In this document: positions 1 through 64,000 of the stretch, in pieces
How positions within the stretch are numbered: position 1 is the stretch's first letter
Layout of the letters: each line of letters starts with the position of its first letter
Assembly (NCBI GenBank): GCA_965228735.1
Contig: OZ245838.1
Span: 1,216,001 to 1,280,000 of the forward strand
Source of the DNA: Planctomycetota bacterium
Lineage (GTDB): Bacteria > Planctomycetota > UBA1135 > UBA2386
DNA: 64,000 nucleotides
Direction: 5' to 3'
The notes under the pieces: model-generated
Seen by the model: only the letters and a program-made list of their open reading frames with translations
What the model was told of the DNA's origin: nothing
Database searches by the model: none
Program-made: the position numbers and the translations under genes

Positions 1-1296
1 CGTCGATTCGGCGTCGGCGATGCGCCGAATGCGCATCTCGATCGGCTTGCCTTTCGACCCCTCGATCCGCTCCCGCATGTCGTCCCAGGTCGACACCGAA
101 TCGCCGCCGATCGCTTCGACCAGGTCGCCGGACTGGATCCCGGCCAGCATCGCGGGCCGATCCGGGACGGGGCGGATTCGCATGCTCTCGTCGGCTCCGA
201 GCGCGACGAGATCGGCGAGTTGACCGCGCTGCTCCGGGGTGACGGCGGTAGCGAGCTCGACCTCGACGCCATTCCGTGCCACGCGCATCCGCAGCTCGGG
301 CGGTCCGACCTCGAAGGGTTCGAGGTCACCCGAAAGGAAGGTGGTGCCGTCGACGGCGAGGACGACGTCACCGCGCTCCAGCTTCAGTTGCCGAAGCCAA
401 TCCGAATCGCGCAGGCCAACGACCCGGCGCGGCAAGGATGTGATGCCAACCACGGCGGCCAGCGGGTCGAGCCGCTTCGGATCGCGAATCGTCGCAGTGA
501 CGAGGTCGTCGCCGCGGCGCACTTCCAGCTCGAGCGGTTCGCCGGTGTCCTCCGCCTCCACGACTTTCTCGGCCGCGTCGGTCGATCCATTGGCGCGAAC
601 GAGGACATCGCCGTCCTGGATCCCGGCGCGGGCAGCCGGGCCGCCCGCCTCGACCTTCGTGGCCTCGAAGTCGTGATAGCTCGCACCGACGCCGAGCTCG
701 AAGAGCCCGGATCGGCGATTGAACTGCGGCACGGCCACGACCGTCTGCCGCTCGCCGTCGCGTTCGATCGTGAGCTCGATGGGGCGCTGCCCGTGCAGCG
801 CGACCTCGACGCCGAGGTTCTCGAACGACCGGATCTCGCGGCCGTCGACCTCGAGCACGCGATCGCCGATCTGCAGCTCCGCTTCCCACGCGGCCGAGCC
901 GTGGCCGATGCGCCCGATGATCGGCGCGCTGAAGTCGACGCCGACGCCGAACACGATCGGGAAGATCAGCAGCGCGAGCAGCAGGTTCATGATGACGCCG
1001 CCCGACCAGAACAGCGCGCGCTGGCCGATCGACTTGGCGTAGAGCGACTCCTTGGCCGGATAGCGCCGGTCCGTCGGTTCGGCGCCCGCGACCATGACGT
1101 AGCCGCCGAACGGCACCAGGGACAACCGGAAGTCGGTGCCGCGCCACTGGAACCCGCAGAGCCGCGGCCCGAAGCCGAGTGAGAAGACCTCGACGCGCAC
1201 GCCGGCGAGCCGGGCCGCGATGAAGTGGCCGCCTTCGTGGACGAAGATCAGCAGTCCGATGCCGACGATCGCGATGAGGATGTTCAGGAAGTCCAT
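1..1296 (-). CDS. rseP: RIP/site-2 zinc metalloprotease RseP (partial, runs off the left edge)
   Basis: Read manually from the ATG at 1296: MDFLNILIAIVGIGLLIFVHEGGHFIAARLAGVRVEVFSLGFGP...PFGGYV...GGVIMN. It has the HExxH, FSLGFGP and PxGGYV motifs and lies directly downstream of dxr, the usual context. Confidence 0.93.
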   Translation of the reverse strand, partial: MDFLNILIAIVGIGLLIFVHEGGHFIAARLAGVRVEVFSLGFGPRLCGFQWRGTDFRLSLVPFGGYVMVAGAEPTDRRYPAKESLYAKSIGQRALFWSGGVIMNLLLALLIFPIVFGVGVDFSAPIIGRIGHGSAAWEAELQIGDRVLEVDGREIRSFENLGVEVALHGQRPIELTIERDGERQTVVAVPQFNRRSGLFELGVGASYHDFEATKVEAGGPAARAGIQDGDVLVRANGSTDAAEKVVEAEDTGEPLELEVRRGDDLVTATIRDPKRLDPLAAVVGITSLPRRVVGLRDSDWLRQLKLERGDVVLAVDGTTFLSGDLEPFEVGPPELRMRVARNGVEVELATAVTPEQRGQLADLVALGADESMRIRPVPDRPAMLAGIQSGDLVEAIGGDSVSTWDDMRERIEGSKGKPIEMRIRRIADAEST

Positions 1297-1327
1297 GCTG
1301 CGGGCCCCGCACGCGGCGGGGAGGGGG

Positions 1328-2491
1328 TCACCGAGAGGCGGTCTGGGTCAGGCGGGCGGCGGACTGCCGCCCCTCTGCATCGGCATTCTGCACGTCGGAG
1401 AGGGAGGTGATCGGCCGCGGCGCCCGCTCGGCGAGCACGGTGCGGCATATGTCGACGATCGCCGGGAACGGGATCGCGCCGTCGAGGAACGCCTGGGTCG
1501 CGATCTCGTCCGCGGCGTTGAGCCGCGCGCCGGTGTCACCGCCAGCGGCCATGACCTCGTAGGCGAGATCGACGGCCGGGTAGCGTTCGCGATCGCAGGG
1601 TTCGAACGTGAGCGACTGCCAGCGCGCGACGTCGAACGGTTCGAAGTCGAACGGCAACCGCTCGGGATAGGACAGGCAGTAGAGGATCGGCACGCGCATG
1701 TCGGGCACGCCGCACTGCGCCATGATCGAGCCGTCGACGAACTCGACCATGCTGTGGACGATGCTCTGGGGGTGGAGCACGACCTCGATCTGCTCGGCGG
1801 GCAGGCCGAACAGCCAATGCGCTTCGAGCACCTCGAACGCCTTGTTCATCATCGTCGCGCTGCCGATCGTGATGCGCGGGCCCATCTTCCACGTCGGATG
1901 GGCGAGCGCTTCCTCGCGCGTGACCTGATCGAACGTGCCGAGATCACGCGTCCGCAGCGGCCCGCCCGAACCGGTGAGGAGCACGCGCCGGACGGCCTTG
2001 CGGTCTTCCCCGTTGAGGCACTGGAAGACGGCGCAGTGCTCGCTGTCGACGGGCAGGATCGTGGCGCCGTTCTGCTGCGCGAGCGGCATCAGGTAGTCGC
2101 CCGCGACGACGAGCGACTCCTTGTTGGCGAGCGCGAGCGTGCGGCCCGTCCGCAACGTCCACTCCGACGCCGCGAGGCCGGCGGCACCCATGATGCCGTT
2201 GAGCACGGTGTCGGGCTGCGTGCGTTCGAGGGCGTCGAGCACGCCGGCGCTGCCCGCGAACCACTCGGTCCCGGCCGGCAGGTCGGGGCGGTCGTCCACG
2301 CCCGTGAGACACACGGCATCGGCGCCGTGCGTGGCGGCCTGCGCCGCGATCCCGGCGGCGCTGCGGTGGGCGGCAAGCAGCACGACGTCGAACCGGTCGC
2401 CATTCTGCGCGAGAATCTCGAGCGCCTGCGTCCCCACGGAACCCGTGGAGCCGAGAACCGCGATGCGACGTTTGCCCACGGGATCGATCAT
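1328..2491 (-). CDS. dxr: 1-deoxy-D-xylulose-5-phosphate reductoisomerase
   Basis: LGSTGSVG, LALANKESLV, PVDSEH, HPTWKMG, SATMMNK and HPQSIVHSMVEFVDGS motifs. It has NAADE in place of the usual NAANE. Confidence 0.97.
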   Translation of the reverse strand: MIDPVGKRRIAVLGSTGSVGTQALEILAQNGDRFDVVLLAAHRSAAGIAAQAATHGADAVCLTGVDDRPDLPAGTEWFAGSAGVLDALERTQPDTVLNGIMGAAGLAASEWTLRTGRTLALANKESLVVAGDYLMPLAQQNGATILPVDSEHCAVFQCLNGEDRKAVRRVLLTGSGGPLRTRDLGTFDQVTREEALAHPTWKMGPRITIGSATMMNKAFEVLEAHWLFGLPAEQIEVVLHPQSIVHSMVEFVDGSIMAQCGVPDMRVPILYCLSYPERLPFDFEPFDVARWQSLTFEPCDRERYPAVDLAYEVMAAGGDTGARLNAADEIATQAFLDGAIPFPAIVDICRTVLAERAPRPITSLSDVQNADAEGRQSAARLTQTASR

Positions 2492-2574
2492 GGGCCGGCC
2501 CGACCGATTTGCAACCGACCCGGACGGGTTCCTCGGTTGCCGCGGCGGCGCCAGGGCCCGATGATGGTTCGGAC

Positions 2575-3648
2575 ATGAGCGATGCCCCTTCGGCCTATCG
2601 ACGCGCTGGCGTCGACATCGACAAGAAGTATGCGGCGGTGACGGGCGCGGGCGACGCGATCCGGTCGACGTTCACCAAGGGCGTGCGCGGCGACGTCGGC
2701 GCGTTCGGCGGCGTGTTCGATCTCGCGGCCGTCGGCGCCGAGGGGCAGCTGCTCGTCGCGTCGACGGACGGTGTCGGCACCAAGGTCATGGTCGCGCAGA
2801 TGCGCGCGCGTGCTGCGGGCGAGGGAGCGGACGCGCAGGCCCTCGTCGGCTCGGTCGGCGAGGACCTCGTGAACCATTGCGTGAACGACATCCTCGTGCA
2901 GGGTGCGCGCCCGCTGTTCTTCCTCGACTACATCGCGATGTCCCAGATGCGGCCCGCGGAGGTCACGGCGATCATCGCCGGTCTCGCGAAGGCCTGCCGC
3001 GAGAACGACTGCGCGCTGCTCGGCGGCGAGACCGCGGAGATGCCCGGCGTCTACCGTGACGGCGAGGTCGACATCGCGGGCACGATCATCGGCGCCGTGC
3101 CGCGCGACCGCGTGCTCGACGGCAGCGCGATCGCCGTGGGGGACCGGCTCATCGGCCTCGAGAGCTCGGGCCTGCACACCAACGGCTATTCCCTGGCGCG
3201 CCAGGTGCTGTTCGCCGATTCGGGCTTCACCGTGAGCGACACGCCGGACGAGCTCTCGGGCCAGACCGTCGGCGACGCGCTGCTCGCTGTGCACCGCAGC
3301 TACCTGCGGCAGTGCCTGCCGCTGTGCGAACAGGGCCTGCTACGCGGGCTCGCCCACATCACGGGCGGCGGGCTGCCGGACAACCTGCCGCGCGTGCTGC
3401 CGGCCGGCACCGCGGCCAGGATCGATACGAGCGCGATCCCGCGGTCGCCGATCTGCGACCTCATCGTCGAGCGCGGTGGCGTGGCGCGCGAGGAGTCGTA
3501 CCGCGTGCTCAACATGGGCGTCGGCATGGTGCTCGTCGTTGCGAGTGAGAACGTCGACGCCGTGACGAAGTCGCTGGTCGATGCCGGTGAGGAGCCGTTC
3601 GCCCTTGGCGAGATCGTCGCCGGCGACAAGAAGGTGGAGCTCGCATGA
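2575..3648 (+). CDS. purM: Phosphoribosylformylglycinamidine cyclo-ligase (AIR synthetase)
   Basis: YRRAGVDID, STDGVGTK, PLFFLDY, GGETAEMPG, SSGLHTNGYSL, HITGGG and NMGVGM motifs. Start taken at ATG 2575. Confidence 0.97.
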   Translation: MSDAPSAYRRAGVDIDKKYAAVTGAGDAIRSTFTKGVRGDVGAFGGVFDLAAVGAEGQLLVASTDGVGTKVMVAQMRARAAGEGADAQALVGSVGEDLVNHCVNDILVQGARPLFFLDYIAMSQMRPAEVTAIIAGLAKACRENDCALLGGETAEMPGVYRDGEVDIAGTIIGAVPRDRVLDGSAIAVGDRLIGLESSGLHTNGYSLARQVLFADSGFTVSDTPDELSGQTVGDALLAVHRSYLRQCLPLCEQGLLRGLAHITGGGLPDNLPRVLPAGTAARIDTSAIPRSPICDLIVERGGVAREESYRVLNMGVGMVLVVASENVDAVTKSLVDAGEEPFALGEIVAGDKKVELA

Positions 3649-4646
3649 CGCCCCGGTCGAACGCGTTCGTGCTCGCTGTCCTCGTGCTGGCGGGGAACGC
3701 GATCGGGCAGATCGAGACCGAGCAGGATGCCGCCGATCGTTGGTATTCGGCTTACGCGAAATACCTCGAGGCCGACGACGCAGCGGCGCGGCGTGAGCAC
3801 GCGGTCGCTGCCAGCAACGTGTATCTGCAGCTTCCCGAGACGGGACGGCGCCTGGTCGTGGACGGCGGGCTCGAAGTCCTGCTCGCCGCCGGGCGCGATC
3901 GTGTCGCCCTCGAGATCGCCGAAGCCCTGGGCACGACTCGGCTGACGAAGGCGGCGCCGTCGCAGCTGCGGCTGTTCGCACGCACCGGCCAGCTGGAGCC
4001 GTTCCTCGCGCTCTTCGAACTCGTGCTCGCGGAAGAGGCCGAGCCAGGGCTTGGCGGGCTGCAGATCGTCGTGGCATCGACATGGTCGGTCTTGCGGGAC
4101 GAAGAACGCCACGTGCTGCCTCTCGCCGATCAGGCGCTTCGCACGGGCCGCACGAAGCTCGGCCGCGAGCTCTTCGAGCGCATGGCGCGGCTCGAGCCGC
4201 CCCAGGCCTACCGCTTCAGCAACCTCGCGCTCTGCCTCCGCAACCTCGGCGACATCGAGGGTGCGAAGCAGGCCTACGACCGCGCACTCGAACTCCAGCC
4301 CGGCGACGCGCAGACGCTCAACGATCTCGGCCTGCTGCAGCGTGCAACGGGCGACACCGCAGCTGCGCTGAGGACGTTCCGCAAGAGCTACGCGCAGGAC
4401 ACCGCGGTCCCGGGCGGCCAGGCCGGGCAGGGCCCCGCCGTGACCAACCTGCTCTACCACGTGGCCATGGGGGAGCCTGACGTGCCCGTCGGCGCCCCGG
4501 ATCCGCTCGTTCTCGCCAGCAAAGCCCTCGCCGTTCGGCCCGAGGCGCGAATGCTGGGGCGCCTGACGATCGACGTCACCCTCGATCGGATCACCGCTTC
4601 CCGAACCGGCAAGGGCACGGGCCCGGGTTCGGCGCGGGATCGGTAG
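3645..4646 (+). CDS. Secreted tetratricopeptide-repeat protein
   Basis: Hydrophobic N-terminal signal, then TPR-like segments (FSNLALCLRNLGDIEGAKQAYDRALELQPGDAQTLNDLG). ATGA overlap with purM. Confidence 0.8.
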   Translation: MTPRSNAFVLAVLVLAGNAIGQIETEQDAADRWYSAYAKYLEADDAAARREHAVAASNVYLQLPETGRRLVVDGGLEVLLAAGRDRVALEIAEALGTTRLTKAAPSQLRLFARTGQLEPFLALFELVLAEEAEPGLGGLQIVVASTWSVLRDEERHVLPLADQALRTGRTKLGRELFERMARLEPPQAYRFSNLALCLRNLGDIEGAKQAYDRALELQPGDAQTLNDLGLLQRATGDTAAALRTFRKSYAQDTAVPGGQAGQGPAVTNLLYHVAMGEPDVPVGAPDPLVLASKALAVRPEARMLGRLTIDVTLDRITASRTGKGTGPGSARDR

Positions 4647-4756
4647 CCAACCCTGACGCGATCCGCTACTTTGGGGTCTCGCACGGGGCGCGCCGCCGCC
4701 CTATTCGACCCCTCTCACGATTTCTCCCGCGACCCGCACTCAACCGCGAGGCATCG

Positions 4757-6178
4757 ATGTTCGTACTGGCCACTCTGACCGCCACCTCCCTCACCTTCCT
4801 GGCGCCGACGCCGGCGCCGCTGCCGCAGGACCCGCAGGGCGAAGAGCAGACGATCCTGGACAAGTCGTCGCTCAACAGCCTGAACAAGAAGCTGCGCGAC
4901 TACCTGACGGCGCAGGCGGTCTACAACCAGGCCGAGGAAGCGCGGGATCGCGAGAAGGCCGCGAAGAAGCGCGAGGACGCGAAGGACAAGTTCCGCAAGG
5001 ATTGGGACAACAAGTCGAAGAAGGGCAACCTGCTCGCCTCGATGCCCGACCTGCGCGCGATCTACACCAACTGCTTCGCGCTCGATCGCCCGAAGAAGTC
5101 CGGTGGCACGACCCACAAGATGGAGGTCGAGTTCAGCGAGACGACGAAGTTCGAATACGCGATCCGGATCCCGCGCAAGTACAAGCCGTCCGATCCTACT
5201 CGCACCGTGATCCTGCTCCCGGGGCTCAAGGATCCGAAGGCGACGAGCTCGTGGATCGAGCCGCGCGCCTACCTCGACCAGGCGTTCCCGAAGAAGTCGG
5301 CAGCGCTCGAGAACACGATCTTCCACGTGCCGCTGCTGCCCGAGGGTCTCGACATGGACCCGGCACCGGACTTCAGCCGTGACGGCCAGGAGGCGCGCGA
5401 GGACCAGCGCATCGGTTCGATCTTCGGCTCGTTCGGCCAGACGATGGCGACGCTCAACGTCGACCGGCCGCGCGTCTTCCTCGACTGCGGCCGCGGCAAT
5501 TCGGCGTTCGGGCTGCGCTTCGTCTCGATGTTCCCCGATCGCTTCGCGGGCATCATCCTGCGTGACCCCACGGCCATCGAGGACATCCGCCTCGGCAGCC
5601 TCTCCGGCCTCCAGGTCGCGATGATCAAGACGGCCGACAACGGTGCCGTGGTCGACGCGCTCAAGGGCAAGCTCGAGGAGATCACGCCGGACTGCGTCAC
5701 GGTGATCGAGGCCAAGGGCGACTACCCGTTCGGGGGCAACGCCGACGAACTCGACGCCTGGATGAGCAAGCACCGCCGCAACATGACGCCGAAGAAGGTG
5801 ATCATCGAGCCGAACCACGACCGCTTCAACCGCGCCTACTGGGCGCGCATCGAGCGGATGAACCCGGTGCACGGTGTCGCCGCGTCCGATCGCCCGCGCT
5901 TCGAGGTCACCGCCGACAAGGAGAGCAACCGCATCGAGGTCAAGACGCAGGGCGTCGAGAGCTTCTCGTTGCTGCTCAACGACGATCTCGTCAACCTCGA
6001 CAAGGAGTTCACCGTCGTGATCAACGGCAATGCGACGACGGAAGAACAGCGGCGTGACCGCCGCGGGATGCAGCGCCGCATGCTCAACCGCCGCGACTGG
6101 GACTTCCTCTTCCCGGTGCAGTACGCGGCCACGGTGCCGAAGGAAGAGAAGAGCGGCACGGACAGCGGGTCCAAGTGA
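4757..6178 (+). CDS. Secreted alpha/beta-hydrolase-fold-like protein with a degenerate nucleophile elbow
   Basis: Signal peptide; YAIRIPRKYKPS..TVILLPG and VDRPRVFLDCGRGNS...MFPDRFAGII resemble secreted esterase/peptidase families. Strong coding-like codon usage. Confidence 0.6.
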   Translation: MFVLATLTATSLTFLAPTPAPLPQDPQGEEQTILDKSSLNSLNKKLRDYLTAQAVYNQAEEARDREKAAKKREDAKDKFRKDWDNKSKKGNLLASMPDLRAIYTNCFALDRPKKSGGTTHKMEVEFSETTKFEYAIRIPRKYKPSDPTRTVILLPGLKDPKATSSWIEPRAYLDQAFPKKSAALENTIFHVPLLPEGLDMDPAPDFSRDGQEAREDQRIGSIFGSFGQTMATLNVDRPRVFLDCGRGNSAFGLRFVSMFPDRFAGIILRDPTAIEDIRLGSLSGLQVAMIKTADNGAVVDALKGKLEEITPDCVTVIEAKGDYPFGGNADELDAWMSKHRRNMTPKKVIIEPNHDRFNRAYWARIERMNPVHGVAASDRPRFEVTADKESNRIEVKTQGVESFSLLLNDDLVNLDKEFTVVINGNATTEEQRRDRRGMQRRMLNRRDWDFLFPVQYAATVPKEEKSGTDSGSK

Positions 6179-8235
6179 CCGCAGCAGCTGCCGGTTCTGA
6201 CGGGAACCGGCCGGAAGGCGGGCCGCCCGACGACGGGATCCGCCTCGGACGCGGCGCCTTGGTAGCCGGCCTCGCGGGCTTCTCGCTCATGGCGGCGGAG
6301 CTGACCGCGGTTCGTCTGCAGGCGCCGTGGTTCGGCGACAGCGCCTACGTCTGGACGAACGTCATCGGCGTGATCCTCGCCGCGCTCGCCGGCGGCGCGG
6401 CGCTCGGCGGCATTCTGGCCGGTCGTGACGCGCCCGCGCGCACGCTGTATCGCGCCCTGCTCGGAGCCGGCGCACTGCTCGCGATTCTGCCGTTCCTCGC
6501 GCGACCGCTCGGCCAGTGGCTGCTGCCCGGCGATCTGCCGCTCGATGCGGCAATGGGGGGGATCGTCCGCGGGTCCCTCGTCGCGACCGCGCTGCTCTTC
6601 GGCCCGCCCATGGTGCTGATCGGCATGCTCGGGCCCTTGCTCGTCACCGCGCTGACCGTCAGCGGTGTCCCGGTCGGGCGGGCGGCCGGAACGACGTCGG
6701 GTGCCGGCACGCTCGGCAGCCTCGTGGGCACGTTCGCTGCGACGCACTGGCTCGTGCCGACGTTCGGCTCGCGAGCCACGATGACCGTGACCGGGGTGCT
6801 GCTCGGGCTCGCCGCCCTGGTCCTCGTGCTCGGCAAGGCCCGGCGCGCGCAGGCGATCGCCGCGAGCGGACTGCTGCTCGGGCTCCTGCTCGTCTCGCTG
6901 CACGGCGGGCCACTGCGCGCCGCTCCGGCGGGCCGAGAGCTGCTCGCGGAGCGCGAGACCTCGTACCAGCTGCTGCAGGTGGTGCGCGAACGACCCACCG
7001 ACGCGCCCGCCCGTACGTTGCTCCTCATCAACGAAGGCCTCGACTCGTTCCATTCGATCGACGTCGCGGACTCGGCGTTCACGGGCGCCTACTACGACTG
7101 GCATGCCGCGGCGCCGTTCTTCCGCGACGGCGCGGCGCTCGCCGACCTGCGGGTGCTGTCGATCGGGGACGCCGCCGGCTCGCTCCGCGAGGTCTACGCC
7201 CACGTGCATCCGAACGCGACCGTGGATGGCGTCGACATCGATCCGGTGACGATGGCGCTCGGCGACGAGTTCTTCGCGGCGACGCGGGCCCCCGGCCGGA
7301 GCTTCGCGATCGACGGCCGCGTGTTCGTCAACCTGGCGACGGATGCCGCGTGGGACGTGATCCACGTCGACGCCTACGCGAACCAGATCTACGTGCCCGC
7401 GCACCTCGCGAGCCGCGAATTCTTCGAGCAGGTGCACGCGCGGCTCGCGCCCGGCGGCGTGATCGCGCTCAACGTCGGCGCCCTGCGTTCGGACGATCCC
7501 GTGCTGCGCTCGGTCGGGACGACGCTCGCCGCCGTCTTCGGCCACGCTCGCGCTCTGCGCGTGCCCGCGAGTCGCAACTTCCTCGTGGTCGCGCGCCGCG
7601 ATCGGGCGTGGGACGTGCCGGCCATGACTGCGACCGGCACGAAGCTCACGGGCGACGATCTCGCGCAGTGGCAGTCGATCGTCAGCGCCGTGAGCAATGC
7701 CGCTGCGTGGCGCGATGTCAGCAGCGGCGGCATCGAACTCGTCGACGATCGGCCGGTCCTCGATGAGCTGATGATGCAGAGCTACGTCGCCACCGACGCG
7801 AGCGCCGCGATCGTACCGTGCGACGGCACCCGCGAACCGCACCAGGCCGAGCTGGACGTGCAGGCCGCCTATCAGGTGCGCGACTGGGTCGGGGTGATCG
7901 CTGCCGTGCGGTCCAGCAAGGCGCCGACGAGTTACCTGCGCTGGCTCGCGGGGAATGCACGGTGGTCGATGCGCGAGCTCGGCGCGGCAGCAGCCGAGTA
8001 CCGGGCCGCGATCGCCCTGACCGAGGACCCGGCCCAGTGCGAGAGCCTCGAACTGCAACTGGCAACGCTCGCGGATGAACGGGCCCCCAACGAGGGCGCC
8101 GCCGCGATCGCCGCCCGCAACGGCTGGCTCGCGGCCGCCGTGGTCCTGCTCGCGTTGGTCGGGGTCGCGATGCTCTACAGGATGTCGAGGATGCCGGCCC
8201 TGCCGTCGGTCAGCGTGCTCGTCGACGCCCGGTAG
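6175..8235 (+). CDS. Membrane protein fused to a spermidine-synthase/SAM-methyltransferase-like domain, with a C-terminal TPR-like segment and TM helix
   Basis: N-terminal multi-TM region (ELTAVRLQAPWFGDSAYVWTNVIGVIL; GTLGSLVGTF), then ETSYQ, VDIDP, DGRVF, DVIHVDAY, IYVPAHLASREFF and LAPGGV. GTGA overlap with the upstream gene. Confidence 0.85.
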   Translation: MTAAAAGSDGNRPEGGPPDDGIRLGRGALVAGLAGFSLMAAELTAVRLQAPWFGDSAYVWTNVIGVILAALAGGAALGGILAGRDAPARTLYRALLGAGALLAILPFLARPLGQWLLPGDLPLDAAMGGIVRGSLVATALLFGPPMVLIGMLGPLLVTALTVSGVPVGRAAGTTSGAGTLGSLVGTFAATHWLVPTFGSRATMTVTGVLLGLAALVLVLGKARRAQAIAASGLLLGLLLVSLHGGPLRAAPAGRELLAERETSYQLLQVVRERPTDAPARTLLLINEGLDSFHSIDVADSAFTGAYYDWHAAAPFFRDGAALADLRVLSIGDAAGSLREVYAHVHPNATVDGVDIDPVTMALGDEFFAATRAPGRSFAIDGRVFVNLATDAAWDVIHVDAYANQIYVPAHLASREFFEQVHARLAPGGVIALNVGALRSDDPVLRSVGTTLAAVFGHARALRVPASRNFLVVARRDRAWDVPAMTATGTKLTGDDLAQWQSIVSAVSNAAAWRDVSSGGIELVDDRPVLDELMMQSYVATDASAAIVPCDGTREPHQAELDVQAAYQVRDWVGVIAAVRSSKAPTSYLRWLAGNARWSMRELGAAAAEYRAAIALTEDPAQCESLELQLATLADERAPNEGAAAIAARNGWLAAAVVLLALVGVAMLYRMSRMPALPSVSVLVDAR

Positions 8236-10226
8236 TTGCACTCCGTGGCATACGCGGTGTTCCACGGCAGCACCCGCGGGTCGCAGACGCTGCCGAGGCC
8301 GACGATCGCGAAAGCCCGGGCGAGCGGCGTGACATCATCCCGCTCCAACAGCTCGAGCAGCGACGCGATCGACCGCCGATCACCGATCTGGCCGAGCGCA
8401 CTCGCCGCGGCCGCGAGCTGCGCGAGCGGCGGGTTCTCGGCGGTCAGCTCGGCACACAGCAGGTCGACGACCCGGGGGTCGCCGAGCAGGCCGAGCGCCT
8501 GCGCGCAATGGAACACGGTCGCCGCCCGCCGGCGCGATGACTTCAGGACGTCGCGGACGACCGGCGTCGCGAGATCGTCGCGCAACATGCCGAGAGCGAC
8601 CGCGAGATAGCCGGCGAGCCCGCGCTGGTGCTTGCGCTCTTCGAGCTCCCGGCGGATCGGATCCGCCGCGAAGTCGTCGCCGACCAGGGCGAGCGCCATC
8701 GCGAGCGCGGCCTTCGCGCTCGGGTTGCGAGCCGCGGCGAACGCCGAGCGGAGCCGTTCCGCGATCTCGGCATCGACCTGGTAGTTCGCGCCCTGCCGCA
8801 AGCGCTCGGGCGTGACGAGCGCGCCGAGAGCCAGGCCGACCCAGGGCAGCTCGAGGGCCTTGCCGGCGCGGTCGAGCTCGCGCAACAGAACGTCGCGCGC
8901 GACGGGGCCACCGATGCGCGCGATCGCGACGAGCGCGAACCGTCGGGTCTGCTCGTCCTTGTGATCGCGATAGACCTGCAGCAACAGTCGGCCGACCGGG
9001 TCGCTGTCGCCATCCTCGCCCCACGGCGGCGTCAGGCCGCCGAGGGCGAGGGCACAGGACTGCGCGATGTGCACGTTCGTCTTGCGCGCGCGCGACGAGC
9101 CGGCCAAGGAAGCACCGAGATCGGCCGCGAACCGGGCCCGGAAGCGCGCCGCCTCGCGGTCACCCGGTGCGACGAGGCGCGCGATGGCAGGCGGCACGTG
9201 CGCCTGCACGAGCTCCTGTCCGGGTCCGAGGTCGCGCCCGTAGTAGTCCGTGAGGGTGGTGAGGACTCGCTGCCGCAACTTCGCGTGCGCATGCGTTCGC
9301 GGCCCACGCGGCAGCAGCCCGAGCGCTTCGATCGCGGCGACCGGCAGGTCGAACCCCGCGTCCTCGCCGTGCAGCGCACGGACGAGCTCGTCGACGATTT
9401 CCGCCGCGTAGCCGGCGTTCGCGCTCTGCTGCAGCAGCAGCCCGAGACCGAAAACGGCGAACGAACGGGTCCGCAGGTTCACCGCGCGCTCGCCCGACAG
9501 TTCGCGGCCAGGAGCCGTGTCGTGCGCGAGCGCGCTCAGCGCCCCGAGCGTCGGGTCGTCGAGCTGGCCGGCGATGCCGAGAGCCAACGCGGCGGTCTCG
9601 CGGACCTCCTGCGTATGGGAGGCGAGGAACGGCAACACGACCTCGCGCAGTCGCCAGCCCTTGCCGTCGATCCCGATCTTCGCGAGCGCGATGAGCCCGG
9701 CCGAGGCCACGTCGCGGTTGTCGTCGTGACGCAGCGTCCGGACGATGCGATCCGCGACCCCGGCGCGGTCGGCCAGCGTCGGCAACTCGACGCGCTGCAT
9801 CCGAGCGGCGAGCCGCGGGTTGAGCAGCGCGTCCTCGGCCGCGATCGCCCGTCCGCCCCGCACGCTCTCGCGCAGCTGCAGGAACGGGTCCTTCCCGAAC
9901 TCCCACCAGAACTCCCACGCCGTCAGATCCGACGTCAGTTGGATGCCGCGACCCGCGGCCCCGGGGCCGATTCCGGCAGCAGCCCCCGACGTCGCGGTCG
10001 CGGCGGTCCCCCGCGATGCCTGCCCGGCCGCTGACGGTGTCGTCGAGCCGGGCCCGGAGCTGCCCGCGCCGCCGCCGAAACCGCCGCCGCCCGGGGCGTT
10101 GCCCGCGGCCGGCGGCACGACGCACCCGGGACCGCGATACTGGCCGCCGTGAGCGAACGCATTGGCGACCGGCCCGCAGCACGCCAGGGCACAGAGAACG
10201 AAGCTCGAGAACGTCAGTTGGGTCAT
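8175..10226 (-). CDS. Secreted HEAT-repeat (alpha-solenoid) protein, paralogue C
   Basis: Signal peptide ending ANAFA-HGGQYRGPG, Gly/Ala linker, WEFWWEFGKDP, repeated ALALG/LG.IG HEAT-like units and C-terminal GILDIL. Confidence 0.85.
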   Translation of the reverse strand: MTQLTFSSFVLCALACCGPVANAFAHGGQYRGPGCVVPPAAGNAPGGGGFGGGAGSSGPGSTTPSAAGQASRGTAATATSGAAAGIGPGAAGRGIQLTSDLTAWEFWWEFGKDPFLQLRESVRGGRAIAAEDALLNPRLAARMQRVELPTLADRAGVADRIVRTLRHDDNRDVASAGLIALAKIGIDGKGWRLREVVLPFLASHTQEVRETAALALGIAGQLDDPTLGALSALAHDTAPGRELSGERAVNLRTRSFAVFGLGLLLQQSANAGYAAEIVDELVRALHGEDAGFDLPVAAIEALGLLPRGPRTHAHAKLRQRVLTTLTDYYGRDLGPGQELVQAHVPPAIARLVAPGDREAARFRARFAADLGASLAGSSRARKTNVHIAQSCALALGGLTPPWGEDGDSDPVGRLLLQVYRDHKDEQTRRFALVAIARIGGPVARDVLLRELDRAGKALELPWVGLALGALVTPERLRQGANYQVDAEIAERLRSAFAAARNPSAKAALAMALALVGDDFAADPIRRELEERKHQRGLAGYLAVALGMLRDDLATPVVRDVLKSSRRRAATVFHCAQALGLLGDPRVVDLLCAELTAENPPLAQLAAAASALGQIGDRRSIASLLELLERDDVTPLARAFAIVGLGSVCDPRVLPWNTAYATECNYRASTSTLTDGRAGILDIL

Positions 10227-10269
10227 GCGGGTCAGGTCTGGCAGTAGGCGGGAGAGCGGCTTCCGTGGG

Positions 10270-12333
10270 TCAGAGGATGTCGAGGATGCCGGTGACCCCG
10301 TCGGTCAGGGTCGCGGTGTTCGCGCGGTAGTTCGTGTTCACCGCGATCTTGCTGCCCCAGGGCAACAGCTCCTTGTCGCCGACGCCGCCGAGCGCGACCG
10401 CCGCGAAGGCGCGGGACAGCTGGTTGATGTCGCGGTCGCCGAGGAGCCGAACGAGCGGCTCGATCGAGCCGCGATCGCCGATGAAGCCGAGCGCCGAGCT
10501 CAGCGACGACAGCCGCGCCAGGTTGCTGTCGCTGTCCTCGAGCATCGCGACGAGATCGCGCGCGGCGCGCTTGTCGCCGATCTTGCCGAGCGCCACGGCG
10601 GCCTGGTTGAGCAGCAGGGGGCGCCGCGTCGACGAGTGGATGATGTCACGCAGCGCCTCGCGGCTCGCGAGATCGTTCATGAGCGACAGGCCGATCGCGA
10701 GGTAGCCGCCCATCTCTTCCTTCTGCTGCGTGCTCAGCATGAGCTCTCGCATCGTGTCCGCCGCGTCGACGTAGCGGGCGAGGCCGAGCGCGATCGCGAT
10801 CGCGCCCTTCACGCTCGGGTTCTTCGTCGAACGGAACTCGTCGAACAGGATCGCGCCGAGGCCCGCATCCGCATCGATGGTGTTCTTCGCCTGCTTCTGC
10901 TGCTCGTAGTCGGCGTGCGCGAGCACGCCGAGCGCGAGCGCGCACCATGGCTTCTCGATCCCGTTGGCGTTCGCGAGCAGCCGCAGCACCTGCTTGCGGT
11001 TGGCCTTGCCGCCGATCTGACCGAGCGCCAGGACCGCGAAGTTCCGCGTCTGGGCGTCCCGGTCCTTCTGGTAGGTCGTCACGAGCTGGGCCGCGAGATC
11101 CGTATCGGACACCTGGCCGAGCTGGCCGAGCGCGAGCGCGCACGACCGGCGCAGATCGTGCGACCGGCGCTTCTGCTGGCCGAGCCGGCCGGCGAGCCCC
11201 TCGCGGAAGAGCGCGCGGAAGTCGTCGGCGCGCGGGTGGTCGCGCCCGAGGAGCTTCGCGATCGCGGTGGGGCAGTGCGCCTGCACGAGCTGGTCGCCGA
11301 CGCCGATGTCGCGGCGGTAGTAGTCCGCGAGCAGATCGACGGTCTCGTCGAGCAGCTTGCTCTCTTCGGGGCGGCTCGGGTTGAGCCGCAGCAGGCTCAA
11401 GCCGTGGATCGCCGCGACGCGCAGGTTGCGCCCGCTGCGCTCGACGGCGCGACCGAGGATCGGCGACAACGTGTCGAACGCCTGGCGCTTCAGCGCGACG
11501 TCACCCGTGCTGTGCGCCGCGAGGCCGATCGCGTAGGCCGCGAACGCCCGCGTCCGCTCGTTCACGCTCGAACCACCGCTGGCCTTGCGGCCGGCGCTGT
11601 TGTCCGCGACGAGGTCGCGCAGCAGCTCGAGCTGGCGCGGCATCGCGGTCGTCTCGCCGGCGATGCCGAGCGCGAGCGCGGCCGACTCCCGCGTCTCCTG
11701 GTTGTTCGCCGCGAGCCGTTCGGCGAAGACGTCGACGAGCGCGAAGTCACGGTGGTCCTCGCCGACCTTCGCGAGCGCCACGAGGCACGAGCTCACGACG
11801 TCGTTGTCCTGCGGCCCCGCGTCGTCGAGCGCGCGCTTGAGCGCTGGCACGACCCGGTTCATGAGGTCGTGCTCCGTCGGCCGCAACGTGTCGTCGGAGA
11901 ACTTGCGGGAACGGACGCCGAGCCAGTGATCATCACTGCCGGTGCGGACCTCGGGGCTGTGCACCTTGGCCTTGAGCATCAGGTACGGGTCCTTGTTGAG
12001 TTCCCACCAGTAGACCCAGCGGGTCAGGTCGTCGGACAGCCCGCCGCCGCCGCCGCCACGCGTCGTCGCGCCGCCAGGGCCGGGCACTCCGGGCGCGCCG
12101 CCGCCACCGGTCGCGCCGGGCCGGCTGCCGCTGCCCGTGGGGCCGGGCTGCGTCGGGCCACTGGGGCCGCCGGTCGTCGGGCCACCGGGGCCGCCCGAGC
12201 GGCCGCCGCGACCGCCGCCACTCGGGTCGACGACGTCACCGGGTCCGCGGTAGCGGCCACCGTGCGCATCCACGGTCTCGCTGAGGAGCATGCCCGCGCA
12301 GAGCGCGACACTGCAGGAAAGTAGGAGCTTCAT
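10270..12333 (-). CDS. Secreted HEAT-repeat protein, paralogue B
   Basis: Start MKLLLSCSVALCAG at ATG 12333; TVDA-HGGRYRGPGDVV, Gly/Pro linker, DDLTRWVYWWELNKDP, HEAT-like units, ends GILDIL. Confidence 0.88.
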   Translation of the reverse strand: MKLLLSCSVALCAGMLLSETVDAHGGRYRGPGDVVDPSGGGRGGRSGGPGGPTTGGPSGPTQPGPTGSGSRPGATGGGGAPGVPGPGGATTRGGGGGGLSDDLTRWVYWWELNKDPYLMLKAKVHSPEVRTGSDDHWLGVRSRKFSDDTLRPTEHDLMNRVVPALKRALDDAGPQDNDVVSSCLVALAKVGEDHRDFALVDVFAERLAANNQETRESAALALGIAGETTAMPRQLELLRDLVADNSAGRKASGGSSVNERTRAFAAYAIGLAAHSTGDVALKRQAFDTLSPILGRAVERSGRNLRVAAIHGLSLLRLNPSRPEESKLLDETVDLLADYYRRDIGVGDQLVQAHCPTAIAKLLGRDHPRADDFRALFREGLAGRLGQQKRRSHDLRRSCALALGQLGQVSDTDLAAQLVTTYQKDRDAQTRNFAVLALGQIGGKANRKQVLRLLANANGIEKPWCALALGVLAHADYEQQKQAKNTIDADAGLGAILFDEFRSTKNPSVKGAIAIALGLARYVDAADTMRELMLSTQQKEEMGGYLAIGLSLMNDLASREALRDIIHSSTRRPLLLNQAAVALGKIGDKRAARDLVAMLEDSDSNLARLSSLSSALGFIGDRGSIEPLVRLLGDRDINQLSRAFAAVALGGVGDKELLPWGSKIAVNTNYRANTATLTDGVTGILDIL

Positions 12334-12403
12334 GTTCGAACCTTTGTTCTTGCCGGCCAACCGGTGGCCGTTCCGACGCGAGTTCGGCGACGTGGAACGA
12401 CAG

Positions 12404-12420
12404 AGCAAGAGCCGGGCCAA
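12404..12420 (-). promoter_or_regulatory. Putative sigma54 (-24/-12) promoter of HEAT paralogues B and C
   Basis: The minus strand reads TTGGCCCGGCTCTTGCT, i.e. TGGC...TTGC with exact GG-N10-GC spacing, about 70 nt upstream of ATG 12333. Confidence 0.7.
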
Positions 12421-12574
12421 AGGCCGAATGACCCCGCTGCGTGACAGCTGGCGGGGATTCGTTACGCAGCGTGCCCAATAGCGCGGAGGCGCGGGTCCCA
12501 GCGAGGACCGGGGCGATCGCACGCGCCGGCGCCCACGCTCGCTCCGACGCGGGCTCAACTGCCGGGCGGTACGC

Positions 12575-12613
12575 GAAAGAGCCCGCGCGGTCGATGACCG
12601 CGCGGGCTCTTTC
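12575..12613 (-). terminator. Strong hairpin, likely the intrinsic terminator after HEAT paralogue A
   Basis: Perfect 18-bp inverted repeat GAAAGAGCCCGCGCGGTC-gat-GACCGCGCGGGCTCTTTC about 50 nt downstream of the stop at 12662. Confidence 0.75.
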
Positions 12614-12661
12614 CGCGTCACGCGCTGCGAGCGGCAGACCGCTCGCGAGCGCTGAAGCGCA

Positions 12662-14746
12662 CTACAGGATGTCGAGGATACCCGACGTCTGGTTCGTCAG
12701 CGTTTCGACCGCGGCGCGATAGTTGGTGTTGACCGCGATCTTGCTGTTCCACGGCAGCAGCTCCTTGTCGGCGACGCCACCGAGGGCGACGGCCGCGAAC
12801 GCGCGCGACAGCTGGCTGATCGACGTGTCGTCGAGCATCTGCTTCAGCGGCGTGACCGAACGCTGGTCACCGATGAAGCCGAGCGCGGACGCGATGGCCG
12901 ACAGCTTCGCGAGGTTGGTCCCGCCTTCGTCGACCATGAGGCGGCGGAGCTGATCCGCGACCTTCTTGTCGCCGAGCTTGCCGAGCGCGATCGCCGCCTG
13001 CTGCAGCAGCTCCGGACGACGCGTGGCTTCGTCGACGACGCGGCTGATGTCGAGGATCGACGTCGTGTCGTTCATCAGCGCCAGGCCGATGCAGAGGTAG
13101 CCGGCCATGGCTTCCTGCTGCACGTTCTGGAGCATCTTGCTCCGCATCGCGTCGGCGGCTTCCGTGTACTTGTTGAGCCCCAGGGCGACGGCGAGCGAGC
13201 CGATCAGGTTGGGGTTCTTCTCCTTGCGGAACGCGTCGTAGAGCGTCTCGCCGATCAGCTCTTCCGGCACGGCCGAGCCGCCGCTCTTCTGCTCTTCGTA
13301 CTTGAAGAACGAGTAGACGCCGAGCGCGAGCGCGCACCACGGCTTCTCGAGCGTCTTGGCCTTGTCGAACTCCTTCAGGATCGCCGAACGGTTGAGCTCG
13401 CCACCGATCTGACCGAGGGCCAGGATCGAGAAGAACTTCGTCTGCTGGTCCTTGCTGTCGTGCCAGCTGTCGAGCAGCAGCTTGTTGTACTCGTGGTCCG
13501 GGTTGTCCTTCTTGTCCTTGCTGTTGTTCGGACGGACGAGCTGGCCGAGCGCGAGCGCGGCCGAGCGCTGGATGTCACGGCTCTGGGCGCGATCCTTGTT
13601 CTTGCGCTCGAGGTCCTTCGCGAACATCGCCTTGAAGTGGTCGGCGCGCGGGTGGTTGCGGCCGATCAGCTTCGCGATCGCGGTCGCGCAGTGCGCCTGG
13701 ATCAGCTGGTCACCGGCGCCCATCTTGGTCGTGTAGTACTCCTCGAGCACGGCCACGGCCTCGTCGAGCAGCTTGGTCTCCTCGGGGCGGTCGGTGCCGA
13801 GCTTGAGCAGGCTGATGCCGTGGATCGCCGCCACGCGCAGGTTACGGTCGCTCTTCGGCGCCTTCGGATCGAGGATCGGCTTGAGCGCCTCGAACGCCTG
13901 CCGCTTGAGGTCGAGGTCCGCGGTCAGGTACGACGCGAGGCCGAGGCCGTAGGCCGCGAACGAACGCGTGCGCTCGTTGACCTGCGAGGCTTCGCTGGCC
14001 TTCTTGCCCGCGTCGCTGTTCGCGACGAGGTCGGCGAGCAGCTGGAACTGCTCCTTGGCCATGCCCGTCGGGCCCGCGATGCCGAGCGCCAGCGCGGCCG
14101 TTTCACGGATCTCCTGGTTGTTGGCCGTCAGGCGCGTGCGGAAGACGTCGTAGAGCTTGAAGTCCTGGTGGTCCTTGCCGACCTTGGCCATCGCCACGAG
14201 GCACGAGCTGATGATGTCGAAGTCGCGCTCCAGCGTGTCGTCCAGCGAGCGCTTCAGCACGGGCAGGATCTCGCCCATGATCTGCTCCTGCGTCGGACGC
14301 AGCGAGTCCTTGGCGTCGCTCTTGCGGCCCGCGCCGAGGTAGAAGTCGTCACTACCGGTCTTCGGACCGGAGCTGATGACCGCTTCGCGCAGGCGGATGA
14401 ACGGGTCCTTGTTGAACTCCCACCAGAACTCCCAGCGCGTGAGGTCGTCGCTGATCTGCATACCGCGCTGACCGGTCGAGGCCGCGCCGCCGCCGCCCGG
14501 ACCCGAAGGACCGCCGGTCGCCGGGCCGGACGCACCGGGCGTCGTGGGGCCGGACGGGCCAGGAGCGCTGGGACCGCTCGGGCCACCGGTCGTGGGGCCA
14601 CCAGGGCCACCCGTGCCGCGGCCACCGCCCGGCGAGGGCGGGACGACGTCACCAGGGCCGCGATACTGGCCACCGTGGGCGTTCACCGTGTCGGGCAGGG
14701 CGCACAGCCCAGCCAGGCAGAGTCCGCTAAGGACGAGCTTCTTCAT
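12662..14746 (-). CDS. Secreted HEAT-repeat protein, paralogue A
   Basis: Start MKKLVLSGLCLAG at ATG 14746 with a GGAG Shine-Dalgarno (SD) motif; TVNA-HGGQYRGPGDVVPP, Gly/Pro linker, DDLTRWEFWWEFNKDP, HEAT-like units, ends GILDIL. Confidence 0.9.
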   Translation of the reverse strand: MKKLVLSGLCLAGLCALPDTVNAHGGQYRGPGDVVPPSPGGGRGTGGPGGPTTGGPSGPSAPGPSGPTTPGASGPATGGPSGPGGGGAASTGQRGMQISDDLTRWEFWWEFNKDPFIRLREAVISSGPKTGSDDFYLGAGRKSDAKDSLRPTQEQIMGEILPVLKRSLDDTLERDFDIISSCLVAMAKVGKDHQDFKLYDVFRTRLTANNQEIRETAALALGIAGPTGMAKEQFQLLADLVANSDAGKKASEASQVNERTRSFAAYGLGLASYLTADLDLKRQAFEALKPILDPKAPKSDRNLRVAAIHGISLLKLGTDRPEETKLLDEAVAVLEEYYTTKMGAGDQLIQAHCATAIAKLIGRNHPRADHFKAMFAKDLERKNKDRAQSRDIQRSAALALGQLVRPNNSKDKKDNPDHEYNKLLLDSWHDSKDQQTKFFSILALGQIGGELNRSAILKEFDKAKTLEKPWCALALGVYSFFKYEEQKSGGSAVPEELIGETLYDAFRKEKNPNLIGSLAVALGLNKYTEAADAMRSKMLQNVQQEAMAGYLCIGLALMNDTTSILDISRVVDEATRRPELLQQAAIALGKLGDKKVADQLRRLMVDEGGTNLAKLSAIASALGFIGDQRSVTPLKQMLDDTSISQLSRAFAAVALGGVADKELLPWNSKIAVNTNYRAAVETLTNQTSGILDIL

Positions 14747-14790
14747 TGTCGTGTGTTCTCCGCCGTCGCCGCGGTGGGCGACGGCCAGTT

Positions 14791-14870
14791 TTCGGAATGC
14801 TTGCGCTTCGGAATGCTTGCAGCTTCGGAACGCTTGCGCTTCGGAATGCTGTGCAGCGTTCGGAAGGCTT
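14791..14870. repeat. Tandem repeat, about 5 copies of ~16-bp TTCGGAATGCTTGCGC
   Basis: Units start at 14791, 14807, 14824, 14840 and 14859 (last one partial). Confidence 0.9.
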
Positions 14871-14912
14871 GGGTGATCCGGATGGTAAGAGAATCCGGGA
14901 CCACGTGCCCAA

Positions 14913-14929
14913 TGCAAAAGCGGGGCCAA
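14913..14929 (-). promoter_or_regulatory. Putative sigma54 (-24/-12) promoter of HEAT paralogue A
   Basis: The minus strand reads TTGGCCCCGCTTTTGCA with exact GG-N10-GC spacing, closely matching the motif at 12404-12420. Confidence 0.72.
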
Positions 14930-15030
14930 CGCTCGCAGAACGCGAAAGTGTGCCCCTGGGGAACCCATCGCCGGCCGAGTGTTACGAGGGCGAAACGACA
15001 AGGGGCGATCGACCGTCCGCGCGCCGCCTG

Positions 15031-15897
15031 CTACTTACGGCGTGGCCGAACCAGGCGCAGGAGCTGGCCGTGCAATCCCGGCGCCGCGCCGAGGCTCGGG
15101 AAGTGCGCGTGCTGCGCGGCCGCGAGATCCGCGAGCGGGAAGATCGGGGCCCCGGACCAGTCCGTGAAGCGCGCCCCGGCTTCGGCGACCACGAGGCCCG
15201 CCGCCGCGATGTCCCAGAGCCGCCCCTGCTCCTGCACGTTGGCGTCGAGCCGGCCCGCCGCCACATCGGCGAGCTGGGTCACCGTGCTCCCGAGGGTCCG
15301 AATGCGGCTGCCGCGCCGCTGCAAGGCCGCGACGAACGCCAATTCCTGCTGGCCGCGCAACCACTGACACCCGAGCACGGAGCCCGCATCGAGTCGGCGC
15401 GCTGGCACCGCGAGGCGCCGCCCGGCCCGCCAGGCGCCGAGGCCCCGCACCGCGGTGTACGCGACGTCCTCCGGCAGACAGTGCAGCACGGCGACGACGG
15501 GATCACCGGCCTGCAGCAGCGCGATGCTGACCGCGAAGTGCGGCAGCCCGCGCGCGAAGTTGCTCGTGCCGTCGATGGGATCGACGACCCAGACGCATTC
15601 GCGATCGAGGCCGGCCGGCGCGGTCTCCTCGCCGAGCCAGCCCGCCCCGGGCAGCAGCCGCCCCAGTTCGCGGCGCAGCCGGCGCTCGGCGCGCAGGTCG
15701 ACGGTGGTCACGAAGTCCCCGACCGCCTTCTCCCGCACGTCCGCGGGCCGCAGCCGCCCCTGGGCCGCGGCGACGTCCCGCGCGACGCGCGTTGCGATGC
15801 CGGCGACCGCCGCGGCGAGGGACTGCCGCCCGCGCGCCGTTCGGGGCAGGTTCTCGAACGCAGCGGGGGGTGTCGGCGGCAGCGATCGCGATGACAT
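15031..15897 (-). CDS. suhB: Inositol monophosphatase family protein (SuhB-like)
   Basis: DFVTTVD, GEE, WVVDPIDGTSNFARG and WDIAAA motifs. Confidence 0.88.
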   Translation of the reverse strand: MSSRSLPPTPPAAFENLPRTARGRQSLAAAVAGIATRVARDVAAAQGRLRPADVREKAVGDFVTTVDLRAERRLRRELGRLLPGAGWLGEETAPAGLDRECVWVVDPIDGTSNFARGLPHFAVSIALLQAGDPVVAVLHCLPEDVAYTAVRGLGAWRAGRRLAVPARRLDAGSVLGCQWLRGQQELAFVAALQRRGSRIRTLGSTVTQLADVAAGRLDANVQEQGRLWDIAAAGLVVAEAGARFTDWSGAPIFPLADLAAAQHAHFPSLGAAPGLHGQLLRLVRPRRK

Positions 15898-15982
15898 CGT
15901 GGCCGCACCTTAGTCGCGTTCCCGCGACACCACAAAAGGGATGCAAGGCGCTCGCCGGTGGCTACAAGTGCAGTCGCCAACC

Positions 15983-17338
15983 ATGGAACGAGACGTCCGT
16001 ATCCGGCGCGGCGGCCTGCTCGGCCTCGTGGCCCTCGCGGCCCTCGCGGCTTGCGCGAGCGGCCCCGACCCGGAGCCCGCAGCGCCCGAGCGCGGCTTCG
16101 GGGCCGGCACGACGTCGTTCGTGCGCGGCGGCGAACGGCCGGGACCGGCGCCCGGGCAGCCCCCGAGCAGGCCTCGTACACCGCCTGCCGAGGCCGTGAG
16201 CGCAGCGGCCCCGACCGTGCCGGTCACCGCGACCCCGGCGACGGCCACCGCGAAGCCCGGAACTCCGACTGCTGGTTCCCCGAATCGGGTCTCCTCGAAT
16301 GGGGGCTCCCCGAATGGGAGTTCCCCGGCGACAGGCGACCCGACCGCTTTGGCAGCGGCTCGCAGGGCGCCGGCGCCGGAGCGCCCGACACCGTCGGTGC
16401 ACCCGCTCGTGCAGCGCGAACGCGAGCTGCGCGAACAGCTCCGCGGGGACGGCGCGGTCGGTGCCGCCCTCGACCTGGCGGCGCTGCTCTGTGACCTCGA
16501 GCGCCATCGCGAAGCGCGCGGGATGCTGCGCGTCGTGCGCCAACGCACGCCGGACCATGCCCTCACCGTGGCCCTCGCCGGCGTCGAGCGCGACCTCGGC
16601 CAGCGCCACCTCGCGGCGCAGGAGCTCGAGCAACTGCGAGAGAGCGCGGGCGCGGCGGCGCTGCATCCGGGGCTGCTCTTCGAGCTCGCCGAGCTGCAGT
16701 GGCTCGAGGGCAACGAAGCGGCCGCGCTCACGACCCTCGAGCAACTGCGGCGCGTGCACGCGGACGACCCGTGGTGCACCAGCAACGGCGAGGAACTCGC
16801 GGCGCTCGCCGCCGAGATCCGCGAGCACGACGCGCCGCAGCGGGTGGCGATCCGCGACCTGCTCGGCAACCTGCGCGGCGGTCCGCGGCCTGGCATTCGC
16901 CTGCGGACGCTCGAGCAGCTGCTGAAGGTCGCGCGCGACCCCGCGACGAAGCGCGATCTCGGCGCGCTCGAACGACGCGCGCTGGCCGCGGCGGTCGCCG
17001 ACCCGTCGGCGGCGGTACGGGCGCGCGCGATCCAGCTCGGCCCGTCGGAGACGACGGATCGGCGCGCGTTCTTCGGCGTGGCCCTGGCCGACGCCGACCC
17101 GCTCGTCCGCGGGGTCGCGGCCGCGAGGGCCGTCGAACTGCTCGGCCGTGACGCGGGGCCGCTGCTGTTCGCGCGCCTCCTGGTCGAGCCGGACCCCGCG
17201 ACGTTCCGCGCCCTGGACAACGAGTTGCGCGGACTCGTCGGACAGTCGGTGAAGAGCACCCTGACGTTGCCGACCGCCGCCGACCGACTCGCGACGGTCG
17301 CGGCCTGGCAGGAACGGCGCGAGGAGCTCGGTTGGTAG
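15983..17338 (+). CDS. Lipoprotein with Pro-rich linker, TPR-like and HEAT-like repeats
   Basis: Lipobox LAAC (ALAALAAC-ASG), Pro/Ala/Ser linker, then helical repeats (DPSAAVRARA; DADPLVRGVAA). Confidence 0.75.
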   Translation: MERDVRIRRGGLLGLVALAALAACASGPDPEPAAPERGFGAGTTSFVRGGERPGPAPGQPPSRPRTPPAEAVSAAAPTVPVTATPATATAKPGTPTAGSPNRVSSNGGSPNGSSPATGDPTALAAARRAPAPERPTPSVHPLVQRERELREQLRGDGAVGAALDLAALLCDLERHREARGMLRVVRQRTPDHALTVALAGVERDLGQRHLAAQELEQLRESAGAAALHPGLLFELAELQWLEGNEAAALTTLEQLRRVHADDPWCTSNGEELAALAAEIREHDAPQRVAIRDLLGNLRGGPRPGIRLRTLEQLLKVARDPATKRDLGALERRALAAAVADPSAAVRARAIQLGPSETTDRRAFFGVALADADPLVRGVAAARAVELLGRDAGPLLFARLLVEPDPATFRALDNELRGLVGQSVKSTLTLPTAADRLATVAAWQERREELGW

Positions 17339-18570
17339 AGCGCCAGGCTTCAGCACGATTCCGGCGGCGCCGGCTCGGCGGTCTCGGGTGGGCACTGGGC
17401 CCGCTCGCCCTCGCGGGCTGCTCCGTCGCGGACAACCTGACGTATCCCGAGATCGCGGGCGAGCTCGATCGGATCGTCGAGGTGCGCGGCGAGGGTGCCG
17501 AGCAGACCATCCGCTACGCCGACCGGGCGGAGGTCTCGGTGTGGTACATGCGCAACGTGCTGTTCCTGCCGTTCCGGCTGCTGCTGGGCTACGTCGCGGG
17601 CAGCACGAGCTTCGTCGAGCTCGAGAACCCGTCCCAGCACGCGCGCGAGCTCATGCTCGAGTTGCCCGACGAGGTCGGCGGCGACCTGTCGCGCGGCGCG
17701 GACGCGATCGCGCGCCTGCTCCTCGTCGCCGAGCTCGACGACAACCCGGCGAACGTCATCGTCGCCCTCGACGGTTCGGTGCGCGTCATGCGTCAGCTGG
17801 GGCTCGACGGGGTCGGCGATCCGGCGACGATCGACCAGCCGGTCGCGGTCGCCCGCATCGACGCCGCGCGTGCCACGATCCGATCGTCGCGACCGGGTGC
17901 GCGCGACGCCACGACCGCCGAGCTCACGGGCGAACTGCGCGACGATTACCGTACCGCCGTCGCGACGCTCGTCGAACGGCCGCTCCCGACGTGGTCCAAT
18001 CGCATCGCGCTGATCGGCGATCTGCTCGCGCTCTGGCAGCAGGAACCGGATCGCGAACTGCGCAGCGAGCTCGCGTCGCACCTGCGAACCGCGATCGCGC
18101 ACGCCGTCCGCGGCGCGCTGATCCGCGAGCTTCGCGACACGACGCGCGATCGCGCCGACGTCCGGTTGTGCGCGATCCAGCTCTTCCGCGGCCTCGGCGG
18201 CCCCGAGAGCGTCGCGTTCCTGCTCGCCCTGACGGTGGAACCGATCTCGAGCGCGCGCCGCACCGCCGCGCGGTACGACCCGGACCTGCTCGTGCAGCTC
18301 CGGCTCATCCACCTGTGCGGGCAGCTGTCGGGCGAACTCGCGACGCGCGCCGTGGCCCTGCCCGGCCAGGAGTCGTGGCAGGTCATCGCGCCGGCGGACT
18401 TCCTGGCCGAGATCATCCTCACCGAACGCGACGCCTACGAGGAGAGCCTGATCTACAGCCGCCTGCGGATCCCGGCGCTCATCGCCTTGAGCCTCGCGCT
18501 CGGCCGCCCCACCCTCGAGTTCGACGAGGCGTGGGTCAAGGCCTGGTACGAAGGGCGGCCGCGACTCTGA
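17332..18570 (+). CDS. Putative lipoprotein, all-helical, unknown function
   Basis: Basic N-region plus LALAGC lipobox; good coding bias; overlaps the upstream stop. Exact start uncertain. Confidence 0.7.
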   Translation: MVERQASARFRRRRLGGLGWALGPLALAGCSVADNLTYPEIAGELDRIVEVRGEGAEQTIRYADRAEVSVWYMRNVLFLPFRLLLGYVAGSTSFVELENPSQHARELMLELPDEVGGDLSRGADAIARLLLVAELDDNPANVIVALDGSVRVMRQLGLDGVGDPATIDQPVAVARIDAARATIRSSRPGARDATTAELTGELRDDYRTAVATLVERPLPTWSNRIALIGDLLALWQQEPDRELRSELASHLRTAIAHAVRGALIRELRDTTRDRADVRLCAIQLFRGLGGPESVAFLLALTVEPISSARRTAARYDPDLLVQLRLIHLCGQLSGELATRAVALPGQESWQVIAPADFLAEIILTERDAYEESLIYSRLRIPALIALSLALGRPTLEFDEAWVKAWYEGRPRL

Positions 18571-18578
18571 AGAACCGG

Positions 18579-19160
18579 ATGACGGCCCCTCAGATCAGCT
18601 GGCTCGACGAGCCGATCCGCTACGACGGCACGCAGCTCGCGGCGCACTGGATCCTCGACCGGACGGGACTCGTCGGTGATGCGCTCGTCGGCTTCCGCGG
18701 TGCCTGTGCGGTCGCGACCGACGCGATCGCCGACCTCGCGGACCTCGACGGTCCCGGGATCGCAGGCGACGACATGGTGCACCTGCTGTGGGAGTGCTTC
18801 AGCGCGCCGGACCTGCTGCTCGCCGTGCATCGCCAACGGCTGCTCGCGGCCCAGGCCAGGGCACTGGTTCAGGAGCTCGCGCCCGCGCCGATCGCCGAGC
18901 TGCGCCGCGACGGCGACGATCTCTACGTCGGCGAGGCCAAGCTGTCGATCTCGATCGCGACCGTGACACCCGTCAGCAGCCTCGTGCACTTCGCCGTCAA
19001 CGTCGCGGCCACCGGCGCGCCCGTGGCGATCACCGGACTCGACGCGCTCGGCATCGACGCCAGGGAGTTCGGTGAGGCGCTGCTGCAGCGCGCCGCGGAC
19101 GAACAGCGCAGCATCGATACAGCCCGGGCACTCGTGCGGCCGAAGGGGGAGTGGCGGTGA
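18579..19160 (+). CDS. DUF366 family protein (BPL/LplA-like fold)
   Basis: IRYDGTQLAAHWI...GDALVGFRGAC, RQRLL, RDGDDLY, KLSISIAT and HFAVNV motifs recognised as DUF366-like. Start at ATG 18579. Confidence 0.8.
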   Translation: MTAPQISWLDEPIRYDGTQLAAHWILDRTGLVGDALVGFRGACAVATDAIADLADLDGPGIAGDDMVHLLWECFSAPDLLLAVHRQRLLAAQARALVQELAPAPIAELRRDGDDLYVGEAKLSISIATVTPVSSLVHFAVNVAATGAPVAITGLDALGIDAREFGEALLQRAADEQRSIDTARALVRPKGEWR

Positions 19161-20371
19161 ACAAGACCCTCGTCACGATCCTCAAGCTGCTCGCCGTCGC
19201 CGGCCTGATGTGGTGGGTGTTCGCGTCGATCAACTTCGACGACCGCCTGGTCTACCGCGAGCGCCTGCAGGGTGACGACACGAAGATCGTCAAGGAAGAG
19301 ACGATCGAGATCGTCGGCAGCTGGAAGAACGATCCGCTCGTGTATCGCTACGCCGGCGAGGCCGCGGATCAGACGGAGCGCACGATCGCGCTCGGGGTCC
19401 AGGACGACGGGCTGCTGCTCTCTGTGACCCCGGGGTTCCTGACCTACTGGCACAACCTCGATCCGTGGCTCTTCGCGCTCGGCGCGTTCTGCTACTTCCT
19501 CACGGTGATGATCGCGGGTCTGCGGTGGTGGTGGCTGCTGCGGGTGAACGGCACGGACGTGTCACCGCTCGAGACGCTGCGGTTCACGTGGATCGGCGTG
19601 TTCTTCAACACCGTGATGCCGGGCGCGACCGGCGGCGATCTCATCAAGGCGCTCTACATCATGAAGCGCTGCCCCGGCCATCGCGTCCAGGTGCTCGTTT
19701 CGGTCGCGGTCGACCGCGTCCTCGGGCTCGCGTCACTCGCGCTGCTCGGCGCGATCGTGGTGCTGTTCGCGCTCGATCGCTTCGGCTGGATCGCGCTCGC
19801 GGTCTGGGGCGTCATTCTCGGCGTCGCACTGCTCGGCGTGCTCGCGTTCAGCCGCCGCCTGCGCGAACGGATCAAGCTCAAGGCGCTGCTCGAACGCCTG
19901 CCGCACAAGCTCAGCCACCTGCTCAAGCTCGTCGACCAGGCCATCTTCTTCTACCGCGATCACAAGCGCGTCATCGGTCTCAGTCTGCTGATCGGCATGG
20001 GCAACCACGTCGTGTCGGTGCTCTGCGTCGTGTTCCTCGGCATGGCGCTCGACATCGGCGTGCCGCCCCTCGAGTACTTCGTGCTCGTCCCGATCATCAA
20101 CATCGTCTCCGCGGTGCCGCTCGGCCCGCAGGGCTGGGGCCTCGGCGAATGGGCCTACAAGAGCCTGTTCGGCAAGTACGCGGCCGTGCACCTGCCGGAC
20201 GTCGCCAACGCGAGCGAGGTCATGGGCACGCGCGGCCTCGCGCTGTCCGTGCTCTACCGCCTGCACCTGACGTTCTGGTCGCTGCTCGGCGGCGTGTTCG
20301 TGATGTTCGAGAAGGACCGCGTGACGAAGGCCGATATCGAGCGCGAGGAGCAGCGCGAAGCCGACGACTAG
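19151..20371 (+). CDS. Lysylphosphatidylglycerol-synthase-TM / flippase-like (UPF0104) membrane protein
   Basis: RWWWLL, IGVFFNTVMPGATGGDLIK, VDRVLG, PLGPQGWGLGE and LYR motifs with many TM helices. The start may be GTG 19157. Confidence 0.85.
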   Translation: MAVNKTLVTILKLLAVAGLMWWVFASINFDDRLVYRERLQGDDTKIVKEETIEIVGSWKNDPLVYRYAGEAADQTERTIALGVQDDGLLLSVTPGFLTYWHNLDPWLFALGAFCYFLTVMIAGLRWWWLLRVNGTDVSPLETLRFTWIGVFFNTVMPGATGGDLIKALYIMKRCPGHRVQVLVSVAVDRVLGLASLALLGAIVVLFALDRFGWIALAVWGVILGVALLGVLAFSRRLRERIKLKALLERLPHKLSHLLKLVDQAIFFYRDHKRVIGLSLLIGMGNHVVSVLCVVFLGMALDIGVPPLEYFVLVPIINIVSAVPLGPQGWGLGEWAYKSLFGKYAAVHLPDVANASEVMGTRGLALSVLYRLHLTFWSLLGGVFVMFEKDRVTKADIEREEQREADD

Positions 20372-20448
20372 GACAGCGGGCGGCGCCCGACGAAATCACC
20401 GAATCCGGTGGGGCCGGCCCAGGCCGCTCGCTAACGTCTTCGCCCGAC

Positions 20449-21354
20449 ATGTCACTGCTCATCGTCGGCTCCACCGCGTTCGACACGATCGAGACGCCGC
20501 ACGGATCAGTCGAGAACTGCCTCGGCGGCTCCTCGACCTACACCGCCCTCGCGGCTCGATTGTTCTGCCCCGTCCAGCTCGTCAGCGTCGTCGGCGCCGA
20601 CTTCCCGGACGAGCACCGCCAGTTCCTGCAGGGTCATGACATCGACCTCGCGGGCCTCGAGACGGTCGCGGACGGCAAGACGTTCCGCTGGCACGGCCGG
20701 TACTCGGAGGACATGAACTCGCGCGACACGATCGACGTGCAGCTCAACGTCCTCGGCGACTTCAAGCCGAAGGTGCCGACCAGCTACAAGAACACGCCGT
20801 TCGTGTTCCTCGCCAACGGCGCACCGGTCACGCAGCTCGCCGTGCTCGACCAGATGGAGTCCAAGCGCTTCGCGGTCGCCGACACGATGAACCTGTGGAT
20901 CGAGCACAACCTCGCCGAGTTGCGGGAACTGCTCCCGCGCCTCGATGGCCTGATCCTCAACGACGAGGAGGCCAAGCAGCTCACCGGCAAGGGCAACCTG
21001 ATCCAGGCGGGCCGCGCCGTGCTCGAGCTCGGCCCGAAGCTCGCGATCGTCAAGAAGGGCGAGCACGGGTGCTTCCTGTTCTCGCACTTCTTCCACTACG
21101 CACTGCCGGCCTACCCGACGGAGACGGTGGTGGACCCGACGGGCGCGGGCGACAGCTTCGCCGGCGGCTTCATGGGTTACCTCAGCAACACCGACTCGGT
21201 GACGGTGTGGAACCTGAAGCGCGCGATCGCCTACGGCACGGTCGCGGCCAGCATCACGGTCGAGGGCTTCGGGACGCAGAGCATCGCCGAGGCCGAGCGC
21301 GGCACGATCGAGGCGCGCTACCGTGAACTGATGCAGTTCGTGGCGTGCGACTGA
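20449..21354 (+). CDS. PfkB family carbohydrate kinase
   Basis: MSLLIVGSTAFDTIETP, LGGS, NDEEA, VKKGEHG and DPTGAGDSFAGG motifs. Confidence 0.93.
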   Translation: MSLLIVGSTAFDTIETPHGSVENCLGGSSTYTALAARLFCPVQLVSVVGADFPDEHRQFLQGHDIDLAGLETVADGKTFRWHGRYSEDMNSRDTIDVQLNVLGDFKPKVPTSYKNTPFVFLANGAPVTQLAVLDQMESKRFAVADTMNLWIEHNLAELRELLPRLDGLILNDEEAKQLTGKGNLIQAGRAVLELGPKLAIVKKGEHGCFLFSHFFHYALPAYPTETVVDPTGAGDSFAGGFMGYLSNTDSVTVWNLKRAIAYGTVAASITVEGFGTQSIAEAERGTIEARYRELMQFVACD

Positions 21355-21366
21355 CCGGCCGCAGCC

Positions 21367-21446
21367 GATTCGGCCAGTAGGGGATCCGGCCAGTAGGGGG
21401 TTCGGCCAGTAGGGGATTCGGCCAGTAGGGGATTCGGCCAGCAGCA
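21367..21446. repeat. Tandem repeat, 5 copies of 16-bp GATTCGGCCAGTAGGG, between convergent genes
   Basis: Units at 21367, 21383, 21399, 21415 and 21431, with degenerate remnants to about 21470. Confidence 0.92.
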
Positions 21447-21489
21447 GATTCGGGCCGGCAACGGATTCGAGCCGGCCCGAGAGCGGCAC

Positions 21490-22485
21490 TCAGTTGCCGA
21501 CGTAGACGCGACCGTAGTTGGTCGAGACGATACCGGCGGCGTTCGCGGCCGGATCGAGGATCGCGTACTGGGTGAAGAACCGCACGTTCACCAGGTTGCC
21601 GTTGTTCGGCACTGGGAAGGGCAGGCTACCGTTACCAGCTGCGTCGAGCAGCACCGCGATCGACAGATCCGGGCCGATGTACTGCAGGCAGCCGGGCATG
21701 CCCTGCGCCGTCAGATCCAGCGGGAACGGGGCGCCGTTGTAGAATCCGAACACGCAGAACGAGAGTGCATTCGGAGCCCCACTGCTCACGTCGAGATCCG
21801 CGGTGCCGCCGAGTTGCGAGCTGCCACCGAGGGTGTGCACCGGCGTGCCGTTCGAGCCGGCACAGGAGGTGCCGTACGAGGACAACTTCGCGGTCAGCAT
21901 GCTGATCTCGAACTTCAGCGCCGCGTTGCCGAGCGTGCCGCTCGGGGCCGCCGGCCCGCTATTGGCGAACCAGTAGAGGCGCTGGCGCGTATCGCGGTGG
22001 AACCCCGAAGGCGCGATCGCGTCGGTCGCCTTGATGTCGACGACGAGGTCGTCGACGCCGTTGTAGACGAACACGTCCTGCAGCCCCATCTCGTTCCACA
22101 CGTCGGCCGTCAGGTTCCACGTGAAGTTCGATGCCATGAGCACGGTCACGGCGGCGGGGGTGAGGTTGTTGTCGAACGTCGGATCGAGCGGGGAGCCGGC
22201 CGGATGGTGATCGAACGTCACCTCGAGCATGCCGTAGGTCGCCACGCCGCTGCTGCAGGGCGAGAACCCGATGCCCGTGATCAAGTTGGCCGTGCTACCG
22301 AGGTCGGCCGCCGTGGCCTTGCACTGGTAGCGCTGGTTGTAGAACGAGCTGGTGGTGCTCGACGAGCCGAACGGGATCACGTTGCACGTGCCCGACGCGG
22401 TCAGGTTGTCCGGGACGAACCAGTTCTGCGCGCTGACAAAGGGGGAGACGAGAACGGCCGAAGCCGCGAACGCGAGTGCTTTCAT
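21490..22485 (-). CDS. Secreted beta-rich protein with the conserved C-terminal module
   Basis: Start MKALAFAASAVLVSPFVSA-QN at ATG 22485; C-terminal YGTSCAG...PLDLTAQGMPGC...DAAGNG...VP...FFTQ. Confidence 0.85.
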   Translation of the reverse strand: MKALAFAASAVLVSPFVSAQNWFVPDNLTASGTCNVIPFGSSSTTSSFYNQRYQCKATAADLGSTANLITGIGFSPCSSGVATYGMLEVTFDHHPAGSPLDPTFDNNLTPAAVTVLMASNFTWNLTADVWNEMGLQDVFVYNGVDDLVVDIKATDAIAPSGFHRDTRQRLYWFANSGPAAPSGTLGNAALKFEISMLTAKLSSYGTSCAGSNGTPVHTLGGSSQLGGTADLDVSSGAPNALSFCVFGFYNGAPFPLDLTAQGMPGCLQYIGPDLSIAVLLDAAGNGSLPFPVPNNGNLVNVRFFTQYAILDPAANAAGIVSTNYGRVYVGN

Positions 22486-22556
22486 GGTAGGAGCCAAGAT
22501 AGATTGGCGGAAACGTTGAGGTTTGCAGACAGGGTTGGTCAGGCAGCAGCCGACGA

Positions 22557-24122
22557 TCATCGCAGTTCGACGATCACCGGCGTGCTGATGGTCGGGTTCG
22601 GCGCGAAGCCACCCGCGGACTGCAGCACGAAGCGCAGGTTCGGGAAGGCGCCGGTGTTCGGATTGTTGAACGAGAACGCGCCGTAGCCGTTCGGATCGGT
22701 CACGGTGAGCGCGAGGGTGATCGTGTTGAACGAGGTGAAGACATCGGCGTGGCCAGGATCGAGCGTCACCGGCAAGCCGGCCGCCGGGATCGAGGACGCG
22801 AAGCCACCGGCCGGGCCGGGGCCGAACACCGCGATCAGGAACGCGACCGACGTCGGCGGTCCGTTCACGTCGAGTTCCCACATCGGCTGGTTGGTCGCCG
22901 TATCGAGGGCGCCGAAATCGTTCTGGTCGAGCAGCATCGGCTCGTACTCGAGCGCGTCGACGACGGTCAGCCCCATCACGGTCGGCTGGAAGTTGGGCGC
23001 ATCGAGCTGCACGCCGAGCCACGCGCCGGTCGCGGGGACACCGCTCACGAGGCTGCCGCAGAGCTGGCCGTTGATCGTCGCGATCGAGCCGCCGCCCGCG
23101 GTCGAGAAGATCGTGCCGCCGTAGCGTCCCGCATCCGACGTGAACACGAGATCGGGCTCGGACGTGTAGACCCCGGCGATGTCCGGGAACGTCGTCGTGT
23201 AGGTGCCGCCGGCCGGATCGAGACCGAGGCCGCTGATCTTGCCGAGCACGGTGTTGCCGCTCGTGCCGACGATCGGCGCGCCGCTGTTGTCGTGCGCGCC
23301 GGCCACGCCGACCATCGACCGGATCGACCGCGGGTTCGGGCTCGAACCGACGTCGACCTCCTCGATGCAGACGCGCGCGCTGCTCGGCGTGAAGCTGCTG
23401 ATGTTGCCGTTGGCGTCGTAGACGATGTCGGCCGCGGCGATCTTGACGATCGAACCGTCGTTCGCGAACACCGCGTTGCCGAGACTGCCGTTGGTCCACT
23501 GCCCGCCCTGGACGGGGGCGTAGTAGAGGTCGCCCGCCGCGGTCTGGACCAGCGCGTGCGCGCCGTCGACGCTGCCCTGACCCGCGGGCGGCGGGCCGGC
23601 AGCGACGGCGAGGTCCGCCGCCGTCATGAAGAACTCGACGTTGCCGTTGGGCAGGAGCCGGATCCAGTCGCCGGGCACCAACGTGTGCACGGCGGTGCCG
23701 TTGTTGGTGAACACCTCGAGGTCGGCGGTCGCGACATTGTCGCGCACCGTGAAGTAGACCTTGTCCCAGGTGACGTTGCCGCGATCGCTGTGCTTCACGA
23801 ACAGGCCGCCGATCTGGAACGACGTGAAGTACGACGCGAGACCGTCGAACTTGAGGTAGTTGTCGTCGGCGTTCGCGTCACCGAGATAGCACTGCATCGC
23901 GGAGGCCGGCAGCAGATTGCGGGCGACCGCGCCAGCACCGGGAGTGCAGTAGGTGAAATCGTACTTCGAGATCTGGTTGATCGCGCCGCCCGGCCGTTCG
24001 TTGACGGCGTCCAACCCGGCGAACGGGAACCGACCGGTGAACAGCAAGGTGTTCTGGGCGGAGGCAACGCCGGCGACAGCGGTGACGGCGGCGAGGAAGG
24101 AGAACAGGGACAACTTCGTCAT
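22557..24122 (-). CDS. Secreted beta-rich protein, unknown function
   Basis: Signal peptide ...GVASA-QN; C-terminal TDPNGYG...NP...FPNLRFVLQ module. Confidence 0.85.
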   Translation of the reverse strand: MTKLSLFSFLAAVTAVAGVASAQNTLLFTGRFPFAGLDAVNERPGGAINQISKYDFTYCTPGAGAVARNLLPASAMQCYLGDANADDNYLKFDGLASYFTSFQIGGLFVKHSDRGNVTWDKVYFTVRDNVATADLEVFTNNGTAVHTLVPGDWIRLLPNGNVEFFMTAADLAVAAGPPPAGQGSVDGAHALVQTAAGDLYYAPVQGGQWTNGSLGNAVFANDGSIVKIAAADIVYDANGNISSFTPSSARVCIEEVDVGSSPNPRSIRSMVGVAGAHDNSGAPIVGTSGNTVLGKISGLGLDPAGGTYTTTFPDIAGVYTSEPDLVFTSDAGRYGGTIFSTAGGGSIATINGQLCGSLVSGVPATGAWLGVQLDAPNFQPTVMGLTVVDALEYEPMLLDQNDFGALDTATNQPMWELDVNGPPTSVAFLIAVFGPGPAGGFASSIPAAGLPVTLDPGHADVFTSFNTITLALTVTDPNGYGAFSFNNPNTGAFPNLRFVLQSAGGFAPNPTISTPVIVELR

Positions 24123-24198
24123 TTGGGGGGATCCTTGGCGGCCAGGGAATCACCATCCATAATTGGCAACGCTCGCCCTGCCAACCGACCCGTACCCG

Positions 24199-25896
24199 AT
24201 GATCGCCCGCGTTACCGCCTCGATACTCTCTGCCGCGCTGCTCCTCACGCCGGCCCTGCCCGCCCAGGCGCCCTCCGCGGATACGAGCGTCGGCGTCTTC
24301 CCGTTCCTCGTCGGCAACATGGACGGCCGCGTCAACGAGCTGGCGAACAACTGTCAGCTCCATGGCATGGACACGCTCTACGTGAGCGTCTTTCGGGCGA
24401 CCGGACCGCAGACCGGCGATCTCTGGATCACCGACCGGGCCGGGAACTGGAATCCGGCGTTCGGCCCCGTGCGGCCGACCGGAGCCGGCATCGATCTGCG
24501 CAACCTGATCGCCGCGTGCCACGCCGTGAACGTCCGGGTCGTCGGGGTGCTCAAGTGCTTCGACAACTCGGTCCAGCCCGACAGCCTCGCGCATCGCCAG
24601 TACCTGCTCGACGTGATCGGCTACTTCGTCGACGCGTTCGAGGCCAACGGCCGACCGACCTACGACCTCGACGGCATCGCGCTCGACTACGTGCGCTACG
24701 TCGGCAGCGGCAACGCCAATCCCCAGAACGTCACCGATTTCGTGGCGGCGGTTCGGGACCGCATCGGCGGGCTGTCACTGCACGCCTACCTGCTCGCCAA
24801 CCGCTACACGTTCGACGGGCCGAACTACAACGGCAACTTCAACAGTTACGGCGCGGTGATCAACTCGCTCGCGTCGCAGTACGGCCAGCACTGGGAGCAG
24901 CTCGCGCCGTATCTCGACGTCTACATGCCGATGACCTACACGGCGAACGGGTCGATCTACGCCACCGCGGCGCTGCATCAGGCCTACACGCAGCAGGCCG
25001 CCGCGTACGCGCGCACGGCGTGCACGATCGCGGGCTACCCGGGCCGGCGGGTCTGCAACGTCGTCAAGACCTACTCGAGCAGCGGCGAGACGACGACGAC
25101 CCAGACGATCGACGCCTCGATCACGGGCACGCTGCTCGGCGGCGGCGACGGTTACCAGTCGTTCCGCTACCAGCACCTCGTGAACAACCCGTCGTGGTGG
25201 GGGCCGATGAGCAACCACGCGGTGCCAGGCTGCAACTGGCCCGTTCCCATCTACACCGCGACCCCCAACCGGCTCACGGTGACGGTCGACGCCGGCACGT
25301 CGCGCGATCACGAGGATCCGAGCGCGCTGCTGCAGCTGCGGGTCGATCGCGACGGCGACGGCACGTTCGACACCCCGTGGCAGGCCAACGTCGCGGACCT
25401 CGGCCTGGCCCGCTACCCCGGGACGTTCACGAGCACGGTGCAGGTGCGCGACACCGATGGCCACGTGAGCACGTCGCGGCGCCGCTTCAGTGCCGGTTCG
25501 CCCGTGTCGGTGTTCCCGAGCGTGGTCTCGACGGGCGCGGGCGGCAGTTCGTTCGTCACGTTCGACGTCGGCAGCGCGGGCAGCGGCCACGTCTATCTCG
25601 CACTCGCGACGCTGTCGGGGACCAGTCCCGGGTTCGAGTGGGCGCCGGGCTTCCCCGTGCCGATCAACATCGACTTCCTCACGACGTCCATCGCGGGCAA
25701 CCCGAACAGCGGCCTGATCAGCGGCGGCCTCGGCGTGTTCGACGGCACGGGTCGGGGGACGACGACGCTCAACCTGCCGGCCGGGATCGCGACGCCGTTC
25801 GCGGGGCAGACGGTGCACTGGAGCTTCATCGCGATGGCGCCGTTCACGGGGCCGAGCTGCGTCGGCGACGCGCGCCCGATGCTCCTGCTGCCCTGA
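24199..25896 (+). CDS. Secreted putative glycoside hydrolase (TIM barrel, GHL10/DUF187-like) with a PKD-like domain and the C-terminal module
   Basis: Signal peptide; DTLYVSVF, LIAACHA, DGIALDYVRY and DVYMPMTY motifs; VDAGTSRD...DRDGDGTFD...VQVRD PKD-like segment. Confidence 0.65.
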   Translation: MIARVTASILSAALLLTPALPAQAPSADTSVGVFPFLVGNMDGRVNELANNCQLHGMDTLYVSVFRATGPQTGDLWITDRAGNWNPAFGPVRPTGAGIDLRNLIAACHAVNVRVVGVLKCFDNSVQPDSLAHRQYLLDVIGYFVDAFEANGRPTYDLDGIALDYVRYVGSGNANPQNVTDFVAAVRDRIGGLSLHAYLLANRYTFDGPNYNGNFNSYGAVINSLASQYGQHWEQLAPYLDVYMPMTYTANGSIYATAALHQAYTQQAAAYARTACTIAGYPGRRVCNVVKTYSSSGETTTTQTIDASITGTLLGGGDGYQSFRYQHLVNNPSWWGPMSNHAVPGCNWPVPIYTATPNRLTVTVDAGTSRDHEDPSALLQLRVDRDGDGTFDTPWQANVADLGLARYPGTFTSTVQVRDTDGHVSTSRRRFSAGSPVSVFPSVVSTGAGGSSFVTFDVGSAGSGHVYLALATLSGTSPGFEWAPGFPVPINIDFLTTSIAGNPNSGLISGGLGVFDGTGRGTTTLNLPAGIATPFAGQTVHWSFIAMAPFTGPSCVGDARPMLLLP

Positions 25897-25944
25897 GCGG
25901 GATCGGGTAGCAGGCCGGAGCGCAAACCCAGGTCCGGTCGCGAT

Positions 25945-25992
25945 CCGATCCGTTCGTGGCCCGATCCGTTCGTGACCCGATCCGTTCGTGAC
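25945..25992. repeat. Tandem repeat, 3 copies of 16-bp CCGATCCGTTCGTG(A/G)C
   Basis: Units at 25945, 25961 and 25977. Confidence 0.9.
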
Positions 25993-26043
25993 CGAGCCAG
26001 AGGGCCTCGCTATCGTGCTCGCCCCCGCATCGACCCGACCCTG

Positions 26044-27594
26044 ATGATCCAACTCGAGAGCTACGTCTGTGGTAGCTGGAACGCCGGCAGCGGCGATCCG
26101 AAGCCGCTTCACGACCCGACGACCGAAGCCGTGCTCGGCGAAGTCCGCCCCGGCGGCATCGACTTCAAGGCGGTGCTCGCGCACGCCCAGGAGCAGGGCG
26201 GCCCGGCGTTGCGGCGGCTGACGTTCGCGGAGCGCGGCGCGATGCTCAAGGGGATCGCGGGGGTCGTTCACGAGCACCGCGACGAGCTGATCAAGATCGC
26301 GGGCGAGAACGGCGGCAACACGCGCGGCGACGCCAAGTTCGACCTCGACGGCGCCTCGGGGACCCTGGCGTTCTACGCCAAGCTCGGCGAGACGCTGCAA
26401 CCGCAGCACCTGCTGGACGGTGACGTCGACCAGCTCGGTCGCTCGCCGCGCTTCTCGGGGCAGCACATCCTCGTGCCGCGACCCGGCGTCGCGGTCCACA
26501 TCAACGCGTTCAACTTCCCGGCCTGGGGCATGGGCGAGAAGATGGCGTGCGCGCTGCTCGCCGGCATGCCGGTGATCGAGAAGGCCGGCCACGCGAGCGC
26601 GCTGCTGGCCTACCGCATCGCGCAGCTGATCGTCGAGTCGGGTCTCGTGCCGGAGGGGGCGTTCCAGTTCCTTCCCGGCTCGGTCAGCAAGCTGCTCGAC
26701 GAACTCGGTCCCATGGACACGGTCGCGTTCACGGGGAGTGCGGCGACGGGCGCGCTCATCCGCGGCAACCGCAACCTCGTGCAGCGCAACGTGCGCGTCA
26801 ACGTCGAGGCCGACTCGATCAACTCCGCGATCCTGGGCCCGGACGCCGAGACGGACAGCGACACGCTCGAGCAGTTCCTCACCAACGTCACCATCGACAT
26901 GACGCAGAAGGCCGGCCAGAAGTGCACGGCCGTGCGCCGTATCTTCGTCCCGAACGAGATGGTCGACGACGTCTGCAGCGAGCTCGCGGCGCGACTCGAG
27001 AGCACCGCGATGGGCAACCCGCTCGACAAGGACGTGCGGATGGGACCGGTCGCGAGCAAGGCGCAGTTCGACGACGTGCGCGCCGGCATCGATCAGCTGA
27101 CCGGGGTGGCCGGCATGACCATCGTCACGGGTGGCAGCGAGCCCGCGCGCGACACCGGCTTCTTCGTCAAGCCGACGTTGCTGCGCAGCCAGAACGGCGA
27201 CGCCGACCTGCTGCACGAACTCGAGGTGTTCGGCCCGTGCGCCACGGTAATTCCGTACTCCGGTAGCGCGGACGAGGTCGTCGGCCTCGTCAACCGCGGC
27301 GGGGGCAGCCTGGTCGCGAGCGTCTACTCCGACGACAAGAAGTTCGTCGACACCGTAGTACGGGGCATCGCGCCGTGGCACGGTCGCGTGTGGCTCGGCA
27401 GCGAGAAGACGATGGGGCAGGCGCTCGGCCCGGGCGCCGTGCTCCCGGGATCGATCCATGGCGGCCCGGGTCGGGCCGGCGGCGGCGAGGAGCTCGGCGG
27501 CCTGCGCGGGCTCATGCCGTACCTGCAACGCACCGCGCTGCAGGGGGACCGCGCGGTCCTGACGAAGATTTTCGGTCCGAAGGACAAGTCGTAA
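26044..27594 (+). CDS. PaaZ/BoxD-type aldehyde dehydrogenase (ALDH domain only, no MaoC domain)
   Basis: [48 protein letters not shown] and [15 protein letters not shown] motifs; 516 aa. Confidence 0.9.
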
Positions 27595-27756
27595 CCCACG
27601 AGCTGACCGCTACTTCGAGCAGCCGTGCGGAAACTTCCGGGAATCGACCGGGTTCGCTGACCCGGTTCGGGACCAGCGCGCGTAACGCATCTGTCCGAAG
27701 CCGTGTTGCGAACCGGTCGGCATGATCGCACGCACGGCCCTCGGGCGCCCGAGGTG

Positions 27757-27897
27757 ATGACTACCGTCCTGATTCTCTGGTGCGTCGGCTCCATCTTGGT
27801 AGCCCCGGTGATCGGTGGCGCGATTCGCATGTCGCAAGCCCGCTGCCAGAACTGCCCGCGAAACTGCCCGTATCGCACGGACTCCTGCCGCGTCTGA
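27757..27897 (+). CDS. Small membrane protein with a Cys-rich tail (46 aa)
   Basis: MTTVLILWCVGSILVAPVIGGAIRMSQARCQNCPRNCPYRTDSCRV: one TM helix plus CxxCxxxC...C, preceded by GAGGTG. Confidence 0.45.
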   Translation: MTTVLILWCVGSILVAPVIGGAIRMSQARCQNCPRNCPYRTDSCRV

Positions 27898-27943
27898 CTC
27901 CTGCCGCGTTTGGGCGGACCACCGGCTCCGGCCTGAGCGGAAC

Positions 27944-29377
27944 TCAGCGGGCGTCGCGTGCACGGTGCGCGAGGTAGCGTGCGTGCATCTCCGCCAGCAC
28001 GTCGGGCTCACGCGCGGCAACGTCGTCCCGTTCCCGCGGGTCCCGCTCGAGATCGAACAGCTGCCAGTCCGCTGCCGCTTTCGGCGCCCCGCGGCCGTAC
28101 TTCACGATCTTCCAGCGCCCATGACGCAGCGCCCAGCGATTCGTGCGTGAACCCCAGCACCAGTAGAGGTCGCGGTTGGGCAACGGCTCGCCCGTCGTGA
28201 GCCAGCCCGACAGATCGACGCCGTCCGCGGAGTCGCGGTCGAACGAACCACCGGTCCAGGTCGCGAGCGTCGGCAGCCAGTCGACGACGTGCACCGGCTC
28301 GCTCGTGACCCGGGGCGCGATCGTGCCCGGCCAGCACGCGAACGCGGGCACCCGGATGCCGCCTTCGAAGACGTCGACCTTCTTGCCGCGCAAGGTGCGC
28401 GGCTGGTTGAAGTCGGTGAGCTTCAGGTCGTCCGGATACGCGTTCCCGGGCCAGTTGATCTGCGGGCCGTTGTCCGACGTGAAGACGATGAGCGTGCGCT
28501 CGCGCAGGCCCCGGCGTTCGAGCGCGTCGACGATTCGACCGACGGCGGCATCGAGGTGGTGCACGGCGGCGAGGAACAACCGCCGCTCGGGATCCGGCTC
28601 GCGCTGGATCAACCCGTCGGGGTCGTGGAACCACTCGATCTCGTCCTCGTCGAGCCAGCGCGTCGGATCGTCGGGATCGAGCTGCGTCGGCCGCTCCACG
28701 AACGACCCGCGCTCGTCGAGCGGCGTGTGCACCGACTGGAACGGCACGTAGAGGAAGAACGGCGCATCACCCGCGGCATCGATCACGCGCACGGCCTCGC
28801 GGGCGACGAGATCGGTCGCGTGCACGCCGTTCTCGTGCTCGGGCAGCGGCTCGTGATCGCGGTGCCACGTCAGCACGAACTTGCCCTCGCGGTAGCGGTG
28901 GTCGTACATCCCGCACGCCCCGGCCAACGACCCGTAGCTCGAATCGAACCCGTGGCGGTTGGGCCCGTGCTCCGGCGCCGAGCCGAGGTGCCACTTGCCC
29001 GCGAGCGCGGTGCGGTAGCCGGCCTCGCGACAGACCAACGCCAGCGTCTCCGTGCCGAGCGGGAACGCGGGCCGGTTGCTCGCCTGCATCGCGGCGCCGC
29101 CGAAGCGCGATGGATACCGACCGGTCAGCAGCGCGACGCGCGTCGGCGTGCACTGCGGCATCGCGTAGGCCTCGTCGAACCGCACGCCTTCGCGAGCCAG
29201 GGCATCGAGGCGCGGAGAGTGGACCGCGGCGTTGTTGTAGCCGATGTCGGACCACCCCTGATCGTCGCTGACGATCAGGACGATGTTGGGTCGGCGGCCG
29301 TCCTGCGCCGGGGCGGCGGTCACTGCCAGCAGGCCGACGATGACCGCCGCCGCGCGACGAAGACGAGTGCGAACCAT
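27944..29377 (-). CDS. Secreted arylsulfatase (formylglycine-dependent, Cys-type)
   Basis: PNIVLIVSDDQG, CTPTRVALLTGRY, GKWHLG, SDNG and EGGIRVP motifs. The start could be 29389. Confidence 0.95.
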   Translation of the reverse strand: MVRTRLRRAAAVIVGLLAVTAAPAQDGRRPNIVLIVSDDQGWSDIGYNNAAVHSPRLDALAREGVRFDEAYAMPQCTPTRVALLTGRYPSRFGGAAMQASNRPAFPLGTETLALVCREAGYRTALAGKWHLGSAPEHGPNRHGFDSSYGSLAGACGMYDHRYREGKFVLTWHRDHEPLPEHENGVHATDLVAREAVRVIDAAGDAPFFLYVPFQSVHTPLDERGSFVERPTQLDPDDPTRWLDEDEIEWFHDPDGLIQREPDPERRLFLAAVHHLDAAVGRIVDALERRGLRERTLIVFTSDNGPQINWPGNAYPDDLKLTDFNQPRTLRGKKVDVFEGGIRVPAFACWPGTIAPRVTSEPVHVVDWLPTLATWTGGSFDRDSADGVDLSGWLTTGEPLPNRDLYWCWGSRTNRWALRHGRWKIVKYGRGAPKAAADWQLFDLERDPRERDDVAAREPDVLAEMHARYLAHRARDAR

Positions 29378-29428
29378 AGCGCCCGGCATCCTAAACGCCG
29401 GGCGCCACGCGCCACTCGATGTTCTGCG

Positions 29429-32329
29429 CTACCGCGCCGTGTAGACGCGCAGCTCGAGCACGCTCGCGCCCGGCTGGAGGACCTGGCGGTTGAACGTGAG
29501 CGCGAAGCGGTAGCCGTTCGCGTTGTCCGCATCGAGGCCGGTGCCGAGCGCCGAGCCGACGTAGTCGCGCCACGGGCCGATCGAGCCGGGGATCGGCTCG
29601 CCGGTTACCGGGTCGAGGGTCGCGCCCTGGAAGCGCAGATCGATCGGCGTCGTCGGCGACTTGGCCGGCAACGTGCCAGCCGCGCCGGAGTCGGTGTAGG
29701 TGATGTCGACGAAGCCATCGCCGTTGGCGTCGAAATCGAGCTCGTAGCGCGACCAGGTCGGGAACAGCCCCGGGCCGGCGGAATACCAGAGCGAACCCTG
29801 ACCGACGAACGCGTCGCGGTCGGTCAGCGTGCCCGAGTTCGCGGCCGGGCTGTACGCCGGCACGTTGCCCGTCGACTGCACGAGGACCGACCCGTTGGTC
29901 TCGAGCCGGTAGTTGCCGACCGCGCCAGCGCCGGCGGCGGCTTCGAGCGCCTGCACGTTCACCAGGCCGACGTTGTCGATCCGGCTGCCGTTGCCACCGG
30001 AGGTGTCGAGGTCGCCGAGCACGAGGATGCTGCCGCCCGACTGCAGCAGCAGGGTGCCGCCGCTGCCGCCGCCGCCCGGCGACGACAGACCCCAGTTGGC
30101 AGCCGTAGCGGTCGGGGAGTCCCGCCCGTCGATGATCGCACCTTCACCGCCGCGGGCGGTGCACTCGCCGCCGGCAGCGACGGTCACGTCGCCACCAGAA
30201 CGCAGCGCACAGGCCCCGCCGCCACCCGAGCCACCGGAGCCCGCGATGTAGACGTCGCCAGTCACGAAGATCGTCCCGAGCGCGTGGGTCGCGCCGCCGC
30301 CGCCGCCGCTGCCGCCGACGAGGTAGTGGACGAGCGACGAACCGATCTGGGTGTACGGGCCGTACGGGGTGCTCGCCGCGGGTGCCGTACCGTACTGCAG
30401 GTTCACGAGGAACGACGGCAGCGGGTTCGTGAGCAGCGCCGGCGTGCCGCCCGGCCCGCCGTAGCCACCGCCGCCGCCACCCGGCGACATGAACGCGCGG
30501 TAGACGAACGCGATCCGCGGGGTGTTCGGAGCAGCCTGGCCACTCGGCGGATTCATCGCCGATCCGCGACCGCCGCTGCCGACCGCCTGGTTGACGTAGG
30601 CGTTGCCGGCGAGCAGTCGCACGTCCTCGCCATCGGCGCCGTCGGTGAGGTTCTCACCCGCGACGATGATCGGCCCGGTGCCGCGACACTCGTCGCCGCC
30701 GCGGCCGCCGTAGCCGCCGCCCGCGCCGGGACGACCGCCGGGCTGGCCGTTGATGAACGGCGCCGTCGACGACGTGCTGCCGCGGGCGTTGAACGTCTCC
30801 ATGCCGTCCGCATCGAGACTCAACGTACCCTCGACGATGCTCTGCCCGCGCACGCGGATGACCGCCGGCGCGGAGCCGATGAAGCGCACGGTCACGTTCG
30901 CCGGGACCACGAAGTCGGTGAAGTAGTACTGTCCGTCGGTGATCGTGTAGGCGGTGCCGGTGAGCGTGCGGTCCGCGGGGATGACCGAGTTGTCGGTGTC
31001 CCAGGTGTATTCGTCGGGCCCGGTCTGGGTCCCGAGCGTCGGATCGAACGAGCCGTGCCGTCCGTCGCCGCCGATCAGACCGGGCTGCGCGCCGCCGAAC
31101 GCCCAGTCGCCGGACGACGTGAGCGGATCGAGCTGGGCGTTCGAGTTGAACGTTTCCGTGATCACGAACGTCATCGTCCCGGACTGCTTGACCGCGGCAC
31201 CGCGCGTCTCGCTGAGCACGAACGTCGACTGCAGCGTCAACGTGCCGAACTGGAACCACAGCGCGAGCTCGTCGATCACCGGATCCTGCGGGACCGTGGT
31301 CTGCACGCCGATCCGGCCGCCGCCCTGCGGCAGCAGCGGGCCGTAGAGCACGCCGAGCGCCGGATCGACGCCGAGCACGCAACCCGGTTCGAGGGCCGGA
31401 CCCGTGACGTTGCCACGCGCGAGCGACATCACGAGGAACGTCGGGCCGGTCGCGTTCGCGGCCTCGACGTAGACGTTGCCCTGCACGATGGCCGGGCCCT
31501 TGTCGATGCGCGCGCCACCGCAGTCGGGCGTCATCGCCCGGCTCAGCCGCGCCGTGTAGAGCACGGCGTTGTCGTTGTCGCCACCGACGCAGAACACGCC
31601 GAGCGGCAGGCCCTGCGGCGGCTGCCACGCATCACAACCGCGCGGCGCACCGCCGAGTGCGCCATTGTCGATCACGCCGCGCAGGTTGGGCGGCGTCGTC
31701 ACGCCGTTCGGCAGCTCGACGTATTCGTGCGCCGTGATCTGTGCCGGGTCCGCGCTGATGCGCGAACCGGTGAACGCGCCCGTCATCGTGTCGAACAACA
31801 GACCGCGCTCACTCGGCGGCACGGCGAGACCGATGCTCGTCGAGAAGTTCGTGGTGCTGTAGCCGGTCGCGGAGCCGGCGACCTGGATGCGGCCGATGCC
31901 GTCCCACGCGATGCCGGTGCCGTTCGTGCCGGTCGCGCCGATCCCGGCGAGCAGGCCGGAGGTCGCGTTGTAGGCGTGGGGGGGATTGGGGGCGGCCAAC
32001 ACCCAGACGTTGTCGTTGTTCGCGTCGTAGGTGAGGTCGGTCACCGTCGCGCTGCCGTTGAACGCGGTGTAGATCGTGCCGAGAACGGTGCCGGGCGCGG
32101 CGATCTTCACGAGCAGGATCTGGTTGCCGACCTTGCAGGTCGTCCAGTAGGCGCCGGTTGCGTCGCGGCACGCGCCCGCGACGTCGGTCGCGAGCCCGAG
32201 TCCGGGCGTCGCGCGGATCACCTGCGTCGCGGGAATGGGTTGACCGACGACCTGGCCAGCCTGGCCGATCAGCGGAACGCACGGGAGGAGAACGGCCACG
32301 AGCGTGGCCGGGGAGGGGCAGGGCATCAT
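29429..32329 (-). CDS. Large secreted multidomain protein with a glycine-rich region
   Basis: Signal peptide (ATLVAVLLPCVPLIG-Q); propeller-like N-terminal part (DLTYD, GIAWDG, GLLFD); poly-Gly motifs (GGGGGGYGG, GGSGGGGG, GGGGSGG). Confidence 0.8.
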   Translation of the reverse strand: MMPCPSPATLVAVLLPCVPLIGQAGQVVGQPIPATQVIRATPGLGLATDVAGACRDATGAYWTTCKVGNQILLVKIAAPGTVLGTIYTAFNGSATVTDLTYDANNDNVWVLAAPNPPHAYNATSGLLAGIGATGTNGTGIAWDGIGRIQVAGSATGYSTTNFSTSIGLAVPPSERGLLFDTMTGAFTGSRISADPAQITAHEYVELPNGVTTPPNLRGVIDNGALGGAPRGCDAWQPPQGLPLGVFCVGGDNDNAVLYTARLSRAMTPDCGGARIDKGPAIVQGNVYVEAANATGPTFLVMSLARGNVTGPALEPGCVLGVDPALGVLYGPLLPQGGGRIGVQTTVPQDPVIDELALWFQFGTLTLQSTFVLSETRGAAVKQSGTMTFVITETFNSNAQLDPLTSSGDWAFGGAQPGLIGGDGRHGSFDPTLGTQTGPDEYTWDTDNSVIPADRTLTGTAYTITDGQYYFTDFVVPANVTVRFIGSAPAVIRVRGQSIVEGTLSLDADGMETFNARGSTSSTAPFINGQPGGRPGAGGGYGGRGGDECRGTGPIIVAGENLTDGADGEDVRLLAGNAYVNQAVGSGGRGSAMNPPSGQAAPNTPRIAFVYRAFMSPGGGGGGYGGPGGTPALLTNPLPSFLVNLQYGTAPAASTPYGPYTQIGSSLVHYLVGGSGGGGGATHALGTIFVTGDVYIAGSGGSGGGGACALRSGGDVTVAAGGECTARGGEGAIIDGRDSPTATAANWGLSSPGGGGSGGTLLLQSGGSILVLGDLDTSGGNGSRIDNVGLVNVQALEAAAGAGAVGNYRLETNGSVLVQSTGNVPAYSPAANSGTLTDRDAFVGQGSLWYSAGPGLFPTWSRYELDFDANGDGFVDITYTDSGAAGTLPAKSPTTPIDLRFQGATLDPVTGEPIPGSIGPWRDYVGSALGTGLDADNANGYRFALTFNRQVLQPGASVLELRVYTAR

Positions 32330-32447
32330 CCGTCCTGGGGTCAGGGGTGAGGGATGGGATCGAGGGGAGCGTCCGTGACCCACTAGACCCGCGCTACCAA
32401 CGAGTTGTCAGTCGAACCAGCATCTTTTGCCGGGCGCAGACTCGCGC

Positions 32448-32476
32448 TTGATCTCGACCCCGTTCGTGACTAGGCT
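32448..32476 (+). promoter_or_regulatory. Putative sigma70-type promoter of tRNA-Val
   Basis: TTGATC-N17-TAGGCT, ending 21 nt before the tRNA. Confidence 0.6.
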
Positions 32477-32497
32477 CCCCGCCCCGCGAGGGACCCC

Positions 32498-32574
<77 letters not shown>

Positions 32575-32694
32575 CTTGCGACCTTCCTCCGAGCGCGCGG
32601 TTCGCGCGAACCCGCTAAGGAGCGTGCCCCACGGCGACGTCGCGGCACGAAGCGCGTGAGCCGCCTATCCCGAGCAGCCGCTACTCTGCTCGCC

Positions 32695-33084
32695 ATGACT
32701 TCGTGCGAGACCCCTGAACCGCCTGTCTGGCGGCAATTCGCGGTGCTCGTCTTGTCCGCCCCATCGGTCTTCCTCAGTGGGTGTGCCGGCCTGGGGTTCG
32801 GCTTCGTCGACGGGGTCAGTCCCGCCGGCCGCGCTCTTGGGTGGCTACTGCTCTTGGTATCAGCGCAGGGCGTTCTCGCGATCGCACTGGTGTGCCAAGC
32901 ACGGCGTCCGGCGCGCTGGGCACGGTGGACGCTCGTTCTCTTGAGCTTCATCGCGACTGGCGCAGCCGTGGTCATCGCCATCGACTTCCGAGACCTCGGC
33001 TGGCTGGCCGTGTCGATAGGGGGCGGCTCCATTCTGATCGCGGCCGGAGCCGGATTCTGGGTCGCCATCACGCCTCGCACCTGA
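32695..33084 (+). CDS. Small 4-TM membrane protein, unknown function
   Basis: Four hydrophobic segments. TACTCT lies 7 nt before ATG 32695. Third codon positions are less GC-biased than in neighbouring genes. Confidence 0.55.
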   Translation: MTSCETPEPPVWRQFAVLVLSAPSVFLSGCAGLGFGFVDGVSPAGRALGWLLLLVSAQGVLAIALVCQARRPARWARWTLVLLSFIATGAAVVIAIDFRDLGWLAVSIGGGSILIAAGAGFWVAITPRT

Positions 33085-33526
33085 ACTACAGAGCGGTTGC
33101 AGAGTGCGACCGTCCGCCAAGCGGCACCGGTGATGGGGTTCGAGTCCACAAGTGTAGTTGACAGAGTTCGAATCGCCCGGGATTCGTCCCGTCGAGCGCT
33201 AGCGGCTGAATGCGACGCTCGGCCCGCGACGATTGGGCCATTCTTGCCGTCGGCGGCCTCGCGATGCAGCCGCTGCCGTTCGAGATTGGCCTGCTCGCCT
33301 CGACCCGCTCGGGGCGAGCGTGATCGGACTGCACCCCCTCGACGGCACCGGGATATCAGGCTGGCCGCACGGCGTGACTCCGTAACGTCCGCCTCGGGAG
33401 CAGCTCACGTTCGAGCGGCGGACCCGTACGGCCCACAGTCTCCGACCAGGGTCAGATGCCGTCGGATCGCCCGCGATCACGGGCGCCGTCTGCGGTAGGC
33501 TGCGGGCCTCGCCACCGAGCTTGCCG

Positions 33527-34177
33527 ATGGAGTCCGAAGCCCTGCGCCTTGCCACGCGTTTGCCCGTGCCCGCTCCGGGGCGCAGCGTGCGCGTCGCGAA
33601 CGGCAGCGCGGAGCTCGTGATCGAGAACAAGCGCGGCGGGTTCGTGCTGCTGTGGCACGCGGGACGCCGCGCCGAGCGGCACGTGCTCGGGCTGCGGCGG
33701 ATCGACGCGGGCGGCGAGTTCGTGCTCGAGTTCGCGCCACCCGAGCTGCCCGTGCGCGTGATGCTGCAGGACCCCGCGGTGCTCCTGCCGCTCGCGTGGC
33801 TGCACGGCTACGTCCAGCTGCCGCTCGTGCCGACGCTGTGGTGGCGCGACGGCGTAACCGGGTCGACGAGCCAGCTGTTCGCGTTCCCGCCCCGGGATCT
33901 GGTGGCCGAATGGACCGAACGCGAGGGCACGACGTTCTGCTGGCCGTCGCCGTGGCTGTCGCGCTACCCGGTGCCCGGCGCGAGCCCGCGCGCGACCGTG
34001 CCGCTGCGGCTGCGCAACCGCACGATGGCCGTCTGCAGCACCGCGGAGATCACGCTGCACCTGCGCGCGGACCAGCTCGCCGAACGGCGGCGCGGCATCG
34101 GCGCAGCACCGCAACGCATGGACTGGAACGGCGAGGCCTGGATCCAACGGCCGGCGCGCGCGGAGGTGCCGGCATGA
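33527..34177 (+). CDS. Hypothetical protein (possibly DUF432-like)
   Basis: Coding-like bias; PVRVMLQDPAVLLP...YVQLP and RATVPLRLRNR recall DUF432 proteins. ATGA overlap with the next gene. Confidence 0.55.
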   Translation: MESEALRLATRLPVPAPGRSVRVANGSAELVIENKRGGFVLLWHAGRRAERHVLGLRRIDAGGEFVLEFAPPELPVRVMLQDPAVLLPLAWLHGYVQLPLVPTLWWRDGVTGSTSQLFAFPPRDLVAEWTEREGTTFCWPSPWLSRYPVPGASPRATVPLRLRNRTMAVCSTAEITLHLRADQLAERRRGIGAAPQRMDWNGEAWIQRPARAEVPA

Positions 34178-35898
34178 ACGTCGCCGGCGTGAGGGCTTCT
34201 GCCAAGAACGGCGCGACCGCCGCCGGTCTTGCACTCGCACTGGTGGTTTCGTTCACCGGGTGTAGCGACCCGAGCGTGGCCGAGGGCCAGGCGGAGATCG
34301 CGGCCGAACTTCGCGCGGTTCGCGCCGCGCTGCAGGCCGACCGCGCCGGCCCGGTCGCGGACACGAACGCGCCGACCGCCGACGAGAACCGCGCCGCCCT
34401 CACCGCGGCGCTCGCGCCGTTGCGCGAGGTGCTCGTGACGCTCGTGCGGGACGTCGACGAGATGCGCGCGCGCCAGCAGGCGCTGACTGGCGAGCTCAAT
34501 CGTTGGTCACAACTCCTCGCGCAGGTCGCCGCCGCGCCGCGTGCCAGCGGTCCGGAAGGCGCGGGTGGGGGAGCGAACGATGCCGCGATCCAGCAGCTGT
34601 TGACGCGCCTCGGCGAGCTCGAGTCGCAGATGAAGTCGCAGGACGACCGCCACCGCGAGGTCGAGGGCATGATCGCGACCGCGCTCGATCGGACGTCGTC
34701 GCGACTCGAGGACTTCCTGCAGCGCATGAGCGCGTTGCGGCCCGGTGGGACGGCACCCGTCGATCCTGCGAACGCGAACCCGGCGAGCGCCAGGCCGGGC
34801 AATGGTGATCCGGGCAGCGGCGATCCCGGCAGCGGCGATCCGGGACCAGGAAACGCGACGACTGGCAACCCAGCGACTGGCAACCGGGCCGCTGGCAACC
34901 CGGGCGAGACCGGCAAGAAGGAATCGTCGAGCGGCAACCCCACCGGCGGCAATCAGAACCAGGGCGGCGACAACGACGGCCTGGAGCAGGCCGGCGGCAC
35001 GGTCGGCTACGGTCCGCGGCCATCGCCGTCGTTCTGGTGGTTCGGGGTCGCCGCGGTGGCGCTGATCCTCTCCGGCATGTTCGCGCTGTGGCTCGCGCGG
35101 GAGAACCGCGCGGGTGCGACGGCGCAGCTCGACGACGACGCGGCCGGCGAGGACGGCGCGCGCGAGCTCTGGGCCGCCGCGGCGCTGCTCGGCGAAGCGG
35201 TGGGGCGGTTGCGTGATCGCGACGGCGAACCGGATGGCACGGAAACCGCGCCGAGCCCGTTCGACGCATTTGCGGCCCAGCCGACGGCGGGCGACCCCGC
35301 GTCGGATCCGATGGCGCTGCTGCAGCAGCTCGCGGGCCAGGTCGGCGAGGCGGCGCCGGACCCGCCGCCGCGCGACGATTGGCGCGAAGCGCCGGTCGCG
35401 GACGCGGCAGTTCGCGATCGGCCGCCGGACGAGACCGTGATCGAACTGGCGGAGGAGCCGGTCGCAGCCGCCGCGTTCGAACCCGCGGCGGGGGAGCCGG
35501 TTTCGGGAGAACCCGCGTTAGAGGAACCCGCCGAGGCCCCGGACGATGCAGCGATGTCGCCGGCGGGGGAAGCAGCCGCGCCCCTGGCTGCACCAGCCGA
35601 CCCCGGCGCGAAGCCCGAGCACCCTGGCACCCCGACGATCTCGCCCGCGGCCGCTGCCCCGACGCGCCAGCATGATCGGCCGCCGACGATCGAGTTCACG
35701 CTGCCCGCGACCGACCCCGCGGCCGCCGCCGTCCGCGCCGCGCAGGCGCTGACGCAGGAGCCCCGGGTGCTGCGCCGCCCGGCCGCCGAGTGCACGCCAC
35801 ACGAAACGGCGGTCCTCGTGCGCTACCACGTGGTGCCCGGCACCCCGGACATCGAACGTTCGCGGATCGAGGGCCGCGTGCGGATCGCCGTGCACTGA
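34174..35898 (+). CDS. Lipoprotein with coiled coil, low-complexity linker, internal TM helix and acidic Pro/Ala-rich tail
   Basis: LALVVSFTGC lipobox-like motif with a GGAGG SD; heptad region; GDPGS and xGNxA repeats; FWWFGVAAVALILSGMFALWL TM segment. Confidence 0.7.
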   Translation: MNVAGVRASAKNGATAAGLALALVVSFTGCSDPSVAEGQAEIAAELRAVRAALQADRAGPVADTNAPTADENRAALTAALAPLREVLVTLVRDVDEMRARQQALTGELNRWSQLLAQVAAAPRASGPEGAGGGANDAAIQQLLTRLGELESQMKSQDDRHREVEGMIATALDRTSSRLEDFLQRMSALRPGGTAPVDPANANPASARPGNGDPGSGDPGSGDPGPGNATTGNPATGNRAAGNPGETGKKESSSGNPTGGNQNQGGDNDGLEQAGGTVGYGPRPSPSFWWFGVAAVALILSGMFALWLARENRAGATAQLDDDAAGEDGARELWAAAALLGEAVGRLRDRDGEPDGTETAPSPFDAFAAQPTAGDPASDPMALLQQLAGQVGEAAPDPPPRDDWREAPVADAAVRDRPPDETVIELAEEPVAAAAFEPAAGEPVSGEPALEEPAEAPDDAAMSPAGEAAAPLAAPADPGAKPEHPGTPTISPAAAAPTRQHDRPPTIEFTLPATDPAAAAVRAAQALTQEPRVLRRPAAECTPHETAVLVRYHVVPGTPDIERSRIEGRVRIAVH

Positions 35899-36012
35899 TT
35901 CCATTTCGTGGCCGGCCCGGCGGCAATTCGACGCTCGCCGCCAACAGCCCGGCTCGCTATCGTGCTTGCCCCTCGCGCGCCCGAGACCGTCGGGCAGGAG
36001 TTGCACACACCC

Positions 36013-37119
36013 ATGATCATCGGCGTTCCCAAGGAGATCAAAGCCCAGGAGAACCGCATCGGCGCCGTCCCGGCGATGGTGCTGGACCTCGTCGGCGCGG
36101 GCCATCGCGTCCTCGTCGAGAAGGACGGCGGCCTCGGTGCCGGCATCCCCGACAGCTCGTTCCAGGAGGTCGGCGCGGAGATCCGCGACACGGCCGCCGA
36201 GATCTACGGCGAGTCGGAGATGATCATCAAGGTCAAGGAGCCGCTGCCGGACGAGTACGCGCTGATCAAGCCGGACCAGGTGCTGTTCACCTACTTCCAC
36301 TTCGCCGCGAGCCGTGAGCTCACGGACGCGATGCTGAAGTCGGGAGCGCACTGCTTCGCCTACGAGACGCTCGTCCACGACGACTCGCTGCCGCTGCTCA
36401 CGCCGATGAGCGAGGTCGCCGGCCGCATGTCGGTGCAGGTCGGCGCCGTGTGCCTCGAGAGCCACATGGGCAGCCGCGGCATCCTGCTCGGCGGCATCCC
36501 GGGCGTCGAACCGGCCAACGTCGTGATCCTCGGCGGCGGCGTCGTCGGCACCAACGCGGCCAAGATGGCGGCGGGTCTCGGCGCCGACGTGCGCCTGCTC
36601 GACATCGACCTCGAACGGCTGCGCTACCTCGCCGACGTCATGCCGGCGAACGTCACGCTGCTGCACAGCTCGCCGATCTCGATCCGCGAACAGATCGAAC
36701 AGGCCGACCTCGTGATCGGCGCCGTCCTCGTGCAGGGCGCGCGCGCGCCGCGCCTCGTGCGCCGCGAGGACCTCGCGTCGATGAAGGACGGTGCGGTCGT
36801 CGTCGACGTCGCCGTCGACCAGGGCGGCTGCATCGAGACCTGCCGTCCGACGACGCACGCCGATCCGACCTACGTCGTCGACGGCGTGCTGCACTACTGC
36901 GTCGCGAACATGCCGGGCGCCGTGCCGCGCACGTCGACGTTCGGCCTGACCAACGCGACGGGGCCCTACGCGCGCAAGCTCGCCAAGCTCGGCGCGGCCG
37001 AGGCCGTGAAGGACCCGGCGCTGCGCACGGCGGCCAACGTCCTCGCCGGCAAGTGCACGCACTCCGCGGTCGCCGAGGCGTTCGACCTCGAGTACACGCC
37101 GCCGGCCGACATCTTCTAG
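36013..37119 (+). CDS. ald: Alanine dehydrogenase
   Basis: [46 protein letters not shown] and [16 protein letters not shown] motifs. Confidence 0.97.
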
Positions 37120-37155
37120 CGGGCTTCCCCGACGGCCTTCCGCACGTCACCGAAC

Positions 37156-38094
37156 ATGAACGCGGCGCTGCCGGATTCGGTGATGGGGGAGCCGGCGCTG
37201 CCAGAATCGGCGATGCAGGAATCCACGATGCAGGGCGCCGAGGCTGCCGCGGGCGGCCCGGACCTGCTCGAAGCCGTGTGGCTCGGCCTCGTCGAGGGCA
37301 TCACGGAGTTCCTGCCGGTGTCGAGCACCGGCCACCTCATCGTGGCACAGCGCGCCCTCGGGCTCGGCCAGGACGAGGCCAACAACCTGTTCGCGGTCGG
37401 CATCCAGATCGGCGCGATCACGGCGATCCTCGTGCTCTACTGGCGGCGCCTGCTCGACGCGCTACGCACGTGCCTGCGGCCGACCTCGCGCGGCGACGCC
37501 GACGGCGAGACGCAGCGCAACCTGCTGTGGCAGATCGGCGTCGCCGCGCTGCCGGCCGTGGTGTTCGGCCTGCTGCTCGAGGACTGGATCGACGAACACC
37601 TGTTCAGCTCGCGCGTCGTCGCCGTCACGATGATCTTCGGCGGCGTGCTGCTGATGCTGCTCGAACGGATGATCAAGGGCCGCACGTGGGCGCGCGAGGA
37701 CCTCGCGACCATGAGCTACATGACCGCGCTCGGCATCGGCATGTTCCAGTGCCTGGCGCTGATCCCGGGCACGTCGCGATCCGGAGCGACGATCGCCGGC
37801 GCGATGCTGCTCGGCATGTCGCGCACGGCGGCGGCCGAGTTCTCGTTCCTCGTCGGCCTGCCGATCCTCTACGGCGCCGCGGGCTACAAACTCGTCAAGT
37901 CGGGGCACACGCTCGACGGGGACGCGCTGCCGCCGTTCCTCGTCGGCACCGCGGTGTCGTTCGTCGCCGCGATCGTCGTCGTCAAACCGTTCGTCGCGTT
38001 CTTGCGTCGACACACGTTCGCGCCGTTCGCGTGGTATCGGATCGCGGCCGGCGCCGTGCTCGCGTACTGCTGCTGGACGGGCTTCGTCGACTGA
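37156..38094 (+). CDS. uppP: Undecaprenyl-diphosphatase (BacA/UppP)
   Basis: GLVEGITEFLPVSSTGH, IQIGAI, PGTSRSGATI and AEFSF motifs. The true start may be a later ATG (e.g. 37228), because the N-terminus overlaps a 15-bp repeat. Confidence 0.95.
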   Translation: MNAALPDSVMGEPALPESAMQESTMQGAEAAAGGPDLLEAVWLGLVEGITEFLPVSSTGHLIVAQRALGLGQDEANNLFAVGIQIGAITAILVLYWRRLLDALRTCLRPTSRGDADGETQRNLLWQIGVAALPAVVFGLLLEDWIDEHLFSSRVVAVTMIFGGVLLMLLERMIKGRTWAREDLATMSYMTALGIGMFQCLALIPGTSRSGATIAGAMLLGMSRTAAAEFSFLVGLPILYGAAGYKLVKSGHTLDGDALPPFLVGTAVSFVAAIVVVKPFVAFLRRHTFAPFAWYRIAAGAVLAYCCWTGFVD

Positions 38095-38115
38095 CGGCCC
38101 GCCGCGGCTTGCCGA

Positions 38116-38646
38116 TCAGCTGCGGCGATAGCCGAGCTCGCGCACGACCATCAGCACCTCGCTCCAGCTCGGGAACGGACGGCCGTGCTTCTGCTTGAAG
38201 TCGTCGATCGCCGCGATGAACTCGAGCACATCGGCGTCGACCTCGGCGAGTGCCGGCGCGCTGCGGTCGGTCGTCGGCGCCTTCTTGCCGTTGGTCTTCG
38301 GGCCGCCGCTCTTGGGGCTGGCAGCGGCCTTGCCGGCCTTGCGCGGGCCGGCGGGCTTCTTCGCGGGCGCCTTCGGCGGCGACGACTTCCGCGCGGTCGC
38401 CTTGCCGTTCCGGCTCGCCGGCTTGCTCGCGGACTTCTTCGCGACGGTCTTCTTGGCGGGCGACTTCCTGGCCGCCGCCTTCTTCGGGGCCGCCTTCGAG
38501 CCGGCCTTGCGGGTCGACTTCTTCGCGGCCTTCACGGGCGTCTTCGGGCGGGCACTGCGCGAGCGCAGACTGGTCGACTTCTTGGTCTTCGCCGCGCGGG
38601 CGGATCTCGACCTCGTCTTGGACTTGGACGTCGTGGCGCTGGCCAT
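38116..38646 (-). CDS. Lys/Ala/Ser/Pro-rich histone-H1-like protein with a small conserved C-terminal domain
   Basis: [15 protein letters not shown]...[18 protein letters not shown]...; C-terminal [42 protein letters not shown]. Confidence 0.8.
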
Positions 38647-38653
38647 GCCGGCC

Positions 38654-39700
38654 CTATCGGCCGTTCTCGAACATTCCCTTGATCGCGGGGCCGAAGGGCG
38701 GGCGCAGCACCCCGACATCGGTCACGAGCGCGGCGATGAGCGCGGCGGGCGTGCGGTCGAACGCGGGGTTCCTGGCCCCGATCCCGGGCGGCGCGATGGG
38801 GCGGTTCCCGATGCCCGTGACCTCGATGGCATCGCGCTCTTCGATCGGGATCACCGCGCCGTCCGGCAGCGCGAGATCGAACGTCGAACGTGGCGCCGCG
38901 ACGTAGAACGGGACCTCGTGCGCGTTCGCCGCGAGGGCCAGCCCGTAGGTGCCGACCTTGTTGGCGACGTCGCCGTTGGCGGCAATCCGATCGGCCCCGG
39001 TGATCACCATCTGGACCTCGCCCCGACCGATCAGACCCGCCGCCGCGCTGTCGCAGATCACCTCGACGGGGATGCCCGCGCGGTGCAGTTCGAGCGCCGT
39101 GAGGCGGGCGCCCTGCAGCAGCGGGCGCGTCTCGTCCGCCAGCACCGTGAAGCGCTTGCCAGCGCGCCAGGCGGCGTAGAGCACCGCGAGCGCCGTGCCG
39201 TCGCCGGCCGTCGCGAGGCGACCCGCGTTGCAGTGCGTGAGGACCGTGCCGCCGTCGGGCACGAGTTCGCTCCCGAACCGACCCATCGCGTCGCAGGCGT
39301 CGCGGTCCTCCTGATGGATCGCGCGCGCCTCGTCGAGCAGCGCGTCGAGGGTCGGCTCGGTCGCCGCGCGCGCGGCACAGCGATCGAGTGCCCAGCGCAG
39401 ATTGACGGCCGTCGGGCGCGCCAGCGCGAGCCGTTCGACCTGCTCCGCGAGCCCGGCCGTGAATGCAACGCCGCTGGCGAGTCGCTCGCGGACCGCGAGC
39501 ACGAGGCCGTAGGCCGCCGCGACGCCGATCGCGGGCGCGCCGCGCACCGCGAGCCGCTGGATGGCGTCGATCACGGCCGTGCTCGCGGTGAGCTCGAGCA
39601 CCTCGACCGTGGCCGGCAACAGCGTCTGATCGAGCAGCCACAGCGCCCCCGTCGCGGAGTCGCCGCGCCACTGCACGGTCTCGGGCAAGCTCCCCGTCAT
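38654..39700 (-). CDS. mtnA: S-methyl-5-thioribose-1-phosphate isomerase
   Basis: [62 protein letters not shown] and NPAFD motifs. Confidence 0.96.
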
Positions 39701-39730
39701 CGGATCCACTGGGTCATCGAATCCACCGGG

Positions 39731-40609
39731 TCATCGGGTCAGCCGGGCCTGGATCTCGGCGTAGGTCGCGGCGGTCTGCTCGACGATCGCGGCCGGCAGC
39801 TCGGGCGGTGGGGGCGTCTTGTCCCAGTCGGTCGACTGCAGCCAGTTGCGCAGCAGCTGCTTGTCGTAGGACGTCGGTTTGCCGCCGGGCACGACCTCGT
39901 CGGCGGGCCAGAAGCGGCTCGAGTCCGGCGTCAGGCACTCGTCGATGAGCACGAGCTCGCCGTCCGCGAGGCCGAACTCGAACTTGGTGTCGGCGATCAC
40001 GATGCCGCGCTCGCGCGCGAACTCGCGGCCCTTGCGGTAGAGCTCGAGCGCCTTTTGCCGCGCCAGCTCGGCGATCTCGGCCCCGACGAGCTCGACGACG
40101 CGCTCGAACGCGATCGGCTCGTCGTGGCCGCTCTCGGCCTTGGTCGACGGCGTCAGGATCGGCGGGTCGAGCTCGCTCGCGTGCTGCAGCCCCGCCGGCA
40201 GGGTGATCCCGCTGACCGCGCCGTCCCGCTGGTAGTCGGTCCAGCCGGAGCCCGTGAGGTAGCCGCGCACGACCCACTCGACGGGCAACGGCTCGCATTT
40301 GCGGCAGCGCATCGTCCGCCCGCGCAGCGCGTCCTTGAACTCCGCGGGCACGTCGTCCCAGTCGTCGACGTCGGTCGAGAGCATGTGGTTGGGCACGACG
40401 TCACGCAGCTTGTCGAACCAGAACCGCGACGTCTGGGTCAGCACCTCGCCCTTGCCGGGGATGCCCTGGTTCATGACGACGTCGAACGCCGAGACGCGGT
40501 CGCTCGTCACGAGCAGCAGGTCGCCGCCGAGTTCGAACACCTCCCGCACCTTGCCGCGCCCGAGCCGCGTCGCGAAGGGCAGGTCGACGGACATCACGCT
40601 CGCTTGCAC
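39731..40609 (-). CDS. purC: SAICAR synthase
   Basis: GKVRE, SDRVSAFDVV, EWVVRGYLTGSG, TPSTKA, DTKFEFG, DECLTPDSSRFW and DKQ motifs. Start is GTG 40609 (CATAAT 6 nt upstream) or ATG 40594. Confidence 0.97.
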   Translation of the reverse strand: MQASVMSVDLPFATRLGRGKVREVFELGGDLLLVTSDRVSAFDVVMNQGIPGKGEVLTQTSRFWFDKLRDVVPNHMLSTDVDDWDDVPAEFKDALRGRTMRCRKCEPLPVEWVVRGYLTGSGWTDYQRDGAVSGITLPAGLQHASELDPPILTPSTKAESGHDEPIAFERVVELVGAEIAELARQKALELYRKGREFARERGIVIADTKFEFGLADGELVLIDECLTPDSSRFWPADEVVPGGKPTSYDKQLLRNWLQSTDWDKTPPPPELPAAIVEQTAATYAEIQARLTR

Positions 40610-40669
40610 GGCCGCATTATGCCGCACCGACCCCGTTGAATCAGCGGCGACTCGCGACAGACTGTCGAC

Positions 40670-41932
40670 GTGCAAAAGCGCATCATCCCGAACCCCGCCG
40701 GCGTGCCGGCCGATCTCGCCAAGCCGAAGCTCCCGGGCAGCAAGAGCCACGCCCAGCGCGCGATGCTGCTTGCGTCGTGCCTGCCGGGAACGTGCAAGTT
40801 CTCGGGCGTGCCGGTCAGCGACGATCTCGCGATCCTGCTGCGGGCGCTCGCGGCCCGCGGCGTGCGCGTGCTCGGCGAGGGCAAGGGTCAATGGACCGTG
40901 CACGGCGCGGCCCCGTCGGCGGGCAAGGCGATCCGCATCGACGCGGGCGAGAACGCGACCGTCGCACGCATGACGCTGTCGATGCTGCCGCTGCTCGGCT
41001 GCTCGGTGACGATCGACGGCCATCCGCGCCTGCGGCGCCGCCCGATGGGGGCGGTCACGGCGATGCTGCGGGACGCCGGGGTCTCGTGCGATCAGGACAC
41101 GCTGCCGATCCACGCCGACGGCCGCGGCTTCAAGGCGCCCGAGATCGTGCGCGTCGACGCCTCGTCGACGACGCAGCCTGCAAGCGGCGCGATGCTCGCC
41201 GTCGCGCTCGGCGGGGGCGGCCACGTCGAGATCGCCCGCCCGGGCGCGACCGGCTACCTCGACCTCACGGCGCAGATCCTGCGCTCGTTCGGCGCGCGCG
41301 TCGAACGCGAAGAACACCCGTGGGGGCTGCAGTTCGAGCTCTCGCCGCCGGCCGGGGGCGACCGCCAGTTCGCCGTGCCGCCCGACCCGTCGGCCCGCGC
41401 GTTCGTCGCTGTGCTCGCGGCGCTGCACGGCACGGCATTGCCGGCCGGCCTCGAGCACCGCGCGGACGACGCCCACCCCGACTGGGCCATCGACGGCGAC
41501 ATCGCGACGATGACGAGCGCCGGGCCCGAGGACGAGGTCCTGCTCGAAGGCATGGAAGCCAGGCCCGACAGCGTGCCCGCGCTCGCGATCCTCGCGTCGC
41601 GTCGGCCCGGCGCCACGGTGTTCCGCGGCGTCGCCAATCTGCGGACCAAGGAGAGCGACCGGCTCGCGGCGCTCGCGCGCGGCCTCGGCACGCTCGGCGT
41701 CGAGACCCAGGTGCGCGCCGATGAACTGATCGTGCGCGGCCCGCTGCCGATGGACGGCGCGATGGTGCAGGTGCCGACCGTGGCCGACCACCGCATCGTC
41801 ATGGCGCTGGCGCTGCTCGGAACGATCCTGCCGGGCGGCATCGAGGTCGAGAACCCCGAGGCCGTGGCCAAGAGCTGGCCGGCCTACTGGGACTGGCTCG
41901 GCCAGTGCGCCACGGTCACGACGGTCGAGTAG
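40670..41932 (+). CDS. aroA: 3-phosphoshikimate 1-carboxyvinyltransferase (EPSP synthase), divergent
   Basis: LPGSKSHAQR, LRRRPM, NLRTKESDRL, DHRIVMA and VAKSWP motifs. Confidence 0.9.
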   Translation: MQKRIIPNPAGVPADLAKPKLPGSKSHAQRAMLLASCLPGTCKFSGVPVSDDLAILLRALAARGVRVLGEGKGQWTVHGAAPSAGKAIRIDAGENATVARMTLSMLPLLGCSVTIDGHPRLRRRPMGAVTAMLRDAGVSCDQDTLPIHADGRGFKAPEIVRVDASSTTQPASGAMLAVALGGGGHVEIARPGATGYLDLTAQILRSFGARVEREEHPWGLQFELSPPAGGDRQFAVPPDPSARAFVAVLAALHGTALPAGLEHRADDAHPDWAIDGDIATMTSAGPEDEVLLEGMEARPDSVPALAILASRRPGATVFRGVANLRTKESDRLAALARGLGTLGVETQVRADELIVRGPLPMDGAMVQVPTVADHRIVMALALLGTILPGGIEVENPEAVAKSWPAYWDWLGQCATVTTVE

Positions 41933-43391
41933 GGGAAGAGTCGAAGAGCCATTCCTCGATACTGGTGAGATCGCTCTCGTCACTGACGACGAACAGCACG
42001 TCGCCGGCTTCGATCACGGTCGATCCGCGGGCGGCCAACGGTTCGCCAACCCGCAGGATCAGGACGACGGCGACCGACTCCGGCAGCCGGAGTTCTCGAA
42101 GCGCGGTGCCGCACGCCTTGGACGCGGGATCGACCGTGAACTCGTGGATCGATCGACCGGCGCGTTCCGCAAGCTGCAGCTCGAGTGTGCCGGAGCGCGC
42201 ACCGACACGGCGGCCGAGCCGGGACCGCAGCGCCGCGAACCGAATCGTCGCCCCCGGCACGATCGCGCTCACGACAACGACGAAGAAGACGATGTGAAAG
42301 ATGCGGTCGGCTCCTGGTAGCCCCTTCATCACCGGAAACGTTGCCAGGACGATGGGTACCGCTCCCCGCAAGCCGGTCCAGCTCACTAGCGCGATCTCGC
42401 GGGCCGGCCAACGGAACCAGCCGAGGCAGACGAACGTCGCGACGGGGCGGGCCACGAGCCCGAGCACGAGGCCGATCCCGATGCCGACCGCTGCTTCGGG
42501 CAGCAGACGGGACGGAAACACCAGCAGCCCGAGCATCAGGAACATCAACACCTGCGAGAGCCAGGCGATCGAGTCGTGCACGCGGCGCAGCCCATCCGCG
42601 AACGGCAGATGTCCGTTACCGAGCACGACCGCAGTCAGGAAGACCGCCAGGAACCCACTGCCGTAGACCAGGGTGCTGGCGCCGAACGCCGCGAGAGCAG
42701 CTGCGACGATCAACACCGGGTACATTCCCGTGGCGGTCAGTCGCACCGTGTTGATGAGGAATCGAAACAGGTAGCCGCATCCGAGACCGACGCCGGTGCC
42801 GATCACCAGCTGAAGGGGGATCTCGACGAACAGCCCGAGATCGAACGACCCGACGGCCAGTGCATCCGCCGCGGACAGCGTGAGGATCACGGCCATCGGA
42901 TCGTTCGCACAGGACTCGACCTCGATGGTGGACTGCAACTTGTCGTCGAGTCGGATGCCACTGCCGCGAAGAACACCGAAGACAGCAGCCGCATCCGTCG
43001 ACGAAACGATCGCGCCCACGAGAAGCGCGTCTCCCCACGGCAACCCGAAGAGCCGCGCGCCAACGGCGACGATCAACGCCGTCGCGGCAACCCCAACGGT
43101 CGCCAGCATGCCGGCCGGCGCCGCCGCAGAACGGACCGCAGACCAGCGCGTGTTCAGCCCGCCATCCAGGAGGATGAGGACGAGGGCGACGGTTCCGGCC
43201 CGGAACGCCAGATCGGACTTGTCGAACTCCAGGCCGCCGAGCCCCTCGGATCCCCCGAGCATTCCGACCACGAGGAACAGGAGCGGCGACGGCAGGCCCA
43301 CCCGATCGAGCCCGCGAGTTGCCAGGACACAGATCGTCAGGAGCACGCCGAACAACGCGATCATCGCGGCGGTCGACGACGGTTCGCTCAT
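41916..43391 (-). CDS. Potassium/proton antiporter (CvrA/NhaP2-like, CPA1) with C-terminal RCK_C/TrkA-C domain
   Basis: GMLGGSEGLGG, SSTDAAAVF, ESCANDPMA, GSGFLAVF and GLRGAVPIVLATFP motifs; C-terminal ELRLP...GSTVIEAGDVL. Confidence 0.92.
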   Translation of the reverse strand: MSEPSSTAAMIALFGVLLTICVLATRGLDRVGLPSPLLFLVVGMLGGSEGLGGLEFDKSDLAFRAGTVALVLILLDGGLNTRWSAVRSAAAPAGMLATVGVAATALIVAVGARLFGLPWGDALLVGAIVSSTDAAAVFGVLRGSGIRLDDKLQSTIEVESCANDPMAVILTLSAADALAVGSFDLGLFVEIPLQLVIGTGVGLGCGYLFRFLINTVRLTATGMYPVLIVAAALAAFGASTLVYGSGFLAVFLTAVVLGNGHLPFADGLRRVHDSIAWLSQVLMFLMLGLLVFPSRLLPEAAVGIGIGLVLGLVARPVATFVCLGWFRWPAREIALVSWTGLRGAVPIVLATFPVMKGLPGADRIFHIVFFVVVVSAIVPGATIRFAALRSRLGRRVGARSGTLELQLAERAGRSIHEFTVDPASKACGTALRELRLPESVAVVLILRVGEPLAARGSTVIEAGDVLFVVSDESDLTSIEEWLFDSSPTRPS

Positions 43392-43473
43392 TGCGATGCG
43401 ATCCAGCCCTCTCCTGGCGTCATCGGGAACGTGGCGGCCCCTGAAGATTCGAGCCGCGACACGGAATGCGGAA

Positions 43474-44709
43474 TCACACGTCCTTCTGGCGCACGCCGAC
43501 GACGAAGTTCAGCTCGATCTGCCCGTTGCTGCGCGACTCCTCGAAGTCGTCGACGATCATGATCGTCTTGTACTCACGGTCGATCGCGCCGGTCCAGACC
43601 TCGTTGGTGCCGGAGATCGTGATCGTCAGCTTGCCGTCGGGCAGGACGTTGTAGGTGCCCTGGTAGGTGAAGTCGATGCCGCCGCTGCCGGTCGCATCGA
43701 GGCGGAATGCGCCGGGCGACGCCCCCGAGGACGTGCCGAGCGTGAGCAGGCCGACGAACGAGTCCGAGCCCGGATTGGTCGGATCGACGAACGTCGTGTA
43801 GCCGCCGATGTAGAACGTGCCGTCGACCTCGTCCGGGTCGGCTGGCAGGCTCGGCGTGCTCGTGATGTCGAACTTGCGGATCATCATCGCGAGCCCGGCC
43901 TCGCCGTCGCCTTCCTCCTCGTCGAGCGCGAGCACGATGTCCGGGCTCGCCGCGCCGAGGAACGTGCGCGAATCGGTCGGCTGGTTGAGCAGCGTGTAGT
44001 CGAGGGTCAGGTTGCACGAGCCGTCGAACGTGCCCGACTGCTCGATGGCCTGGATCGTGCCGCCGAAGTCGAGCGTGCTCGTGCCCTGTTGGCCGTCCCC
44101 GTCGATCGCGCCCTGCGCGCCGCCCGCGCCGCCCGTGACGGTCAGCGAACCGAACGCCGCGCGCGCGACGCTCGTCGGCGACGACAACGTGCGATCGAAC
44201 ATCACGTGGATCGACCCGAGGTGCCACCCGTCGAGGTCGAAGTTCGGCGTGCCGCCGAACACGCGCGTGCCGACGAACAGCCCGATCGACGGCGAGTTGG
44301 TCGTCGTCACCCGGTCGGTGAAGAACACGTCGGCGATGCCCGGCGTCGCCCCCGTCAGCGTGTAGCCGCCGAGGAAGACGACCGACGGATCGCGCCCGAC
44401 ACCCGGCACGAGCACCGTGAGCTCGCCGGCCTCGGTCAGCGCGTAGGAGCCGTCGCCCTCGCCGCCCGTCGCCTGCGTGATGCGGTACGAGCTGTCGTCC
44501 GACATCGTGAACGTGCCGCGCGTGCTCACGACGTTGGCAGGGTCGATCGGCACCTCGACGAAGCCGGCGAGCGACCGCAGGCCGAACAGGTGGTGGGTCG
44601 CGGTGATCTGGACCTCGCTCTGCGGCGTGTCGTCGGAGCCGCCGCGCGCGCAGCCGAACGAGAGACCGACGAGCGGTAGTGCCGCGACCGAGAGCAGGAG
44701 TCTGTGCAT
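43474..44709 (-). CDS. Beta-rich lipoprotein with about three internal repeats
   Basis: MHRLLLSVAALPLVGLSFG-C lipobox; repeated GTFT/GSLT/GLLT...G.Y....G.LT units. Confidence 0.75.
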   Translation of the reverse strand: MHRLLLSVAALPLVGLSFGCARGGSDDTPQSEVQITATHHLFGLRSLAGFVEVPIDPANVVSTRGTFTMSDDSSYRITQATGGEGDGSYALTEAGELTVLVPGVGRDPSVVFLGGYTLTGATPGIADVFFTDRVTTTNSPSIGLFVGTRVFGGTPNFDLDGWHLGSIHVMFDRTLSSPTSVARAAFGSLTVTGGAGGAQGAIDGDGQQGTSTLDFGGTIQAIEQSGTFDGSCNLTLDYTLLNQPTDSRTFLGAASPDIVLALDEEEGDGEAGLAMMIRKFDITSTPSLPADPDEVDGTFYIGGYTTFVDPTNPGSDSFVGLLTLGTSSGASPGAFRLDATGSGGIDFTYQGTYNVLPDGKLTITISGTNEVWTGAIDREYKTIMIVDDFEESRSNGQIELNFVVGVRQKDV

Positions 44710-44893
44710 GCTGGGGGAGTTCAAGGCGAAGGAGTCTAACAGTCGCGATAGCCGCGCGCCGCATACTGGCAACCGCCGATGCCACCGGCGGACCGCAACC
44801 GGAACGCAGCCCGGCGATCCGCGCATTCGCGCGCGCAACGGGCATTCGACCCGGACTTGCAATCGCGGCAAGGACTCGGCGTAGTGTCCGGCC

Positions 44894-45937
44894 ATGGCGC
44901 GAGCGGTCGGACGGTTGGGCAGGACAGCGCGCGCGGCAGTCCTCGGCGCCGGTGCGGTGGTCGGCGTCATGGCCTGTACGATCGCCGGCTGCGTGAGCCA
45001 GCCGCGCTACTCGGGGCCGATGCCGGTGCGCAACCAACACCCGGCGCAGCTGACCGTCATGCACATGCCGCCCGCGAGCACGCAGACCCTGCCCGCGGGC
45101 CGCTTGACGACGCGCTTCGACGCGGCCTACTCGAGCCTGTTCCTCAGCGGCATCGGCCTCGCGCGCTCGTTCGCCATGGACGGCGAGTATCTGCGCTTCG
45201 GACCGACGCTGCGCACCGGCCTCGGCGGCGGCTTCGAACTCGGCGTCGAACTGCCGTTCGCGCACACGACTGGCGGGTTCCTCGACTCGTTCCTGATCCA
45301 GTATCACGACGTGTTCGCGCTGCCCGACCAGGACCGCGAGAGCGTCACGAACGACAACTTCCAGGTGACCGCCGTGCGCGACGGCAGCACGGTCTGGCAG
45401 GTCGAGAAGAGCGGCATCGAGCTGCTCGACGTGCCGATCTGGCTGACCTACGAGCTGCTCGAGCCCGAGAGCGGTCTCGGCCTCGCCGTGCGGACGGGCC
45501 TCGAGCTGCCGACCGGGGACGAAGAGACCGGCTATGGCAGCGGCGAGATCGACTGGTCGGTCGGCGTCCTGCTGGAACGTCACTTCGAGTCCGTGGCGCT
45601 CTACGGCCAGGCCCAGCACACGTTCGCCGGCACGCCGTCGATCGCGCGCCGCGGCGGCCTCGAGTTCCAGGACGTCACGAGCATCGCCCTCGGGATCGAG
45701 ATGCCGCTGCTGGAGAACCTGCACGCCTTCACGCAGGTCGAGTTCGAGACGTCGACGCTGCGCGACCTCGGCCTGCGCACGACCGAGCGGGAACAGGTCC
45801 TGATCTGGGCCGGCGGCCGTTACGGCTTCGGCGCCGAGCAGCGCTGCGCCATCGAGTTCGGCATCGGCGAGGACCTGCGCGGCTACGCCAGCCCGGACGT
45901 CACGGTGTGGCTCGGCTTCCGGGCCATGGGGCTCTGA
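44894..45937 (+). CDS. DUF3187-like outer-membrane beta-barrel protein
   Basis: PMPVRNQHP, GGFLDSFLIQYHDVFALP, ELPTGD...GSG and EDL...SPDVT motifs, with an amphipathic C-terminal strand (VWLGFR). Confidence 0.75.
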   Translation: MARAVGRLGRTARAAVLGAGAVVGVMACTIAGCVSQPRYSGPMPVRNQHPAQLTVMHMPPASTQTLPAGRLTTRFDAAYSSLFLSGIGLARSFAMDGEYLRFGPTLRTGLGGGFELGVELPFAHTTGGFLDSFLIQYHDVFALPDQDRESVTNDNFQVTAVRDGSTVWQVEKSGIELLDVPIWLTYELLEPESGLGLAVRTGLELPTGDEETGYGSGEIDWSVGVLLERHFESVALYGQAQHTFAGTPSIARRGGLEFQDVTSIALGIEMPLLENLHAFTQVEFETSTLRDLGLRTTEREQVLIWAGGRYGFGAEQRCAIEFGIGEDLRGYASPDVTVWLGFRAMGL

Positions 45938-45982
45938 GGCGCGCAACTCCGGCGTTCGCGGCCGCTGTGGCTCCCCCGTCGT

Positions 45983-46010
45983 GTTTTACATAACATATCT
46001 TATCGGAACC
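45983..46010 (-). other. dif: dif-like XerC/XerD recombination site
   Basis: The minus strand reads GGTTCCGATAA-GATATG-TTATGTAAAAC, compared with E. coli dif GGTGCGCATAA-TGTATA-TTATGTTAAAT. It has the 11-6-11 layout and is an AT-rich intergenic patch between convergent genes. Confidence 0.85.
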
Positions 46011-46142
46011 CGCGTCGGTCGAGCGCCGCAGCTCCGACAGACCCCGAAACGACCCCAGGATCGTTCCGCAAGAGTATGACCGACAGTCGGTTGCGGATGC
46101 TTTGCGAGCATCCACACGCAAGGCATCAGTCAGGAGCGCAGT

Positions 46143-48227
46143 TCACACGCTGGCGCCGGCCTTGCCAGCGAGCCTCTCCGCCTGGTCCGTGAGCGCGACC
46201 TGCAGGCTCGTGAAGCCCGCGTACGACACGGTGCGGGCCGAGATCCCGGCCTCGCGTGCGAGCTCGAGCGCCGGCTCGGTCGTCTCGTGCCGGTTCCAGT
46301 GCAGCAGGAGCAGCAGGTCGACCCCGTTCTTCAGCCGGTCCGCGATCGCCGAGACCGTCTTCTGCGGTGACGTGTAGTTCGTCTCGAGCCATTCGGCCTC
46401 GAAGTGCCAATCGTCGGCCAGCTTGGCGAGCCGGCCGTGGTGCCGGCGCTGGCGTTCGTTGCCGCCCACGACGAGAACCTTGGCCGGGCGGCCGAGCGCG
46501 GCCTCGAGGCTGGCCATGGCGCCAGCTCCGCCGGCCGCGGTCGTCGGGCTCGTGCCGCCGAGATCGAGCAGCTTCTCGAGCGCCGCGAGGTCGTCGCTGG
46601 CGAGTTCGGGGTTGGTGCACGCGACCTCCTCGAGCAGACCGTGCGCCTGGCGCAGCGACTCCTCGTCCTTGCGCGCCCGCAGCGACCGCGCGATGGCGAC
46701 CATGAGCTGCGCGCGTTCGTAGTCGCGACCTTCCATCTCCTCGAGCACGGCGACGAGCTCGACCTTGATCTCCTGGTGATCGAGCGCCTGCCCGATGAAC
46801 TCCTCGGTGTGCAGCAGGTTCTCGAGCACGTCGAACTTGCCGCGCTGCATCAGCAGCTCGCGGATCTCGCCGAAGCACGAACGGGCGGCGTCGCGGTTGC
46901 CGCGCATGTTGTGCGCCGTCATCACGACGCGCAGCGCCTCGAGGCGCTGGTCGAGATCGATCGCGACCTCGAGCACGCGTTCGGCGGCCAGCAGCGCCGC
47001 GTCGGCTTCGCCGAGGCCCTGGTATTCGAGCGCCACGAACAGCAGCTGGTCGGGTGACGTGCCGCGTCCCACATCGACGGCGTCGAGGAAGCGCAGCGCG
47101 AGCTTGCGGTCGTGCTTCTTGAGCTCCTCGTGCACCGAGTAGAACGTCTCGAGATCCGGCTTGACGGTCTCGAGCGCCTGCTCCATGAGTTTGAGCGCGC
47201 GGGTCGTCTCGGTCGCGTCGCCGAGCGCGAGCAGCGCTGCGGCCGCGAAGAAGCGCGCGCGGTGGCGCAACACGACGTCGCGGCCCTCGAGCCGGCGCAA
47301 CCCGCCGAGCGCGCGCTCGAAGCCCTTGGCGGCGACCGTGAGGTCTCCGCTCTCGTACGCGAGCAGCGCGCGCAGGTAGAGCGCTTCGGGCACCGCGAGG
47401 TCGGGATCGTCGGCGACGTGCTGCAGGCGTTCGAGAACGGCATCACGTTCGGCCCGCTCCTGGTGCGGCTCGACGGTCTCGACGTCGTGCTCCCGCATCG
47501 CGGCGAGCGCAGCCGTGACGTTCGCGGCGCTCGTGATCGCCGACGGTTCACCCGCGAGCTCGATCGCCTTCTCCGCGGTCTCGATCGCCATGTCCCACTC
47601 GCTCGCGGCGAGCAGGCGCTCGGCCAAGGCGCGGTGATAGCGTGCCTGCACGTCGTCCGGGAGCCGGTCGAACGACGCGAGCCCGAGGATGCGCCCGAGG
47701 ATGGACGCGGTGCTCTCCTGGTCGTCCGTGTCGACGCGGGTCTCGAGGCGCGTCAGCAGGTCCGTCACCGCGGCATCGACGATCGTCTGCAGCTGCGGGC
47801 TGCTCTCCGCCGCGAGGAACTGGATCGCGCGCACCGCGGCCTTGACGTCCCCCGACCAGAACAGCGACCGAACGACGAGCGGCAGCACGTTCCCGGCGAC
47901 GCTCGCGTCGGTCAGCAGATCGAGCAGCGTTTGCGGATTCTTGACGATCTCGGCGATCTCCTCGCGATGGCCCTTGCGGTCACACGCGCGCAGTTGACCG
48001 TAGAGCGCCCACCGCCGGGTCTCGTCGTCGCTCTCGGGTTGCGGCAACTCGATCTCGAGCAGCCGCGTCGCATACCCACCGAGGAACGCCGCGCCGGCGG
48101 TCGCGCCGGCGAGCGCGACGTAGTCGGCGAGTTGCTGCGTCACGGCGTCGACCTTCTGCTCGCCCTTCTCGGCGGCATGGATCTGTTGCAGAAGCAAACG
48201 AACGAGCGGGGTTTCCCAGACCATCAT
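46143..48227 (-). CDS. TPR-like helical protein with a C-terminal DUF2325-like alpha/beta domain
   Basis: Long helical repeats; C-terminal KVLVVGG...DLLLLLHWNRH...ELAREAGI segment. Confidence 0.7.
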   Translation of the reverse strand: MMVWETPLVRLLLQQIHAAEKGEQKVDAVTQQLADYVALAGATAGAAFLGGYATRLLEIELPQPESDDETRRWALYGQLRACDRKGHREEIAEIVKNPQTLLDLLTDASVAGNVLPLVVRSLFWSGDVKAAVRAIQFLAAESSPQLQTIVDAAVTDLLTRLETRVDTDDQESTASILGRILGLASFDRLPDDVQARYHRALAERLLAASEWDMAIETAEKAIELAGEPSAITSAANVTAALAAMREHDVETVEPHQERAERDAVLERLQHVADDPDLAVPEALYLRALLAYESGDLTVAAKGFERALGGLRRLEGRDVVLRHRARFFAAAALLALGDATETTRALKLMEQALETVKPDLETFYSVHEELKKHDRKLALRFLDAVDVGRGTSPDQLLFVALEYQGLGEADAALLAAERVLEVAIDLDQRLEALRVVMTAHNMRGNRDAARSCFGEIRELLMQRGKFDVLENLLHTEEFIGQALDHQEIKVELVAVLEEMEGRDYERAQLMVAIARSLRARKDEESLRQAHGLLEEVACTNPELASDDLAALEKLLDLGGTSPTTAAGGAGAMASLEAALGRPAKVLVVGGNERQRRHHGRLAKLADDWHFEAEWLETNYTSPQKTVSAIADRLKNGVDLLLLLHWNRHETTEPALELAREAGISARTVSYAGFTSLQVALTDQAERLAGKAGASV

Positions 48228-48370
48228 TGGAGCAGACCTCCACAGTTGGATCCGTAGCGGCGAGATCCGCTACACCCCGGAGCTATCGGCTGCCGCTGTG
48301 GGTTCTTCCCAACCGGACCGCGTGGCCGCGGTGCCATCGGCCGAATGAACGCCGCGCTGGCGCGCGGCCC

Positions 48371-50086
48371 CTACCCGAGCAGCGCGCGGGCGTCGGCCGG
48401 CAGCACGACGACCGGCCCGGCGAACCGAGGTCCGTCGGCGAGCGCGCCGAGCAGGAGGTCGCCGACGCAGAGCTGCGCGAGCACGTCGCCGTCGACCTCG
48501 AGCCAGTGGCCGTCGCCCTCGTCCGTGCGCATGCCGAACCCGTCGCCGAGGATCTCCTCGATCTCGAACATCGCCGGGCGCGAACCCGCGGCCTCGGGCG
48601 TGGAGAGCTTGCGGCCGGCGGTGGTGAGGCGGTCGAGCTGATCGAGCAGCGCCCCGCGGCAACCCGTGAGCTGGTCCTCGACGTCGAGCTCCTGGGTCGT
48701 CTTCACCCACGCGTAGAACTGCTCGAACGCCGCATAGGCCGCGCGCACCGCCCCGCTCCGTTCGGCGGGCGGCGCGCCGAGGAATACGTGCAGCAGAACG
48801 CGCATGAGGTCCTCGCCCGTCACGAGGTCGAGGTCGACGCGCGGAACTGCGGCGTTGCCCTGCAGCTCGACCCAGGTGCGCAGTGTCTGCTGCACCACCT
48901 CGTCGGGCTCGGTCTCCCACAGGAACTCCTCGACGAGCGGCGTGAGATCGCCCCCACCCGGCCGCGCCGCCGATTCGTCGCCGTCGGCGGCCGGTCCGTC
49001 GAACGGGTTGCTGCCGTCGTCGGCGCTGCCGGGTTCGAGGCCCGCCATCTCCTCGAGCTCCGCGAACACGCCGTCGAGGTCACGCGAACTGCGCAGGCCG
49101 TCGTCGAGGTGACGCACCATGCGCTCCCCCAGCGTCTCGCCGGGCGGTCCCTCGGATCGCTCCGCCCGGCCCGCATCACCGGCCGGGCCATCGGGCCGCT
49201 GCACCTCGGGGTGGTGCGAATTCCAGATCTCGAGCAGGACGCGCCGCACCGCGTCGAGGTCGGCCTCGGTCTCGAACGCGACCTCGTCGAGCAACGGCCC
49301 CATCACGACACCCGGACGTTCGGTCCGCGCGAGCCGTTCGCTGATCTCGGTCGCCGACCACTGGCGATCGTCGCCCGCGGTCCGGTAGTTCTGCAGCAGC
49401 CCGTCGAGGCGCGCCTCGAGCCGCTCGAGCGGCTCGCCCACGGGCGCTGGCTTCGCGGTGCCGGTGGCAGTCGCTCGCGCCGCCGATCGCGCTGTCGATT
49501 CCCGCTCGGCCCGGTCGCGTTCTCGCTGCGCCTGCTCCTGCGGACGCAGCAGCACGTGTTCGAGCTCGACCTGCTGCAGCCGCCGATCGAGTTCGAGCCG
49601 CTGGACGTCGTGCGCGAACGCCTCGCCGAGCGAGCCACCGGGCCGGAAGATCGACGCGACCGTCGACGGCAACCAACGGCCCGTGCCGACCACGTAGAGC
49701 CGCCCCACCACGAGATCCCCCACCGCGAGCGACCCGGTCGGCACGACGAGGTCGAGCATCTGGTCGTCCTGCAGGTCCTTGGCCGTGGCGCAGTCGGTCG
49801 CCACACCGACGACCGCGAACGCGCCCACGAGCGAGCCCGCCACGGACTCGTCGGCATCGAGGCGAGTCACATCGGCGGGGACGTCACCGAGCACTTCGCT
49901 CTGCCGCTCGAGGACGAACCACTCGAGGAACCGCCGTTCGGCCGCCGCGTGCGCCGCCACGGCACCCTCGCCGTGGAACTCGCGCCGGGCGCGTTGCAAC
50001 TCGGCCTCGATGTGGGGCTCCGCGAGCACGCGCTCGACCAGCGCCGTCAGCGCCGCGTCGATGGCTTGCTGCTCGTTGTCGTCCAT
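48371..50086 (-). CDS. Acidic multidomain hypothetical protein
   Basis: Strong coding bias from ATG 50086 (MDDNEQQAID). A duplicated L.VGDL..G.L motif occurs near both ends. Confidence 0.7.
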   Translation of the reverse strand: MDDNEQQAIDAALTALVERVLAEPHIEAELQRARREFHGEGAVAAHAAAERRFLEWFVLERQSEVLGDVPADVTRLDADESVAGSLVGAFAVVGVATDCATAKDLQDDQMLDLVVPTGSLAVGDLVVGRLYVVGTGRWLPSTVASIFRPGGSLGEAFAHDVQRLELDRRLQQVELEHVLLRPQEQAQRERDRAERESTARSAARATATGTAKPAPVGEPLERLEARLDGLLQNYRTAGDDRQWSATEISERLARTERPGVVMGPLLDEVAFETEADLDAVRRVLLEIWNSHHPEVQRPDGPAGDAGRAERSEGPPGETLGERMVRHLDDGLRSSRDLDGVFAELEEMAGLEPGSADDGSNPFDGPAADGDESAARPGGGDLTPLVEEFLWETEPDEVVQQTLRTWVELQGNAAVPRVDLDLVTGEDLMRVLLHVFLGAPPAERSGAVRAAYAAFEQFYAWVKTTQELDVEDQLTGCRGALLDQLDRLTTAGRKLSTPEAAGSRPAMFEIEEILGDGFGMRTDEGDGHWLEVDGDVLAQLCVGDLLLGALADGPRFAGPVVVLPADARALLG

Positions 50087-50175
50087 CCGCGCAAGGCTCG
50101 CAGGCCGCGCCCCGATTTGCAAACGGGGGCGCCTCCGGACTCGCCTCCGGAAGGCCGGAACGGCACAATGGGGCC

Positions 50176-51045
50176 GTGGTCGGTCAGACACTTTGGCGCG
50201 TGCCGCGGCGCGTTCCGCAGGCGCCCGGAGGCCCGCTCCAGCAGGGCGGGGCGGAGTCCCCCGCGGTTCTCGAGGGTGCTGGCGGTGGCGATGGCACCGC
50301 GGCGACGGAGACCGTGCCCGACATCCTCGCGGCGCTGCAGGCCCTCGGCTGGGTCGACCTCACGGCGGTCGCCCTGCTGCTCGTGTTCTGCGTGATCGGC
50401 CTCTTCAAGGGCCTGTTCTGGCAGATCAGTCGCATCGGCATCCTGCTCGTCGCCTACGCGGTGGCCGGCCGCTTCGGCGGCGATGTCGGCACCTGGCTCG
50501 CCCACGATCTGGCGCGCTCCGGGGCCGACCGACCCGCGACCGTGCCGAACGCCGACGGCAGCGCGACGACCCTCGGCGCGGGCCCGGACACGATCGTCTA
50601 CCTGTCGTACCTGCTGGTGTTCCTCGGCGTCGTCATCGTGCTGAGTCTGATCGCGATGCAGGTGCAGAAGATGCTGAGCAAGTCGGGGATGACGTTCTTC
50701 GATCGCCTGTTCGGCGGCGTGTTCGGTGTCGCCACCGGTGCTTGCACGGTGCTCGCGCTGCTGTTCGTCGTGAACATGTTCTTCCGCGAGACGCACCTCG
50801 GCACCGTCGTTCAAGCCTCACACTCACAGCGGCTGTCGCGTGACGCGATCAACTGGCTCGGCCCACGCGTGCCTGACGAGCTCCGCGGCGCGCTGTACCT
50901 GACCCCGCTGCGGGCGCGCCATCGGCCCGGGGGCGGCGGCCCCGCGGACGGCGACTTCGCACCATCACGGCAGGGCCCCGGCAGTCCTGAGCCCGCGATC
51001 ACGCCGCCCGCGACGCCCCCCGAGAACACGGGCACCGGGCGCTGA
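50176..51045 (+). CDS. cvpA: CvpA (colicin V production) family membrane protein
   Basis: WVDL...GLFKGLFWQI and DRLFGGVFG motifs; CACAAT lies 6 nt before GTG 50176. Confidence 0.85.
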   Translation: MVGQTLWRVPRRVPQAPGGPLQQGGAESPAVLEGAGGGDGTAATETVPDILAALQALGWVDLTAVALLLVFCVIGLFKGLFWQISRIGILLVAYAVAGRFGGDVGTWLAHDLARSGADRPATVPNADGSATTLGAGPDTIVYLSYLLVFLGVVIVLSLIAMQVQKMLSKSGMTFFDRLFGGVFGVATGACTVLALLFVVNMFFRETHLGTVVQASHSQRLSRDAINWLGPRVPDELRGALYLTPLRARHRPGGGGPADGDFAPSRQGPGSPEPAITPPATPPENTGTGR

Positions 51046-51097
51046 ACGATTCGGCTTGCCAACGCCATTGGTCCGCCCGACGATCGTGCGTCGAAAT

Positions 51098-52765
<1,668 letters not shown>

Positions 52766-52800
52766 GCCGACGAGTCGACCGCGCTGACGCCGGCGCTGAC

Positions 52801-54000
52801 TCAATCGGCCTCCGTCGACATCCGCGGCAGCTCGACCCAGAACGTGCTGCCGCGGCCAACCGCGCTGCGCACGCCGACGTCGCCACCGATGCCGCGGACG
52901 GTGTTCTTGACGATCGACAGTCCGAGGCCCGTGCCCCCGAGTTCGCGCGAACGCGCGCGGTCGACGCGGTAGAAGCGCTCGAACACTCGCCCCTGATCTT
53001 CCGGCGACAGACCGATGCCGGAGTCTGCGACCTCGAGGCGACACCCGTCGCCATGCGACCGCAACGTGACGTTCACCGTGCCGCCCTCGGACGTGTATTT
53101 GATCGCGTTGTCGACGAGATTGCCGACGACCTGGCGCAGCCCCTCGCGTTCGGCGCGCACGAAGAGCGGCCCATCGGGCAGGTCCGCAGCCAGCTGGATG
53201 CCCTTGCGCTCGGCGAGCGACGCGAGGTCGCGCACCGTCTCCTGGGTCACGATCCTGAGATCGCACGGCTGGAAGCGCTCGCGGCCGACCTCGACCTCGT
53301 CGAGCCGCGACAGCGTCAGCAGATCGCCGACCAGCGTGTTGAGGCGCTCGCTCTGCGTGCTGATGCGTTCGAGGAAGCGCTTGCGCGTCCCCGCCGGCAT
53401 CTTCGGATCATCACGCATGGTCTCGACGAAGCCCTTGATCGCCGCGAGCGGCGTCTTGAGCTCGTGCGACACGTTGGCGACGAAGTCGCGCCGCATCGAC
53501 TCCAGGCGCTTCAAGCGACTCTCGTCGCGAACCGATACGACGTAGCCGAGCCCACCGAGCGACCGCACGCGGACCGCCAGACTGCGCTCTTCACCGCGCT
53601 CCGCATCGACGAGTTCGAACTCCACCGCGGGCGCGTCACGCTCCCCGCTGGCCCGGCCGAGGTCCTCGAGCGCGACCTCGAGCTGACCCCAGGGCAACAC
53701 GTCGGCGAACCGATGGCCGCCGGGCTTGCGCTCCGCGAGTCCGAGGAGATCCCGCGCGGCCTGGTTCCACTCGACCACCCGCCGGTCGACATCGAGCAGC
53801 AGAACGGCGTCCCTCGTGCCGGCGAGACCGGCACGGAGACGCGCGGTCTCCATGCCGCGGCGATAGACCTCCTGCTGGAGTTCTTCGATCCCGGCGGTCA
53901 GCTCCGCGACCGATTCCCGGTCGCCTCGACGCGCCCGCACCTGCAGAAGCAGCAGCGCAACGGCCACTCCGAAGAGGGCCCCGAACACGCCGGCCATCAT
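52801..54000 (-). CDS. phoR: PhoR-like sensor histidine kinase (TM, PAS, HisKA, HATPase)
   Basis: RRDFVANVSHELKTPL, NLVDNAIKY, DSGIG, FERFYRVDRARSR and GGTGLGLSIV motifs. Confidence 0.85.
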   Translation of the reverse strand: MMAGVFGALFGVAVALLLLQVRARRGDRESVAELTAGIEELQQEVYRRGMETARLRAGLAGTRDAVLLLDVDRRVVEWNQAARDLLGLAERKPGGHRFADVLPWGQLEVALEDLGRASGERDAPAVEFELVDAERGEERSLAVRVRSLGGLGYVVSVRDESRLKRLESMRRDFVANVSHELKTPLAAIKGFVETMRDDPKMPAGTRKRFLERISTQSERLNTLVGDLLTLSRLDEVEVGRERFQPCDLRIVTQETVRDLASLAERKGIQLAADLPDGPLFVRAEREGLRQVVGNLVDNAIKYTSEGGTVNVTLRSHGDGCRLEVADSGIGLSPEDQGRVFERFYRVDRARSRELGGTGLGLSIVKNTVRGIGGDVGVRSAVGRGSTFWVELPRMSTEAD

Positions 54001-54071
54001 GGACGCCTCCCGGGCCCGGCCCTCGGCGCCAATGCGGTCTCGCGGTGTTCGGTCTCTTCGTGGCTCAGCGG

Positions 54072-54773
54072 CTACCTCGCAGCGTCGGCGAAACGATAGC
54101 CGACACCCCGCACCGTCTCGATGAGTGTCTGCTCCTCGCCGAGTTTCTGGCGCAGCGCCCGGACGTGAACATCGATGTTGCGGTCGGTCACGATCGCGTC
54201 CTCGCCGATCACGCGGCTGAGGAGATGAGACCGCGGAAAGACGCGACCGGGATGCGACGCGAGGACGTGCAGGAGCCGCATCTCGGTCGGCGTCAGCGAC
54301 AGCAGACGGTCACCGAGTTGGGCTTCGTGCCGACCGAGGTCGATCGTGAGATCACCGCGGACGACCCGATCCGAGGCGCCGCCGCTGTCCTCCCGCAGGG
54401 GCCCGCGGCGCAACACCACCTTGACGCGGGCGACGAGCTCGCGCGGACTGAACGGCTTGGCGATGTAGTCGTCCGCGCCGATCCCTAGACCCAGGATGAT
54501 GTCGCTCTCCTCACCCTTGGCCGTCACCATGATGACGGGGATCGAGCGCGTGACCGGATCACTCTTGACGGTCCGGCAGACCTCGACGCCGTCCATGCCG
54601 GGCAGCATCAGATCGAGGATCACGAGATCGGGGTTGTCGGTCCGGATCCGACTCAACCCCTGTTCACCGTCTCGACACGCGATGACCTTGTGGCCCTCGC
54701 GTTCGAGGTTGTACTGCATGACTTCGAGGATGTCCGGCTCGTCCTCGATGACCAGGATCTTGGGCTTTACCAC
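54072..54773 (-). CDS. phoB: PhoB/OmpR-family response regulator
   Basis: ILVIEDE, LDLMLPG, GADDYIAKPFSPREL, RNIDVHVRALRQKL and ETVRGVGY motifs. Start taken at GTG 54773. Confidence 0.85.
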   Translation of the reverse strand: MVKPKILVIEDEPDILEVMQYNLEREGHKVIACRDGEQGLSRIRTDNPDLVILDLMLPGMDGVEVCRTVKSDPVTRSIPVIMVTAKGEESDIILGLGIGADDYIAKPFSPRELVARVKVVLRRGPLREDSGGASDRVVRGDLTIDLGRHEAQLGDRLLSLTPTEMRLLHVLASHPGRVFPRSHLLSRVIGEDAIVTDRNIDVHVRALRQKLGEEQTLIETVRGVGYRFADAAR

Positions 54774-54848
54774 GCGCTTCGTTGCAGGGCCGATGGAAAG
54801 GAACGACCTCACCCTAGCTCGACCGGCAAAGATATCGTTAAGAGGCCG

Positions 54849-55490
54849 TCAAGCTTGTTTCGTCAGGTTCGCCGGGCCGGATTCGGTCGCCGCGAAGCAG
54901 AGCCGCAGGCCCTCCGTAGCCTCGATGCGAAGGTCCGGTCGGGCGCCGCCGAGCGCCTGCGCGAGCGCCCCGGCGAGCTCGCTCCACGCGAGCGGAAACG
55001 GCAGTTCACCAGCCGCCGGCACGAACGAGAGCGCCACCTGCACGACACCCCCACCCGCCGTGAGCCGCACGCGCACGCCGCCGGTCGCCCCGACCGGCAG
55101 CGCCTCCGCGAGCAGCCGAATGGCGATGACGACGGCCGGACAGAAGCTGCCGGCGTCCACCTCGTGCCGCGTCGACGGACCGGACGCGCCCGCGCATTCC
55201 GGCAGCGCGAGGGTCAGGGTCTGACCGCGTTCACGCAGTTGCAGGCGGGTGAGGTCGGCGATGACCTCGAGCAGATCCCCGGCCGGCTGCGGCGGCTCCC
55301 AAGAAGGCCCCATCAAGGCCCGGGCAACCCGCAGAGCCGCAGTCGCGCGGTCGGTCGCGGCGAGGACGGTCGCGTGCGGGACGGGCCGATCGGGCAACTG
55401 CGCCAACCCCTGCATCGTGAAGATCGCGTTACCGATGCGGTGCACGAAGCCCGGCATCACGAACGCCAGCGTTGCAGGGTCGGACGTCAT
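54849..55490 (-). CDS. Small histidine-kinase-like protein (H-box present, ATPase motifs degenerate)
   Basis: PGFVHRIGNAIFTMQGLAQL resembles a DHp H-box helix; there are no recognisable N/G1/G2 boxes. Same strand as, and directly upstream of, the phoB-like gene. Confidence 0.5.
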   Translation of the reverse strand: MTSDPATLAFVMPGFVHRIGNAIFTMQGLAQLPDRPVPHATVLAATDRATAALRVARALMGPSWEPPQPAGDLLEVIADLTRLQLRERGQTLTLALPECAGASGPSTRHEVDAGSFCPAVVIAIRLLAEALPVGATGGVRVRLTAGGGVVQVALSFVPAAGELPFPLAWSELAGALAQALGGARPDLRIEATEGLRLCFAATESGPANLTKQA

Positions 55491-55546
55491 GGTTGTTCGT
55501 CCCTTCATATCGTGACCCCCGGCCGAGTTAACGACCAGAATCGCCA

Positions 55547-55620
55547 GCCCCCGGAATCGCTGCCCCCGGAATCGCTGCCCCCGGAATCGCTGCCCCCGGA
55601 TCACTGCCGCCGGAATCGGC
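55547..55620. repeat. Tandem repeat of 15-bp GCCCCCGGAATCGCT (3 exact and 2 degenerate copies)
   Basis: Units at 55547, 55562, 55577, 55592 and 55606. Confidence 0.9.
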
Positions 55621-55640
55621 CCGAGCCCGGCAGATGGTCC

Positions 55641-56957
55641 CTACGGGAACTCGCCAGCGCGCGCGCGCGACATCTCGCTGAGCGTGGCGCGCAGCGGCCC
55701 GAGCGGTCGGTCGTCGCGAACGACCTCGAGCGCGAGCTCGCCGCCCGGTCGGCCCTCGACGATGCGCTTGTGCAGCGCCGACGCATCGGCCACCGGGGCC
55801 CCGTCGACGGCGACGACGAGATCGCCGCGCAAGAGCCCCGCGCGTTCGGCCGGCGCGCCCGGCACGACGCGCACGATGCGCGCCCCGCCGCCCGGGTTGC
55901 CCGCCGCGTCGAGGCGTCGACTCGTCGCGAACTCGATGCCGAGGTAACCACGCCGAACGACGCCGTCCTTGCTGCGCTCGACCTCGGTCAGCGTCCACTT
56001 CAACGTGCGGCTCGGCACGGCGAACGAAATGCCCTCGGCGTCGGCCGCGGCCTGGGTCGTGACACCGACGACCCGACCCGAGACGTCGAGGACCGGACCA
56101 CCCGAGCTCCCCGGGTTGACCGGCGCGCTGATCTGCACGAAGTCGTTCGTCACCCGCAGATCGTTGTGCGGCAGGTGACGCCCGACGAAGCTCACGACGC
56201 CCGCCGTCACCGTCTGGGAGAAGCCGTAGGGATTGCCGAGCGCGACGATCCAATCCCCGGCGCGGAGGTCCTCGCTCGCGCCGAGCGGCAACGCCGGCAG
56301 GTCGGCCGGCACCTCTCGGAGGCGCAGCACGGCCAGGTCGGTCGCCTCGTCCTCACCGACGAGATCGGCGCGGAACGCACCGTGACCCGGCACGACGACG
56401 TCGATCCCGCGCGCGCCGAGGACGACGTGGCGACTCGTCACGACCAGACCGCGCGCGTTGACGAGAAAGCCCGAACCGTTGCGGTAGCCGACCTCGGGCT
56501 CGAAGACGGAACGGGCAGCCGCATTCGCTGCATCCGTGCGAATTGCCACGTCCGAGTCGGTCGCCGCGTCCACGTAGGGTCCGGCCCCGGCGCTCGCGGC
56601 CGGTTCGCCAGCCGAGGCGTCGAGGTCCTCGCCGTTCGGCGGAGCCCCGGCCTCGCTCGCGAAGAGCGCGCTCGCCGGCACGAGTCGCGCCCGCACGCTC
56701 ACGACGCCGGGCCGGGCCGCGGCGACGATGTCGGCGAACGACGTCAGCGTGCCAGCGCGTTGCGCGGCGCCGTCGGCGCGGGTTTCGGACTCCTGCCACA
56801 CCGCCGGCCGCTCGGTCGTTCGCGTCCAGCGCCCGACCGCGATCCCGAGGCCGAGGCACGCGATCCCGGCGAGCGCGGCCCGCCAGCCGAATCGCCCGAC
56901 CCAGCCAGCCCGCGGCGCCGTCGGCGCCGGTTCGTCGGTCCTGTCACGCCCGTCCAC
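55641..56957 (-). CDS. HtrA/DegP-like trypsin serine protease with one PDZ domain
   Basis: TM anchor; GSGFLV, TSRHVV, TDLAVL, NPGSSGGP and RGYLG motifs plus a PDZ domain. TAACCT lies 7 nt before GTG 56957. Confidence 0.92.
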   Translation of the reverse strand: MDGRDRTDEPAPTAPRAGWVGRFGWRAALAGIACLGLGIAVGRWTRTTERPAVWQESETRADGAAQRAGTLTSFADIVAAARPGVVSVRARLVPASALFASEAGAPPNGEDLDASAGEPAASAGAGPYVDAATDSDVAIRTDAANAAARSVFEPEVGYRNGSGFLVNARGLVVTSRHVVLGARGIDVVVPGHGAFRADLVGEDEATDLAVLRLREVPADLPALPLGASEDLRAGDWIVALGNPYGFSQTVTAGVVSFVGRHLPHNDLRVTNDFVQISAPVNPGSSGGPVLDVSGRVVGVTTQAAADAEGISFAVPSRTLKWTLTEVERSKDGVVRRGYLGIEFATSRRLDAAGNPGGGARIVRVVPGAPAERAGLLRGDLVVAVDGAPVADASALHKRIVEGRPGGELALEVVRDDRPLGPLRATLSEMSRARAGEFP

Positions 56958-57131
56958 GGGGCCCAGGTTACCGCATCGCAGCGGGGGCGCCCAGCGCCGA
57001 CGCGCCGGGAGGTTCGCCCGATGTCCGGGTCGTGACGCTGCCCTGGACCGGGGCGCCGTCGGACCGTATCCACGAGGTCTACGGCGGTCGAACTCACCGA
57101 ATCGCCACCCCGCCCGATCGCCACGCTGCCC

Positions 57132-58658
57132 ATGACCGACGCCTACGAAGCCCTGCTCGACCATCACCGCGAGATCTTCCTGTTGGGCTCGACGGCCGCG
57201 CTGCTCGGCTGGGACCAGGAGACGTTCATGCCGGCCGGCGCGGGTTCGACGCGCGCGGACCAGCTCGCCTTGCTCGCGCGGCTGCAGCACGAACGCGCGA
57301 CGGACGCCCGCATCGACGAGTGGCTCGGGCGCTGCGAGAGCGGCGACCGGCAGGACTCGGCCGGGACGGACGACGACCCCGACGGCGCGCTCCGGCGGGC
57401 CAACGTCCGCGGCTTCCGGCGCGACTACGACCGCGCGACCCGCCTGCCGGCGGCGCTCGTCGCCGAGCTCGCCGAGGTCGAGAGCCGCGCGCAGCAGGCC
57501 TGGGCCGACGCCAGGGCACGATCCGACTTCGCGGGCTTTCGGCCGTGGCTCGAACGCATGGTCACGCTGCAGCAGCAGAAGGCCGACTGCCTGCGCCAGG
57601 GCGACCAATCGCGTTGGGACGCGCTCGCCGATCTCTACGAGCCGGGCCTGCGCGCCGCGGACCTCGAGGACCTGTTCGGCCCCCTGCGCGAACGCCTCGT
57701 CGCGCTGCGCGAACGCGTCGCCGGCGGCAACGCGCCCGACGATGCGTTCCTCCGCGCGGAATTCCCGATCGAGAATCAGGCGGCGTTCGTGCGCGCCGTC
57801 GTCACCGCGATGGGCTTCGACTTCACGCGCGGCCGGATCGACCGCAGCGCGCACCCGTTCTGCACCGGCACCGGCGCGGACGTGCGCCTCACGACGCGCT
57901 TCCACAAGGACAACGTGATCGACGCGCTCGGCTCGACGATGCACGAGGGCGGTCACGGCCTCTATGAGCAGGGGCTGCCGCCGGACCGGCGCGGCTCCCC
58001 GCTCGGCGAGGCGGTCTCGCTCGGCATCCACGAGAGCCAGAGCCGGCTGTTCGAGAACCACATCGGCCGCAGCCGCGCGTTCTGGCACTGGTGCTGGCCG
58101 ATCGCGCGCGAGCACCTCGGCGGCGAAACGAGCGGGTTCTCCGGCCACGCCGCCTACCGCGCCGCCAACCGGGTGCAGCCGAGCCTGATTCGCGTCGAGG
58201 CGGACGAGGCGACCTACGATCTGCACATCATGGTGCGCTTCGTGATCGAGCGGGAGCTCATCGCCGGTGACCTCGCCGTCGCGGACCTGCCCGCGCGGTG
58301 GAACGCGCTCTACCTCGACTACCTCGGCGTCGAGGTGCCCGACGACCGCCGCGGCTGCCTGCAGGACGTGCATTGGTCGTGCGGTCTGTTCGGCTATTTC
58401 CCGACCTACACGCTCGGCAACCTGTACGCGGCGCAGTTCGCGGCCGCCGCGGACCGCGCCCTCTCTGGCCGAACCGTCGCGCTGCTGGAGCAGGGCGACT
58501 TCGCGCCGCTGCGCAAGTGGCTGCACGAGAACGTGCACCGCCACGGTCGGCGGTTCGATCCGGCGGAGCTCTGCGAACGCGCGACCGGCGCGCCGCTGTC
58601 GAGCGAGCCGTACATCACCTACCTCGAGACCAAGCTCGCCGAGGTGTACGAACTATGA
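57132..58658 (+). CDS. Carboxypeptidase Taq family (M32)
   Basis: LGWDQET, HPFC, DVRLTTR, HEGGH, HESQSR, IRVEADE, GCLQDVHWS and GYFPTYTLG motifs. Confidence 0.96.
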   Translation: MTDAYEALLDHHREIFLLGSTAALLGWDQETFMPAGAGSTRADQLALLARLQHERATDARIDEWLGRCESGDRQDSAGTDDDPDGALRRANVRGFRRDYDRATRLPAALVAELAEVESRAQQAWADARARSDFAGFRPWLERMVTLQQQKADCLRQGDQSRWDALADLYEPGLRAADLEDLFGPLRERLVALRERVAGGNAPDDAFLRAEFPIENQAAFVRAVVTAMGFDFTRGRIDRSAHPFCTGTGADVRLTTRFHKDNVIDALGSTMHEGGHGLYEQGLPPDRRGSPLGEAVSLGIHESQSRLFENHIGRSRAFWHWCWPIAREHLGGETSGFSGHAAYRAANRVQPSLIRVEADEATYDLHIMVRFVIERELIAGDLAVADLPARWNALYLDYLGVEVPDDRRGCLQDVHWSCGLFGYFPTYTLGNLYAAQFAAAADRALSGRTVALLEQGDFAPLRKWLHENVHRHGRRFDPAELCERATGAPLSSEPYITYLETKLAEVYEL

Positions 58659-61600
58659 AGTCCCCCGCTCGCGTCCTGGCGACGGCGTTGTGGATCGCCG
58701 CGTTGACCCCGGCCCAGCAGCGCACGTCGCTCTCGGGTTCGGACGGGCTCGCGGGTTCGGACTGGACCGTGGACGGTCGCCCCGTGACCGTTCCGGCCGC
58801 GTTCGAGACCGCGCTCGGCAACGACTTCGACGGCGTCGCGCGCTACCGGCGCACGTTTCGCCTGCCGGCCAAGGCCACGCGCCGCGTGCGGCTCGAGTTC
58901 GACGCCGTCGCGACGCACGCGACGGTGATCCTGAACGGCATCGAGTGCGGTCAGCACCTCGGCGGCTGGACGCCGTTCCGCGTCGATGTCACGGCCGCGG
59001 CGAGCTGGGGCGCGGAGAACGTGCTCGAGGTCGTCGTCGACGAGAAGGTCGGACACAACACCCAGGGCTTCCTGCCGATCATCCAGCCGCACTTCGGCGG
59101 CATCTGGCAGGACGTGACGTTGTGCCTCGACGACGGGCCGGTCATCGACCGGCACGGGTTGTTCTTCTTGGGCCAGCTGCCGGGGGCCCAGCTAGCAGAG
59201 GGCCAACGATCGGGGAGCTGGGGCGAGGGCATGCTGCGGTACCGCGTCCCCGTGCTCGACGAGTCGCCGGGCACCGAGCTCATCGTGCGCGTTGGCGACG
59301 CGGAAGCGCGCAGCGCCGGCGGCAACGACGGCACGCTCAGGGTCACCAACCCTGAACCGTGGTCCCCGACGCGCCCGACGCTCTACACGGTCACCGCGGA
59401 GCTGCGATACCTCGGCCGCGTGGTCGACCGCGTCGAACGCCGCGTCGGCTTCCGCGATCTGCGCGCCGACGGCACGACGGTCCTGTGGAACGGCAGCCCG
59501 TTCCAGATGCGCGGCATCCTGCACTGGGGCTACTCGCCGCCGCACCTCGCGCCGCCGACCGGCCGCGAGTACTGGCGCCGGCAGCTCCGCGACTTCAAGA
59601 GCCTCGGCTTCAACTGCGTCAAGTGCTGCCTCTGGGTGCCGCCGCGCTGCTTCTACGAGCTCTGCGACGAGATCGGGCTCGTCGTCTGGCAGGAGTATCC
59701 GACCTGGCATCCGCAGATGGACCAGGCGCACAAAGAGGAGCTGCTGACCGAGTACGGCGAGTTCTTCGGCCACGACCGCAGCCACCCATCCGTCGCGTTC
59801 CGCAGCATCACGTGCGAGACCGGCCACGGCGCGGATCTCGATGTGGTGACGGCGCTGTTCCACGCGTGCAAGGCGGCGTGCCCCGACACGCTCGTCGTCG
59901 ACGACAGCTCGTGGATCGGCTGGCAGCGGATCACCGACTTCTGGGACGAACATCCGTACGGCAACAACACGTGGTTCCCCGGCCGGCTCGAGGACTTCAA
60001 GAAGCACATCGCGGAGAAGGGCGACAAGCCCTTGCTGCTCGGTGAGGCGCTGGCTGGCGACACGTGGGTCGACCTGGACGCGTTCCGCGCCAAACACGGC
60101 GACGGCGATGCGAGCGAGATCTGGTGGCAACCGTGGTGCTGGGACGCGCAACCCGCGATCGAGGACTGGCTCGCGAACGAGTTCGATCAGGCGACCGTCG
60201 ATTCCCTGCTGCCCGAGTCCCGCGCGTTCGCGATGCGAAACCGCAAGTTCCAGATCGAACAGCTGCGGCAGTCGATCCCCGACGCCGGCTATGTCGTCTC
60301 CGTGGCACGCGACTTCGGCAAAGCCCGCATGGGCTTCTACGACGACCAGGACGAGCTGAAATGGAACGCCGACGACTGGGTTTGGCATCGCGACACCATG
60401 ATCTGCCTCGTCGGTGGACCGAGCCGCGTGACCGGCACGGACTTCGCCGACGCGGTCGGAGTGCGGGTATCCCACTTCGGAACGGAGCCGCTGCGCGGCG
60501 AGCTACGGCTGTGGTGCGCGGATCCACCGCGTGAGGTCCGGGTGCCGCTGCAGCTGCAACCCGGCGAGATCAGCGCGCCGATCGGCCTGAACATCGGCCT
60601 GCGCGACGTCGCGGTGGCGCGCTATCGCGTGCACGCCGAGCTCACGGGCACCCACCGCGCCCGCAACGCCTGGGAACATTGGCACGTCGGCCGCGCCACG
60701 CCCAACGTAGCCGGCACCGAGGTCGTCACCGAGCTCACGCCGGCGGTCCTCGATCGGCTGATCGCGGGAGCCCGGGTGCTGCTGCTCGCCGGTGATCGGC
60801 CGGGCTCGGTTCGCACCGAGCACCTCTGGCTGCTCAAGGGCGGCCCGTTCGCGCCGGCGCACTCGGTCCACGCGCGCGTACCGGTCGACCTGCTGCTGCA
60901 GCTGTCGTCCTTCGATCTCGAATCCGAACGCCTCATGCCCTGGGAGCCCTGGATGGGCGAGGTCGATCCGATCCTCGCGTTCTGGGAATCGCACGACATT
61001 CGTGACGTGAAGCTGCACCTGCAGGCATTCGACACGCGGGTCGGCAAGGGGCGGCTGCTCGTGACGAGCCTCGATCTGCGCGGCCCCTGGACGCGCCCCG
61101 GCTACCCCGCGACCCGCGCCGGCGCCGGCCCGTTCGTCGAATCCTGCTTCCGTCACCACCTCGCCCACGGCCCCGCCAGCAAGCGCGCGCTCTCGCAGGC
61201 CACCATCGCCGCCCTGCGCGGCAAGCTCGCCGAGAAGAAGCTCGACCTGCCGACCTGGCGCTTCCGCATGGACCCGGACGACGTCGGCAGGCAGCAGAAC
61301 TGGCACGCCCCCACCACCGACGTGAGCGGCGCCGACTGGCGCGACCTGCAGGCCGGGTCGCACTGGGAGAACCAGGGCGACGACCTGAAGCACTTCACCG
61401 GCATCGGCTGGTATCGCGTCGACGTCGACATCCCGGCGGACTGGCAGGACCTCGACGTGCGCGCGGTGTTCGAAGGCGTCGACGACAGCTTCGATCTCTG
61501 GGTCGACGGCGAGCACCTCGGCAGCTTCGGCGACCCGGTCGAGAAGGTCACGATCTGGCTCGAGCAGCAGGTCCAGGAGCTCGGCCGGCTCACGCCCGGC

Positions 61601-61711
61601 CGCCACACGATCGTGCTCCGGGTCGTCGATCACGCCGGTGCGGGCGGGCTCTGGAAGCCGGTGTTCCTCACCACGGGGCCGATCGGCAGCAAGAGCCGGC
61701 TGCTGCACTGA
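58655..61711 (+). CDS. Secreted GH2-like glycoside hydrolase with a duplicated sugar-binding domain at the C-terminus
   Basis: Signal peptide; GVARYRRTF...LEFDAV...GGWTPF, GGIWQDV, WSPTRPTLY, VGFR, CDEIGLVVWQE and RSHPS motifs; second GIGWYR...FEGVDD...GGLWKPV domain. Confidence 0.88.
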   Translation: MKSPARVLATALWIAALTPAQQRTSLSGSDGLAGSDWTVDGRPVTVPAAFETALGNDFDGVARYRRTFRLPAKATRRVRLEFDAVATHATVILNGIECGQHLGGWTPFRVDVTAAASWGAENVLEVVVDEKVGHNTQGFLPIIQPHFGGIWQDVTLCLDDGPVIDRHGLFFLGQLPGAQLAEGQRSGSWGEGMLRYRVPVLDESPGTELIVRVGDAEARSAGGNDGTLRVTNPEPWSPTRPTLYTVTAELRYLGRVVDRVERRVGFRDLRADGTTVLWNGSPFQMRGILHWGYSPPHLAPPTGREYWRRQLRDFKSLGFNCVKCCLWVPPRCFYELCDEIGLVVWQEYPTWHPQMDQAHKEELLTEYGEFFGHDRSHPSVAFRSITCETGHGADLDVVTALFHACKAACPDTLVVDDSSWIGWQRITDFWDEHPYGNNTWFPGRLEDFKKHIAEKGDKPLLLGEALAGDTWVDLDAFRAKHGDGDASEIWWQPWCWDAQPAIEDWLANEFDQATVDSLLPESRAFAMRNRKFQIEQLRQSIPDAGYVVSVARDFGKARMGFYDDQDELKWNADDWVWHRDTMICLVGGPSRVTGTDFADAVGVRVSHFGTEPLRGELRLWCADPPREVRVPLQLQPGEISAPIGLNIGLRDVAVARYRVHAELTGTHRARNAWEHWHVGRATPNVAGTEVVTELTPAVLDRLIAGARVLLLAGDRPGSVRTEHLWLLKGGPFAPAHSVHARVPVDLLLQLSSFDLESERLMPWEPWMGEVDPILAFWESHDIRDVKLHLQAFDTRVGKGRLLVTSLDLRGPWTRPGYPATRAGAGPFVESCFRHHLAHGPASKRALSQATIAALRGKLAEKKLDLPTWRFRMDPDDVGRQQNWHAPTTDVSGADWRDLQAGSHWENQGDDLKHFTGIGWYRVDVDIPADWQDLDVRAVFEGVDDSFDLWVDGEHLGSFGDPVEKVTIWLEQQVQELGRLTPGRHTIVLRVVDHAGAGGLWKPVFLTTGPIGSKSRLLH

Positions 61712-61792
61712 GCCCACGGCATCGGCCCGCGCGGCCCCGGTTCGAGGCGCACCCTTGAGAAAGGGCCTGCCGCGCCGGATAAGATGCCAGCC

Positions 61793-62365
61793 ATGAAGGT
61801 CTCCAGTATCCAGCCGACTCCGAACCCCAACGCCTTCAAGTTCCTGACCGACGCGACGTTCGCGCCGCCCGGCCAGAACAAGCAGTTCGGCAAGCCCGAG
61901 GACGCCCAGAACGACGTGCTCGCCCAGGGCATGTTCGCGATCCCCGGCATCGAGACCCTGTTCTTCTGCGAGAACTTCGTGACCGTGAGCATGACGGGCG
62001 ACGCCGACTGGCGCGCGGTCGCCGAGCAGGTCACCCGCCTGCTCGAGAGCCACGAGATCGACGAGAGCGCGGCCCAGGCTCCGGCGAGTGGGAGCGAGAG
62101 CGACAACCCGCTCGACAAGCTGCCGAAGGGTGGCGACCCCGAGGTGCTCGGCAAGATCAACGCGCTGCTCGACGACCGCGTGCGCCCGGCGCTCGCCGGC
62201 GACGGCGGCGGCCTCGAGGTCATCGGGCTCGAGGAGAAGACGCTCTACATCCGCTACCAGGGTGCGTGCGGCAGTTGCCCGAGCTCGACCGCCGGCACGC
62301 TGATGGCGATCCAGAACCTGATCCAGAGCGAGATCGACGAAGACCTCGTCGTCGCGCCGTCGTAG
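61793..62365 (+). CDS. nfu: Nfu/NifU-type Fe-S carrier (Nfu_N plus NifU-C)
   Basis: QPTPNPNAFKF, VRPALAGDGG and YQGACGSCPSS motifs. TAAGAT lies 7 nt before ATG 61793. Confidence 0.93.
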   Translation: MKVSSIQPTPNPNAFKFLTDATFAPPGQNKQFGKPEDAQNDVLAQGMFAIPGIETLFFCENFVTVSMTGDADWRAVAEQVTRLLESHEIDESAAQAPASGSESDNPLDKLPKGGDPEVLGKINALLDDRVRPALAGDGGGLEVIGLEEKTLYIRYQGACGSCPSSTAGTLMAIQNLIQSEIDEDLVVAPS

Positions 62366-62396
62366 GCCGGCCGGCCGACGTCGTCGGCCTCTCGTC

Positions 62397-62813
62397 ATGG
62401 CCACCCTGCCGCCGCGCGAGTGTCCCTGGTGCGGCGTTCGCCGCGCGCCGGTCCACGTGCACGGCCACGCCCAGTGCAGCAACTGCGGCATCAACATCGA
62501 GCCCTGCTGCGACGGCGCGGCCGCGGGTGGCGAGATCGCGGAGCAGGCGCTCGCGCCGCTGCGCGCCGACCCGGGCCTGTTCCGGCGGCTCTTCACTCGC
62601 CTCGGCGGCGAGACGGTCACCGTGACCGAGAACTCGCTGTCGTTCGCGCTCGTCGAACAGCTGTCGACCGACGTGCAGACCGCCCGCGACATCATCGCGG
62701 TCGGCGTGCAGATCGGGCAGCTGCAGTCCGCCGGCACGGGGTTGTTCCGGTGCGCGGACGAACCGCCGAACGAGAGCACGTCTGATTCCGGCCGCTCGGA
62801 TCGGCAGCGGTAG
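62397..62813 (+). CDS. Hypothetical protein with an N-terminal Cys/His zinc-ribbon-like motif
   Basis: CPWCG...HVHGHAQCSNCGINIEPCCDG followed by a short helical domain. Confidence 0.7.
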   Translation: MATLPPRECPWCGVRRAPVHVHGHAQCSNCGINIEPCCDGAAAGGEIAEQALAPLRADPGLFRRLFTRLGGETVTVTENSLSFALVEQLSTDVQTARDIIAVGVQIGQLQSAGTGLFRCADEPPNESTSDSGRSDRQR

Positions 62814-62831
62814 CCGCTACCATCCGCAGCG

Positions 62832-64000
62832 ATGCCGGCCCGCGACAGCACGCACCCGATCGACGCGTTCCTGACCGAGCGCCGGGTCACGCTGCTCGTC
62901 GTGCTCATCGGCGCGCTGCTGCGACTCACGGGCCTCACATCGCAGTCGCTCTGGCTCGACGAAGGCTTCTCGCTCGCCGCGGCGACGAGCGCCGATCCGA
63001 CGCCGATCATGTCGACCGACGGCCACCCCCCGCTCTTCGCATCCGTGCTGCGGATCTGGGTCGCGATGTTCGGCCCCGCGGCCGGCACGGCCCGCATGGT
63101 GCCGGCGCTCGCGTCCGTCGCGGCTCTCGCGATCGTCGCCTGGGGCCTGCGAACACGGCGATCCCCGGGCGGCGCTTCGACCCTCGCCCTCACGCTCTAC
63201 GCCGGGCTGCCGTTCCTCGTGTGGTACGCGCGCGAGCTGCGGCCGTACGCGTTCCTCGAACTCGGCGCCGCCGCGATGTTCACGGGCTGGCAGCTCGTGC
63301 GCGCGCGCCGAACGGCGATCGGGCTCGGCGTCGCGGCCGCCGGCGCTGCGTTCGCGATGTGGTCACACTACTTCGGGCTGTTCGCCCTGGGCAGCGTCGC
63401 ATTGCTCGCGATCGTCGACCCGGAGATGCACGGCCCGCGCTGGCGTCTGCCCGCGGTCCTCCTGCTCGCGGGCGCGACTGCGCTGCCGACCTGGGCAGAT
63501 ATGTTGCCGGAACAGATGGCGGTGCCGTGGGGCGCGCAGTGGCGCCTCACCCTCACCTACCTCGTGTCCCTGCCGTTGCGACTCGTCGTCGCCCAAGGTG
63601 GTTCGCTGCCGTCGGCGCTGGTCGGACTCGTCGGACTCGCGCTGGTCGGCTTGCTGCCGTTCGTTCTGCGCACGATCTGGCGCGGCGACGTCGGCTGGAA
63701 CTGGCTGCTCGCCCTGCTCGGGATCACCGCGCCGATCATCGCGACCCTCATCGCGAGCCTGCTCGTCGAACCGCGCTTCACCGCCCGCTACTTCATCATG
63801 GTGCCGCTCTACCTGTGCATCCTGCTCGGGTACGCGGCGACCAGCTGGCCGCGCCGCCGCACCCTGATCGTCGCGGCCGGCATCCTCGCGTTGTTCTCGG
63901 CCACCGACCTCTGGCTCCGCACCGAGGACGTGAACGACGGCTATCGCAGCGCATGCGCCTCCGTCCGCGAACGTTGGCAGCCCGGCGACCGAATCGGCGT
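62832..64000 (+). CDS. GT-C fold membrane glycosyltransferase (PMT/ArnT-like; partial, runs off the right edge)
   Basis: Read manually from ATG 62832: ...LLRLTGLTSQSLWLDEGFS...DGHPPLF...WYARELRPYA...SHYFG...RYF, with many TM helices. Confidence 0.85.
   Translation, partial: MPARDSTHPIDAFLTERRVTLLVVLIGALLRLTGLTSQSLWLDEGFSLAAATSADPTPIMSTDGHPPLFASVLRIWVAMFGPAAGTARMVPALASVAALAIVAWGLRTRRSPGGASTLALTLYAGLPFLVWYARELRPYAFLELGAAAMFTGWQLVRARRTAIGLGVAAAGAAFAMWSHYFGLFALGSVALLAIVDPEMHGPRWRLPAVLLLAGATALPTWADMLPEQMAVPWGAQWRLTLTYLVSLPLRLVVAQGGSLPSALVGLVGLALVGLLPFVLRTIWRGDVGWNWLLALLGITAPIIATLIASLLVEPRFTARYFIMVPLYLCILLGYAATSWPRRRTLIVAAGILALFSATDLWLRTEDVNDGYRSACASVRERWQPGDRIG

Follow-up and report, generated by a model that had tools for sequence, protein, structure and literature searches.

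The described system closest to the locus examined here is that of E. coli, in which dif is acted upon by XerC, XerD and an FtsK guided by KOPS, and the model of FtsK loading and XerD activation that we use is taken from excerpts of PMC5357621 and PMC2800217. Carried over to the present organism, this model would have FtsK load on guide words, pump dif to the division site, stop at XerCD and there activate XerD. As described in part of PMC5357621, the E. coli system has in common with ours an 11+6+11 layout, one copy located at the terminus, a pair of Xer paralogs, an FtsK gamma domain and a polar G-rich octamer converging on dif. The SRS/SpoIIIE of B. subtilis and the KOPS of L. lactis, as presented in portions of PMC3384302, are comparable in that a lineage-specific word conforms to the same skew and frequency criteria, and SRS skew is stated there to shift at the polar localization region instead of the origin. 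Sites of the same sequence family and position as ours were predicted in 16 phyla by Kono et al. (2011, PMC3025954); in the accessible text of that survey the prediction failed for the lone planctomycete (0/1), and flanks are not described. In Planctopirus limnophila, according to a section of PMC12283558, ftsK is the only member of the classical division cluster that is essential.

The probable dif site and its chromosomal setting

Read on the minus strand, positions 45983-46010 of the window (the whole stretch of DNA analysed, 64 kb) are GGTTCCGATAA-GATATG-TTATGTAAAAC, the same letters that the initial annotation had given for a dif site (Table 1); on the genome these are positions 1,261,983-1,262,010 of a single contig of 7,193,928 bases (7.19 Mb). 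Two 11-base arms stand in partial dyad symmetry about 6 bases, 20 of the 28 positions are identical to E. coli dif (NC_000913.3), and the site lies, as had been remarked at the outset, in the 28-base patch with the highest AT content of the window (19-20 of 28 A/T). The annotation had seen no second copy and had named many copies, or a better match elsewhere, as grounds for abandoning the assignment. Among all 28-mers of the genome none other came within nine mismatches, and a profile built from the sites of 71 relatives, with our own left out, gave this site 53.6 bits and the next-best genome position 6.2, so that dif is present once in this chromosome.

Table 1. Features at and around the candidate dif site (window coordinates)
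Feature	Position	Strand	Remarks
XerC-type arm GGTTCCGATAA	46000..46010	-	8/11 identical to E. coli left arm; TTCYGATAA in 32/32 discovery sites
Central region GATATG, 6 bases	45994..45999	-	Differs between family members; arms fixed
XerD-type arm TTATGTAAAAC	45983..45993	-	9/11 identical to E. coli right arm; TTATGTAAA once in genome
Conserved flank GACGGGGGAG	45971..45980	-	Family consensus GGCGGGGGAG; G-run at +6..+10 past the XerD arm, directed away from dif
DUF3187 gene, converging on XerD side	44894..45937	+	Start codon as called
694-aa gene, converging on XerC side	46143..48227	-	Weak TPR-like hit
Two short palindromes past the stop of the 694-aa gene	46079..46113	.	Judged outside the dif system
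Last GGTGGGGG left of dif, pointing to dif	39807..39814	+	Genome 1,255,807 (+)
First GGTGGGGG right of dif, pointing to dif	48951..48958	-	Genome 1,264,958 (-)

The two convergent genes between which the annotation had placed the site do flank it, and a homolog of the 694-aa gene adjoins dif in 16 of 31 relatives' loci, on the XerC side in 15 of these. The two hairpins that had also been pointed out are present, at 46079-46091 (with a 1-base loop) and 46095-46113, but inverted repeats of these sizes occurred in 342 and 189 of 1500 random 130-base windows, frequencies which place the pair within chance, and no conservation was seen at that distance in the relatives' dif loci; we therefore reject them as parts of dif. 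Approximately 7 kb from dif, at window positions 38116-38718 (minus strand), there is a 200-aa open reading frame that is rich in lysine and alanine and resembles histone H1.

That the 28-mer is instead the site of a mobile element, or is AT-rich by chance, is hardly credible. Two relatives do carry other dif-like palindromes, one of which, when read, adjoined its own tyrosine recombinase gene; the 28-mer, however, is single copy, sits at the flip in word polarity described below and is conserved together with its adjoining genes across the family. No pair of dif-like att sites flanking foreign DNA, as expected of an IMEX, was found, there being no second or nearby half-site in the genome, and no element is integrated at dif, in agreement with the annotation: the nearest integrase (genome 1.281 Mb) adjoins a tRNA-Leu outside the window. 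This tRNA-Leu and the integrase gene after it occupy 1,280,354-1,281,740, to the right of the window and 19 kb from dif. As to the palindromes of the relatives, they are of another type, ATCACATAA-6-TTATGTGAT, and occur in four copies with a shared flank in one genome (G035), with a related site once in a second (G001); one copy lies about 50 bases ahead of a gene for a 325-aa tyrosine-recombinase-like protein, and is probably that element's own site.

The proteins required to act upon such a site are encoded, which removes a further objection anticipated by the annotation, namely a lack of Xer recombinases, and bears out its expectation of xerC-, xerD- and ftsK-like genes. There are 24 tyrosine-recombinase matches in the genome, and of the four scanned against XerC and XerD models, one (L001) was the best XerD-like (recomb_XerD) and another (L003) the best XerC-like (recomb_XerC). 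Both fall under the XerC/XerD equivalog cut-offs (297 vs 330 and 312 vs 335 bits), exceed the general subfamily cut-off of PRK00283, by which they class as xerC/xerD orthologs, and carry the catalytic motifs; the XerD-like protein matches E. coli XerD at 1e-53. A single FtsK motor protein was found, complete with 4TM, alpha, motor and gamma domains, whose gamma helix reads GYTRATR here vs GYNRAAR in E. coli. Tubulin/FtsZ was matched in none of 41 family genomes vs 13 of 14 in the control set, and the four closest named relatives of the XerD-like protein (58-75% identity) are labelled Planctomycetota; the host is a planctomycete with an ftsK-like gene and no FtsZ detected, the case that the annotation had singled out as of extra interest. 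A second FtsK-gamma domain closes a motorless protein with a hydrophobic N-terminus, an acidic linker and an altered recognition helix (genome 2,882,586-2,884,268; positions 1471-3036, minus strand, of locus L297), whose gene directly follows ftsK in four of five genomes checked. A point of nomenclature may be added here, in that the excerpt of PMC12283558 describes the P. limnophila FtsK as being without PF17854, which it names gamma; in Pfam, PF17854 is the alpha and PF09397 the gamma domain.

With respect to the position of dif on the replicon, the cumulative G-C minimum lies at 4,570,542, adjoining dnaA, and the maximum is a plateau that terminates at dif. GC skew amounts to +0.029 at 1.02-1.14 Mb, drops to 0.0003 between 1.14 Mb and dif, and past dif is -0.028. 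The annotation's proposal that the window spans the replication terminus is thus sustained, GC skew and polar words both flipping at dif; its prediction of a switch in cumulative skew near 46 kb holds insofar as the turn adjoins dif, but must be amended in that dif stands at the edge of a flat plateau of about 120 kb. Since skew on the XerD side is flat over this distance (0.0003 +- 0.0034), the forks probably do not meet at dif itself, but within an adjoining zone, about 120 kb wide, of which dif forms the end. The replication arms measure 3.89 and 3.31 Mb, dif lies 289 kb from the antipode of oriC, and in two near-closed relatives dif is 47-52% of the contig away from dnaA. Because the dnaA-dnaN gap is enriched in DnaA-like boxes (13 exact matches vs 0.9 expected; dnaN was placed in 21 of 30 family loci), it is likely oriC. 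The layout of this origin is conserved in the family (genome 4,569,627-4,570,362 here) and consists of CTTTTGAC, degenerate boxes TTNTCC[AC]C[AG], a block CACACTCGYGAC and a GAGA/TCTC tract; domain IV of the family DnaA carries SLE(D/E) and DHTTV(L/I)Y. At 868,498-869,352 a further DnaA-like protein is encoded, which is divergent and matches DnaA_C, and most of 61 family genomes likewise have a second match.

A first dif pattern matched in 31 of 36 family genomes, and from these 31 sites and our own a refined pattern was made that matched 82 of 91, once in 81 of them, with two hits for a reversed-pattern control; the refined pattern was found in 50 of the 59 genomes outside its construction and in 30 of 31 high-quality family genomes. 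As relatives share ancestry, none of these counts are independent. Scanned across the phylum, the pattern matched 188 of 301 genomes (only 3 of 15 in family f10 of the same order), a total that means little, as the control was equally high in AT-rich genomes. Outside the family we took 77 of the 301 genomes that had few matches, and read 50 loci, 30 from the search output and 20 picked by hand (two of the latter from the phylum-wide scan). A loose test for a ACGTCCGATAA-like left arm, which is only partly contained in the search pattern, was passed by 43 of 49 usable loci and by 24 of 29 among those from the search output, a few of the passes being doubtful. In three genomes of Pirellulaceae type, to which named loci had led, no convincing dif was seen (best 10.1 bits vs 29.8-48.5 for the family), and their dif has presumably diverged or been missed by the search; identity of the XerD-like protein to Pirellulaceae-type proteins is about 42-49%. 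Loss of the FtsK gamma domain does not account for the missing matches, the domain (PF09397) being present in 297 of 301 genomes of the phylum. A dif consensus can now be given for a phylum in which the standard survey failed.

Single copy, skew turn, word polarity and the complement of xerC-, xerD- and ftsK-like genes all agree with the annotation's assignment, and the 28-mer is very likely the dif of this chromosome, the place at which XerC and XerD would separate dimeric chromosomes. By comparison with E. coli, it is very probable that XerC/D would bind it, that dimers would be resolved there and that FtsK would activate the process. The site itself is ordinary, and the whole is likely a canonical XerCD/FtsK dimer resolution system with a lineage-specific KOPS.

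A candidate guide word for FtsK

In the portion of PMC3384302 at hand, a KOPS is required to be at least 90% leading, to occur at least once in every 40 kb of the 7% region surrounding dif and to be over-represented; we applied its skew and frequency criteria without its P-value ranking. Only six octamer families passed, all based on G-runs and headed by GGTGGGGG and GGNGGGGG. The former divides 228:11 in favour of the leading strand genome-wide and 14:0 near dif (observed/expected 2.39 under an order-2 Markov model); the latter divides 731:114 genome-wide and 52:3 in the 503 kb around dif (observed/expected 1.45 under the same model), and by these measures is a candidate KOPS, with an excess of only about 1.1 over its own 7-mers. 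Polarity reverses between 1,255,807 and 1,264,958 for GGTGGGGG and between 1,257,320 and 1,264,957 for GTGGGGG, the latter a 7.6-kb interval (window 41,320-48,957) that includes dif, and the oriented-octamer switch that the annotation had forecast near 46 kb is thereby located. In ten relatives, within 40 kb on either side of dif, GTGGGGG points toward dif 80:8 and the E. coli KOPS 35:28. The E. coli KOPS, B. subtilis SRS and L. lactis KOPS were rejected as guide words here, being only 65%, 60% and 51% leading, as was GATGGGGG, which is polar (151:11), yet whose flip is not pinned to dif.

The polarity of GGTGGGGG is independent of gene strand, as assigned by our own crude gene model (87:5 in lagging-strand genes, 83:2 in leading-strand genes and 58:4 in intergenic DNA). 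It fades toward the origin, where GC skew is still about 0.03, and does so partly because the second flip sits at parB and not at oriC: this flip maps to 4,519,920-4,521,180, at parA-parB and some 50 kb from oriC. In the parB-oriC interval of five genomes, 13 of 14 copies of GGTGGGGG and 26 of 32 of GTGGGGG point away from parB, GC skew mostly follows oriC, and the wider family GGNGGGGG is weak (19:11), with genome G035 neutral. A parS-like palindrome lies within parB in three of the five genomes; in ours it is TGTTTCACGTGGAACA, at 4,521,665 and at the polar-word flip, and the same palindrome recurs in G013 and G022. We take this palindrome as a putative parS. With parS as the break, GGTGGGGG divides 231:8. 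A flip at parB is more readily ascribed to selection for segregation than to replication bias or Chi, and Chi or plain mutation bias is accordingly disfavoured as the cause of the polarity. By analogy with E. coli, the FtsK gamma domain probably reads the polar word GGTGGGGG/GGNGGGGG, and copies pointing from parS to dif would steer the FtsK pump to dif.

The conserved G-rich flank beyond the XerD arm

Past the XerD arm, the family conserves a G-rich flank that contains a guide-like word in reversed orientation at a fixed distance, for which we found no published description; the annotation had not noted this flank, which lies 6-12 bases past the arm. GGGGG occupies exactly +6..+10 in 15 of 32 discovery genomes (32 sites from 30 genera) and in 25 of 40 hold-out genomes (40 of 50 new sites); among genera new to the analysis, it holds this offset in 18 of 24 genomes and 7 of 10 genera. 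In the discovery set, GGNGGGGG stands at +3 in 10 of 32 flanks, and the exact word occurs in 12 of 32 (shuffle mean 2.6, maximum 8 in 2000). Within 25 bases of the XerD arm, matches with one mismatch allowed point away from dif in 22 discovery cases and toward it in none, against a background of 0.019 per window; in the hold-out set they point away in 36 of 40 and toward dif in 1 of 40, with 2 in 320 control windows. Mean pairwise identity of the discovery flanks is 0.50 at +3..+12 vs 0.30 at +15..+60. In the pooled 72 genomes GGGGGAG is found in 37 and GGCGGGGGAG in 18, and the run at fixed offset is absent in 32. The XerC side likewise has an outward run, though a weaker one (22 of 72 have GGG at +8..+10), and our own genome lacks it. 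Other planctomycete families display a tendency only (runs of five: 15 away, 1 toward, in 43 loci). One relative carries, at +18..+28 on the XerD side, an extra inverted copy, GCTTTACATAA, that resembles the XerD arm.

The flank falls in the zone which, in the part of PMC2673442 available, is found to be crucial for FtsK activation in E. coli, where intact DNA is needed at nucleotides 2-9 past the XerD arm. It is possible to postulate that a reversed guide word beside the XerD arm would dock or brake FtsK, holding the incoming hexamer in the 2-9-base zone that the E. coli protein needs, or damping recombination. As XerD occupies the upstream side of the flank, the motor could not load there, and the flank would be confined to one of these two effects. 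A contact of the flank with the gamma domain is the weakest step of our proposal, and we advance it tentatively, at rather less than an even chance. Several points count against docking: in E. coli, it made no difference which bases stood further than 5 positions from dif (same portion of PMC2673442); one reversed KOPS gave no significant effect (in an excerpt of PMC3384302); and the gamma domain uses one surface for KOPS DNA and XerD, never both at a time (in an excerpt of PMC5052618). An FtsK hexamer has six gamma domains, however, of which some might grip the reversed word with another in contact with XerD. Of the word family, too, the flank favours a member of lower polarity, which again counts against docking: flanks mostly use GGCGGGGG (84% leading) and not the most polar GGTGGGGG, our own GACGGGGG is only 71% leading, and across the genome the word becomes hardly more polar with the conserved AG of +11/+12.

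An alternative, which we regard as unlikely, is that the flank is the operator of another protein, a lineage-specific accessory box in the role that DnaA-like boxes apparently have in Gemmatimonadaceae, its likeness to the polar word being incidental. Its core, GGGGGAG, keeps a base-exact offset in 37 of 72 genomes, including an AG that the polar word does not need, and an unrelated family keeps a different motif at nearly the same place. In 32 dif sites of genomes reached through Gemmatimonadota-labelled loci there is no such G-run, and one or two DnaA-box-like TGTGGANAA stand past the XerD arm; this motif is not that family's polar word, with no copies in about 400 kb of its arms. Yet G is also frequent at +3 and +4 of the flank (in 48 and 54 of 72), in keeping with GGNGGGGG, the weaker outward run recurs at +8..+10 on the XerC side (22 of 72), and no candidate protein was found. 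It is scarcely believable that the flank is simply a GC-drifted DnaA box. Its GGA is roughly in register with the first Gemmatimonadaceae DnaA-like box and the family's oriC boxes include TTNTCCCCR, but the TT at the head of those oriC boxes is kept (13 observed, 0.9 expected), and there is no enrichment of CTCCCCC among them; a box profile recognized 1 of 32 family flanks vs 32 of 32 control flanks, so that we reject a reading of this G-rich flank as a DnaA box like those of the lineage's oriC. The oriC-box profile scored in 2 of 43 other planctomycete flanks.

Reading of the flank by XerD itself, or a structural preference of the synapse for a stiff G-tract, would require no third protein, and we consider it quite improbable. 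The flank is fixed relative to the XerD arm and co-occurs with a spacer starting in G (36 of 51 vs 4 of 21), and the structure of DNA in this zone is shown to matter in part of PMC2673442. However, the spacer link may reflect kinship alone, the flank is unlinked to XerD-arm sequence (20 of 33 vs 20 of 39), and E. coli XerCD binds without flank DNA according to the same excerpt. Less probable still is an action in RNA, as C-rich tails or terminator stems of two convergent transcripts. Genes do usually converge on dif, and in some genomes a C-rich left flank could base-pair over dif with a G-rich right one; the offset, however, is tied to dif, whereas distances to the neighbouring genes vary widely, and our own genome has no partner run, folding giving its G/C run no stable hairpin.

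Returning to the docking or braking of FtsK, we lean, on balance, toward the reading as a whole, in which dif is served by guide words running from parS and is bordered by a reversed flank that would dock or brake FtsK, much of it by analogy with E. coli. The flank word here and the DnaA-like boxes of Gemmatimonadaceae at the same position could point to an overlooked, lineage-specific control slot of chromosomal dif sites past the XerD arm. With somewhat more doubt than conviction, dif might then be described as a three-part site, comprising a XerC arm, a XerD arm and a reversed guide word that parks or brakes a pump guided by words running from the centromere, parS, and not from the origin, the third part lying in a lineage-specific control slot of 10-25 bases past the XerD arm.

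Comparison with described systems

What is new here is a record and consensus of dif in planctomycetes, together with a guide word that is probably specific to the lineage and a flank, conserved but of putative role. The open-access papers that our searches listed described, in the title or the first lines of the abstract, no planctomycete dif, no use of this word as KOPS and no conserved reversed word beside XerD; the sections of PMC7901474, PMC10591338 and PMC5993296 at hand held nothing on planctomycete dif. A reversed guide word adjoining dif, if true, would be at odds with the prevailing opinion that the vicinity of dif is kept clear of such copies.

Like plasmid cer with ArgR/PepA, as outlined in a portion of PMC5357621, our locus combines a core site with conserved adjoining DNA, but the addition here is about 10 bases at a chromosomal dif and not the approximately 180 bases of cer, and no accessory protein is known for it. 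Relative to E. coli, there is no G-run in the 30 bases past that organism's XerD arm, its KOPS, GGGNAGGG, is only 65% leading here, and the host belongs to a planctomycete family without detected FtsZ. The word differs from SRS and the L. lactis KOPS in being GGTGGGGG/GGNGGGGG, here a candidate, and while SRS shifts at the polar localization region, the shift here maps to parB, with its parS-like palindrome, 39-65 kb from oriC.
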